Positions 1-6,699 of a stretch of 6,699 nucleotides of DNA are shown one piece after another. This DNA is from a virus (lineage: Duplodnaviria; Heunggongvirae; Uroviricota; Caudoviricetes). The notes under the pieces are model-generated. The model was not told the origin of the DNA and did no database searches. It saw only the letters and a list, made by a program, of their open reading frames with translations. Both the position numbers and the translations under genes were made by a program. The DNA lies in the IMG/VR virus record IMGVR_UViG_2529292716_000007; one strand, 5' to 3'. Every line of letters begins with the position of its first letter. Positions within the stretch are counted from its first letter, which is position 1.

Positions 1-457
1 TTAAATGTCTTTCCATTCCCTCCCTCGTCCGTCACGGTATTTATCCGTCATGCTGGATGAACGATGTCCAAGGAGCGCCTGAGTGAAATCACCGCCTTTT
101 TCTGCTGAGTGCAGGCGACCGGATAAACTTCGGATTTCATGAAATGGCGGTGGGTCACCTTCCCATTTCAATCCGGATGTGTCTCGGGCAATCCTGAACT
201 GTGCTGCGATTGTCCTGGCTGTCTTCCCTCCGAGTAACTTTTCGTTTTTACCGTTTATTTTTTTCAAGTTATCCAGTACATCGGCAAGTGTTAAATTCAA
301 TCTGGAAATCGTGGTGGGGAGAGAAATGCGAATTTTTGCCCCTGTTTTTTGTTGTTCCACGTATAGCCTGCCATCTCTTATATCCTCCCATCTCATAGCC
401 GCCAGATCTCCTTCGCGCTGTCCTGTTACCAGTGCAAGATCCATGCAAAGGCCGAAC
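1..457 (-). pseudogene. int: Lambda-family tyrosine integrase, C-terminal catalytic fragment; N-terminal part replaced by IS600
   Basis: Minus-strand ORF ends with the stop at 1-3 and a C-terminus ...HEIRSLSGRLH...LLGHRSSSMTDKYRDGRGREWKDI, closely resembling the lambda Int C-terminus (R/H boxes and catalytic Tyr in the LLGH...Y motif). The reading frame runs into the IS600 left end at 458, so the first codons of the track ORF (MSVKLRLPQ) are IS-derived and most of the N-terminus is absent. Confidence 0.8.
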
Positions 458-521
458 TGAGGTAGCCTGAGTTTAACGGACACTCCTTCCTGAAATAGAA
501 TGGCATCAGAAGGAGCTAATA

Positions 522-824
522 ATGAGCAGAAAAACCCAACGTTACTCTAAAGAGTTCAAAGCCGAAGCTGTCAGAACGGTTCCTGAAAATCAACTTTCGA
601 TCAGTGAAGGCGCTTCCCGATTATCTCTTCCTGAAGGCACTTTAGGACAATGGGTTACCGCCGCCAGAAAAGGGCTCGGTACTCCTGGTTCCCGCACGGT
701 GGCTGAACTGGAATCTGAAATTCTGCAACTGCGTAAGGCGTTAAATGAAGCTCGCCTTGAGCGAGATATATTAAAAAAAGCAACAGCGTATTTTGCACAG
801 GAGTCGCTGAAAAATACGCGTTAA
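522..824 (+). CDS. IS600 OrfA, IS3-family transposase N-terminal HTH/leucine-zipper subunit
   Basis: 100-aa ORF MSRKTQRYSKEFKAEAVR... with an HTH and a C-terminal leucine-zipper-like segment (LQLRKALNEARLERDILKKATAYF), the conserved IS3-family OrfA architecture. An A-rich SD-like stretch (AGAAGGAG) lies upstream at about 508-515. Confidence 0.85.
   Translation: MSRKTQRYSKEFKAEAVRTVPENQLSISEGASRLSLPEGTLGQWVTAARKGLGTPGSRTVAELESEILQLRKALNEARLERDILKKATAYFAQESLKNTR
773..780 (+). other. Putative -1 programmed ribosomal frameshift site (A AAA AAA G) joining orfA and orfB
   Basis: A7G run at 773-780 sits in the orfA 0-frame (TTA AAA AAA GCA). A -1 slip puts the ribosome into the orfB frame (start positions congruent to 2 mod 3). 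Position near the 3' end of orfA matches IS3-family frameshift windows. Confidence 0.6.
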
Positions 825-859
825 TCGAACAATGGCGACAACAATTTCCCATTGAAGCG

Positions 860-1678
860 ATGTGTCAGGTATTTGGTGTATCCAGGAGCGGTTATTACAA
901 CTGGGTACAGCATGAACCCTCAGACAGAAAACAAAGTGATGAGCGGCTAAAACTGGAGATTAAGGTGGCACATATCCGCACTCGCGAAACATATGGAACC
1001 CGGCGGCTCCAGACGGAGCTGGCAGAGAATGGCATCATCGTTGGTCGTGACCGACTGGCACGTCTTCGTAAGGAGCTAAGGCTACGCTGTAAGCAGAAAC
1101 GCAAGTTCAGAGCGACTACGAACTCGAACCACAATCTGCCAGTTGCGCCAAATCTGCTGAACCAGACGTTCGCTCCTACAGCACCAAATCAGGTCTGGGT
1201 GGCGGACCTGACGTATGTTGCCACACAGGAGGGATGGTTGTACCTCGCTGGCATCAAAGATGTTTATACGTGCGAAATTGTCGGCTACGCCATGGGAGAG
1301 CGCATGACAAAAGAGCTGACAGGTAAAGCCCTGTTTATGGCGCTCAGGAGCCAGCGCCCACCTGCCGGGCTAATCCACCACTCTGATCGAGGTTCACAGT
1401 ACTGCGCATACGATTACCGGGTCATACAGGAGCAGTCTGGTCTGAAAACATCAATGTCGCGTAAAGGTAACTGTTACGACAACGCTCCGATGGAAAGCTT
1501 CTGGGGAACGCTGAAAAATGAGAGCCTGAGCCACTATCGTTTTAATAACCGGGATGAAGCCATCTCAGTAATACGGGAATACATTGAGATTTTCTACAAT
1601 CGTCAGCGTCGTCACTCTCGTCTGGGGAATATCTCCCCGGCAGCCTTCAGGGAAAAATATCATCAGATGGCTGCTTAA
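860..1678 (+). CDS. IS600 OrfB, DDE transposase catalytic domain, normally made as an OrfAB fusion by -1 frameshifting
   Basis: 272-aa ORF in the -1 frame relative to orfA. It carries the DDE triad context (WVADLTY, HHSDRGSQY, ESFWGTLKNE) typical of IS3-family transposases. The frame is open upstream of the first ATG back towards the slippery site, so the biological product probably spans 522-1678 with a shift near 773-780. Confidence 0.85.
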   Translation: MCQVFGVSRSGYYNWVQHEPSDRKQSDERLKLEIKVAHIRTRETYGTRRLQTELAENGIIVGRDRLARLRKELRLRCKQKRKFRATTNSNHNLPVAPNLLNQTFAPTAPNQVWVADLTYVATQEGWLYLAGIKDVYTCEIVGYAMGERMTKELTGKALFMALRSQRPPAGLIHHSDRGSQYCAYDYRVIQEQSGLKTSMSRKGNCYDNAPMESFWGTLKNESLSHYRFNNRDEAISVIREYIEIFYNRQRRHSRLGNISPAAFREKYHQMAA

Positions 1679-1721
1679 AAAAAGAACAAATGGTAGTGTC
1701 CGCTATTGCCAGTACACCTCA

Positions 1722-2070
1722 ATTGCTCTGCGGCTTCGCTCAGAGCTGGCGTATGTTCCCGGCCTACTGATTCACACAGGTAATCAACGAAACCGGACAC
1801 CAGTTTTCGTTCGCGAGGCGTGATCGCCCCACCGACCGGAGTCCAGTAATCGAAACCCAGTTGCAGGAGTTTGAAAAAACGCTTGTGGAATGCGTAGTTA
1901 CACACACGCTTAAAGTCTGCGTGTATCCACTCACCTATTTTGATTTGATGCAGAAAATCGCAACTCTCCGGCGTCGCCGGGAGAAGTAATCCGGAAGAGG
2001 TTTGTTTGACCAGTTGTATATGTGCCATCGGCTTTCTCCGGTGGCACGGTGTTACACAGCAGGAGTTCAA
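1722..2070 (-). pseudogene. Hypothetical phage protein, 3' end truncated by the IS600 insertion
   Basis: Minus ORF whose last ~15 codons (…RCTGNSGHYHLFFF) lie inside the IS600 right end, so the native C-terminus is missing. Two candidate starts: ATG at 2070 overlapping the upstream stop as ATGA, or ATG at 2028 preceded by GGAGA at about 6 nt. No family recognised. Confidence 0.5.
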
Positions 2071-2354
2071 TCCTGCTCAAGATTGTAGATGAGTTTATTC
2101 TTCAGCAAAAGCAGAAAACCAGCCTTAAAACCAATCTCTTTCAAAACCCGTAATGATGTGACAAATTCGTCCTCACGCAAAATAAAACCGTCCGTCAGAA
2201 GTCCATTACAAAAATAAAATAACACAGCACCGCTCTTCCTTTGTTGAGATTGCAAACATCTAATGCGGCAATGGCTGACAATCGCTCCATTCTCAACGCG
2301 CACAGCATAGAGGCCATTTTCACTAAAAATTTCACGCAATTCTTCGATTTTCAT
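2067..2354 (-). CDS. Hypothetical protein, 95 aa
   Basis: ORF MKIEELREIFSENGLYAVRVENG... with an SD-like GGAAGGA about 10 nt upstream of the ATG at 2354. Its stop overlaps the next start (ATGA at 2067-2070), suggesting translational coupling. Function not recognised. Confidence 0.5.
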   Translation of the reverse strand: MKIEELREIFSENGLYAVRVENGAIVSHCRIRCLQSQQRKSGAVLFYFCNGLLTDGFILREDEFVTSLRVLKEIGFKAGFLLLLKNKLIYNLEQD

Positions 2355-2470
2355 CTTCAGAATCCTTCCAGATAAATAGCTCTCCCCTGTTCGGGGTCCA
2401 TCCCTCTTCTCCCTGCGCGCTACTTAAGTGAGTCGATTCTATCTGCGAAGGTGCGCGAATCAAATTCACC

Positions 2471-2528
2471 GGAAATAAACAACAAAAAACCCGCCGAAAC
2501 GCTGAGAGATCACAGCGATGGGCGGGTT
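2471..2528 (-). terminator. Rho-independent terminator at the 3' end of the hok transcript
   Basis: On the minus strand: GC-rich stem AACCCGCC...GGCGGGTT (plus 2488-2495 / 2521-2528) with a nested stem CGCTG/CAGCG, immediately followed by a U-tract (TTTTTTGTTGTTTATTT, plus 2471-2487). Confidence 0.6.
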
Positions 2529-2603
2529 AAGTGCGGGTGCGTTGAGGATGCCTGACACATCAGAGGTGGGCGGGGATGGGATCAGCTCCCCGCCCGGTCA
2601 CTC

Positions 2604-2759
2604 TTACTTCCTGGATTCGTAGTCTACGAAGACAGCGACCTCCGTCTGGCCGGTTCGGATTCGTACCTCACAGAGGTCTTTCCTCGTTACCAGTGCCGTC
2701 ACTATGACGGTTAAACAGATGACGATCAGGGCGATTAACATCGCCTTTTGCTGCTTCAT
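2604..2759 (-). CDS. hok: Hok/Gef-family type I toxin (small membrane-depolarising peptide)
   Basis: 51-aa product MKQQKAMLIALIVICLTVIVTALVTRKDLCEVRIRTGQTEVAVFVDYESRK: single transmembrane helix plus the conserved RKDLCEVRIRTGQTEVA Hok/Gef periplasmic motif, recalled as near-identical to chromosomal Hok proteins (HokD/RelF, HokC/Gef). AAGGAG SD lies 9 nt upstream of the ATG. Confidence 0.9.
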   Translation of the reverse strand: MKQQKAMLIALIVICLTVIVTALVTRKDLCEVRIRTGQTEVAVFVDYESRK

Positions 2760-2816
2760 AGCCTGCTTCTCCTTGCCTTTCGGCATGTAAGAGGCTAACC
2801 TACATGTGCAAAGCAT
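2604..2816 (-). CDS. mok: Mok-like leader ORF, in-frame N-terminal extension of hok (MLCTCRLASYMPKGKEKQA-Hok)
   Basis: 70-aa ORF from the track; the ML.TCR...K.KEK.AMKQ pattern resembles chromosomal MokC as I recall it. GAGG lies about 9 nt upstream. Assigning a Mok role is by analogy only. Confidence 0.5.
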   Translation of the reverse strand: MLCTCRLASYMPKGKEKQAMKQQKAMLIALIVICLTVIVTALVTRKDLCEVRIRTGQTEVAVFVDYESRK

Positions 2817-2935
2817 GAAATTGGCCTCAGATTAATGTTAAGCGTCTTGCCGGACGCGTAATGTTAACTGGGGCTTTTCTCTATCTGCCTTTTGGTGTTC
2901 ATGCCTGAAGCAGATAGCCTCAAGCACCCGCAGTC

Positions 2936-2965
2936 ATTCTACTTACCTCGCCAATATGAAATCAA
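2936..2965 (-). promoter_or_regulatory. Candidate sigma-70 promoter of the hok/mok mRNA
   Basis: Minus strand reads TTGATT (plus 2960-2965), an 18-nt spacer, then TAGAAT (plus 2936-2941). The predicted start near 2929 puts the 5' element TGCGGGTGCTTGAGG at the transcript start, consistent with the 5'/3' complementary pair noted in the findings. Confidence 0.45.
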
Positions 2966-2986
2966 TCAGAAAGGTGCCCCATAAAA

Positions 2987-3673
2987 TCACTCCTTCTCTT
3001 CTTTACCGTAGTGGAGTTGACCAATTTTGATAAGAGGGCGTCCCTGAGATTTGCGGTGTAGATTGGTATCGCGCAGAGAATACACACAGCCACAATATTC
3101 CTGCTGATAGAATTTTTCGCGCTTGCTGATTTCAATCATACGGGACGAGCCGCCCTGCTTGCGCCAGTTATAATCCCAGTACACCATGCCCGGATAATGC
3201 GCGACGGCTCGCCGCCCACAGTCGTTAACCTGCTGCATATTTTTCCAGCGTGAAATGCCCAGTGAACTGCTGATCACACTGAAACCATTTTCAGCGGCGT
3301 ACAGCGCTGTCCGCTCAAAACGCATGTCAAAACACATGGTGCAACGGATCCCTCGTTCGGGCTCCCATTCCATTCCTTTGGCTCGTTCAAACCAGTTGTC
3401 TGTGTCGTAATCAGCATCAATAAACGGCACGCCGTGTTGTTCAGCAAAGCGAATATTCTCATCCTTACGAATTAAATACTCTTTCTGAGGATGAATGTTC
3501 GGGTTGTAGAAAAAGATGGTGTAGTCGATTCCCGAGGCCTGAAGCGCCTCCATCACCTCACCGGAACATGGAGCACAGCAAGAGTGCAGTAGTAGTTTGT
3601 TTGCCCCGTTTGGGAGCTCCAATTTGGGCCGTTTGAAATCAGCAACTGTCATAAATATGTTTATTGGGGTCAT
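2987..3673 (-). CDS. DUF208/QueH-like (epoxyqueuosine reductase family) putative Fe-S protein, 228 aa
   Basis: ORF with an N-terminal [14 protein letters not shown] motif that I recall as the cluster-binding signature of the QueH/DUF208 family, plus further Cys pairs (CTMCFD, CGCVY). Assignment is from motif memory only. No convincing SD before either candidate start (3673 or 3652). Confidence 0.55.
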
Positions 3674-3792
3674 AAAAATATCAAAGAGTGTAGCATTAGA
3701 ACGGGGCTATCGGAAACAGATGTGTGACTGCTCCCCGCCCTTTCGGGTGGTCTCCTGATGATTTGAGGGTGCAGAAATCCCTCCGGTTAAGG

Positions 3793-3821
3793 ATTAAATT
3801 TTTAACAGTGCTAAATTTAAT
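3793..3821. promoter_or_regulatory. 9-bp perfect inverted repeat ATTAAATTT-N11-AAATTTAAT; candidate operator/protein-binding site
   Basis: Seen directly: 3793-3801 is the reverse complement of 3813-3821, separated by 11 bp, in an AT-rich intergenic stretch at the stop of the 3821-4234 ORF and upstream of the QueH-like gene. Confidence 0.3.
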
Positions 3822-4234
3822 TATTCAGTTCTGGATTTTGTCGCCCTGCGTATCCGCGCTTTCGCGTTACGCTCAATCTGTATCAGCTTTTCTATATTTC
3901 TCCGCCTTTCCTGTTCCTCCTGGCGCAATAGCCTTACATCATCTGCCAGTCTGGTTTCTCTTTTTGCCACAGAGAGCATCCAGTCAAACGGCTCCACAAC
4001 CGCACCGCAGATTTTACAGCGGACCTGACGCTCTTTTTCGTCAACCCGTACAGAGGCGTGATGGCAATATGGTCTTTCCGATGGCTCATAAAGAAAATTA
4101 ACCTGATTACGAGGGTCATCCTCTTTTACCGGAAATAAAACGATATTGCTTAACTCATCTTCTGGTTTTATTTCCATGCTCCTCTCCTTTGATGCGAATG
4201 CCAGCGGTAATTGAAGCCTGATAGCTAATTTCAT
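3821..4234 (-). CDS. Hypothetical small protein with putative zinc-ribbon (C-H-H...C-x2-C) and basic coiled-coil C-terminus
   Basis: ORF with an AGGAGG SD 11 nt upstream of the ATG at 4234, which directly abuts the stop of the upstream ORF. An alternative start at 4177 (MEIKPEDE...) has AAGGAG 6 nt upstream. Contains YCHHASVRVDEKERQVRCKICG followed by a charged heptad-like tail (LLRQEEQERRRNIEKLIQIERNAKARIRR). Family not recognised. Confidence 0.55.
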   Translation of the reverse strand: MKLAIRLQLPLAFASKERSMEIKPEDELSNIVLFPVKEDDPRNQVNFLYEPSERPYCHHASVRVDEKERQVRCKICGAVVEPFDWMLSVAKRETRLADDVRLLRQEEQERRRNIEKLIQIERNAKARIRRATKSRTE

Positions 4235-4657
4235 TCACAGTATCGCCTCCTGAAAATTACCCTGATAGAAAGCCAGTACACGCTGCATAGCTTCGCTCTT
4301 CCGGCACTCGCGACAGATTATATTCAGGCGCCTGTCGTAGCGGCGTATTTCTCCGTCAGGTAATGACCAGATAAGGTCCGGATCAACAACAACCGGTTTC
4401 CTCACCTTTACTCTCGAGAGTTTTTTGCGGGCGCTTTGCCAGTCCTTGCGAGCCTGTTCAGACGGGAATAAGCCGTAGCCAGAATTATATACATCACCAC
4501 TTGCGACCAGTTCTATGCATAAGCGACCGACAGACGCACGACTGATACCTGTTTCATCTGACAACTGCCGAATCGTGACCCGACCGTCCTGATGCACGAG
4601 TTCCACAATTCGCGTCTTCAGTTCTTCCCGCTGTTCGGGAGTAAAAGGTTTCGCCAT
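4235..4657 (-). CDS. Putative winged-helix DNA-binding protein, 140 aa (possibly YdaW-like)
   Basis: ORF with a strong SD (CAGGAGG) 5 nt upstream of the ATG at 4657, 14 nt after the DnaC-like stop. The N-terminal region (RVTIRQLSDETGISRASVGRLCIELVASGDV) looks like an HTH/winged-helix. Position immediately downstream of the DnaC-like gene matches ydaW in the Rac gene order; homology not verified. Confidence 0.55.
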   Translation of the reverse strand: MAKPFTPEQREELKTRIVELVHQDGRVTIRQLSDETGISRASVGRLCIELVASGDVYNSGYGLFPSEQARKDWQSARKKLSRVKVRKPVVVDPDLIWSLPDGEIRRYDRRLNIICRECRKSEAMQRVLAFYQGNFQEAIL

Positions 4658-4671
4658 AAATCCTCCTGAAA

Positions 4672-5418
4672 CTACTTAACAACCCTCGAATGGCTAACAT
4701 TCGGACGCCAGCTCTCCCAGTTAAAATTCACCCAGCGCCCGCCGTTCATGACCATGCGATCCATCACCCGCTCGCCGAGCAATGTTTTCATCACCTCATA
4801 GTTCAGGTTTGTCAGCATCCCCACGCTGCGCATCGACGCTGTCCGGCGATCAACAATCTGGTGCAGCACCACCTGCTCGTTTTTCGTCTCGCGCTGAATG
4901 CCAATTTCATCAAGAACCAGCAGATCCACTTCGCACAGCTCCCGCAAAAATTTTTCGCCTGACTGCCCGTCGTCATAGCTGGCGTGCAGGGCGCTCATAA
5001 CATCAGCCACGGTAACCACAATCACTGTCTGACCGTCTTTCAGCAGGCGATTCCCGATAGCTGCCGCTAAGTGATTCTTCCCGGTACCAGGTTTTCCGCT
5101 GAACGCAAAATTTGTACACCCGGTCATCAGTTCATCGGCGATGGATTTCGCCTGGCTTAACGCGTATCGCTGGCCGTCGTTCTGCACCTGGTAATTCGCA
5201 AACGAGCATTTACGGTGCAACGGCTGGATGCCTGAGCGATTCAGAATTTTTTCCACCCGCAACTGGCGATTCAGGCGGTTGATCTCCTCGCTACGTTTCT
5301 GGCCTTCAGCAAGTTGCCACTCGCGCCACTCCGCTACCGTTCTGAATGGGGCGGTTACATGTGGCGGGGTCAGTCGGCGGATGCGTTCCAGAACGCCGCC
5401 TGTCGCAATATTTTTCAT
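4672..5418 (-). CDS. ydaV: DnaC-like AAA+ helicase loader, prophage replication protein (YdaV-like)
   Basis: 248-aa ORF with Walker A (FSGKPGTGKNHLAAAIG) and Walker B (DLLVLDEIG), the DnaC/IstB-like ATPase fold. Length and N-terminus MKNIATG... match my recollection of Rac prophage YdaV. It follows the initiator gene with a 6-nt gap, as in phage O/P-type modules. Confidence 0.8.
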   Translation of the reverse strand: MKNIATGGVLERIRRLTPPHVTAPFRTVAEWREWQLAEGQKRSEEINRLNRQLRVEKILNRSGIQPLHRKCSFANYQVQNDGQRYALSQAKSIADELMTGCTNFAFSGKPGTGKNHLAAAIGNRLLKDGQTVIVVTVADVMSALHASYDDGQSGEKFLRELCEVDLLVLDEIGIQRETKNEQVVLHQIVDRRTASMRSVGMLTNLNYEVMKTLLGERVMDRMVMNGGRWVNFNWESWRPNVSHSRVVK

Positions 5419-5772
5419 GGTCCGTTACCCCCTGAAGCCTGGCGGGATCGCACTGTCCGGCAACGAGACGGTGTTAACCTGTCGGAGCAACGTCTCAGGC
5501 CGAACACCTTTCGGCGCGAACAGGCCCTGGTATTCATTGGCGATGCTGTGTCGAATCACCTGCTCAGGTGTAAAACCCTGCTGACGGAATTTTTCCAGTT
5601 CCCGTATCGCCCCGTTAGCGCCCTGCTCCGTTCGAATCGGTTTTCGCAATGCCTGTCTGAACCGGACCCACTCATGCCAGAGTGTTTCCGGCAACCAATC
5701 GGGCAGCTCAATAGCCTCCGGCTCGAATTTTTTAGACGCTCGTTTTTGGCGAGGGGGAGATCAGTATTTAGA

Positions 5773-5817
5773 TCTTCCTCTTCCTCTTCCTCTTCCTCTT
5801 CCTCTTCCTCTTCCTCT
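5773..5817. repeat. Hexanucleotide microsatellite (TCTTCC)7.5, i.e. (GAAGAG)n on the coding strand, encoding a poly-Glu tract
   Basis: Seen directly: 45 bp of perfect TCTTCC repeats. In the minus frame that is open across it, it reads as 14 consecutive Glu; the other two minus frames read (RG)n and (KR)n. Confidence 0.95.
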
Positions 5818-5960
5818 GGTAACGCTTTTTGATCCGTTTGTGTAACGCTGGCAGCGTTACCTTTTCGTTTCAGTTCGCGTATTTTTGTTACTCGCTCGTT
5901 TGTAACCGCCCGTTTTTTTTAGAGCTTTTTCCGTTATGACGTTCAAAGTTAGGTAGAGAA
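5818..5960. repeat. Iteron-like repeat cluster (GTAAC core, including a perfect 9-bp palindrome) adjacent to a T-rich tract; candidate phage origin embedded in the initiator gene
   Basis: GTAACGC at 5819 and 5842; palindrome GTAACGCTG-G-CAGCGTTAC at 5842-5860; TTTTGTTAC at 5882-5890; TTTGTAACCGCC at 5899-5910; then T8 and an AT-rich stretch at 5911-5960. Lambdoid origins lie inside the initiator gene as iterons plus an AT-rich region. Confidence 0.35.
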
Positions 5961-6085
5961 AGCCCTCCGTCATTTTCGACCAGCCATCCAACCTGAATTA
6001 ACGCATCAGCAAAACCAGACATAAAAGTGATGCGATCTATTGCACTTTTTGTAACGCCGCGAGCGTTACAATCTGCATTACCGTC

Positions 6086-6699
6086 TGGATTTGCCCCTAT
6101 ATTTCCAGACATCTGTTATCACTTAACCCATTACAAGCCCGCTGCCGCAGATATTCCCGTGGCGAGCGATAACCCAGCGCACTATGCGGATGCCATTCGT
6201 TATAATGCTCGAACGCCTCTGCAAGGTTCTTTGCTGCCGTTAACCCGTCTGGTTTGGGCATGATACTGATGTAGTCACGCTTTATCGTTTTCACGAAGCT
6301 CTCTGCTATTCCGTTACTCTCCGGACTCCGCACCGCCGTGTTCTTCGGTTCAAGTCCCAACATCCGGGCGAACTGGCGTGTTTCATTAGCCCGGTAGCAT
6401 GAACCATTATCCGTCAGCCACTCCACTGGAGACGACGGAAGATCGTTGCCGAAGCGGCGTTCCACCGCTCCCAGCATGACGTCCTGTACTGTTTCACTGT
6501 TGAAGCCGCCGGTAGTCACCGCCCAGTGCAGTGCCTCACGATCACAGCAGTCCAGCGCGAACGTGACACGCAGTCTCTCTCCGTTATCACAGCAGAACTC
6601 GAACCCGTCAGAGCACCATCGCTGATTGCTTTCTTTCACGGCCACTCTGCCTGTATGTGCCCGTTTCGATGGCGGTACAGCAGGTTTTCGCTCAAGCAA
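6086..6699 (-). mobile_element. IS2 (IS3 family), right-end portion; element continues beyond the window
   Basis: Plus strand from 6086 reads TGGATTTGCCCCTATATTTCCAGACATCTGTTATCACTTAACCC, the reverse complement of the IS2 right terminus (...GATGTCTGGAAATATAGGGGCAAATCCA) as I recall it, followed by the InsD coding region. Confidence 0.9.
6097..6699 (-). CDS. insD: IS2 transposase InsD (OrfB), 5'-partial at the window edge
   Basis: ORF product ...[31 protein letters not shown]...[31 protein letters not shown] matches the IS2 InsD C-terminal region from memory; stop at 6097-6099. Confidence 0.9.

Follow-up and report, generated by a model that had tools for sequence, protein, structure and literature searches.

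A junction formed by IS600 in a Shigella sonnei prophage most likely marks an intra-prophage inversion followed by a deletion

In Shigella, homologous recombination between copies of an insertion sequence (IS) has been put forward as the source of IS-flanked chromosomal inversions (Seferbekova et al. 2021, PMC8072062), and IS-flanked inversions ascribed to homologous recombination are also documented in S. sonnei (S. sonnei reference-strain resource 2026, PMC12795559). One of the listed inversions, of lineage 3, is flanked by IS3-family transposases, and IS600 occurs in its gene list. Tn3, Mu, IS1 and IS6/IS26-type elements invert DNA by replicative intramolecular transposition. The window, by which the whole stretch of 6699 nucleotides analysed here is meant, is DNA from Shigella sonnei and belongs to a degraded lambdoid prophage adjoining modC and ybhA; very probably it captures one junction of an inversion within this prophage, generated by IS600 and followed by a deletion.

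The features of the window are listed in Table 1. As claimed in the original prediction, IS600 cuts both genes that flank it, and both lie on the same strand, leaving the last 151 codons and the stop codon of the 373-aa integrase and the N-terminal 102 codons of the DUF1367-family protein. The left flank is 99.8% identical to positions 6291-6746 of the E. coli FDAARGOS_944 locus (L003), which are within its annotated integrase gene, and this flank encodes the same residues as the C-terminal end of the full-length S. sonnei integrase (P0009). The Pfam match PF00589, recorded on the 160-aa integrase ORF, corresponds to the catalytic domain, which is retained; the arm-binding and core-binding domains are gone, and the N-terminal part (PF09003/PF22022) is found on a separate N-terminal integrase fragment in strains of the 53G type, described below. 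The integrase copy of the window is a gene fragment, without the full domain set of a lambdoid tyrosine integrase. The DUF1367 fragment is also shorter than the full-length protein of ~199 aa and still matches PF07105; the uninterrupted site in the intact reference reads ...tgtattcagatATTgctctgcgg..., and the exact 117-aa product of the chimeric ORF is on record in 531 contigs, with sources naming S. sonnei. The prophage meets the chromosome ~80-90 bp before position 1, and the attachment site that was to be sought there is outside the window.

Table 1. Coordinates of the features of the window
Feature	Position	Strand	Details
3' fragment of the prophage tyrosine integrase gene	1..457	-	codons 223-373 of 373; stop codon at 1-3
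Left flanking triplet AAC	455..457		one copy of the 3-bp duplication from the original IS600 insertion into the integrase gene
Complete IS600 (IS3 family)	458..1721	+	1264 bp; imperfect terminal repeats TGAGGT...CGGACAC
IS600 orfA	522-824		100 aa; helix-turn-helix, Pfam HTH_Tnp_1 (PF01527)
IS600 orfB	860-1678		272 aa; DDE (rve) domain, Pfam PF00665/PF13683
Chimeric ORF, DUF1367 read into the IS	1675-2028		117 aa; 102 DUF1367 codons and 15 IS-derived codons
Right flanking triplet ATT	1722..1724		presumed target triplet, in the DUF1367 gene, for the joining of a second IS600 end
5' fragment of the DUF1367-family phage gene	1722..2028	-	codons 1-102 of 199
In-window part of the inverted central prophage block	1722..6075	-	99.2% identity to L003 19730-15382, reversed; gene order DUF1367', Rem, HokD, QueH, hypothetical, DUF977, YdaV, broken replication-initiator-like gene
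Rem	2067-2354	-	in inverted block
HokD	2604-2816	-	in inverted block
QueH	2987-3673	-	in inverted block
Hypothetical gene	3821-4234	-	in inverted block
DUF977	4235-4657	-	in inverted block
YdaV replication ATPase	4672-5418	-	in inverted block
End of an IS2 copy (presumed), cut by the window edge	6076..6699	-	breaks the replication-initiator-like gene

At its right end the window departs from L001 and from L004 at ~6076-6077, into TGGATTTGCCCCTATATTTCC, and from here to the edge it is presumably IS2, an assignment that also draws on the end sequence of IS2. The match that reaches position 6699 overlies the annotation 'IS3-like element IS2 family transposase', and 614 bases of this IS end recur elsewhere in L005 and L012. 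This IS end adds another break to the block and is separate from the IS600 finding; the ORF that is chimeric between IS2 and the replication gene (5888-6112) has a match in a single 1.8-kb contig, which does not reach past the right end of the window in a way that shows further context.

The element between the two gene fragments is a complete IS600, having the expected length (1264 bp for an expected ~1264), imperfect inverted repeats, a TG start and a CA end (it starts with TGAGGTAGCC and ends with CACCTCA), and the overlapping-frame arrangement of orfA and orfB, with Pfam domains recorded on both products. It is 99.4% identical over 1264 bp to the copy in E. coli FDAARGOS_943 (L002), which is annotated as 'IS3-like element IS600 family transposase', and it does not differ from the copies that L004, L007 and L008 carry at this junction (100% identity). 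The match to IS-free references stops exactly at 457 and resumes exactly at 1722, so the IS600 boundaries are exact, and the claim that a matching target-site duplication is missing stands: the left triplet is AAC, the right one is ATT, and no 3-bp duplication is present. In related loci, six independent simple IS600 insertions have perfect 3-bp duplications (ACC, AAC, CAA, CAT, CCG and TAC), and the left IS600 junction of the window itself does show the AAC duplication in the 53G-type strains. The absence of a duplication in the window, when it is present in these controls and in the 53G-type strains, therefore points to a rearrangement after the insertion and does not speak against the identity of the element as IS600. 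The AAC/ATT junction is also not an assembly artefact, since it recurs in many S. sonnei assemblies that are independent of one another, some with contigs above 4 Mb.

An intact form of the prophage, adjoining ybhA/modC, is present in E. coli FDAARGOS_944 and FDAARGOS_943; the integrase is found in only these two of 5426 E. coli genomes, and the same two are the best match to the remainder of the window. The nucleotide identity of this prophage to the two IS600 flanks is 99.0-99.8%, and its gene set is the same as that of the window, but neither gene carries IS600 and the late genes are present, unlike in the window type. In FDAARGOS_944 the integrase gene (L003 6290-7411, minus strand) and the DUF1367 gene (19424-20023, plus strand) are both within one prophage, with the two flanks 12,984 bp apart and on opposite strands, which shows that they are not naturally adjacent. 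Positions 2-457 of the window map forward onto L003 6291-6746, whereas positions 1722-6086 map in reverse onto 19730-15382, and because this join is head-to-head, a deletion is excluded as the source of the window junction. The original prediction had described the DUF1367 gene as unrelated to the integrase: it is indeed a separate gene, but it comes from the same prophage, and the rearrangement is a local, intra-prophage inversion. The remark that the integrase is transcribed in the same direction as the replication genes, unlike in lambda, is also borne out, as the integrase tail, the DUF1367 fragment and the replication genes further to the right are all on the minus strand in the window, whereas in the intact E. 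coli prophage the integrase is transcribed divergently from the replication genes, as in lambda.

The S. sonnei genomes show two further structural states of this prophage. In the genomes having the arrangement of the window (L004, L005 and L012), the block corresponding to L003 13671-19730, with the immunity region (DUF1391, repressor) at one end and the first half of DUF1367 at the other, is inverted with respect to both outer flanks when compared with the unrearranged reference (13671-19730 maps as 'plus', 1-6746 and 21499-22241 map as 'minus'). The outer flanks themselves have kept their mutual order and orientation; one consists of the mod genes and the integrase tail, the other of the holin/late region (21499-22241). 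In the genomes of the 53G type (L022/L033, L014, L023 and L013) the prophage is colinear with its E. coli reference and the DUF1367 gene is intact; here IS600 is found at the identical integrase site, in the same orientation and at the same chromosomal locus, as a simple insertion with an AAC/AAC duplication (S. sonnei 53G and other putative lineage 2 strains; accessions HE616528, CP179990 and UGZF01000005). The left junction, …atgcaaaggccgAAC, is the same as that of the window, but on the right come AAC and the remaining part of the integrase gene (AAC-IS600-AACcattcgttctgg in L013, L014, L022 and L023), instead of ATT followed by DUF1367. Two internal junctions, between the left end of IS600z and 13671 and between the right end of IS911 and 21499, are base-for-base identical in the two types, which implies that both derive from one prophage copy.

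The strain lineages used here are putative, being assigned from chromosome lengths that match those of published strains. In L039 (putative lineage 1) the integrase is intact, in 53G, 830292 and L023 (putative lineage 2) the simple insertion into the integrase gene is present in an otherwise colinear prophage, and L005, which matches strain 03_0142 (putative lineage 3), has the arrangement of the window. This order of states (intact, AAC/AAC, window type) fits the sequence of events proposed below. The junction looks lineage-associated, being absent in the putative lineage 1 and 2 strains examined and present in the putative lineage 3 strain, and it could serve as a small structural marker.

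The proposed history begins with the insertion of IS600 into the integrase gene, generating the AAC duplication, a state that persists in the putative lineage 2 strains; this left half of the precursor (AAC/AAC) is seen in four loci. Subsequently, a second IS600 end would have been joined to ATT in the DUF1367 gene, 13 kb away and in the opposite orientation, the likeliest route being an ordinary second insertion. Homologous recombination between the two inverted IS600 copies would then flip the intervening segment, and the expected product, in which IS600 and the first half of DUF1367 follow the integrase tail and the replication genes are reversed, is the order observed in the window. Finally, a deletion anchored at the left end of the nearby IS911 would have removed the rest of the flipped segment, with loss of the integrase head, xis, gam, recE, Rha, the reciprocal IS600, the second half of DUF1367, YbcO and a Q-like gene. 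In the colinear state a long distance separates the pieces that are missing from the window type (L003 6747-13670 and 19731-21124). The left end of IS911 is the exact boundary of the deletion; it abuts nt 706 of IS600z in the window type but 21124 in the other types. The missing pieces become contiguous, around the predicted reciprocal IS600, only after the inversion, which is why a second, IS911-anchored deletion most likely removed them. The suggestion that the junction reflects a deletion or an inversion rather than a simple insertion is in agreement with the comparison of intact and intermediate loci, from which an inversion and then a deletion can be traced.

The comparison with other prophages and IS600 copies, as originally proposed, provides the intact references and the six control duplications, but not the reciprocal junction. 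This junction (…cagatATT-IS600-AACcattcg…) was not found in any collection searched, and the same holds for the precursor of the right half, IS600 inserted simply into DUF1367 with ATT on both sides. Chimeric 160-nt queries for both forms gave no site covering both halves in the 5426 complete E. coli genomes, which is a weak negative, as this set consists of records filed as E. coli only, of which two carry this integrase. Exact 27-mers of the reciprocal junction are absent from the species-representative genomes and the JGI metagenomes, but this negative carries no weight, as the window's own junction is absent from both collections too. Fragments with the C-terminal half of DUF1367 in S. sonnei, retrieved by a protein search with this half and inspected by fragment cluster, were considered as the reciprocal piece and rejected, since they read through the break site and have paralogue-specific substitutions, and thus belong to other prophages. 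In the window type, the IS911-bounded deletion occupies the place where the reciprocal junction would be expected. As the reciprocal and ATT/ATT forms were not found, the second insertion and the recombination step are deduced from one junction and from the orientation of the block.

It is conceivable, but unlikely, that the inversion took place in one step, by intramolecular transposition in which the integrase-borne IS600 attacked ATT in the DUF1367 gene, inverting the segment and making a second, inverted copy, without a separate insertion or homologous recombination. This route predicts exactly the junction AAC-IS600-ATT with one event fewer, and on sequence alone it looks the same as second insertion plus recombination, which leaves the same junctions; the lack, among the genomes searched, of any with IS600 simply inserted at ATT/ATT in DUF1367 is also in its favour, as is a different inversion of the same block in a putative lineage 1 strain, where an IS600 end abuts nt 1101 of IS911. 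However, IS3-family elements transpose by a copy-out/paste-in route via a circular intermediate, and replicative inversions are not its normal outcome. Also, nt 126 is C in the junction IS of all window-type genomes and T in the integrase-borne copy of every 53G-type genome and of L030, which may fit a hybrid or a different copy somewhat better than the same copy; this is only a hint, because both bases also occur at this position in one and the same insertion (the ACC/ACC copy). The two different inversions of the block, in strains of putative lineages 1 and 3, both have an IS600 end at their junction and are the basis for a speculative and quite improbable reading in which IS600 may make local inversions in one step, and flipping of this block of immunity, replication, hok and queH genes is possibly recurrent, and possibly selected, in S. 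sonnei.

It is very improbable that the junction joins two different prophages or distant loci through IS600, by a large rearrangement or translocation. Several DUF1367 paralogues do exist in other S. sonnei prophages, the identical integrase occurs in some strains in a second chromosomal context (yaiW-ddlA-phoA), and the short-read contigs L006 and L010 link the same DUF1367-IS600 end to replication genes of another prophage; these contigs, which have only part of IS600 and may be chimeric assemblies, have been set aside. This explanation is rejected on the basis of the orientation data and the shared internal junctions, as the two ends of the same prophage, with order and orientation unchanged, border the inverted block left and right, and its internal IS junctions are identical to those of the prophage that 53G carries, in colinear form, at this mod locus. 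A simple deletion of the interval between integrase and DUF1367, by recombination of IS600 copies in direct orientation, has a probability close to negligible. An event of this kind is known at the locus, as in L030 the integrase tail is joined through IS600 to another IS600 copy with loss of the region from the integrase head to recE, but at the window junction a deletion would leave DUF1367 with its C-terminal half, oriented as in the reference, whereas the N-terminal half is found, reversed, and the orientation data refute this explanation. An inversion followed by a deletion, both within one prophage, remains by far the most probable origin of the window.

Together, the inversion and the deletion remove the integrase head, the excisionase, the recombination genes and the late-gene activator, and the remnant would thereby be locked in place; it is predicted to be unable to excise or to make late proteins. 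The repressor, replication, hok and queH genes survive in it. The case also shows that IS copies without target duplications are best taken as recombination scars.

Inverting transposition of the kind known for Tn3, Mu, IS1 and IS6/IS26-type elements would be expected to produce this junction pattern, with two inverted IS copies each having half of two different flanking triplets; however, IS600 belongs to the IS3 family, for which such an inverting pathway is not established. With the documented IS-flanked inversions of Shigella, this case shares the IS at the breakpoint, a flip that apparently follows lineage, and pseudogenisation. It differs from these in being small, with ~13 kb flipped and ~6 kb of that retained, and in lying wholly within one prophage; it is below the 7-kb cut-off of the survey and missing from its table, and one of its breakpoints has since been deleted. 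The rearrangement is a textbook IS-driven event in Shigella, and it is one more case in which IS elements dismantle a prophage.

The element between the integrase and DUF1367 fragments encodes orfA (100 aa) and orfB (272 aa) and is identified as IS600 by its length, ends, open reading frames, domains and sequence identity, which is 99.4% with the annotated IS600 copy in E. coli FDAARGOS_943 and 100% with the equivalently placed copies of several other genomes. Its edges are set independently by the homology with the IS-free reference, which stops at 457 on the left and resumes at 1722 on the right. With these exact edges the flanking triplets differ, and the absence of a target-site duplication, as claimed in the original prediction, is borne out. 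As a control, the flanks were read for all full IS600 copies within the fetched loci, where six independent simple insertions each have a perfect 3-bp duplication (ACC, AAC, CAA, CAT, CCG and TAC). The 3-bp rule is therefore valid in this material, and the IS600 of the window is a real exception; the duplication is its sole missing defining feature, and precursor strains do have it at this left junction.

Features of the window discussed here, with positions in the whole stretch
Feature	Position	Strand	Description
Integrase 3' fragment	1-457	minus	last 151 codons and stop of a 373-aa tyrosine integrase
Left flanking triplet	455-457		AAC
Complete IS600	458-1721		1264 bp; first bases TGAGGTAGCC, last bases CACCTCA
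Right flanking triplet	1722-1724		ATT
DUF1367 5' fragment	1722-2028	minus	first 102 codons of a 199-aa protein
(TCTTCC)7.5 array	5773-5817		perfect hexanucleotide array inside the broken initiator-like gene
IS2 end	6076-6699		TGGATTTGCCCCTATATTTCC…, cut by the window edge; interrupts a replication-initiator-like gene

The break point of the integrase is at the W222/F223 codons, such that the catalytic domain is kept and the arm-binding and core-binding domains are gone. The DUF1367 fragment reads on into IS600, generating a 117-aa chimeric open reading frame; this exact product is on record in 531 contigs and the 160-aa integrase-tail reading frame in 711 contigs, the sources being named Shigella sonnei in both cases.

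This integrase is present in just two of 5426 complete E. coli genomes, FDAARGOS_943 and FDAARGOS_944, which are also the two best matches for 1722-6086. The FDAARGOS_944 locus (L003) is an intact lambdoid prophage adjoining ybhA and modC, with a first group of genes on the minus strand (in order, integrase, excisionase, gam, recE, Rha and repressor), a second group on the plus strand (cro, ydaT, an initiator-like gene, ydaV, DUF977, queH, hokD, rem, DUF1367, a ybcO-like gene and a Q-like DUF1133 gene) and a last group of tRNAs, lysis genes and terminase. Integrase and DUF1367 thus belong to one prophage, and the view that the second truncated gene is unrelated to the first does not hold. The break points, L003 6746 and 19730, are 12,984 bp apart, in opposite-strand genes. 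The attachment site, suggested to be just left of position 1, is corrected to a place outside the window, roughly 80-90 bp to the left; the reference homology ends roughly 80-90 bp beyond the integrase stop (…GGCATTTGCTTCAT; L003 6209), and this end marks the prophage/chromosome boundary. Directly outside this prophage end, about 750 bp, covering most of ybhA (L003 5325-6073), are absent from all S. sonnei loci examined; the remaining DNA is cleanly joined (12244/12245 in the window-type locus L004), and no IS is present there.

When compared with L003, 2-457 of the window is in forward orientation and 1722-6086 is reversed, and the integrase and DUF1367 are joined head-to-head, uniting the proximal sides of both genes. 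Such a join arises solely by inversion, and the event is therefore an inversion. A deletion alone would pair the integrase tail with the distal half of DUF1367 and is rejected, as the orientation contradicts it. Block 13671-19730 of window-type genomes runs opposite to both outer flanks, which keep their mutual order and orientation; a reversed block between unmoved flanks is the signature of a local inversion. The proposal of an IS600-mediated deletion or inversion instead of a simple insertion is supported by this block and by the head-to-head orientation.

The states of the locus were compared by fetching 10 kb on either side in many genomes. In the 53G type (53G HE616528, its draft assembly, NCTC UGZF01000005 and CP179990), there is a simple IS600 insertion at the identical integrase position with an AAC/AAC duplication, followed by the integrase head, xis, gam and so on; these genomes have an intact DUF1367 and show colinearity with the E. 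coli reference across the whole prophage. In the window type (CP022457, CP019689, CP022459, CP102341, CBDDMI010000001 and others), the integrase tail leads via AAC, IS600 and ATT to the reversed block, which runs from L003 19730 down to 13671. This block is followed by a partial IS600 consisting of nt 1-706, by an IS911-like element and, in unchanged orientation, by the holin and lysozyme region of L003 (from 21499 onward). A third state is seen in CP032523.1 (L030 1-2600), where integrase tail, AAC and IS600 are directly joined to a second IS600 starting at nt 98, the integrase head through recE is deleted and DUF1367 stays intact. Some S. sonnei strains have an intact integrase. At two internal junctions, the 53G and window types do not differ by a single base: one joins 13671 to the left end of the IS600 copy that is partial in the window type, and the other joins 21499 to the right end of IS911. 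The two types therefore go back to one prophage copy at one locus, and these common junctions rule out that different prophages were joined.

Other rearrangements are also observed. In two short-read contigs (L006, CXIN01000012, and L010, CXFC01000008), the same DUF1367-ATT-IS600 end is present with a partial IS600, next to which lie replication genes from another prophage that is Rac-like; the contigs may reflect additional joins mediated by IS600 or may be chimeric assemblies. The full-length S. sonnei integrase P0009 of loci L039-L042 (e.g. CP180280.1) ends in 151 residues that match the window fragment without a difference. It adjoins yaiW-yaiY-ddlA-phoA and not ybhA/modC; integration at a second site or a rearrangement on a larger scale would account for this. 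The strain matching lineage 1 (L039 1-6900) likewise has the central prophage block in inverted orientation to the integrase, with different break points (…21124, IS911 nt 1-1101, full IS600, L003 13169 downward); the block was rearranged independently in this strain. At the right end of the window, other genomes with the same IS600 junction have, in place of IS2, an IS600 that lies 39 bp further on and is flanked by an ACC/ACC duplication. The IS2 junction is rare, the chimeric reading frame across it being on record in one 1.8-kb contig only. The alignment with S. sonnei loci that are identical elsewhere is interrupted at 5793-5797, indicating that the TCTTCC copy number varies among strains.

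Chromosome lengths were matched with the strain table of a recent S. sonnei resource. By length only, CP180280 (4,916,714 bp, integrase intact) matches a lineage 1 strain, CP179990 (4,924,717 bp) and 53G (4,988,504 bp), both with the AAC/AAC simple insertion, match lineage 2, and CBDDMI010000001 (4,824,935 bp), with the window arrangement, matches strain 03_0142 of lineage 3. The order insertion, inversion, deletion fits these length matches.

IS3-family elements transpose by a copy-out/paste-in mechanism, and a second insertion followed by recombination suits this movement. In this favoured route, a second IS600 would insert in inverted orientation at ATT in DUF1367, and homologous recombination between the two copies would then invert the segment. 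Less probably, a one-step intramolecular transposition caused the inversion; this would leave identical junctions, such that sequence does not separate the two routes. At IS600 nt 126 (window 583), the junction copy has C and the integrase-borne copy of all 53G-type and CP032523 genomes has T, which is weakly compatible with a hybrid IS600; this position also varies within one other insertion. Homologous recombination between IS copies, as in the favoured route, is the accepted cause of IS-flanked inversions in Shigella (PMC8072062, PMC12795559).

The predicted reciprocal product is a second IS600 between …cagatATT and AACcattcg…. This ATT-IS600-AAC junction is not found with chimeric queries against the 5426 complete E. 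coli genomes or in a protein search with the C-terminal half of DUF1367; 27-mer scans of species-representative genomes and metagenomes are uninformative, the window's own junction being absent there too. Absent from the window type are L003 6747-13670 and 19731-21124, which the colinear prophage has at widely separated places; the inversion would bring them together on the two sides of the reciprocal IS600. The whole missing stretch is replaced by one join, of the IS911 left end against nt 706 of the partial IS600, and in 53G and the lineage 1-matching strain the same IS911 end adjoins 21124. A single IS911-anchored deletion after the inversion would account for all missing sequence, and by this mapping the reciprocal junction would be absent because its surroundings were removed. 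The two types have left IS911 ends that are identical except at one base (TGAAGTGG versus TGAAGTAG): nt 7 (L004 about 2280) is G at the rearranged junction and A at the ancestral junction. This difference hints that IS911 recombined with another copy of itself and did not delete adjacent DNA by transposition. The single-base differences in IS600 and IS911 at the rearranged junctions are compatible with hybrid IS copies generated by recombination.

The 13-kb inversion is absent from the published S. sonnei structural-variant table, which covers only variants of >7 kb that are conserved within lineages (PMC12795559). Erosion of Shigella genomes by IS-mediated inversions and deletions is well described; the event is of this class and involves no new principle.

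What the first reader, a model, noticed from the sequence alone, without database searches (positions are those of the whole stretch)
2471..2965. Structurally complete hok/mok type I toxin-antitoxin transcript unit with long-range 5'/3' complementarity
Beyond the Hok ORF the locus keeps the features needed for regulated expression. There is a promoter-like TTGATT-N18-TAGAAT. The 5' element (plus 2918-2932, mRNA sense TGCGGGTGCTTGAGG) is almost perfectly complementary to a 3' element (plus 2532-2547), the fold-back arrangement typical of hok-family mRNAs. A stable hairpin (2568-2595) and an intrinsic terminator follow. The mRNA leader also resembles the R1 hok leader as I recall it. The Sok antisense RNA should lie on the plus strand opposite the mok start (roughly 2790-2880), but I could not place its promoter or terminator with confidence. 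Many chromosomal hok loci are inactivated, so an intact one in a decaying prophage is worth noting.
Basis: partly seen in the sequence, partly recalled or inferred. Interest (0 to 1): 0.45.

Follow-up and report, generated by a model that had tools for sequence, protein, structure and literature searches.

The report
Prophage hok/mok/sok toxin-antitoxin locus
This is an ordinary, already annotated copy of the well-known hok/sok "host-killing" toxin-antitoxin module (hokD/hokW type) in a decayed lambda-like prophage of a Shigella-like E. coli, with all its RNA control elements present but a rebuilt promoter.

Summary
The minus strand at 2965-2484 carries a complete hok-family unit. It has a promoter, a 5' tac element pairing with a 3' fbi element, mok (70 codons) overlapping hok (51 codons), a stable 3' hairpin and a terminator. 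A cis-antisense Sok RNA lies on the plus strand (about 2808-2878/2884) and I could place its promoter.

Rfam RF01794 scores 117 bits and Pfam HOK_GEF 79.9 bits. RefSeq already calls the identical sequence hokD. [quoted passage not shown]

There are three lineage-specific differences:
- The 3' hairpin is longer.
- The terminator loop carries a 23-nt insertion.

This allele recurs almost unchanged in Shigella flexneri, three E. coli chromosomes and 20 viral-database contigs. Intact hok loci in prophages are common, so the claim that this one is notable does not hold.

Verdict: real, correctly interpreted, already known, low interest. Whether the rebuilt promoter is active is untested.

The parts
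2936..2965 (-). hok/mok mRNA promoter-like site: -35 TTGATT (2965-2960), 18-bp spacer, -10 TAGAAT (2941-2936). It is a derived arrangement created by a 10-bp deletion between 2944 and 2941, relative to TTGGCG-N17-TAGAAT in the closest relatives.
   Evidence: Consensus scan. Alignments A1 and the 59-sequence comparison. Activity was not tested.
2918..2929 (-). tac (translational activator) element, GGGUGCUUGAGG, at the inferred mRNA 5' end. The +1 is inferred at G2929, 7 nt after the -10, where the Rfam model begins.
   Evidence: Rfam alignment starts at 2929. Pairs with fbi at probability >=0.97. Invariant in 46 relatives.
2881..2917 (-). 5' leader hairpin (2917-2908 paired with 2890-2881).
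   Evidence: MFE. Two pairs show compensatory changes among relatives: AU<->GC in 14 sequences and CG<->UA in 4 (helix 2).
2870..2874 (-). ucb / anti-Shine-Dalgarno box GCCCC. It pairs with the mok SD in the full-length fold and is partly complementary to tac (alternative tac/ucb stem).
   Evidence: Pair table. Inverted repeat I1, 2928-2910 / 2888-2870. Constrained fold.
2824..2828 (-). mok Shine-Dalgarno GAGGC, 8 nt upstream of the mok ATG.
   Evidence: Sequence. Invariant in A3.
2604..2816 (-). mok ORF, 70 codons plus stop (ATG 2816-2814). It is in frame with hok, that is, an N-terminally extended Hok like mokC and mokW.
   Evidence: ORF list. Same arrangement annotated for mokC in K-12 and mokW in 933W.
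2791..2795 (-). dcb box GCCUC. It pairs with the mok SD when tac/ucb is enforced in the truncated RNA, and it overlaps the spacer of the Sok promoter on the other strand.
   Evidence: Constrained fold. GTAAGAGGC is invariant from R1-type to this locus.
2604..2759 (-). hok toxin ORF, 51 codons plus TAA: MKQQKAMLIALIVICLTVIVTALVTRKDLCEVRIRTGQTEVAVFVDYESRK. SD AAGGAG at 2774-2769.
   Evidence: Pfam PF01848 HOK_GEF, 79.9 bits against a cut-off of 22. RefSeq WP_014532198.1 'toxin HokD' on identical DNA. One residue differs from HokW.
2616..2622 (-). CUACGAA around the Tyr47 codon (UAC 2621-2619). It contains the TadA motif TACG and is identical to the tRNA-Arg(ACG) anticodon loop. Candidate A-to-I (Tyr->Cys) editing site at A2620.
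   Evidence: Literature on hokC/D/E editing. Editing was not tested here.
2568..2595 (-). Stable hairpin after the stop codon (9-bp G+C stem). Inferred 3' end of the processed, active mRNA and a block to 3' exonucleases.
   Evidence: Folds. Relatives keep a hairpin here with different, mutually compensating stems. The role is inferred from R1.
2548..2560 (-). 3' element AUGUGUCAGGCAU. In the full-length fold it pairs with the mok start codon region (2816-2804), which is also the target of the Sok 5' tail.
   Evidence: Pair table. 90.6% of cells paired among relatives, helix 6. Prediction only.
2535..2547 (-). fbi (fold-back inhibitory) element CCUCAAcGCACCC with a bulged C at 2541. Complementarity extends to 2532 if transcription starts further upstream.
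   Evidence: Only the bulged base varies among relatives (C/T/A).
2484..2528 (-). Intrinsic terminator: 8-bp stem AACCCGCC/GGCGGGUU with a 23-nt insertion (2521-2499) forming an inner hairpin, then U6.
   Evidence: Folds. Relatives have the compact form AACCCGC-UUCG-GCGGGUU-U5-6. L007 shares the insertion.
2773..2801 (+). Sok promoter: -35 TTGCCT (2773-2778), 17-bp spacer, -10 TAACCT (2796-2801).
   Evidence: Aligned with the sokW, sokC and R1-type sok promoters. The identical -10 was mutated to inactivate sokW (primers YO-421/422). It falls below the consensus scanner's threshold.
2808..2884 (+). Sok antisense RNA, about 71-77 nt. It has a 5' single-stranded tail (2808 to about 2822) complementary to the mok start codon, a long hairpin (2823-2875) covering the mok SD, and a U-rich end (3' end 2878 by sokW homology or 2884 by sokC homology).
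   Evidence: Fold -30.2 kcal/mol, z -4.8. Ends transferred from the annotations of sokW and sokC. Expression not tested.

Best explanation
The locus is a hokD/hokW-subfamily hok/mok/sok type I toxin-antitoxin module. It sits in the early region of a defective lambdoid prophage, between a QueH gene and the nin-like genes.

Inferred mechanism, by homology to R1 hok/sok and Sp5 hokW/sokW:
1. A roughly 446-nt mRNA is made from the minus strand.
2. The full-length RNA is locked shut. tac (5' end) pairs with fbi (3' end), the mok SD pairs with the GCCCC anti-SD, and the mok start region pairs with a 3' element. It is therefore neither translated nor bound by Sok.
3. Slow 3' trimming back to the hairpin at 2595-2568 removes fbi and lets the 5' end refold.
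4. The refolded RNA is either bound by the short-lived plus-strand Sok RNA across the mok start and SD and destroyed, or, if Sok is depleted, translated. mok translation opens the sequestered hok start site.
5. The 51-aa Hok peptide then damages the inner membrane.

Shown here: the sequence anatomy, the predicted folds and the homology. Inferred: transcription, processing, toxicity and biological role. The likeliest roles are selfish retention of the prophage remnant or help with lysis or abortive infection. In this lineage the native promoter spacing was destroyed by a 10-bp deletion, and a substitute -35 of similar quality sits at 18 bp.
For: - Rfam RF01794: full-length match of 117 bits against a gathering score of 59.
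- Pfam HOK_GEF: 79.9 bits.
- Identical DNA is annotated hokD in RefSeq.
- About 91% DNA identity to 933W hokW/mokW/sokW. Hok differs from HokW by one residue.
- For hokW/sokW, toxicity, Sok antitoxin activity, the -10 element, and partial dependence of antitoxin activity on RNase III and Hfq were shown experimentally.
- tac/fbi pairs have probability >=0.97, and the fold z-score is -8.2.
- The truncated RNA refolds its 5' end and frees the mok AUG.
- tac, ucb, mok SD, dcb and fbi are all present.
- 94.2% of structure cells are paired in 46 relatives, against 33-41% when partners are slid. Ten pairs show double changes, against 6.0 +/- 1.2 in shuffles.
- tac/fbi covary between subfamilies: U-A here and in pHCM1, C-G in R1-type and Klebsiella loci.
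- The Sok promoter and hairpin align with sokW, sokC and R1-type sok.
- The allele is kept nearly unchanged in 22 independent contigs.
Against: - Nothing here shows expression.
- The ancestral -35 is displaced by the 10-bp deletion, and the substitute (TTGATT, 18-bp spacer) is only a consensus match.
- The Sok -10 TAACCT matches only 3 of 6 consensus positions.
- The MFE of the truncated RNA keeps the mok SD paired. The R1-like open form (tac/ucb plus SD/dcb) is 5.3 kcal/mol above the MFE.
- tac/fbi never vary within the subfamily, so there is no covariation at that level.
- According to literature quoted, intact chromosomal hok loci tested so far did not mediate post-segregational killing.
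- The near-identity of the 22 contigs may reflect recent common descent rather than selection.
Confidence: 0.85

Rival explanations
1. The locus is structurally intact but transcriptionally silenced or attenuated. The 10-bp deletion removed the working promoter geometry, so little or no hok mRNA is made. Sok may still be transcribed, and the module is a harmless relic carried along in a decaying prophage.
For: - The deletion is unique to this lineage among 59 unique relatives. All others keep TTGGCG/TTGCGG at 16-17 bp.
- The prophage is clearly decaying: an IS3-family insertion truncates a DUF1367 gene, there is an integrase fragment and a second IS, and the sister genome has pseudogenes.
- Two contigs of the same lineage carry a further 14-nt duplication right after tac.
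- K-12 hok loci are reported inactivated.
Against: - The substitute TTGATT matches the -35 consensus as well as the ancestral hexamer does (4 of 6), at an allowed 18-bp spacing, with a 5-of-6 -10.
- The ORFs, all RNA elements and the Sok promoter are unmutated.
- 11 of the 22 contigs found by exact search are identical over 555 nt and 9 others differ by 1-2 substitutions, one of which (C2592U) keeps a G-U pair.
- Read-through from the upstream QueH gene, which stops at 2987, could also supply transcripts.
Confidence: 0.13
2. The 5'/3' complementarity and hairpins are chance features around a small ORF and have no regulatory meaning.
For: - End-to-end pairing is common in random RNAs: 29 of 200 shuffles paired at least 8 of the first 12 nt with the 3' end.
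- A duplex-energy test against the shuffled 3' UTR was weak (9/300).
Against: - Full-length Rfam match.
- Both elements are invariant in 46 relatives, while only the bulged base varies.
- The same arrangement, with compensatory differences, is found in R1-type, Klebsiella and pHCM1 loci.
- The mechanism is established experimentally for R1.
Confidence: 0.01

Closest known systems
hokW/mokW/sokW of Stx2 phages 933W and Sakai Sp5 (AF125520; Takada et al. 2021, PMC8621323)
   Same: - About 91% DNA identity over the unit.
- Hok differs by one residue (R50 here, E50 in HokW).
- Same in-frame 70-codon mok.
- Same Sok promoter hexamers (TTGCCT / TAACCT) and the same 18-nt-longer Sok hairpin relative to sokC.
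- Same tac and fbi sequences.
- Also carried by a lambdoid phage.
   Different: - 933W keeps the ancestral promoter spacing. It lacks the compact terminator, because its sequence diverges just after fbi.
- It has a shorter 3' hairpin.
- It differs in the Sok 5'-tail/mok start patch (GCAAAGCATGAAATTGG here, GTTCAGCATGGATTGAG there).
- It sits in a different neighbourhood, not next to QueH.
- Function is shown for hokW/sokW and not for this allele.
hokD (relF) type loci next to QueH in E. coli lambdoid prophages (for example strain O18, NZ_CP007275)
   Same: Same position directly downstream of the QueH gene, and the same upstream sequence up to the promoter. About 91% identity. RefSeq names both hokD.
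   Different: - Those loci have TTGGCG-N17-TAGAAT, the compact terminator and the C-terminus FTAYEPEE (UUACGAA at the Tyr codon).
- The window has the 10-bp deletion, the 23-nt terminator-loop insertion, a longer 3' hairpin and FVDYESRK (CUACGAA).
- K-12's own hokD is reported to lack parts of the system. I did not check that here.
hokC (gef)/mokC/sokC of E. coli K-12
   Same: Same leader architecture (Rfam 118 bits), an in-frame mok, and a Sok start at the homologous G.
   Different: In K-12, IS186 lies about 20 bp past the hokC stop, and no tac-complementary (fbi) sequence is seen in the DNA after the stop. sokC lacks the 18-nt hairpin extension and has a different -10.
hok/mok/sok (parB) of plasmid R1, the paradigm
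   Same: Same set of elements: tac, ucb, mok SD, dcb, 3' hairpin, fbi, terminator and cis-antisense Sok with a homologous promoter. The leader matches the same Rfam model (89-93 bits for R1-type loci).
   Different: - The toxins are only 42-44% identical.
- In R1-type loci annotated here, mok overlaps hok in another frame. This is seen for a Klebsiella R1-type locus and for R1 itself from my own knowledge.
- tac is GGCGCUUGAGG, with fbi changed to match.
- It is carried on a plasmid and has proven post-segregational killing.

Membership tests
hok/sok (Hok/Gef) type I toxin-antitoxin family | Small hydrophobic Hok/Gef toxin ORF of about 50 aa | tested here: met
   51-aa ORF 2759-2604. Pfam PF01848 scores 79.9 bits against a cut-off of 22. 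NCBIfam hits fall below their cut-offs (55 against 73), but RefSeq names the identical protein HokD.
hok/sok (Hok/Gef) type I toxin-antitoxin family | Overlapping upstream mok reading frame with its own SD, through which hok is translated | tested here: met
   The 70-codon ORF from ATG 2816 has GAGG 8 nt upstream. The same arrangement is annotated as mokC and mokW. The hok SD and AUG are base-paired in both predicted forms. Coupling itself was not tested.
hok/sok (Hok/Gef) type I toxin-antitoxin family | Conserved structured mRNA leader (Rfam RF01794) | tested here: met
   117 bits against a gathering score of 59, model positions 1-157 of 157, at 2929-2754 on the minus strand. The model matches the hok-mRNA strand. 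In the K-12 control the hit is opposite to the annotated sokC.
hok/sok (Hok/Gef) type I toxin-antitoxin family | Long-range tac/fbi pairing of the mRNA 5' and 3' ends | tested here: met
   12 pairs, 2929-2918 with 2535-2547, probability 0.97-1.0. Invariant in 46 relatives. Compensatory U-A/C-G difference against R1-type and Klebsiella loci.
hok/sok (Hok/Gef) type I toxin-antitoxin family | mok SD sequestered by an upstream anti-SD (ucb) in the full-length mRNA | tested here: met
   GAGGC 2828-2824 pairs with GCCCC 2874-2870 in the MFE. This is a prediction only.
hok/sok (Hok/Gef) type I toxin-antitoxin family | After 3' processing, refolding into tac/ucb and mok-SD/dcb stems that open the mRNA | tested here: inconclusive
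   The truncated RNA refolds its 5' end, but into the local tac hairpin, and the SD stays paired. tac/ucb complementarity exists (I1). Enforcing it yields the SD/dcb stem but costs 5.3 kcal/mol.
hok/sok (Hok/Gef) type I toxin-antitoxin family | Stable hairpin at the 3' end of the processed mRNA, upstream of fbi | tested here: met
   2595-2568, -20.9 kcal/mol. Relatives keep a hairpin with different compensating stems. Processing itself is not testable here.
hok/sok (Hok/Gef) type I toxin-antitoxin family | Cis-encoded antisense Sok RNA with its own promoter and terminator, overlapping the mok start and SD | tested here: met
   At the sequence level only. The promoter TTGCCT-N17-TAACCT and the start G2808 align with sokW, sokC and R1-type sok. 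The -10 is identical to the one mutated in sokW. Hairpin plus U-tract, -30.2 kcal/mol, z -4.8.
hok/sok (Hok/Gef) type I toxin-antitoxin family | Hok is toxic, and Sok neutralises it through RNase III-dependent decay | not testable with these tools
   Toxicity and Sok neutralisation were shown for HokW, which differs by one residue. Antitoxin activity there partly required RNase III and Hfq in growth assays, and decay was not measured. Not shown for this allele.
TadA-edited hok mRNAs (Tyr->Cys recoding) | Tyr encoded by TAC within a TACG motif at the position aligned with Cys46 of HokB, in a loop | tested here: met
   TACG at 2621-2618, invariant in A1 and A3. CUACGAA is identical to the tRNA-Arg(ACG) anticodon loop. 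It forms a 7-nt loop in the local fold. Motif definition from PMC5630033.
TadA-edited hok mRNAs (Tyr->Cys recoding) | Measured A-to-I conversion in RNA | not testable with these tools
   Needs RNA-seq of a carrier strain.

The most novel reading that the evidence does not exclude
The Shigella/E. coli lineage allele is a retuned hok/sok variant rather than a plain copy. It has a promoter rebuilt by a one-helical-turn deletion, a stronger 3' processing-stop hairpin, a two-tier terminator, and a Tyr47 site whose heptaloop matches tRNA-Arg(ACG) exactly. Together these would change how fast the mRNA is activated and how strongly the toxin is edited to its two-cysteine form. In parallel, the variable Sok-tail/mok-start patch would insulate co-resident hok/sok copies from cross-talk.
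Probability: 0.1. Interest if true: 0.3.

Novelty: already known. Interest (0 to 1): 0.1.

Why it matters
It matters little beyond correct annotation. The hok/sok family is a textbook system, this subfamily has been tested experimentally (hokW/sokW), and the identical sequence is already named hokD in RefSeq.

Three small points may be useful:
- Genome annotation of this locus omits mok, Sok and the RNA elements, which are placed here to the base.
- The Rfam 'sok' model reports the hok-mRNA strand, so its hits should not be read as the antitoxin's strand.
- The 10-bp promoter deletion allele, widespread in Shigella-like genomes, is a natural test of whether such prophage hok loci are still transcribed.

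Tried and rejected
- The consensus terminator scan found nothing in 2300-3150. The terminator is real but its 23-nt loop insertion exceeds the scanner's loop limit, so I judged it by folding and by comparison with relatives.
- The consensus promoter scan does not report the Sok promoter because TAACCT matches only 3 of 6 positions. I placed it by homology instead.
- A duplex-energy test of the 5' 14-mer against the shuffled 3' UTR had little power: 9/300 for the window, and 62/300 and 190/300 for the R1-type and pHCM1 loci. I dropped it as a significance test and used that output only for positions and covariation.
- Covariation of tac/fbi within the subfamily is impossible because all 12 pairs are invariant.
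- Helix 15 (the 3' hairpin) scores poorly only because the window's longer hairpin is out of register with the shorter ones in the alignment.
- A permissive Rfam search of 2300-3100 found nothing else credible.
- One script failed on a file name. One timed out because of my dinucleotide shuffler, so I used mononucleotide shuffles instead.
- I considered the second TTGATT/TAGAAT pair at 2463-2436 as a remnant of a duplicated hok promoter. No further similarity supports that.
- I did not use the large protein searches or structure prediction. They could not change the verdict.
Full report
**What is in the sequence**

On the minus strand the window has the following elements, in order:
- a promoter-like TTGATT (2965-2960), 18-bp spacer, TAGAAT (2941-2936);
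- a leader beginning GGGTGCTTGAGG at 2929;
- a 70-codon ORF from ATG 2816;
- an in-frame 51-codon ORF from ATG 2759, preceded by AAGGAG, both ending at TAA 2606-2604;
- a perfect 9-bp G+C hairpin at 2595-2568;
- the sequence CCTCAACGCACCC at 2547-2535;
- a hairpin followed by TTTTTT at 2528-2484.

**Identity**

- Rfam finds one family in the window: RF01794 'sok', full model length, 117 bits against a gathering score of 59, at 2929-2754 on the minus strand. A permissive search adds nothing credible.
- The ORF matches Pfam HOK_GEF at 79.9 bits.
- The 601 bases around the locus are 100% identical to two RefSeq E. coli chromosomes (FDAARGOS_943 and 944). There the ORF is annotated 'type I toxin-antitoxin system toxin HokD' next to 'epoxyqueuosine reductase QueH'. 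They are about 91% identical to hokD-plus-QueH loci in thousands of E. coli genomes.
- In the phage collection the closest annotated relative is hokW/mokW/sokW of Stx2 phage 933W, at 91% identity.
- HokW differs from the window's Hok by one residue.
- For hokW/sokW of the equivalent Sakai prophage Sp5, Takada et al. showed the following (PMC8621323):
  - HokW is toxic.
  - sokW (71 nt) neutralises it from its own promoter.
  - Changing the -10 abolishes protection.
  - RNase III and Hfq contribute.
  - The module speeds lysis after prophage induction.

**A caution on the Rfam hit**

RF01794 is called 'sok', but in every locus I scanned it matches the strand of the hok mRNA. In K-12 it lies on the hokC/mokC strand, opposite to the annotated sokC. 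The hit therefore certifies the leader. It does not give the strand of the antitoxin.

**The 5'/3' pairing**

- Folding the transcript 2929->2481 pairs nt 1-12 (2929-2918) with 2547-2535 around one bulged C. Pair probabilities are 0.97-1.0. The MFE is -191.5 kcal/mol against -140.5 +/- 6.2 for shuffles, z = -8.2.
- As a chance test, none of 200 mononucleotide shuffles paired all 12 nt with the last 110 nt, but 29 paired at least 8. The fold alone is only moderately convincing.
- The comparative evidence is stronger. In 46 distinct relatives (92% mean identity) all 12 pairs are invariant. The only variable base in fbi is the bulged one (C, T or A).
- Between subfamilies the two elements change together:
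  - here and in pHCM1, GGGUGC/GGUGC faces GCACCC/GCACC;
  - in the R1-type and Klebsiella plasmid loci, GGCGC faces GCGCC.
- In every case fbi sits between the post-stop hairpin and the terminator.
- Over the whole predicted structure, 94.2% of cells are paired in the relatives, against 33-41% when partners are slid. Ten pairs have changes on both sides, against 6.0 +/- 1.2 in shuffles. The structure was derived from one of the sequences, so the comparison with slid partners flatters it somewhat.

**Other regulatory elements**

These are named as in the R1 literature.
- In the full-length fold, the mok SD (GAGGC 2828-2824) pairs with an upstream GCCCC (2874-2870), which is the ucb or anti-SD.
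- The mok AUG region (2816-2804) pairs with a 3' element (2560-2548) next to fbi.
- The hok SD and AUG pair with the 3' part of the coding region.
- Removing the 3' end back to the hairpin (2929->2566) makes the 5' end refold and frees the mok AUG. However, the MFE uses the local tac hairpin, which is the equivalent of R1's metastable hairpin, and leaves the SD paired.
- The R1-like open form is possible. tac is complementary to the ucb region (inverted repeat 2928-2910 / 2888-2870). Enforcing that stem makes the mok SD pair with GCCUC 2795-2791, the dcb. This form is 5.3 kcal/mol above the MFE. I score this feature as inconclusive.

**Sok**

- On the plus strand, TTGCCT (2773-2778), a 17-bp spacer and TAACCT (2796-2801) align column for column with the promoters of sokW, sokC and R1-type sok. 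The spacer core GTAAGAGGC is invariant.
- The annotated 5' ends of sokW and sokC both map to G2808. Their 3' ends map to 2878 and 2884.
- The RNA folds into a free 5' tail of about 15 nt, a long hairpin and a U-rich end (-30.2 kcal/mol, z -4.8).
- The tail covers the mok start codon and the hairpin covers the mok SD.
- The -10 TAACCT is exactly the element that Takada et al. changed to GAGCCG to inactivate sokW. I deduced this from their primers.

**What is particular to this copy**

Against 58 other unique relatives, three differences stand out.
1. *Promoter.* All the others have a -35 (TTGGCG in the QueH-linked lineage, TTGCGG/TTTGCG in 933W-like phages) 16-17 bp from TAGAAT. Here 10 bp (TAACGGTAGT in the nearest relative, flanked by TAA repeats) are missing. 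The old -35 therefore lies 7 bp from the -10, and an upstream TTGATT falls at 18 bp. The substitute is as good a consensus match as the original, but its activity is unknown.
2. *3' hairpin.* It is 7 nt longer, with a perfect 9-bp stem.
3. *Terminator.* Its loop carries a 23-nt insertion that forms an inner hairpin. The whole is more stable than the compact form (-22.8 against -11.8 kcal/mol) and keeps its U-tract.

Differences 2 and 3 also occur in one phage contig with an undeleted promoter (L007).

The exact deletion junction is found in the GTDB representative of Shigella flexneri, in E. coli ECMA0423 and in 20 IMG/VR contigs, and in the two identical FDAARGOS chromosomes. One of the IMG/VR contigs (L097) is identical to the window apart from 3 nt in a hexanucleotide repeat. 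Over the 555-nt unit, the 22 contigs break down as follows:
- 11 are identical;
- 9 differ by one or two substitutions;
- 2 carry a 14-nt duplication just after tac.

**Context**

The locus lies in a defective lambdoid prophage.
- Upstream (in the hok sense) are DnaC-like (ydaV), DUF977 and QueH genes.
- Downstream are a 95-aa ORF and a DUF1367 gene cut by an IS3-family element.
- An integrase fragment lies at the left end and another IS3-family transposase at the right.

**Is it notable?**

No.
- A 2026 survey counted 44,248 Hok homologs. It found them enriched in prophages (23% observed against 5% expected) and found 42 of 45 tested homologs toxic.
- The megablast search here found related sequence in 4,713 of 5,426 complete E. 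coli genomes, with a median of two places per genome.
- The statement that chromosomal hok loci are inactivated applies to K-12. Intact chromosomal loci exist elsewhere, although those tested did not mediate post-segregational killing.

**Verdict**

The object is already known and already annotated. The open point is whether the rebuilt promoter still drives hok mRNA. I give 0.85 to 'canonical hok/mok/sok module, expression-competent' and 0.13 to 'structurally intact but silenced relic'.

Noticed in passing
window 2616-2622 (minus strand): The Tyr47 codon of hok lies in CUACGAA. This is identical to the anticodon loop of E. coli tRNA-Arg(ACG), the natural TadA substrate, and it sits in a 7-nt loop in a local fold. 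K-12-type hokD relatives have UUACGAA instead. This makes it a candidate A-to-I (Tyr->Cys) editing site, as reported for hokC/D/E.
   Followed up: partly
window 2804-2824; alignment A3 columns about 107-130: In an alignment that is otherwise 92% identical, the variable patch coincides with the first mok codons, which are the target of the Sok 5' single-stranded tail. Several quite different versions exist among phage copies. This may limit cross-talk between co-resident hok/sok copies (median two places per E. coli genome).
   Followed up: no
window 2436-2463 (minus strand): A second promoter-like site with the same hexamers (TTGATT-N16-TAGAAT) lies directly after the hok terminator, upstream of an unannotated-function 95-aa ORF (2354-2067). 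The TAGAAT and the sequence downstream of it are conserved in several relatives.
   Followed up: no
window 2987-3673 (minus strand): A phage-borne epoxyqueuosine reductase QueH gene (Pfam 220 bits) ends 22 bp before the hok -35. Read-through from it could add to hok transcription. The QueH-hokD pairing is very common in E. coli prophages.
   Followed up: no
L101 and L112 (IMG/VR contigs), at the position equivalent to window 2921: Two contigs of the same deletion lineage carry a 14-nt tandem duplication (AGGCTATCTGCTTC) immediately after tac. It would alter the 5' hairpins and could be a natural inactivating or retuning mutation.
   Followed up: no
window 5773-5817: There is a perfect (TCTTCC)x7.5 hexanucleotide repeat. 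The otherwise identical contig L097 differs from the window by 3 nt here. The minus-strand ORFs on either side (5425-5694 and 5888-6112) correspond to a single 783-bp gene in the sister genome FDAARGOS_943.
   Followed up: no
window 1-483, 522-1721 and 6087-6699: An integrase C-terminal fragment lies at 1-483. An IS3-family element (orfA 522-824, orfB 860-1678) truncates a DUF1367 gene to 131 aa. A second IS3-family transposase gene lies at the right edge. The identity breakpoints against relatives are at 1722 and 6086.
   Followed up: partly
L003 (K-12 hokC locus) and all scanned loci: Rfam RF01794 'sok antitoxin' matches the hok-mRNA strand, not the strand of the annotated Sok RNA. Automated annotation from this model would put the antitoxin on the wrong strand.
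   Followed up: yes

Follow-up and report, generated by a model that had tools for sequence, protein, structure and literature searches.

The window analysed here, a 6,699-nucleotide stretch of viral DNA, carries three co-directional genes downstream of a DnaC-like helicase loader gene and before hok (Table 1). Their longest open reading frames, all on the minus strand, encode 140, 137 and 228 aa in gene order, and they lie at the coordinates given for them in an initial annotation. The same annotation had placed them where lambdoid phages carry their variable nin-type genes, and the locus indeed matches the nin-equivalent region of a Rac/lambda-like prophage. Specifically, it is the variable nin-type slot of such a prophage, here decayed: the prophage that hosts queH is an IS-eroded remnant in which the replication initiator gene is truncated. 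On the downstream side, a profile search places hok at 2604–2816 (PF01848, E 1e-22), and sok RNA is found at 2754–2929 (Rfam RF01794, 117 bits).

Table 1. Features of the queH locus, in window coordinates.
Feature	Position	Strand	Basis or remark
hok/sok type I toxin-antitoxin locus	2604–2929	-	usually adjoins the queH cassette downstream
queH cassette, approximate limits	2985–3723	-	segment common to different prophage backgrounds
queH, predicted epoxyqueuosine reductase QueH	2987–3673	-	longest ORF 228 aa; PF02677, 7lc5, seven Cys
Extended -10 candidate TGCTACACT	3687–3695	-	TGn-TAnnnT, conserved 5' of queH
Inverted repeat, perfect 9-bp, A/T-only, 11-nt loop	3793–3821		just past the stop of the zinc-knuckle gene
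Zinc-knuckle and long-helix protein gene (PHROG 1621)	3821–4234	-	longest ORF 137 aa; probable CDS 3821–4177
DUF977 (YdaW-type) gene	4235–4657	-	PF06163, PHROG 142; position of lambda ren
ydaV, DnaC-like helicase loader, upstream neighbour	4672–5418	-	NF009043, E 8e-154; PHROG 50

The genes upstream of queH

The first gene begins 14 bp past the stop codon of ydaV. Its product matches DUF977 over the whole profile (PF06163, positions 1–134 of 134; E 1.1e-33, 116.5 bits, cut-off 22.1) and falls in PHROG 142 (E 2.7e-44), a family that also contains lambda Ren. The winged-helix fold proposed initially for this protein finds backing in its N-terminal domain, for which HTH_24 and HTH_IclR score above cut-off and the AF2 model (pLDDT >90 for residues 10–70) gives Foldseek matches to GntR, IclR and MarR proteins. 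The gene follows that of the loader directly, in the way that ren follows P in lambda. Direct similarity between the DUF977 protein and Ren is limited to a 20-aa C-terminal motif that is 60% identical, and the DUF977 protein differs from Ren by its added winged-helix N-terminal domain. Most likely, the protein is a DNA-binding early protein.

The middle protein belongs to PHROG 1621 (E 5e-56). Its gene probably starts at the ATG at 4177, which yields a CDS of 3821–4177 and a protein of 118 aa, because this ATG has a Shine-Dalgarno sequence (AAGGAGAGGAGC), all homologues begin there, the PHROG 1621 alignment sets in at residue 20, and PGAP calls a gene of 357 nt. In the longest-ORF reading, the TGA of the first gene (4237–4235) immediately adjoins an ATG at 4234, as had been described; with the probable start at 4177, however, this abutment may not be functional. 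The proposed zinc-ribbon and coiled-coil architecture corresponds to a C-x-H...C-x-x-C zinc knuckle with a long helix behind it: C38, H40, C54 and C57 are invariant and the basic helix is conserved in 39 homologues, and the AF2 model consists of two hairpins and a helix spanning residues 63–117, with pLDDT mostly >90 from residue 80 on. A structure search of the PDB with this model gives nothing significant (best E 0.64), and the match to the TFIIB-type zinc-ribbon profile PF08271 stays below cut-off (21.1 bits against 29). Most likely, the middle protein is an early protein that binds nucleic acid or protein. The statement that neither small protein belongs to a nameable family thus fails for the first, which is DUF977; the second falls in PHROG 1621. 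Both genes come from well-populated, uncharacterised families, and they offer nothing new beyond this.

The three genes had been presented as a single block, and they could be imagined as one module for defence, counter-defence or regulation, in which the winged-helix and zinc-knuckle proteins control or partner QueH. Tight packing and common direction in the window are consistent with such a module, as is the recurrence of the same three-gene arrangement in about 11 of the 80 closest IMG/VR contigs. The survey of 5,426 complete E. coli genomes argues against it: queH adjoins the zinc-knuckle gene, as in the window, in only 2 genomes, whereas it directly follows the DUF977 gene in 958, and each of the three genes is common without the others, the DUF977 gene (about 4,042 genomes) and the zinc-knuckle gene (1,680 genomes) both occurring mostly where queH is missing. 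Additionally, homology breaks within the spacer upstream of queH, at 3723, and a search of PADLOC-DB returns no match for QueH or the zinc-knuckle protein and two faint, HTH-level matches for the DUF977 protein. On the last result, a defence or counter-defence role was dropped. Taken together, the co-occurrence counts largely refute the single module, which we regard as very unlikely, and the three cargo genes in the slot assort independently rather than forming one system. The DUF977 and zinc-knuckle genes are interchangeable neighbours whose link to QueH is not demonstrable.

The prophage QueH and its cassette

Judged by profile and sequence matches, the 228-aa product is a genuine enzyme of the QueH/DUF208 family. 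Specifically, it matches PF02677 over profile positions 1–174 of 175 (E 1.9e-65; 220.6 bits, cut-off 23.5), and its residues 27–203 align in sequence with residues 4–178 of T. maritima QueH (PDB 7lc5, E 5.3e-22), a family member that has been characterised by experiment. The initial annotation had arrived at the same family from a cysteine motif that it associated with QueH; this motif lies at residues 27–37 and is kept in QueH homologues. All seven family cysteines are retained (C32, C33, C36, C111, C114, C194 and C196, in the patterns H-x-C-C-A-P-C, C-x-x-C and C-G-C). In an alignment of 152 sequences, made up of 150 representatives of 50%-identity clusters, the query and T. maritima QueH, each of these positions is a cysteine in 89–138 sequences, the remainder being mostly alignment gaps. 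The T. maritima enzyme (IPR003828/PF02677, formerly DUF208) has the same CC, CxxC and CxC set, the same single domain with a full-length match, and a similar length of ~220 aa, but it carries Asp13 where the prophage protein has Cys36. This was considered as a catalytic-site difference and dropped, since cysteine is the family norm at that position (115 of 126 aligned sequences). The prophage protein contains neither an additional domain nor a changed motif, and past the matched region it ends in a short additional C-terminal tail (residues 204–228).

Met8, with its ATG at 3652, is the probable translation start of queH and gives 221 aa, because PGAP calls this start and an Erwinia-like orthologue aligns there; a Shine-Dalgarno sequence is not recognisable at either candidate start. 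An NCBIfam profile search gave no match to a QueH model, and PGAP nonetheless names the protein QueH. For queH, the description of the block as uncharacterised was therefore overstated, the gene being already named in about 1,000 E. coli genomes by RefSeq/PGAP.

QueH of the prophage is 80–90% identical at the amino acid level to chromosomal QueH of other Enterobacterales (Erwinia-like, Providencia and Photorhabdus), with the same start position. In contrast to the prophage copy, these queH genes occupy core, non-phage chromosomal sites amid housekeeping genes: the order is purL-queH-glrK in an Erwinia-like genome, queH lies beside tmcA in Providencia, and Photorhabdus and the contig of a 90%-identical relative provide further sites. 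The prophage queH has the phage DUF977 gene and hok/sok as its neighbours and travels with prophage mosaics.

By the limits of homology on its two sides, queH is a single-gene cassette of about 740 bp placed between the DUF977 gene and hok/sok. Upstream of queH, homology with other QueH prophages stops at 3723, inside the spacer; downstream, the hok/sok homology of QueH-less prophages ends at about 2945–2985. Within the 50 bp that travel with queH, approximately 34 nt 5' of the Met8 start, lies the element TGCTACACT, which occurs a single time in the window (0.01 expected). It is present once per locus, always just 5' of queH, in E. coli prophages, in phage HannyBb and in Erwinia-like chromosomal loci, and in the closest chromosomal relative the similar TGCTAAAAT aligns with it. 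We regard TGCTACACT as a candidate extended -10 promoter, apparently the cassette's own, with a presumed promoter activity; a consensus promoter scan made no call at this element, which matches 7 of 12 core positions as well as the TG. Like the nin-region cargo ("morons") of lambda, the contents of the slot vary among related phages. The queH cassette corresponds to a classical moron only halfway: it shows presence/absence polymorphism and has the candidate extended -10 element, but no terminator-like site was called either between the genes or bounding the cassette.

The spacer upstream of queH (3674–3820) has the 147 bp and the palindrome reported for it initially, the latter being a perfect 9-bp inverted repeat (ATTAAATTT/AAATTTAAT at 3793–3801 and 3813–3821). 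The spacer is only mildly AT-rich, with 42% GC against about 46–53% in flanking segments. The repeat lies in the window-specific part of the spacer, which does not travel with queH. A regulatory RNA or terminator in the spacer was ruled out by the Rfam search, in which sok is the only match, by an unexceptional fold (z -0.9) and by the lack of a terminator-like site.

Among deposited phages with QueH, the viable temperate phage HannyBb is the only convincing one. Human-faecal "Bacteriophage sp." contigs (32–50% identical) were left out, and the matches in "Acinetobacter phage MD-2021a" were rejected as phage, that sequence being a bacterial chromosome. In IMG/VR, queH is found in 189 contigs.

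The predicted role of prophage QueH

The full queuosine (Q) pathway of E. coli is established (PMC5372724); its epoxyqueuosine (oQ) reductase QueG is cobalamin dependent (PMC4646009), and QueH is known as a cobamide-independent alternative (PMC6461909). Since every E. coli already has the B12-dependent QueG, the prophage QueH is most likely a cobalamin-independent second epoxyqueuosine reductase that acts on host tRNA. We consider it probable that an Enterobacterales chromosome was the source of queH, captured as a single-gene cassette, and that the gene offers a second, cobalamin-independent route to Q on host tRNA. In this proposal, the chromosomal gene would have been taken up as the ~740-bp cassette together with an apparent extended -10 promoter of its own, and inserted between the DUF977 gene, in the position of ren, and hok/sok. 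The conserved CC-x2-C, C-x2-C and C-x-C cysteines of the enzyme are the predicted ligands of a [4Fe-4S] cluster and of a metal next to it, and the enzyme is predicted to reduce oQ to Q at position 34 of host tRNA-Asp, -Asn, -His and -Tyr. E. coli does not make cobalamin itself, and the prophage gene would give a lysogen or an infected cell a B12-independent finish of Q. The proposal rests on the protein's place in the QueH family, its conserved residues, its orthology-level similarity to housekeeping queH, the purifying selection acting on it, the structure of the cassette and the redundancy with queG; the enzymatic activity on tRNA and the B12-sparing benefit are our inference.

QueG (E. coli yjeS) and QueH carry out the same predicted oQ-to-Q reaction on tRNA, and both are Fe-S enzymes (PMC4646009, PMC9508795). 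They are unrelated in fold and family, however, and only QueG needs cobalamin (PMC6461909). They also differ in distribution, queG being core (5,426 of 5,426 E. coli genomes) and queH accessory (995 of 5,426). A comparable pair exists in S. aureus, where a single cell has both QueG and QueH, oQ reductases that are not homologous and differ in their cofactors, a pairing read as tracking cofactor availability (PMC13443448); both S. aureus enzymes are chromosomal, whereas in E. coli the second enzyme comes on a prophage.

Deletion of queG left growth unchanged in the one reported condition, and a clear phenotypic difference between oQ and Q is not known (PMC11841063), so the selective benefit of prophage queH is conjectural. 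With such a difference lacking, and with queH always redundant with queG, the gene might be seen as a selectively neutral passenger, retained solely through its physical linkage with the hok/sok addiction locus and the mobile nin mosaic. The linkage is indeed tight: hok/sok lies 231–245 bp from queH in 63 of 80 viral contigs, and queH is contiguous with hok in at least 741 genomes. However, dN/dS among prophage queH copies is 0.02–0.05 at dS 0.09–0.22, which indicates that amino-acid changes are being removed; queH is under strong purifying selection. Additionally, the catalytic cysteines of QueH are all intact, and 985 of the 995 genomic matches cover at least 80% of the query. A neutral passenger is therefore distinctly improbable.

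Because queH lies in the delayed-early transcription path, a second route to Q could benefit lytic growth instead of the lysogen. In that case pR would drive queH along with the other nin-region genes, and QueH would act mainly to complete Q on host tRNA for optimal decoding of phage mRNAs at NAU/NAC codons. Consistent with this, the replication genes lie on one side of queH and the late-gene regulator region on the other, queH shares the orientation of the early operon, with no terminator-like site between it and the upstream genes, and it is retained in the viable temperate HannyBb. On the other hand, chromosomal queH shares the conserved promoter-like element of the cassette, the gene is intact and identical in the IS-eroded remnant with its truncated replication initiator gene, and Q maturation within one lytic cycle would face a large pre-existing tRNA pool. 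We consider a mainly lytic use unlikely.

A more radical variant may also be entertained, in which QueH has a non-tRNA substrate linked to phage–host conflict. The initial annotation had raised defence, counter-defence or action on 7-deazaguanine-type nucleotides; QueH might in this case have been co-opted for 7-deazaguanine in phage or host DNA, for free nucleotides or for the product of a defence system. The preQ0 branch is known in phage DNA modification (PMC6884629), and QueC-family proteins act in defence systems (PMC13639016). Neither the PADLOC search nor the related stretches give a sign of defence or DNA-modification partners: tgt/dpdA, queA, queC-F and genes for preQ0 synthesis are not annotated in two prophage stretches of 27 kb each or in 18.7 kb of the 45-kb HannyBb. 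Since the transglycosylase, QueA and preQ0 genes are not annotated in these stretches, an oQ-like substrate could not be placed in DNA, and a DNA-modification role was dropped. The close identity of the protein to housekeeping QueH, its lack of an extra domain and its unaltered motif likewise argue against a changed target. Co-option for a target other than tRNA is barely plausible in our judgement.

The predicted tRNA reductase also sets the locus apart from the phage 7-deazaguanine clusters, in which DpdA occurs with FolE/QueC/D/E/F, as in phage 9g and its relatives. These clusters, too, are phage-borne genes of the queuosine/archaeosine pathway, but they use the preQ0 branch and a DNA transglycosylase, whereas the prophage locus has only the last, Q-specific enzyme, and the stretches named above have no annotated transglycosylase. 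The main survey of phage 7-deazaguanine genes found no QueA, QueG or QueH homologues in the viruses analysed (PMC6884629), and in the queuosine and phage literature searched we found no discussion of a phage-borne QueH. It is quite possible, if slightly short of an even chance, that lambdoid prophages spread a cobalamin-independent Q-finishing enzyme in E. coli, such that lysogeny shifts host tRNA anticodon chemistry from oQ to Q when B12 is scarce. If true, the tRNA-queuosine branch would gain its first specific enzyme of phage origin, and the change would amount to a lysogenic conversion that acts on the translation apparatus. Should the prophage QueH be active, a tRNA-modification enzyme would join the phage auxiliary metabolic genes, and approximately one in five E. 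coli strains would finish queuosine without vitamin B12 while the rest could not, a strain-level difference in tRNA modification delivered by phages. The E. coli that bear queH include APEC O1, EAEC 042, O157 and ST131 isolates.

Identity and relatives of the third gene

The 228-aa product of the third gene covers the Pfam QueH profile end to end (PF02677, profile positions 1-174 of 175) and matches the crystallised QueH of T. maritima (7lc5) with an E value of 5e-22. The cysteine motif that led the initial annotation to call this protein QueH-like is present at residues 27-37, and the two points on which that reading had been made to depend, a PF02677 match and retention of the motif in homologues, both came out in favour of QueH. 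Specifically, in an alignment of 150 cluster representatives sharing 37-82% identity with the query and drawn from an exhaustive search with 4755 relatives, C32, C33, C36, C111, C114, C194 and C196 form the conserved family core. Cys36 aligns with T. maritima Asp13, which is no deviation because cysteine is the norm at this position (115 of 126 aligned sequences). These comparisons argue strongly that the third gene encodes QueH. Translation probably starts at Met8, giving 221 aa, since PGAP uses this codon and the start of the Erwinia-like orthologue aligns there.

The QueH family is known, and the gene does not come from an uncharacterised enzyme family; the description "uncharacterised" has to be dropped for queH, as about 1000 E. 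coli genomes already carry the RefSeq label QueH. The corresponding PHROGs entry reads "unknown function", our literature search found no paper on phage- or prophage-borne QueH, and a reference survey of phage 7-deazaguanine genes reported no QueA, QueG or QueH homologues in the viruses analysed (PMC6884629).

Outside E. coli, the closest relatives share 80-90% identity and sit at ordinary chromosomal sites: an Erwinia-like genome has the gene between purL and glrK, Providencia has it beside tmcA, and the neighbourhoods in Photorhabdus and on the contig of the 90% relative are non-phage. Judged from sequence, the prophage protein resembles housekeeping QueH at the level of an orthologue, with no added domain. 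Additionally, 189 IMG/VR contigs contain queH, and the viable temperate phage HannyBb has a copy at 96.5% identity. Two records of 330-380 kb named "Acinetobacter phage MD-2021a" (CAKLQH020000001.1 and a sister) hold a 78%-identical QueH next to the ordinary chromosomal genes soxR, dadA and a T6SS gene; with such neighbours they look like mislabelled bacterial chromosome and were rejected as phage.

Linkage of queH and its upstream element

Transcription runs from ydaV through the DUF977 gene, the zinc-knuckle gene and a spacer to queH and hok/sok, all on the minus strand. As the initial annotation described, the first two genes abut as stop-ATG (4237-4232), SD-like sequences are present, and the spacer holds a palindrome, a perfect 9-bp inverted repeat (3793-3801 and 3813-3821); the spacer has the length described but is only mildly AT-rich (42% GC). 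Its predicted fold is not unusual (z -0.9), and a terminator scan of it returned no terminator-like site.

Features of the window in coordinate order
Feature	Position	Strand	Evidence or remark
Tyrosine integrase, C-terminal fragment	1-483	minus	PF00589
IS3-family element	522-1678	plus	HTH_Tnp_1 orfA, then rve orfB
DUF1367 gene, IS-truncated	1675-2070	minus	profile positions 1-102 of 198 left
95-aa ORF	2067-2354	minus	
hok	2604-2816	minus	PF01848, E 1e-22
sok RNA	2754-2929	minus	Rfam RF01794, 117 bits
queH, 228-aa ORF	2987-3673	minus	PF02677, E 1.9e-65
TGCTACACT, candidate extended -10 (TGn-TAnnnT)	3687-3695	minus	~34 nt before Met8 codon
Spacer, zinc-knuckle gene to queH			147 bp
Zinc-knuckle gene, 137-aa ORF	3821-4234	minus	PHROG 1621
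DUF977 gene, 140-aa ORF	4235-4657	minus	PF06163, E 1e-33
ydaV, DnaC-like loader	4672-5418	minus	NF009043, E 8e-154
Replication initiator, two ORFs	5425-5694, 5888-6112	minus	O-like/YdaU-like
(TCTTCC) x 7.5, perfect tandem repeat	5773-5817		within O-like gene
Second IS, rve transposase	6097-6699	minus	

Among 5426 complete E. coli genomes, queH DNA was found in 995, the zinc-knuckle gene in 1680 and DUF977-type DNA in about 4042. queH lies directly downstream of DUF977 in 958 genomes and is contiguous with hok in at least 741; it adjoins the zinc-knuckle gene in two, both near-identical to the window, so the three genes proposed as one block are not a unit. Likewise, of the 80 IMG/VR contigs that most resemble the window, 62 have the end of DUF977 193-199 bp upstream of queH and no intervening zinc-knuckle gene, 11 show the trio again, and in 63 hok follows queH by 231-245 bp. 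Homology between backgrounds begins at 3723, 50 bp upstream of the long (228-aa) ORF, and in queH-less prophages hok/sok homology stops at about 2945-2985. These limits indicate that queH is a single-gene cassette of ~740 bp in a variable slot, with the DUF977 and zinc-knuckle genes as interchangeable neighbours. Overall, the observation made in the initial annotation is confirmed, and its interpretation is supported in part only. In the more common arrangement, the DUF977-queH spacer of the APEC O1 prophage (L002, 13200-13260) and of HannyBb (L013, 8880-8940) carries a palindrome, GTCTGCTTTG..TCAAAAGCAGAC, where the window has its A/T palindrome.

The 50 bp travelling with queH include TGCTACACT. 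This 9-mer occurs once in the window versus 0.01 expected by chance, and exactly once per locus, always just upstream of queH, in E. coli prophages, HannyBb and three Erwinia-like chromosomal loci; the closest chromosomal relative has TGCTAAAAT aligned at its position. We infer that TGCTACACT is a putative native queH promoter captured along with the gene. It was absent from the calls of a generic promoter scan, and no obvious Shine-Dalgarno sequence was found for queH.

Predicted role of the prophage QueH

The queuosine pathway is complete in E. coli, which does not synthesise cobalamin de novo. We found queG in all 5426 E. coli genomes. QueG, the last-step enzyme of E. coli, is cobalamin-dependent (PMC4646009), and QueH is a non-homologous, cobamide-independent alternative (PMC6461909); the two coexist in S. 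aureus, which has been interpreted as a response to which cofactor is available (PMC13443448). On the reading with the best support, the prophage cassette would provide a B12-independent second epoxyqueuosine reductase, with host tRNA as its predicted target. If true, this would mean that phages bring about differences in tRNA modification between strains, and it is cheap to test.

That queH is instead a neutral hitch-hiker with hok/sok has little support and is contradicted by the prophage copies, whose dN/dS of 0.02-0.05 at dS of 0.09-0.22 indicates strong purifying selection. The strong sok match begins ~57 bp past the queH stop codon, so that the cassette abuts the regulatory end of hok/sok. 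That QueH serves lytic growth only is a possible but less probable reading, also with little support. A DNA or other non-tRNA substrate is improbable, since the annotation of the examined stretches of related prophages and phages lists no transglycosylase, QueA or preQ0 genes. PADLOC defence models matched neither QueH nor the zinc-knuckle protein; the sole matches among the three proteins were two faint HTH-level ones, both to DUF977.

Intact relatives of the prophage carry downstream tRNA genes for Ile, Arg, Thr and Gly (L001, 9589-9899) and for Thr and Gly (L002, 8738-8891). None is queuosine-accepting (Asp, Asn, His, Tyr), so QueH would not be there for maturing phage-encoded tRNAs. The lambda nin region encodes NinC (L012, 41081-41953), annotated as PAPS-reductase-like, and several QueH homologues are labelled adenine nucleotide alpha hydrolase superfamily by JGI; going by these annotation labels, enzymes of this broad class of fold may have come to occupy the nin slot more than once.

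Neighbouring proteins and state of the prophage

The first protein is a full-length DUF977 member, and its reading as a winged-helix protein holds. HTH_24 and HTH_IclR profiles score above cut-off, its AF2 model has an N-terminal winged helix (pLDDT >90 for residues 10-70), and Foldseek retrieves GntR, IclR and MarR domains (E about 5e-3, probability 1.0); DUF977 had already been assigned to this fold (Kinch et al. 2009, PMC2686095). Its PHROG is 142, "Ren-like exclusion protein". The gene follows the loader gene directly, in the position that ren has in lambda. Direct similarity of the protein to lambda Ren is confined to a C-terminal motif of 20 residues.

The PHROG of the second protein is labelled function unknown. 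Across 39 Enterobacterales homologues, C38, H40, C54 and C57 are invariant and a basic helix after C57 is near-invariant (consensus LRxEExQRRxNIEKLIQIERNAKARIRR). AF2 predicts two short hairpins and a single long helix (residues 63-117). A structure search with the protein gave no significant match to a solved structure. Translation probably starts at the ATG at 4177 (118 aa), and the gene is often fused to, or beside, ead/Ea22-like sequences.

By comparison with related elements, the window represents a Rac/lambda-like prophage remnant eroded by IS elements. From 1722 to 6086 it is colinear with the intact prophage of E. coli FDAARGOS_944 at 99.2% identity, positions 2-457 match the integrase of that prophage in inverted orientation, and IS3-family elements occupy 522-1678 and the sequence from 6087 onward. 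The integrase fragment, which abuts the first element, is ~9 kb out of place as well as inverted, implying an IS-mediated inversion or deletion. The 95-aa ORF beside the DUF1367 gene matched neither a Pfam family nor a PADLOC model. The hexamer repeat could be a repeat-length polymorphism or an iteron-like sequence; the 16 gap positions in the alignment with the intact prophage may fall within it. The initiator gene is split and its 5' end is cut by the second IS, so the remnant can hardly replicate, yet ydaV, DUF977, zinc-knuckle, queH and hok are all intact.

Follow-up and report, generated by a model that had tools for sequence, protein, structure and literature searches.

The window, as we call the whole stretch of 6,699 nucleotides analysed here, carries at 5425-6085 on the minus strand what we take, with a probability of roughly 0.93, to be the dead replication-initiator gene of a Rac-like lambdoid prophage of Shigella sonnei, a gene that IS2 has cut and that bears two inherited frameshifts. 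Translated on the minus strand, this segment yields one stop-free piece in each of three successive frames: the first runs from 6085 down to a run of eight T residues (DGNADC...GKSSKK), the second from that run to a run of five G (KKRAVTNERV...ALP(E)14DLNTDLP) and the third from the G5 run to 5425 (PPRQKRASKK...IPPGFRG*). Since all three pieces match an intact orthologue of 262 aa (locus L006) residue for residue, the protein-like reading obtained in this way is, on the alignment, far beyond what chance would give. Both the coordinates and the three-frame translations agree with the first-pass annotation, according to which such a reading requires two switches of frame, at the T8 run and near the G5 run or the T5 and T6 runs beside it, and the switches are indeed at the T8 and the G5 run; the homopolymer runs concerned lie at 5913-5920 (T8), 5753-5757 (G5), 5728-5733 (T6) and 5743-5747 (T5).

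Relatives were gathered by exact-protein look-up of the ydaV product in NCBI assemblies, and hundreds of relatives of the stretch came from a megablast against complete E. coli genomes. The intact references, each a single ORF, are L001 (264 aa), L003 (266 aa) and L006; aligned with them, the fragment corresponds to codon 49 to the stop codon of a gene encoding about 262 aa. The features of the window that enter the argument are the following.

4672-5418, minus strand: ydaV, intact DnaC-like helicase-loader gene (IstB_IS21/Bac_DnaA; phrog_50; NF009043)
5425-6085, minus strand: pseudogene fragment of a YdaU-type (Rac-like prophage) replication initiator (three frames; orthologue alignment; phrog_2509)
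5428-5703, minus strand: C-terminal domain, DnaT-like, ending ...IPPGFRG (PDB 2RU8, E 9.6e-5, query residues 174-266; phrog_6451)
5752-5758, minus strand: lesion 2, junction of a 10-bp deletion, coding-strand TCCCCCTAAA lost (alignment with intact genes)
5773-5817, minus strand: (GAGGAA)7 in-frame tandem repeat, acidic linker, MLVA locus SS10 (TRF period 6, 7.5 copies, 100% matches)
5842-5860, no strand: 19-bp palindrome GTAACGC-N5-GCGTTAC, candidate initiator-binding site or origin element (2 in the window against 0.05 expected)
5913-5920, minus strand: lesion 1, A8 on the coding strand (T8 on the plus strand) against A6 in intact genes (alignments and per-locus tabulation)
6051-6069, no strand: second copy of the 19-bp palindrome GTAACGC-N5-GCGTTAC (pattern match)
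6086-6699, minus strand: right end of IS2, transposase oriented as the pseudogene (100% identical to copies annotated 'IS3-like element IS2 family transposase')

The two small lesions and their inheritance

The run of six A residues is found in L001, L002, L003 and L006, both in the DNA alignments and in the per-locus table. Lesion 1 is a +2 frameshift after ...GKSSKK, and the original frame stops eight codons further on (KKNGRLQTSE*). The T8 run had at first been regarded as one base short of nine, whereas the orthologues show a +2 expansion of an ancestral run of six. Likewise, the second break had been ascribed to a one-base homopolymer slip, and the alignment shows instead a deletion of 10 bp between two 7-bp direct repeats, TCCCCCT, of which one copy is left, reading AGGGGGA on the plus strand at 5752-5758. 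The intact genes have GATC-TCCCCCTAAATCCCCC-TCGCC as against GATC-TCCCCC-TCGCC in the window and 10 other loci; with the deletion the Leu-Asn of ...DLPLNPPRQ... is gone and the frame is shifted. Restoring a single base at each site, as was originally suggested, closes the frame on paper only, the true differences being +2 and -10 bases. In these alignments the short TCCCCCT repeats have the appearance of a hot spot of mutation.

When two A's are taken out and the 10 bp put back in silico, a 669-nt open frame results, the translation of which is 100% identical to residues 49-262 of L006, the length of the Glu run aside. Because of this identity, the two lesions and the IS2 cut are, by comparison with the L006 allele, the sole frame-breaking defects in the fragment; that there should be two such lesions beyond the IS2 cut was already part of the first reading, and both are seen in the alignments with intact orthologues. 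These orthologues, with A6 and the extra 10 bp, do have the single native open frame which the first reading had thought might mark the segment as intact, but the window copy is broken. As expected of a pseudogene arising by slipped-strand mutation, the orthologues have one open frame and both lesions lie in repeats that can misalign, a homopolymer in the one case and 7-bp direct repeats in the other. We envisage that slipped mispairing between the two TCCCCCT repeats would have given rise to the 10-bp deletion, and that the A6 run would have been expanded by two to A8. A separate copy, that of E. coli 2013C-4974 (L002, about 3126-3943), has an independent C5 to C4 frameshift within the first TCCCCCT repeat and is labelled 'frameshifted' by RefSeq.

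The S. sonnei-type copies comprise the window, L004 (the Logan assembly of SRA run SRR6248939), L005 and L007-L014. With the window counted among the carriers, the per-locus table places the 10-bp deletion in 11/11 of them; A8 accompanies it in nine loci other than the window (eight NCBI assemblies and the Logan assembly of SRR6248939), and A9 accompanies it in S. sonnei 53G (L010, HE616528), all S. sonnei-type copies apart from 53G having A8. In E. coli complete genomes, A8 occurred in none of 162 and an alignment across the 10-bp deletion junction in none of 578. The species is named as S. sonnei in papers for three of the records, 53G (HE616528), FDAARGOS_90 (CP014099) and 2015C-3566 (CP022457), and since the window is 100% identical to the latter two over 1-5793 and 5797-6086, it almost certainly comes from S. 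sonnei.

This distribution bears on the proposal, which the first-pass annotation left standing beside pseudogenisation, that the 3' portion is truly intact and that homopolymer errors of sequencing or assembly mask it. In its favour one lesion does lie in a homopolymer, and the A9 of 53G as against A8 elsewhere means either that a record may miscount or that the run varies. The A8 length in the window assembly rests on agreement with other assemblies. However, the second lesion is a 10-bp deletion and no homopolymer miscount, A8 and the deletion recur together in nine other independent loci from different projects, a short-read Logan assembly among them, and a ninth A would still leave the deletion, plus the IS2 truncation in the window. 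In other words, separate assemblies of the same lineage contain the lesions that an artefact would have led one to find absent, and we give this explanation next to no chance of being correct. Since miscounting a homopolymer cannot produce a 10-bp deletion, and since both lesions recur in independent projects, the two are, on this comparative evidence, real, inherited and common to the S. sonnei loci examined. Given their recurrence in many independent S. sonnei assemblies, the other option originally offered, that of genuine pseudogenisation, is the right one.

In 53G itself (L010, around 5189-5863) the A9 run would bring back the first frame while adding one Lys, and the 224-aa ORF called there, which ends shortly after the 10-bp deletion, is consistent with such a restoration. 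From the assemblies compared, this A9 could be either a real instability in run length or a homopolymer mis-recorded in an older assembly. Whether the run is A8 or A9, the gene as aligned is still broken by the 10-bp deletion.

A further explanation of the longer A run is that the frame is restored on purpose, either by transcriptional slippage or by -1 ribosomal frameshifting at A8 (A AAA AAC), as in dnaX and IS transposases. In enterobacteria, runs of 8-9 A residues can make RNA polymerase slip and can also give rise to -1 frameshifting, and a -1 shift at A8 would indeed yield the native downstream frame. A programmed site would nevertheless be expected to be conserved, whereas each orthologue, be it from an E. 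coli prophage, a deposited phage genome record or a Klebsiella phage, is one ORF without a shift site, and the E. coli sequences have A6. In addition, there is no slippery sequence at the second break, the 5' end with its start codon has been severed by IS2, and relatives are disrupted in another way, by IS600 about 40 bp further upstream. Programmed decoding is accordingly an extremely improbable reading of the A run, and inherited frameshifts in a dead gene are much the better description.

What the intact gene encoded

The first-pass annotation called the gene a replication initiator, a designation that agrees with a PHROG profile match, with the annotation of near-identical phage genes and with synteny. 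The profile phrog_2509, 'replication initiation protein', matches L003 over 1-266 of its 266 aa (E 2.9e-91), and phrog_6451, 'primosomal protein', matches residues 101-266 (E 1.7e-40); compared with Pfam, the intact orthologue matched no family at E <= 0.01, lambda O (Phage_rep_O) included. Orthologues 94-95% identical to the intact E. coli query over its full length are present in deposited E. coli phage records and in Escherichia phage Rac; they are annotated 'DNA replication protein O' in vB_EcoS-673R7, -613R10 and -666R9 and ydaU in Escherichia phage Rac (MN652886.1). The gene order in E. coli prophages and in vB_EcoS-673R7 is repressor, cro-like gene, a gene in the ydaT position (an 'activator protein cII' according to the phage record), initiator and DnaC-like gene. 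Of this order the window retains ydaV, which starts 6 bases past the stop codon of the pseudogene, while the upstream side is replaced by IS2. The identity of ydaV is clear from NF009043 (510 bits against a cut-off of 389), from phrog_50, the DnaC-like helicase loader, and from its annotation as ydaV in E. coli. By profile, annotation and position it is thus reasonable to call the protein a 'replication initiator', one that gave no homology to lambda O by any test run. The name 'protein O' in the phage records is an analogy by position.

We found no experimental work on the function of the YdaU-type protein in the literature searched. The intact protein, of about 262-266 aa, has, besides its N-terminal domain, a basic segment, a poly-Glu linker of acidic character and a C-terminal domain resembling that of DnaT, and its gene lies between early genes of the cro/ydaT type and ydaV; as its position and family annotation suggest, it may bind the phage origin and recruit the DnaC-like loader YdaV. 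The poly-Glu linker belongs to the normal make-up of the protein, a Klebsiella phage orthologue of 56% protein identity having it too. As regards the C-terminal domain, residues 174-266 of the intact protein align with the C-terminal domain of E. coli DnaT (PDB 2RU8, 9ZBT), with which they share the terminal motif NTVS-PDS-IPPGFRG, but the relationship is confined to this domain, the N-terminal two thirds of the initiator being unrelated to DnaT; the DnaT equivalog NF002770 gives 16 bits against a cut-off of 201, over the last 19 residues only, and so does not apply.

Relative to the YdaU-type proteins, then, the repaired window sequence is identical to the intact 262-aa allele over residues 49-262 (Glu run aside) and stands in the same gene order, whereas the window copy as it is, without codons 1-48, with A8 for A6 and with 10 bp missing, cannot encode the protein. 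The comparison with lambda O is likewise two-sided. Like O, the initiator gene has an early-right operon position directly upstream of a helicase-loading gene and contains repeated palindromic sites within the coding sequence beside a linker region; the lambda iterons lie inside O. Unlike O, with which it has no detectable sequence relationship, its partner is a DnaC-like AAA+ loader and not lambda P, its C-terminal domain is DnaT-like and its palindromes are candidate origin sites only.

Palindromic and tandem repeats within the coding sequence

In the intact L006 locus the 19-bp palindrome occurs three times, at 5174-5192, 5366-5384 and 5573-5591, with none expected by chance; one copy lies just before the start codon and two lie inside the gene about 200 bp apart. 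The copy upstream of the start is missing from the window, having been lost beyond IS2. The Klebsiella phage orthologue (L016) has the palindrome at two equivalent positions, 1649-1667 and 1858-1876, which are 209 bp apart. At the second of these sites the local peptide of the Klebsiella phage is ETQKVT as against NAASVT, and because the palindrome is kept where the encoded peptide differs, the comparison speaks for selection that acts at the level of the DNA and not of the protein.

The 14 Glu codons of the linker are encoded by an array that reads (TTCCTC)7 on the plus strand at 5775-5816. Among the loci the copy number of (GAGGAA)n ranges from 3 to 8, always in steps of six bases, leaving the frame unaffected. 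Since changes in multiples of six never alter the frame, the array has, on this comparison, no part in the inactivation of the gene. The same array is, by its 6-bp unit and the forward-primer match, the S. sonnei MLVA locus SS10, of a scheme that is reportedly that of Liang et al. 2007. The SS10 forward primer site is at 5951-5970, where the window differs from the primer in one base and 53G in none; the primer lies 134 nt upstream of the array in the direction of the gene. SS10 has been reported with a 6-bp unit and 2-10 copies (PMC3310650), and its forward primer is ACGGTGGGCTTTCTCTACCT (PMC3420240). In the MLVA papers it is a typing marker only, its place inside a frameshifted initiator pseudogene being unmentioned there. 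The A8/A9 tract lies between this primer and the array and could shift fragment sizes by 1 nt.

Insertion sequences, residual expression and prophage decay

Homology to the intact genes ends exactly at 6085/6086, which bears out the claim that the initiator gene is cut by IS2; the element adjoins codon 49 and extends past the end of the window. In the mechanism proposed here IS2, abutting codon 49, would have separated or removed the first 48 codons, and with them, as the intact loci indicate, the promoter-proximal palindrome and the ribosome-binding site are separated or removed. Because the window ends within IS2, the junction could be either a simple insertion or the outcome of an IS-mediated deletion or rearrangement. 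It is shared, among the loci compared, only with L004, and L004 is an independent genome since it has 4 hexamer copies as against 7 in the window. The 74-aa ORF that spans the IS2 junction, looked up as an exact protein, gave a single Logan contig of 1.8 kb, which confirms the junction. L008 has an IS2 copy at a distance of about 4.6 kb, where the neighbouring sequence is unrelated, and a comparison of L008 with L011 gave only a local rearrangement.

Seven S. sonnei loci (L005, L008, L009 and L011-L014) carry IS600, at about 4053-5318, in the same gene and about 40 bp upstream of the IS2 point of the window, and in two, L007 and 53G, the gene is free of IS elements but contains the small lesions. 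Given that the small lesions are common to copies with three different IS states, we infer an order of events in which the 10-bp deletion and the expanded A run most likely came first, the IS insertions following later and independently of each other.

The wider state of the window fits the earlier description of a decaying prophage. It is heavily decayed: two truncated genes, one for an integrase (1-483) and the other for a DUF1367 protein (1675-2070; 131 of 199 codons), are joined by IS600 at 457-1722. Intact relatives carry YbcO, the Q antiterminator, lysis and later genes after DUF1367, and for this reason the whole late region appears, by comparison with them, to have been lost at IS600. 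An assignment of 457-1722 as IS3 was rejected, identical E. coli copies being annotated IS600. Other genes of the window, all on the minus strand, include an intact 228-aa QueH (epoxyqueuosine reductase; 2987-3673, Pfam E 1.9e-65), a tRNA-modification phage cargo, and a small ORF at 2604-2816, the equivalent of which in related loci, with a called length of 51 or 70 aa, matches the Pfam family HOK_GEF of Hok/Gef-type membrane toxins. Directly after ydaV comes a DUF977 gene, beyond which lies an ORF of 137 aa that weakly matches a zinc ribbon (4235-4657 and 3821-4234); the DUF1627 gene that lies between ydaV and DUF977 in E. coli relatives is absent from the prophage type of the window.

The fragment having no start codon, no N-terminal 48 residues and two frameshifts, no working initiator could come from the window, and on this reading of its sequence the full-length product cannot be made. 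One may ask, however, whether the remnant is partly alive. A mechanical ORF of 89 codons with a TTG start (5425-5694, minus strand) is open over the DnaT-like domain, and it could be expressed on its own, act with the intact YdaV and have been co-opted by the host. For this it may be said that the ORF is free of stops and ends 6 bases before the ydaV start, that ydaV is intact and its exact protein sequence is found in 5731 blocks of the assembly collection, and that IS2 transcription is directed toward the fragment. On the other side, the only in-frame starts are TTG, with no Shine-Dalgarno motif at a usable distance by inspection; a promoter and terminator scan of 5300-6250 returned no promoter-like site, and its one 'terminator-like' match, which lies on the non-coding strand, is the 19-bp palindrome; gene callers do not agree on a call for this segment, or on whether there is one; and the S. 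sonnei loci are 99.0-100% identical over shared segments, so that conservation is uninformative on selection. Such residual activity is, in our estimation, very unlikely. In a more elaborate form, the A tract (A6/A8/A9), the SS10 array and the DnaT-like ORF would together make up an expressed, host-co-opted module driven from IS2 and, separately, the palindromes retained in the window might still act as a cryptic origin or as a protein-binding site, and to this we attach an equally slight probability; if there were such a module, a stand-alone DnaT-like domain could work with YdaV in S. sonnei replication restart.

A dead initiator gene remains by far the preferred reading, and as such the window is typical of the pseudogenes that arise in Shigella by IS insertion and slippage, with IS2/IS600 and small indels and with strains differing in their IS hits. 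It is an instance of ordinary decay of a prophage and of the Shigella genome, already known in kind; what is new here is the corrected description of both lesions and the rejection of sequencing error as their source. In annotation, the stretch is better labelled as one pseudogene (YdaU-type initiator, IS2-truncated, two frameshifts) than as several small ORFs. For the stepwise decay of this prophage in S. sonnei lineages, simple markers are available in the shared 10-bp deletion, the length of the A run and the presence of IS2 or, alternatively, IS600.

Follow-up and report, generated by a model that had tools for sequence, protein, structure and literature searches.

Why does a prophage replication gene contain a perfect hexanucleotide microsatellite, and does the repeat do anything there? 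The question is raised by a 6,699-nt stretch of DNA from the virus record IMGVR_UViG_2529292716_000007 (Caudoviricetes), which was analyzed over its whole length and is called the window below. From its letters alone, the repeat had been read as an acidic linker of changeable length inside a replication initiator. We consider it very probable that the repeat is a VNTR derived from the DNA for the acidic linker of a YdaU-family initiator, and that in the window it is a neutral, slipping microsatellite in a Shigella sonnei-type gene killed by IS2 and frameshifts. The tract, its host gene, its length variation, its relation to published typing markers and a candidate replication origin beside it are described below, and the coordinates of all features are collected in Table 1.

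The hexanucleotide tract

Tandem Repeats Finder reported the segment 5773-5817 with period 6, 7.5 copies, 100% matches, consensus TCTTCC and a score of 90, in agreement with the raw sequence. On the gene strand the tract consists of seven AGAGGA units followed by AGA, which corresponds to 7 whole units in the published way of counting. Its ancestral minus-strand frame is an alternation of GAG and GAA, that is, poly-Glu, with 14 Glu residues if translated. The longest period-6 self-match run spans 39 bases, compared with a mean of 6.1 and a maximum of 11 in 2000 shuffles of the window, and runs of this length are expected about 3e-20 times by chance. The perfect repeat noticed in the sequence-only reading is therefore confirmed. 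The other tandem arrays detected in the window by the same program number two, both of them weak and of two copies. Formation of a triplex (H-DNA) was considered and rejected: the tract is not a mirror repeat, since GGAAGA reversed (AGAAGG) is not its own cyclic permutation.

The same repeat occurs at the same locus, in steps of whole units, in 21 other S. sonnei-type sequences and in more than 200 E. coli and viral contigs; thus the tract is not an artefact of assembly. A sequencing or assembly error in its length is hardly credible either. Short repeats are sometimes miscalled on some platforms, and an adjacent A-run is given as A8 or A9 in different assemblies, but the 45-bp tract is shorter than a sequencing read, its alleles differ by exact 6-bp steps of perfect units, and laboratory fragment sizing in published typing studies (PMC2806262, PMC3420240) gives similar variation.

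The host gene and its inactivation

Minus-strand translations of positions 5425-6112 revealed a single gene split across three frames. The N-terminal piece (…GVTKSAIDRITFMSGFADALIQVGWL…NGKSSKK) ends in a stop codon, the middle piece (…KKRAVTNERVTKIRELKRKGNAASVTQTDQKALP-E14-DLNTDLP…) lies in another frame, and the C-terminal piece (…KKFEPEAIELPDWLPETLWHEWVRF…IPPGFRG*) is in the third. Indels aside, the remnant shows ∼99% DNA identity to genes under the PGAP name quoted below; the intact 263-codon copies of E. coli COL60J and phage Rac were used as references for the alignment of lesions. Megablast located the segment in five phage records and in 1,419 of the 5,426 complete E. coli genomes searched; in these matches the underlying features are annotated as 'phage replication initiator YdaU family protein' (the PGAP name), 'ydaU' or 'DNA replication protein O' and are flanked by ydaT and the DnaC-like ydaV. 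The full length of an intact homologue is covered by a match to phrog_2509, 'replication initiation protein' (E = 3.9e-89); a Pfam search with the intact homologue matched no family. In the window, ydaV lies directly downstream of the remnant and marks the replication module, which in homologous loci is present in full, with cro/ydaT-like genes upstream of ydaU and ydaV downstream; the upstream side in the window is occupied by IS2. Both its sequence and its position in the module assign the remnant to the YdaU-family initiators.

Three lesions separate this copy from an intact initiator ORF. IS2 stands in place of the first ∼48 codons and the promoter side, and ydaU homology ends at 6085/6086. 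An A-run has grown by two bases upstream of the tract, and a 10-bp deletion just 3' of the tract makes a second frameshift. In the window's ORF list, the tract is not covered by any minus-strand ORF that has a start codon. The ydaU copy is thus a pseudogene hit three times, by IS2, a +2 frameshift and a -10 deletion, and because the gene is dead and no minus-strand ORF with a start codon spans the tract, no poly-glutamate linker is encoded in the window. The frameshifting A-run is itself polymorphic: intact genes have A6, most S. sonnei-type copies A8, and three of these copies, S. sonnei 53G among them, A9. The A9 form restores the ydaU frame as far as the 10-bp deletion, and S. sonnei 53G (L134) has a 224-aa ORF.

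An ORF on the plus strand (5314-5832, 172 aa, TTG start), found mechanically, does span the tract and reads it as SSSSSSSSSSSSSSS, so that the repeat could in principle belong to a poly-serine gene. We give this reading almost no credence. The ORF runs antisense to ydaV and ydaU, whose homology accounts for all the conservation, the matching open stretch in an intact homologous locus (L002) has 77 aa only, and the ORF has no independent support; no conserved plus-strand frame with homologues of its own and signs of purifying selection was seen.

Table 1. Features of the ydaU-ydaV region of the window
Feature	Position	Strand	Basis or remark
ydaV, intact, DnaC/IstB-like helicase-loader gene	4672..5418	-	Pfam IstB_IS21 E = 1e-19, Bac_DnaA; annotated ydaV in homologous loci
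YdaU-family phage replication-initiator gene remnant, codon ∼49 to stop	5425..6085	-	Three-frame translations; alignment to intact 263-codon genes; phrog_2509
10-bp deletion junction (TCCCCCTAAA, between direct repeats TCCCCCT), just 3' of the tract	5751..5759 (about)	-	Alignment columns 481-490
Hexanucleotide VNTR, (TCTTCC)7.5 on the plus strand	5773..5817	-	Tandem Repeats Finder; tract-frame translation; alignment with 3.5- and 8.5-unit homologues
GCGTTAC half-site, last heptamer of the array, a single base from the tract	5819..5825	-	Same offset in 10 diverged family members
19-bp palindrome GTAACGC-N5-GCGTTAC, heptamer cluster 2, candidate initiator-binding site	5842..5860	.	Conserved across genera
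A8 homopolymer (A6 in intact genes), +2 frameshift upstream of the tract	5913..5920	-	Alignment columns 313-314; A-run lengths across loci
SS10 forward primer site, one mismatch (A for T at 5966)	5951..5970	-	Primer from PMC3420240 Table 1
Unlabelled SF1 primer site (CTGGTTTTGCTGATGCGTTA), exact match	5999..6018	-	Primer from PMC2806262 supplement
19-bp palindrome GTAACGC-N5-GCGTTAC, heptamer cluster 1	6051..6069	.	209 bp from the other palindrome
IS2 end, transposase ORF on the minus strand	6086..6699	-	100% identity to 'IS3-like element IS2 family transposase' features; rve domains

The glutamate run in intact homologues

In intact homologues the tract is translated as LP-EEEEEE-D, with the Glu residues at 138-143. 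Of 120 family representatives, drawn from seven genera (E. coli, Salmonella, Citrobacter, Klebsiella, Enterobacter, Serratia and Yersinia), 118 have a run of 2-10 Glu in this position after the motif (K/N)-x-L-P. Besides full-length matches, PHROG families match residues 4-131 or 118/138-262, which splits the protein at about 131/138. An AlphaFold2 model built from a 26-sequence alignment has two confident domains, N-terminal (about residues 10-100) and C-terminal (161-235, with pLDDT 82-92 for 161-230), and between them residues 123-160 have pLDDT below 50. In a set of 123 loci, one and the same N-terminal module continues, directly after the Glu run, into at least six unrelated C-terminal modules. 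On these grounds the Glu run of intact YdaU is predicted to be a disordered linker between two swappable domains. The idea of a poly-glutamate linker between the N- and C-terminal parts of the initiator, put forward from the sequence alone, is thus supported for the intact homologues by the PHROG split and the AlphaFold2 confidence values and does not hold for the window, where the gene is a pseudogene and no such ORF covers the tract.

The Glu tract coincides with a mosaic junction, and the repeat may act as a recombination joint between modules. The C-terminal modules that follow it measure 112 to 233 aa, for example in 376-aa variants (loci L004-L123; proteins P0011-P0058).

A search of PDB folds with the AlphaFold2 model returned no match with E below 0.4; the weak top matches were winged-helix regulators, which are suggestive only. 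The NCBIfam search of intact YdaU gave one weak match, of the last 19 residues to the C-terminus of DnaT and far below the cut-off. The YdaU tail concerned (…PD..IPPGFRG, residues 244-262 of the L002 protein, equivalent to 5425-5484 in the window) weakly resembles the DnaT C-terminus (NF002770, E = 0.006). This tail is nearly invariant across the family and is duplicated in one protein (P0075).

Copy-number variation of the tract

A comparison across homologues, proposed as a check along with the linker, demonstrated that the tract varies in whole units from 2.5 to 8.5 and has no single fixed number. Among the 22 S. sonnei-type copies that have the 10-bp deletion, tracts of 3.5 units were found in eight, 4.5 in two, 5.5 in one, 6.5 in five, 7.5 in three and 8.5 in three, which amounts to 6 alleles and a Nei diversity of 0.77. 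Every flank sub-haplotype, defined by A or T at 5966 and by A8 or A9, has several tract alleles. Five sequences with identical flanks of 250 and 350 bp carry four alleles (3.5, 6.5, 7.5 and 8.5 units), bearing out the expectation that copy number can differ between otherwise identical prophages. The only other contig that shares the IS2 junction of the window, obtained from a read assembly, has 4.5 units. The allele distribution in S. sonnei is bimodal, with 3.5 units on one side and 6.5-8.5 on the other, a pattern that could be due in part to lineage structure instead of numerous separate events.

Beyond the S. sonnei type, a pattern scan of viral contigs found tracts of 2.5 to 8.5 units with a mode of 3.5, and within each C-terminal subtype the number of Glu residues changes in steps of two (4/6/8, 7/9/11, 4 to 16). 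A second sample, matched on the N-terminal domain, comprised the 80 closest relatives at 96-100% identity; it covers the window's subtype and close relatives, and was unselected on the tract. It contained tracts of 2.5 (7 contigs), 3.5 (55), 4.5 (12), 6.5 (1) and 7.5 units (1), and both long alleles, of 6.5 and 7.5 units, were in truncated ORFs. The 3.5-unit length was found in 27 of 30 full-length single-piece rows of an even sample of complete E. coli genomes. Intact E. coli genes have mostly 3.5 units and range from 2.5 to 5.5, and intact ORFs with 2.5, 3.5, 4.5 and 5.5 units are 260, 262, 264 and 266 aa long, so the claim that unit changes keep the reading frame is upheld. The longest intact alleles have 5.5 units, that is, 10 Glu.

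Alleles of 6.5 or more units were found only in broken genes among the sequences compared. The lone long allele of E. coli, with 8.5 units in strain 2013C-4974, is in a gene annotated as frameshifted. The restriction of long alleles to inactivated copies may be a sign that working initiators tolerate only a limited length of acidic linker. The link between long alleles and pseudogenes is one that we infer from two independent lineages only, the S. sonnei type and E. coli 2013C-4974. Lengths in working genes are confined to about 4-10 Glu; longer runs may be selected against or may simply be rare.

These lengths bear on the proposal that the tract in the window is a working, length-tunable acidic linker, a contingency locus at the protein level whose copy number adaptively modulates the initiator. 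The conserved position of the Glu run across genera, the disordered linker and the in-frame length variation of intact homologues are what such a linker would be expected to display. However, the window gene has lost its first ∼48 codons and promoter side to IS2, its tract is flanked by the +2 and -10 frameshifts, and no minus-strand ORF with a start codon runs over the tract. Moreover, the narrow range of intact lengths, mostly 6 Glu and at most 10-11, resembles constraint rather than tuning, and steps of six bases are unable to switch the frame on or off. We therefore regard adaptive tuning in the window as very improbable. The phase-variable contingency loci of Haemophilus and Neisseria are simple-sequence repeats with a high rate of slippage mutation, and they switch through units that are not multiples of three or through promoter spacers. 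In contrast, a 6-base unit cannot shift the frame, and the window gene has nothing left to switch. Repeat number does not switch expression at this locus: the intact alleles of 260-266 aa are all in frame, and the window gene is inactivated by lesions outside the repeat.

Proposed origin and fate of the tract

According to the explanation that we favor, that of a neutral microsatellite in a dead linker-coding gene, (GGAAGA)n would have arisen in DNA for the acidic disordered linker of a YdaU-family initiator of lambdoid prophages, an analogue of lambda O. Each unit adds Glu-Glu to the linker of an intact gene and leaves the frame unchanged. In the window, the IS2 insertion and the two frameshifts have inactivated the gene, so that the tract is no longer translated within an initiator. 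Whole units would be gained and lost by slipped-strand mispairing during replication, and the window tract would have expanded from the common 3.5 units to 7.5. In the dead S. sonnei remnant, changes in length would be neutral because the gene is already inactive, and long alleles could persist for that reason.

Slippage is most likely the mechanism, since lengths change in exact 6-bp steps, the units are perfect and long tracts vary more. Recombination between alleles could be another source of length change. The neutrality of the tract in the window is likewise what we infer from the state of its gene.

Relation to published typing markers

The locus has been used for the typing of Shigella. 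Marker SF1 of Wang et al. (2009, BMC Microbiol 9:278, PMC2806262, Table S1) has the 6-bp unit TCTTCC and is assigned to S0917, a 'putative bacteriophage protein'. It was described with 2-3 copies in three reference strains, with a range of N and 1-4 in 242 isolates, and with amplicons of 242/248 bp (PMC2806262). The unlabelled SF1 primer matches the window exactly. The labelled primer (GGGATTTAGGGGGAGATCAG) covers the 10 bases that the window has lost; it has no match in the window at up to 3 mismatches, and its site is present in 67 homologous loci. PCR of SF1 would thus fail on the window because the deletion removes the second primer site. In-silico SF1 amplicons in the homologues measure 242, 248 and 254 bp, for 2, 3 and 4 units, and equal the published 242/248 bp. 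Since unit, primers and amplicon sizes agree, the locus is the published S. flexneri marker SF1. Marker and window have in common the TCTTCC unit and the gene of a prophage protein; they differ in length, with 1-4 units or no product in S. flexneri versus 7 whole units in the window.

The locus is probably also SS10, a marker of the S. sonnei MLVA scheme of Liang et al. (2007), whose forward primer (ACGGTGGGCTTTCTCTACCT) is listed in Table 1 of Koh et al. (2012, PMC3420240). A full-text search for primer strings led to this paper only. The assignment comes from the one primer together with similar allele statistics: that table gives SS10 6 alleles and D = 0.75 in 40 strains, and the in-silico figures are 6 alleles and D = 0.77. 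The primer matches S. sonnei 53G and five further S. sonnei-type loci exactly, at a site 134 nt upstream of the tract. This site is polymorphic at 5966, with A in the window and 14 other copies and T in six.

The variability of the repeat is thus already known and is not new, because the locus is the published SF1 and probably SS10; it is a long-used epidemiological marker, and its behaviour, with slippage by whole units and a larger number of alleles in long tracts, is textbook. Our analysis places the marker in the linker-coding region of a YdaU-family initiator gene, which in S. sonnei is a triple-hit pseudogene. The 10-bp deletion and the T/A polymorphism, both located in primer sites, matter for PCR typing and for the extraction of the marker from genomes.

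Enterobacterial typing makes use of in-frame coding hexanucleotide VNTRs, for example the 6-bp Salmonella loci STTR5 and STTR6. Like the tract described here, these loci have six-base units in coding or prophage sequence, change by whole units and serve epidemiology. They differ in gene and unit, and the host gene in the window is already a pseudogene.

Heptamers and a candidate embedded origin

The heptamer GCGTTAC/GTAACGC occurs 6 times in the window versus 0.71 expected, and five of the six copies lie inside ydaU. Ten diverged family members have 5-8 exact heptamers per gene versus 0.06-0.11 from codon shuffles. The spacing between heptamers is exactly 12 bp in 29 of 50 cases, and the last heptamer keeps a constant offset to the tract in the ten diverged members. 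Every family member examined has the tract after the last of 5-8 phased heptamers, with one base between them. The heptamers are retained in Erwinia, Rahnella, Yersinia, Pantoea, Mixta and Samsonia despite diverged codons, and some family members read them in different frames (GNAASVT versus KVTLAAL). Indels in the YdaU-family proteins coincide exactly with the heptamer clusters. Taken together, this pattern makes the heptamers candidates for initiator binding at an origin that would lie within YdaU-family genes. Phased heptamer arrays were also noted in individual loci L002, L004, L008, L012 and L141-L147.

Adjacency of heptamer and tract in the cross-genus matches was partly selected for, because the 20-nt pattern used in that scan (AAAGCGTTACCAGAGGAAGA) itself required a heptamer together with the start of the tract. 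Among the eight genome matches to this pattern, that at 6562-6581 in an Acetatifactor MAG of the Firmicutes (L140) was rejected as a chance match: it falls in an unrelated ORF with 1.5 units and no heptamer array.

An origin of this kind raises the possibility that the tract, also or instead, is a cis-acting element, the purine-rich arm of a lambda-like origin within the initiator gene, and that unit number alters the geometry of the origin. The over-representation, 12-bp phasing and fixed offset of the heptamers, their retention across genera through codon divergence and frame change, and the protein indels at heptamer clusters all speak for such an arrangement, as does gene O of lambda, where a purine-rich, AT-rich stretch comes after the four annotated iterons, in the segment that joins the N- and C-terminal regions. 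However, the evidence is purely positional, and the cross-genus part of it was shaped by the scan pattern. Furthermore, the tract is GC-richer than a typical unwinding element, its strict GAG-GAA alternation is expected from slippage alone, and its length is free to vary between 2.5 and 5.5 units in intact prophages. We therefore consider a role of the tract in an origin improbable. Slightly less probable still is a specific version, in which (GGAAGA)n forms the purine-rich arm of the YdaU-gene origin and unit changes shift the distance from the heptamers to downstream A/T-rich and C-tract elements, tuning the firing of the origin in live prophages. A literature search on YdaU and on the Rac origin oriJ found no paper that locates the origin or describes the repeat.

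The likeness to lambda O and ori-lambda extends to gene order and protein layout. In lambda, as in the YdaU modules, a two-domain initiator is encoded just upstream of the helicase-loader gene. Both proteins have a low-complexity region between their N- and C-terminal parts, and both genes have, within the coding sequence, a purine-rich stretch after an array of repeated candidate binding sites. The two systems differ in that YdaU has no detectable family match to lambda O, save a PHROG 'O-like' match to its C-terminal part. Besides, the lambda sites are 18-bp iterons versus 7-mers at 12-bp spacing in the ydaU genes, and the central region is Glu-rich in YdaU versus Lys/Ser-rich in lambda O.

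Through its phased heptamers, which are independent of the reading frame, the origin of this widespread prophage replication module would become open to a direct test. The heptamers and the putative origin are the sole part of the locus that might repay experiments.

The prophage remnant as a whole

The stretch 1-6086 of the window was compared with ten NCBI genome loci, drawn from many genomes that encode an identical YdaV protein. Identity was 99.9-100% apart from tract length. One of the ten is HE616528.1, an accession cited in S. sonnei papers, and the IS600 of the window is 100% identical to S. sonnei plasmid copies. From these matches, the window is identified as an S. sonnei-type defective prophage full of insertion sequences.

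Several further genes were observed in the rest of the remnant (1-483, 457-1722, 2604-2816 and 2987-3673). A 160-aa ORF of the phage integrase family adjoins the complete IS600. A small ORF sits where related loci have a gene of the Hok/Gef family, and the remnant also carries an intact gene for QueH (epoxyqueuosine reductase).

Follow-up and report, generated by a model that had tools for sequence, protein, structure and literature searches.

We analyzed a 6,699-bp stretch of DNA (hereafter, the window), a fragment of a Rac-like prophage riddled with insertion sequences, and found that a set of repeats and the homopurine tract beside them are reasonably likely to form the replication origin of the prophage, placed inside the initiator gene in the manner of oriλ. 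This is the best-supported reading of the repeats. Judging from alignment with intact relatives, the origin in the window is probably a relic, which keeps the tract and both clusters of sites within the gene (clusters A and B) in intact form but has lost a third site. No initiator can be produced in cis, and firing would be possible only if a co-resident phage of GTAACGC specificity supplied the initiator in trans.

RESULTS

The initiator gene survives as a remnant on the minus strand (5425–6085), delimited by alignment with relatives (L001 and L003–L005) and by three-frame translation. Directly downstream of it lies ydaV (4672–5418, minus strand), a DnaC/IstB-like helicase-loader gene that has Pfam matches to IstB_IS21 and Bac_DnaA and is annotated as ydaV in the relatives. 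Positions 6086–6699 (minus strand) are the end of an IS2 element; this end begins with TGGATTTGCCCC, matches E. coli entries named “IS3-like element IS2 family transposase,” and has rve domains. Three lesions have broken the gene. IS2 truncated it, so that the first ~48 codons and everything upstream are gone and the edge of the element lies 15 bp from the nearest palindrome (site 1, described below). A run of six adenines on the coding strand (A6), as found in relatives, became eight, giving the T8 run at 5913–5920 and a +2 frameshift where the reading frame is seen to switch. Finally, a 10-bp deletion at 5753–5758, recognized from the alignment and a further switch of frame, took one CCCCCTAAAT unit from between direct CCCCC repeats and introduced a second frameshift. 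Because of the change from A6 to A8 and this deletion, the remnant switches frame twice and is read in three frames. The intact initiator has 262 amino acids (WP_001304174-type, as in L004 and L005), and an intact open reading frame of 260–265 amino acids is present in 75 of 87 related loci.

A first-pass annotation of this region had proposed a candidate origin made of GTAAC-centered repeats, a T8 run, and an AT-rich segment. The T8 run is indeed present, but it is peculiar to the window copy, as the coding-strand run was A6 in all 80 of the 87 related loci in which it was readable, and we discount this private frameshift as an origin element. The AT-rich segment was also set aside: the stretch at 5921–5960 encodes the conserved peptide LSLPNFERHNGKSSKK, nothing else marks it as special, and it falls outside the conserved architecture described below. 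The idea that the repeats might outlast the broken initiator held up, with the in-gene sites intact despite all three lesions.

Counting both strands, GTAAC occurs at 5819, 5842, 5856 (minus), 5887 (minus), and 5902. This confirms the earlier count of at least five copies within about 100 bp, the actual span being 88 bp (5819–5906). Across the whole window there were 21 copies compared with 7.8 ± 2.9 in shuffled sequences, and none of 200 shuffles reached 21. Three of the five copies (5819, 5842, and 5854–5860) extend to GTAACGC, and those at 5887 and 5902 match the 5-mer only. The palindrome at 5842–5860 is perfect over 19 bp and can be described with 9-nt arms around one central base, as had been reported, or as GTAACGC and GCGTTAC separated by 5 nt. 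Written in the latter form, GTAACGC-N5-GCGTTAC has two perfect matches in the window (5842–5860 and 6051–6069), where only 0.05 matches would be expected even with two mismatches allowed. Chance is therefore excluded as the source of the two palindromes.

Site 2, the palindrome in the linker-coding part of the gene (5841–5861), reads T GTAACGC TGGCA GCGTTAC C, with perfect 7-nt arms that extend to 9 nt. Site 1, the palindrome in the part encoding the N-terminal domain (N-domain; 6049–6071), reads TT GTAACGC CGCGA GCGTTAC AA, again with perfect arms. Inspection of the sequence also revealed a terminal half-site, GGTAACGCT (5818–5826; AGCGTTACC on the coding strand), which abuts the homopurine tract. 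Site 2, the terminal half-site, and the tract correspond to gene nt 367–430, between the winged-helix and YdaU-like C-terminal domains, and we thus agree with the original suggestion of a λ-like layout, in which repeats lie within the linker-coding part of the initiator gene as they do in oriλ. The weak 5-mers between the two palindromes (5887–5906; GTTAC at 5887–5891 and GTAAC at 5902–5906) are possible auxiliary half-sites but are poorly conserved, and gene nt 339, in the motif at 5887, divides 39 haplotypes into 13 with A and 26 with T, a change that flips the motif. Alignment identified one more half-site, the degenerate GCATTACC at 6075–6082 (GGTAAC/TGC), in which gene nt 153 is polymorphic (C in 20 of 39 haplotypes and T in the other 19). 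Many relatives have GCGTTACC at this position, made by a 12-bp duplication of the left arm that yields the map >150 >162 <174.

Intact relatives carry three 19-bp palindromes plus half-sites, compared with two perfect palindromes in the window. The third, TGTAACGCTGCGAGCGTTACA, lies 13–33 bp upstream of the ATG in non-coding DNA, before the Shine-Dalgarno sequence (L001 and L003–L005), and is absent from the window, having been taken out by IS2. The extent first assigned to the candidate origin (5818–5960) does contain repeats, but it omits the second palindrome cluster at 6050–6070 and the third, pre-ATG one of intact copies.

We followed this layout across a wide family. Homologues of the N-domain were collected from annotated phages (TL-2011b, CP2, Olaya, PAN70, CBW1004C, Raharianne, ε15, and a Vibrio phage), from IMG/VR viral contigs, and from one genome per GTDB species, and they formed 60 protein clusters at 85% amino-acid identity. 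These span Enterobacteria, Pseudomonas, Xanthomonas, Ralstonia, Vibrio, Planctomycetes, and others. Throughout the family, site cluster A lies at gene nt ~138–198, with its palindrome at ~149–161, and encodes DGNAxxVT. Site cluster B lies in the linker at gene nt ~345–405, and a palindrome at gene nt ~340–395 was found in at least 35 diverged protein clusters, with arms that are clade-specific. Within a site cluster, half-sites are spaced 11–12 bp apart, usually in the order >>><<, and the array ends at the tract. In the window, site 1 is the cluster A palindrome, site 2 is the cluster B palindrome, and 5818–5826 is the terminal half-site. The distance between clusters A and B is 189–232 bp, with a maximum of 312 bp, and is ~210 bp in the window. 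Helical phasing of the two clusters was considered and rejected, as the intercluster distances do not preserve phase.

Two complete genomes were scanned for sites. In the Rac-like phage vB_EcoS-673R7, all three palindromes and 8 of 12 GTAACGC half-sites fall at the initiator gene. In ε15, the same is true of both palindromes and of 8 of 18 GTCCGC half-sites.

The repeats are almost certainly genuine, non-random, and maintained by selection at the DNA level, as judged by comparing sequences across the family. Paired palindromes with identical arms of at least 6 nt were found within gene nt 1–600 in 36 of 59 cluster representatives, compared with 2 of 224 flanking 600-bp controls and 1 of 1,180 synonymous-codon shuffles of the same genes. 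Codon use at site 1 is also nearly fixed. Among the 29 clusters that encode GNAxxV[TS] there, the codons are GGT for Gly (28/29), AAC for Asn (29/29), and GTT for Val (29/29), whereas elsewhere in those genes the same codons are used at 20%, 65%, and 32%, respectively (Fisher p = 3e-17, 2e-5, and 4e-14). At the junction with the tract, Leu is TTA and Arg is AGA even with hosts of 60–66% GC. The first-pass annotation had proposed looking in intact homologues for nucleotide conservation beyond coding, and this conservation is present, as the arms show no free variation at synonymous sites. An outcome it had named as fatal to its proposal, conservation explained entirely by amino-acid coding, was not what we found. 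Among 39 haplotypes of the Rac-like clade, variation falls at the spacer centers (nt −24 to −22; 168, 171, and 172; and 377) and the arms are essentially invariant, although this comparison includes too few third-position arm sites for significance and shows only that variation is concentrated in the spacers.

These results bear on whether the repeats could lack any role at the DNA level and simply follow from peptide repetition or constraint (GNAxxVT, or poly-Glu/REEKR) or from chance. In the window and in 25 of 35 clusters, one reading frame serves both sites, and the encoded peptides are similar (CNARGVT and GNAASVT), as a by-product would suggest. However, the other 10 of the 35 clusters place site 2 in another frame than site 1 (GNAGSVT and VTPTAL are the peptides in TL-2011b, for example), and one copy lies in non-coding DNA. 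The peptide repeat therefore cannot account for the palindromes. Codons fixed against host usage, the near-complete failure of synonymous shuffling to recreate the pair, and the chance expectation of 0.05 likewise argue against a by-product, which we find barely credible.

The arm sequence differs by clade (GTAACGC, GTCACGC, GTGACGC, GTAGACG, GTCCGC, or TGTCAC), with mirrored base changes, and yet the arms are identical in both clusters of any one genome. This combination of identity within a genome and mirrored change points to one sequence-specific, symmetric reader per genome. Arm class tracks the N-domain clade and not the host: GTAACGC is common to E. coli, Xanthomonas, Pseudomonas, and Planctomycetes, and Salmonella ε15 has GTCCGC. 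Meanwhile, neighboring regulator genes vary among family members (ydaS/ydaT, cytosine methylase, Roi, and Rha), and only the initiator is constant. Because the class follows the N-domain clade and the neighboring genes vary, the initiator is the sole constant candidate for the reader. It is quite likely, from the sequence comparisons, that the repeats are binding sites of the initiator encoded by the same gene, with the caveat that half-site classes coincide with clades, and covariation with the protein is therefore inseparable from shared descent.

Mirrored change could also reflect base pairing, with the palindromes forming hairpins in mRNA or single-stranded DNA that affect mRNA stability, translation, or antisense termination or act as a single-strand initiation signal. 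Each palindrome could form a stem of 7–9 bp, complementarity is preserved through the arm changes between clades, and the plus strand at 5842–5860 followed by CTTTTCGTTT scores as terminator-like. However, this one terminator-like match compares with 1.0 expected by chance, and other clades do not conserve the T-run. Of 32 arm mismatches, just one is a G·T, the type that RNA would tolerate (counted from the arm listing; the MAFFT alignment gapped the GTCCGC and GTAGACG classes). Moreover, many half-sites are solitary or in direct-repeat arrays and thus unable to pair, both hairpins of one genome share a sequence that structure alone would not demand, and no Rfam family matched within 5400–6130. 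A hairpin role is very unlikely on this evidence.

If a protein reads the sites, they could serve autoregulation instead of initiation, or both. More specifically, they could be operators outside the origin, by which the initiator or another regulator controls the replication genes, for example by autorepression at the site ahead of the ribosome-binding site, with looping to the in-gene sites. The upstream palindrome of the Rac-like clade, directly before the Shine-Dalgarno sequence, is where an operator might be expected, and the half-sites are spread over about 400 bp, unlike the packed sites of oriλ. Against this, the upstream copy is limited to the Rac-like clade and a few neighboring clades, whereas both in-gene clusters are universal, and the varying neighborhood leaves the initiator as the only constant gene. 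The conserved junction with the homopurine tract is also common to unrelated initiator families, which would be unexpected of an operator. We therefore consider operators outside the origin rather unlikely. Still, several observations weigh against the origin reading: the Rac-like linker contains only one full palindrome and one good half-site vs. the four iterons of oriλ, the tract of this clade is not AT-rich, and the spacing of clusters A and B is out of helical phase from one family member to another.

The gene had been described as YdaU/O-like. The repeats do lie in the linker of a phage initiator gene, but its N-domain belongs to PHROG 2509 and is not DUF1376, and the protein has no detectable homology to λ O. 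An intact homologue matches PHROG 2509 (“replication initiation protein”) at E = 3e-88, and phrog_6451 spans residues 108–262. The intact initiator matched no Pfam family at E ≤ 0.01, and a search of Pfam and NCBIfam for a name for the N-domain returned nothing except a weak DnaT C-terminal match. The YdaU of E. coli K-12, unlike the homologue of the window initiator, matches DUF1376 in Pfam at E = 3e-26. Homology to λ O was not supported (BLASTP E = 0.26; hhalign probability 0.7%; no match to Pfam Phage_rep_O). In a structure model, residues ~16–91 of the N-domain are predicted to form a winged helix, and site 1 encodes CNARGVT in a loop of this predicted domain, where model confidence is low (pLDDT <50 at residues 49–55; mean of 55 at residues 51–60).

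The C-terminal ~110 residues of the initiator, together with ydaV, are common to K-12 ydaU/ydaV at 93–96% DNA identity, whereas the N-terminal half differs. In the window, 5400–5682 is 93.6% identical to K-12 ydaU/ydaV, and the C-terminal sequences are nearly identical. Compared with the Rac oriJ/YdaU replicon, then, the window gene has the YdaU-type C-terminal domain followed by ydaV but lacks the DUF1376 N-terminal domain. Because its N-domain is not of the YdaU/DUF1376 type, its specificity differs from that of K-12 Rac oriJ.

The homopurine tract beside the terminal half-site (5773–5817, minus strand) is 45 nt of (GAGGAA)n on the coding strand, homopyrimidine on the plus strand, and a candidate unwinding or loading element. 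It encodes poly-Glu, as had been reported, but it was treated just as poly-Glu, and its DNA turns out to be the conserved neighbor of the sites. The (AGAGGA)n/(GAGGAA)n tract of the Rac clade is the counterpart of a family-wide (AGAGA)n directly after the last half-site, and among Rac-like relatives its length varies in 6-nt steps (9, 15, 21, 27, and 51 nt). The position beside the last half-site is kept in about 50 of the 60 clusters. In most clades the junction is GCGTTACC-(T/A)AGAGAAGAGAAGAGAAGAGAA, and GCGTTACC with the purine tract is conserved in Enterobacteria, Pseudomonas, Xanthomonas, Planctomycetes, and others. In the average of 48 clusters, no place within ±900 bp is richer in A+T than the tract together with ~20 bp (excess, +0.18 to +0.22), but the Rac-like (GAGGAA)n tract, including that of the window, is 50% A+T and not AT-rich. 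The 5-nt period of (AGAGA)n shares no factor with the 3-nt codon, so that repeated REEKR results whichever frame is read, and this explains the conserved “LPREEKRREE.”

Searching IMG/VR with a 22-nt tract alone returned at least 120 viral stretches. We fetched 80, and in 60 of them the tract lies in an open reading frame of the PHROG 2509 N-domain family; some of the others were cut at contig ends. Ten other stretches were scanned, and at least seven match initiator or primosomal PHROGs (270, 9327, 2562, 22470, 3992, and 3729). Most of these have repeats of their own directly before the tract. The tract therefore appears, beside differing repeats in several initiator PHROGs, as a generic partner of variable site arrays. 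It could act as an unwinding or helicase-entry element.

Alternatively, the tract could be a shared “linker” that promotes homologous exchange of modules made of an N-domain and its sites, and not an unwinding element at all. It lies exactly at the mosaic junction, with a C-terminal half common to K-12 ydaU and an N-terminal half that is not, and it is found in several unrelated N-domain families. However, selection for exchangeability would be weak compared with the near-invariance of the tract across phyla, and the contact between the tract and the last half-site suggests functional coupling. The Rac-like clade, moreover, has switched to an AGAGGA unit without losing the position of the tract or its purine content. 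We regard a linker for exchange as quite unlikely.

A broader reading, which we put forward tentatively and with somewhat less than even confidence, is that half-site arrays fused to the tract constitute an undescribed origin design common to a large, phylum-spanning set of initiator genes. In such a design, hypervariable, initiator-specific arrays may be embedded in the coding sequence for the DNA-binding-domain loop and the linker. The near-invariant (AGAGA)n may be the common unwinding or helicase-entry element, in which case “REEKRREE” or poly-Glu may be merely the translation of the tract.

DISCUSSION

If the repeats and tract are an origin, dimers of the predicted winged-helix N-domain would recognize the 19-bp GTAACGC-N5-GCGTTAC palindromes together with the half-sites that flank them. 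Half-sites about one helical turn apart would be occupied in clusters at nt ~150 and ~370, plus the pre-ATG cluster in the Rac-like clade. The resulting nucleoprotein complex would open the adjacent homopurine/homopyrimidine tract, or hand it over, and the DnaT/YdaU-like C-terminal domain and the DnaC-like YdaV, its presumed partner, would then recruit the host helicase.

This scheme has a clear counterpart in oriλ, which lies in the middle of gene O and is composed of imperfect 19-bp inverted repeats, to which O dimers bind, beside an AT-rich tract; two iterons and the tract are enough for unwinding (PMC7466680). As in oriλ and the lambdoid and Stx phages, the candidate origin sits in the middle of the initiator gene, between the parts for N-terminal DNA binding and C-terminal contact with the helicase loader. 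The sites are again inverted repeats of ~19 bp, with occupancy by initiator dimers known for oriλ and proposed here. In both, a purine-rich tract adjoins the last site (PMC7466680); the λ sequence shows that the oriλ tract, too, is purine-rich on the coding strand. In both systems, too, mosaic exchange moves the N-domain together with its sites. By contrast, the initiator of the window family has no detectable homology to λ O. Where oriλ has four tandem iterons, the window family has two groups of sites separated by ~200 bp, to which the Rac-like clade adds a third upstream, and one group lies inside the region coding for the DNA-binding domain. Additionally, the tract is built strictly from homopurine GA units, (AGAGA)n or (AGAGGA)n, and is not a plainly A+T-rich stretch.

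For the Rac prophage of E. coli K-12, an active origin that is normally kept repressed, oriJ, has been reported (PMC3945230). The window comes from the same type of prophage and has the same gene order of ydaS/T-like genes, initiator, and ydaV, but the N-domain is DUF1376 in K-12 and PHROG 2509 in the window family. K-12 ydaU has no GTAACGC palindromes; the repeat inside that gene is a different 12-mer, TTGAACATCTGC, present five times. The literature that we searched did not give the exact location of oriJ.

Iteron origins of theta plasmids offer a second comparison. They, too, have repeated, initiator-specific sites about one helical turn apart near an element of lower stability, and their Rep proteins are winged-helix proteins, as is predicted for the initiator of the window family. 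Unlike in those plasmids, sites in the window family are mainly inverted repeats and lie within coding sequence, and the initiator has a DnaT/YdaU-like C-terminal domain and a DnaC-like loader.

In a non-exhaustive search of the literature, we found no report in which binding or replication had been assayed for a member of the family and no description of the half-site, the tract, the peptide motif, or an ε15 origin. The RefSeq annotation of ε15, which is detailed, has no origin marked.

If the origin reading is correct, it would provide a sequence-level rule for finding the origin and reading the specificity class of the initiator, applicable to thousands of temperate phages and prophages without a mapped origin in Proteobacteria, Planctomycetes, and other phyla. 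It would also account, as a DNA element, for a conserved and puzzling low-complexity peptide. Relic origins such as that in the window would become identifiable; these could be fired in trans by a co-resident phage with matching specificity, which bears on prophage interference, in situ amplification of chromosomal regions, and ectopic origin copies as decoys. With two or three 19-bp sites and a GA tract, the family would also offer a simple system for studying how non-λ initiators open DNA.

We also searched a plasmid collection, which produced two matches only. One of them is a 41-kb circular phage genome whose sole replication genes are the initiator and a DnaC-like protein, an observation that is suggestive but not decisive.

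Purine tract and repeats in other initiator genes

The exact 22-nt purine tract AGAGAAGAGAAGAGAAGAGAAG is not confined to PHROG 2509-type initiators. Among the IMG/VR loci retrieved with it (L259–L338), it was also present in initiator genes of PHROG 270, 9327, 2562, 22470, 3992, and 3729 (for example, L273, L279, L288, L293, L306, and L320). In most of these genes, a different short motif was repeated three to five times immediately upstream of the tract, as with three copies of GTCCCGAGA, five of ATCGCCCCCCGA, and three of CAACGCCATG.

K-12 MG1655 ydaU (L002), in which the N-domain is DUF1376, contained none of the GTAACGC sites. The gene instead carried five copies of the 12-mer TTGAACATCTGC that were 83%–100% identical (L002 3440–3740); three fall where the linker is encoded and two where the N-domain is encoded. 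This arrangement parallels the GTAACGC layout of the window’s initiator gene, although the repeat sequence itself differs. The K-12 repeats are a possible marker of oriJ, the reported origin of the Rac prophage.

The GGTAACGC array and an AGAGA tract were also found on NC_015459.1 (L379 37307–38816; the same locus was also retrieved as L335), which was deposited as a “plasmid” of Pusillimonas sp. T7-7 and is a complete circular phage genome of 41,205 bp. Its sole recognizable replication genes were a PHROG 2509-type initiator and a DnaC-like ATPase. This gene content suggests that the initiator/DnaC-like module is able to maintain an extrachromosomal circle.

Variation and decay of the initiator gene

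The (GAGGAA)n tract was 45 nt long in the window (5773–5817) and 9, 15, 21, 27, or 51 nt long in relatives, and behaves as a hexanucleotide variable-number repeat. Across the window and related loci, length changes were always in frame, with the poly-Glu stretch becoming longer or shorter accordingly. In the Rac-like clade, a 12-bp insertion of four codons (“NAEC”) duplicated the left arm of site 1, the N-domain palindrome, and so created an extra half-site (L004 gene nt 149–180; window 6050–6082). In about half of the haplotypes, and in the window as well, this half-site has since decayed from GTAACGC to GTAATGC.

Decay of the initiator gene seems to be common because the same gene was independently frameshifted in two other E. 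coli strains (L001 3026–3843 and L003 1526–2307), and many database proteins of the PHROG 2509-type family were truncated to 130–220 aa. Both frameshifts reduced a run of five Cs to four just past the purine tract.

Other prophage genes and elements

The prophage contained at least two insertion sequences, namely IS2 at 6086 and an IS3-family element (522–1678, +) that has the two typical ORFs, HTH_Tnp_1 and rve. The latter element resembles IS600, which would be consistent with the window coming from Shigella, and it lies beside the C-terminal portion of a phage integrase (1–483, −) that continues past the window start. ORF and RNA matches identified a hok/sok toxin-antitoxin locus (2604–2929, −), comprising a Hok/Gef family ORF (2604–2816) and the sok antisense RNA (2754–2929; Rfam RF01794, 117 bits). 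An intact gene for QueH, an epoxyqueuosine reductase (2987–3673, −; Pfam E 2e-65), was present as prophage cargo. Further genes, all on the minus strand, encoded a truncated DUF1367 protein (1675–2070), a small protein whose match to a zinc ribbon is weak (3821–4234), and a DUF977 winged-helix protein (4235–4657), the last lying directly downstream of ydaV.

Follow-up and report, generated by a model that had tools for sequence, protein, structure and literature searches.

The 3' end of the stretch analyzed here (the window, 6,699 nucleotides of the Caudoviricetes virus record IMGVR_UViG_2529292716_000007) displays one end of the insertion sequence IS2 abutting a truncated phage replication initiator gene, with an open reading frame that runs from the first into the second. 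A reading of the sequence alone had proposed that the IS2 terminus supplies an ATG and possibly also outward transcription into the initiator fragment and the genes that follow it. The question raised by the locus is whether the IS2 end contributes working signals of this kind, or whether it is a passive scar. The analysis favors the second answer, to which a probability of about 0.75 is assigned: as judged from sequence, this appears to be a passive IS2 scar in a decaying prophage, the downstream genes being silent or expressed at background. The setting would be a decaying Rac-like (lambdoid) prophage in a Shigella sonnei-type genome, and the junction would be a scar of insertion or of rearrangement.

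The element at the edge of the window is the right end of IS2. Its features are as follows.

6086-6699, minus strand: 3' 614 nt of IS2 (IS3 family), a 613/614 match to the annotated K-12 IS2A
6086-6126, minus strand: IRR, the right inverted repeat of IS2, 41 bp, ending in CA-3' at 6086 (sequence comparison)
6097-6699, minus strand: 3' part of insD (orfB), with the stop TAG at 6099-6097 (open reading frame list and translation; insD1 as annotated in K-12)

In the 614-nt nucleotide comparison the sole mismatch with the annotated K-12 IS2A mobile element is at IS2 nt 900, and IS2 copies of S. sonnei chromosomes match this part of the window with 100% identity. Both the identity and an IRR of the length given for IS2 (41 bp; PMC3299598) are present. 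The IS2 tip reads ...GGGGCAAATCCA-3' and is at window position 6086 on the minus strand, which is exactly where the homology of all relatives to the window breaks. The insD frame has the C-terminal sequence ...SDNRCLEI, followed by its TAG. IS2 continues past the right edge of the window.

The chimeric open reading frame is composed of three segments, all on the minus strand.

5888-6112: the whole chimeric open reading frame, 74 codons (open reading frame list; alignment to the intact homologue)
6112-6110: start ATG, IS2 nt 1305-1307, within insD, out of its frame, and 5' of the outward -35
6112-6086: IS2 portion, 9 codons (sequence comparison)
6085-5915: native initiator portion, 57 codons, D49-K105 (alignment)
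5914-5891: frameshifted tail, 8 codons (alignment)
5890-5888: stop codon (open reading frame list)

The proposal that the ATG lies within the IS2 terminal repeat, and that MSGNIGANP is encoded by IS2, is borne out. The ATG is 27 nt from the IS2 tip, and all nine codons, which overlap the final codons of insD in a different frame, are IS2 sequence. The open reading frame also crosses the junction into the initiator fragment, as had been stated, and is a true chimera. Codons 10-66 align with residues D49-K105 of the intact 262-aa homologue (L001:4826-5614), thus the fusion is in the native frame, and the 74-aa sequence matches the PHROGs family phrog_2509 with an E-value of 4e-27 at profile positions 49-103 of 277. 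The frame is lost at codons 67-74. This is due to the poly-A tract at 5913-5920, which has eight A residues as compared to six in the intact gene.

The presence of this open reading frame is not beyond chance expectation, since the ATG and the nine open codons are a fixed property of every IS2, the odds of landing in the native frame are 1 in 3, and two other IS2 tips compared also give outward open reading frames, of 41 aa (the S. sonnei holin site) and 68 aa (K-12 IS2A in yaiX). The native frame is long only because it was formerly a gene. A chimeric product would lack 48 residues of the initiator at the N-terminus and 157 at the C-terminus. The 74-aa open reading frame was examined for the properties of a functional gene, namely a ribosome-binding site, completeness of the domain and conservation in other genomes, and these were not found. 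Shine-Dalgarno pairing, calculated as the most stable duplex between the 20 nt preceding the start and the anti-Shine-Dalgarno sequence, is very weak at the chimeric ATG (-3.1 kcal/mol), as compared with ydaV (-10.7 kcal/mol), DUF977 (-10.3 kcal/mol) and a 137-aa gene further downstream (-10.3 kcal/mol). A predicted 8-bp hairpin, in which UGUCUGGA pairs with UCCAGACG across the junction, would sequester the start, taking in its UG together with the six bases that follow; the RNA fold around the ATG is overall no more stable than that of shuffled sequences (z -0.11), and the hairpin carries little weight. The exact 74-aa protein is absent from a collection of 15 billion proteins and is encoded on one 1.8-kb Logan contig only.

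The interrupted gene encodes 262 aa in the intact relative L001. The intact homologue is a replication initiation protein (phrog_2509, E-value = 1e-89, from PHROGs), and the C-terminal part of the initiator also matches the PHROGs 'O-like' and 'primosomal' families. Searches of the intact initiator against Pfam and NCBIfam matched no family. The IS2 tip adjoins codon 49, and the first 48 codons are absent from the window. The part that remains displays the following, all on the minus strand.

5913-5920: poly-A tract, A8, with a +2 frameshift that ends the 74-aa open reading frame (alignment)
5773-5817: GAGGAA hexamer array, 7.5 copies, in the poly-Glu linker of the initiator (TRF)
5752-5765, junction at about 5758/5759: 10-bp deletion (TCCCCCTAAA) between TCCCCCT direct repeats, giving the second frameshift (alignment)
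5425-5694: C-terminal remnant of the initiator, residues ~174-262, 89 codons (open reading frame list; alignment; phrog_6451, phrog_678 and phrog_2509)

The C-terminal remnant is in a frame that differs from that of the 74-aa open reading frame. A full-length initiator frame of ~262 aa, with the N- and C-terminal parts joined, was not found in the window, where the remnant consists of separate 74-aa and 89-aa open reading frames. The A-tract is A6 in E. coli loci with an intact gene, and A8 in the window and in the S. sonnei loci, except for A9 in strain 53G. The 10-bp deletion is common to all S. sonnei loci compared. On these comparisons, the initiator had become a pseudogene by the time IS2 came in. 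The lesions are older than IS2 because S. sonnei loci with no insertion sequence in the gene carry them too; L006 (A8) and L009 (A9) are of this type, yet both display the 10-bp deletion and the expanded A-tract.

Several other properties of this sequence may be recorded. In 53G, the ninth A restores the frame at the A-tract, which points to a slippage-prone tract. The hexamer array is perfect (TCTTCC x 7.5 on the plus strand) and varies from 3 to 8 copies among related S. sonnei loci that are otherwise nearly identical, thus it behaves as a VNTR. Palindromes of the type GTAACGC-N-GCGTTAC are found within the initiator gene at positions 5818-5861, 5885-5917 and 6049-6071. Two 20-nt copies are 90% complementary and the others are shorter or degenerate; one palindrome was flagged as a terminator-like hairpin on the plus strand. 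The GTAACGC/GCGTTAC repeats look like iterons of a phage origin situated inside the initiator gene.

The first gene that the proposed read-out would reach is ydaV, which begins 668 nt from the IS2 tip.

4672-5418, minus strand: ydaV, intact gene for a DnaC-like helicase loader, preceded by a strong Shine-Dalgarno sequence of its own (Pfam IstB_IS21/Bac_DnaA; NCBIfam PRK12377, 8e-154, and DnaC, 2e-91)

The IS2 end does face ydaV and the genes following it, as the sequence-only reading had it, all of these being on the minus strand. The ydaV, DUF977 and 137-aa genes are intact, which is compatible with continued use and equally with recent decay. In intact relatives the order is cI / cro-ydaT-initiator-ydaV (DnaC-like)-DUF977-...-QueH-hokD (L001), with the genes tightly packed and read from the cro side. 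There ydaV and its neighbors are part of the early operon on the cro side, which in the standard lambdoid layout is repressed in the lysogen. There is no particular reason to expect expression of ydaV and its neighbors in the remnant. Loss of the native promoter is plausible, since relatives keep cI and cro upstream, behind an IS600.

Only two promoter-like sites are found on the minus strand of the window. One is at 2965-2936 and precedes hok (TTGATT-18-TAGAAT); the other is at 2463-2436 and precedes a Rem-like 95-aa gene. Thus at least part of the 'accessory block' downstream does not need IS2, as these two genes each have such a site. The Hok-family toxin open reading frame at 2604-2816 is 70 aa as listed and 51 aa as annotated in relatives. 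The gene after DUF977 (3821-4234) is annotated with 118 aa in most relatives but is open for 137 aa here and in L011. The 137-aa version starts at an ATG adjoining the DUF977 stop codon and has the strong Shine-Dalgarno pairing given above; the longer start may be the real one.

Among the alternatives to a passive scar, the one that survives best, though it is considered unlikely, is read-through. Here a transcript from the IS2 transposase promoter PIRL, or from beyond IS2, would exit the right tip and provide a meaningful basal level of ydaV and the genes after it, with low translation of the 74-aa open reading frame, perhaps by re-initiation after the insD stop. IS2 is co-oriented with the downstream genes, prediction of intrinsic terminators gave none on the minus strand at 6400-5300, the insD stop follows the chimeric ATG by about 11-13 nt, and ydaV has its strong Shine-Dalgarno sequence (-10.7 kcal/mol). 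The 668-nt gap between the IS2 tip and ydaV also has no obvious rut-like (C-rich, G-poor) stretch, which leaves room for passage of a transcript and, as regards polarity, gives no argument either way. Against this, PIRL is weak and is repressed by OrfA (PMC3299598), and in an IS3 backbone outward expression could not be detected from promoters placed further than 150 bp inside the element (PMC12095673). The literature also includes polar insertions of IS2 in gal that were examined with rho mutants (reference 46 in PMC12095673). In addition, about 470 nt are untranslated after the stop of the chimeric open reading frame, and OrfAB is a rare frameshift product, hence few ribosomes get to the insD stop. 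As to what could cross the junction, there is only weak read-through of the repressed transposase transcript of IS2.

The possibility of a promoter at the terminus itself depends on the -35 sequence that the IS2 right end is known to carry in an outward orientation (PMC3219604, PMC9330008). In the minicircle junction promoter, Pjunc, the -35 from IRR is combined with a -10, TAGACT, from the left tip (PMC3299598, PMC3219604). The -35 was placed in the window from the Pjunc geometry, i.e. a -10 at the IRL tip, a 1-bp junction spacer and a 17-bp promoter spacer (PMC3299598, PMC3219604). The -35 and the hexamers that stand at possible -10 positions in the flank, all on the minus strand, are as follows.

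6107-6102: outward -35 of IS2, TGGAAA (the Pjunc -35), 16 nt from the tip (Pjunc geometry and PWM scan)
spacer 16: candidate -10 GACGGT, PWM score 2.7
spacer 17: candidate -10 ACGGTA, PWM score -8.2, 0/6 consensus matches
spacer 18: candidate -10 CGGTAA, PWM score -7.8
spacer 19: candidate -10 GGTAAT, PWM score -0.1

A correctly spaced -10 (16-18 bp) was not found in the flank. The best score there is 2.7, in a window where about 1% of all positions score at least 2, and this compares with 9.6 for TGGAAA-17-TAGACT, which was the top PWM match in an IRR+G+IRL construct. The consensus scan of positions 5300-6400 on both strands gave 0 promoter-like sites where 0.9 are expected, although simple hexamer and PWM scans can miss unusual promoters. 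No promoter-like site is present at 6086-6400, and thus no complete outward promoter was found in the IS2 end; the best minus-strand PWM match inside IS2 is 6.5, which is at the background rate. Likewise, a reporter assay of the last 150 bp at the right end of IS2 detected no promoter activity (PMC12095673). In that work this sequence was chosen as a parent for its inactivity, and it had the lowest chance of gaining a promoter (Pnew 0.02; PMC12095673). The claim that the IS2 terminus drives outward transcription is therefore not supported, given the lack of a -10 in the flank and the negative reporter result.

A hybrid promoter, in which TGGAAA of IS2 would work with a cryptic flanking -10, either GACGGT (spacer 16) or GGTAAT (spacer 19), to drive the downstream genes, is accordingly very improbable. 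It has precedent, in that the IS2 -35 together with a host -10 forms fusion promoters at ampC, acrEF and neoR, where the -10 in the flank is needed (PMC9330008); the ampC case is that of Jaurin and Normark (1983), as summarized in PMC9330008. GACGGT also retains the two most conserved -10 positions, A2 and T6. The scores (2.7 at spacer 16 and -0.1 at spacer 19) are nevertheless far below that of Pjunc, and the consensus scan found no site. IS2 junction promoters with a spacer other than 17 bp are non-functional (PMC3299598), and the 17-bp spacer gives ACGGTA, which has no consensus match. There is then no fusion promoter, in that a -10 is lacking at the required distance from the IS2 -35. Moreover, the -35 at 6107-6102 is situated 3' of the chimeric ATG. 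A hybrid promoter would initiate transcription near 6073, and the resulting RNA could neither carry that ATG nor encode the chimeric open reading frame. The two contributions attributed to the IS2 terminus, supply of an ATG and outward transcription, would thus need different transcripts.

A still less probable proposal is that IS2 brings a translation start along in its tip. On transposase mRNA that reads through, ribosomes ending at the insD stop would re-initiate at the ATG 11 nt upstream and produce a 74-aa piece of the N-terminal domain of the initiator, and this would bind the GTAACGC/GCGTTAC repeats and interfere with replication of an incoming Rac-like phage.

The junction has been found in two assemblies only, the window and the Logan short-read contig SRR6248939_70 (L003). 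The contig has 28 nt of IS2 across the same junction and differs in the number of hexamer repeats, which indicates that it is independent of the window. A megablast search of 5,426 complete E. coli genomes gave no record that spans the junction; many E. coli prophages match window positions 4600-6086, and the matches stop at 6086. An exact 25-mer search for the junction in genome and metagenome contig collections gave no matches. With the junction in two assemblies only, there is no conservation to suggest selection. A conserved, selected fusion was considered for the open reading frame and ruled out on this distribution and on its termination at an older frameshift. The least credible alternative, an assembly artefact in which the IS2 repeat was misjoined to the prophage, has in its favor that IS2 is multicopy and that the junction is missing from all ten S. 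sonnei chromosomes retrieved, but it is rejected because the independent Logan contig carries the same join, and the break is exactly at the IS2 tip, as transposition would give.

Window positions 1-6086 are ~100% identical to S. sonnei chromosomes, and the window carries a copy of IS600 (457-1722). On the sequences compared, the junction may have arisen by a deletion adjacent to IS2, of 4.6-7.1 kb, with loss of cI, cro, the early promoter and IS600; it may instead be a fresh insertion. Seven S. sonnei chromosomes (L004:884-2213, L007:3415-4745, others) have an identical and co-oriented IS2 within the holin gene, flanked by the target duplication CTTAC. The right tip of this holin-site IS2 is 4.6-7.1 kb upstream of the GACGG site, and the holin fragment ...GCAGCCTTAC is the left flank of IS2 in relatives. 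In most S. sonnei chromosomes an IS600 is located 38 bp upstream of the IS2 point of the window (L004:9301-9339, L010, others). The same ~40 bp of the initiator gene has thus been struck by two different insertion sequences in different lineages. At the other end of the window (1-2070), IS600 directly links the 3' portion of a phage integrase gene (1-483, minus strand) with a truncated DUF1367 gene (1675-2070, minus strand). The Q-antiterminator, lysis and structural regions of intact relatives are missing there, and this represents another IS-associated rearrangement.

The passive scar remains the preferred reading, and its steps can be put as follows. The IS2 right tip adjoins codon 49 of an initiator that was already dead through the +2 frameshift at the A-tract and the 10-bp deletion. 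The ATG carried by IS2 falls in the native initiator frame by chance, so that gene callers see an open reading frame of 74 codons that extends up to the older frameshift. It has neither a promoter of its own nor a usable ribosome-binding site, and its product would be a stub. The IS2 -35 is present, but with no -10 at the required distance a fusion promoter is not formed. The DnaC-like gene and those following it, which are read from the cro side in intact relatives, would most likely be silent or at background level. Of the sequence-only reading as a whole, the identity of IS2, the chimeric open reading frame and the co-orientation with the downstream genes stand; the outward promoter at the terminus is not supported.

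For annotation, an open reading frame that runs from an IS terminal repeat into a truncated gene calls for caution. The one described here is a by-product of IS2 and belongs in a pseudogene annotation; it should not be entered as a gene. As the outward signal of IS2 is only a -35 at 16 nt from the tip, a claim that the element drives neighboring genes rests on the 6-8 bases outside the tip, and in the window these bases fail the -10 test. Were the read-out true, it would be one further case of a mechanism described since 1983. The feature is an already known kind of IS scar; the IS2 fusion-promoter mechanism is real, but the -10 that defines it is not present here.

Among the closest known systems are the IS2 insertions at ampC, acrEF and neoR, in which the same right tip with its outward -35 faces host genes. 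In cases of the ampC type the host provides a properly spaced -10 and expression rises, whereas in the window no -10 is found at 16-18 bp and the nearest intact gene is 668 nt away. Pjunc has the same -35, TGGAAA (window 6107-6102). Its -10, TAGACT, comes from the IS2 left tip at exactly 17 bp, while the partner at the window junction is GACGGTAAT instead.

The replication region is comparable to the lambda-type O/P module and to the ydaU-ydaV region of Rac, where the initiator gene is likewise followed directly by a DnaC-like loader gene. The lambda origin is inside O, and the initiator gene of the window similarly contains the GTAACGC/GCGTTAC palindromes; its C-terminal part matches phrog_678, 'replication initiation O-like'. 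The difference from the lambda module is that the window initiator is truncated by IS2 and frameshifted twice, thus the module cannot initiate replication.

Other IS2 copies, for example K-12 IS2A in yaiX and the S. sonnei holin-site copy, display an outward frame with the same ATG and the leader MSGNIGANP, which continues into the flank. In the window, the leader enters the flank in the coding frame of the interrupted gene, and the open reading frame resembles a truncated initiator and not random sequence.
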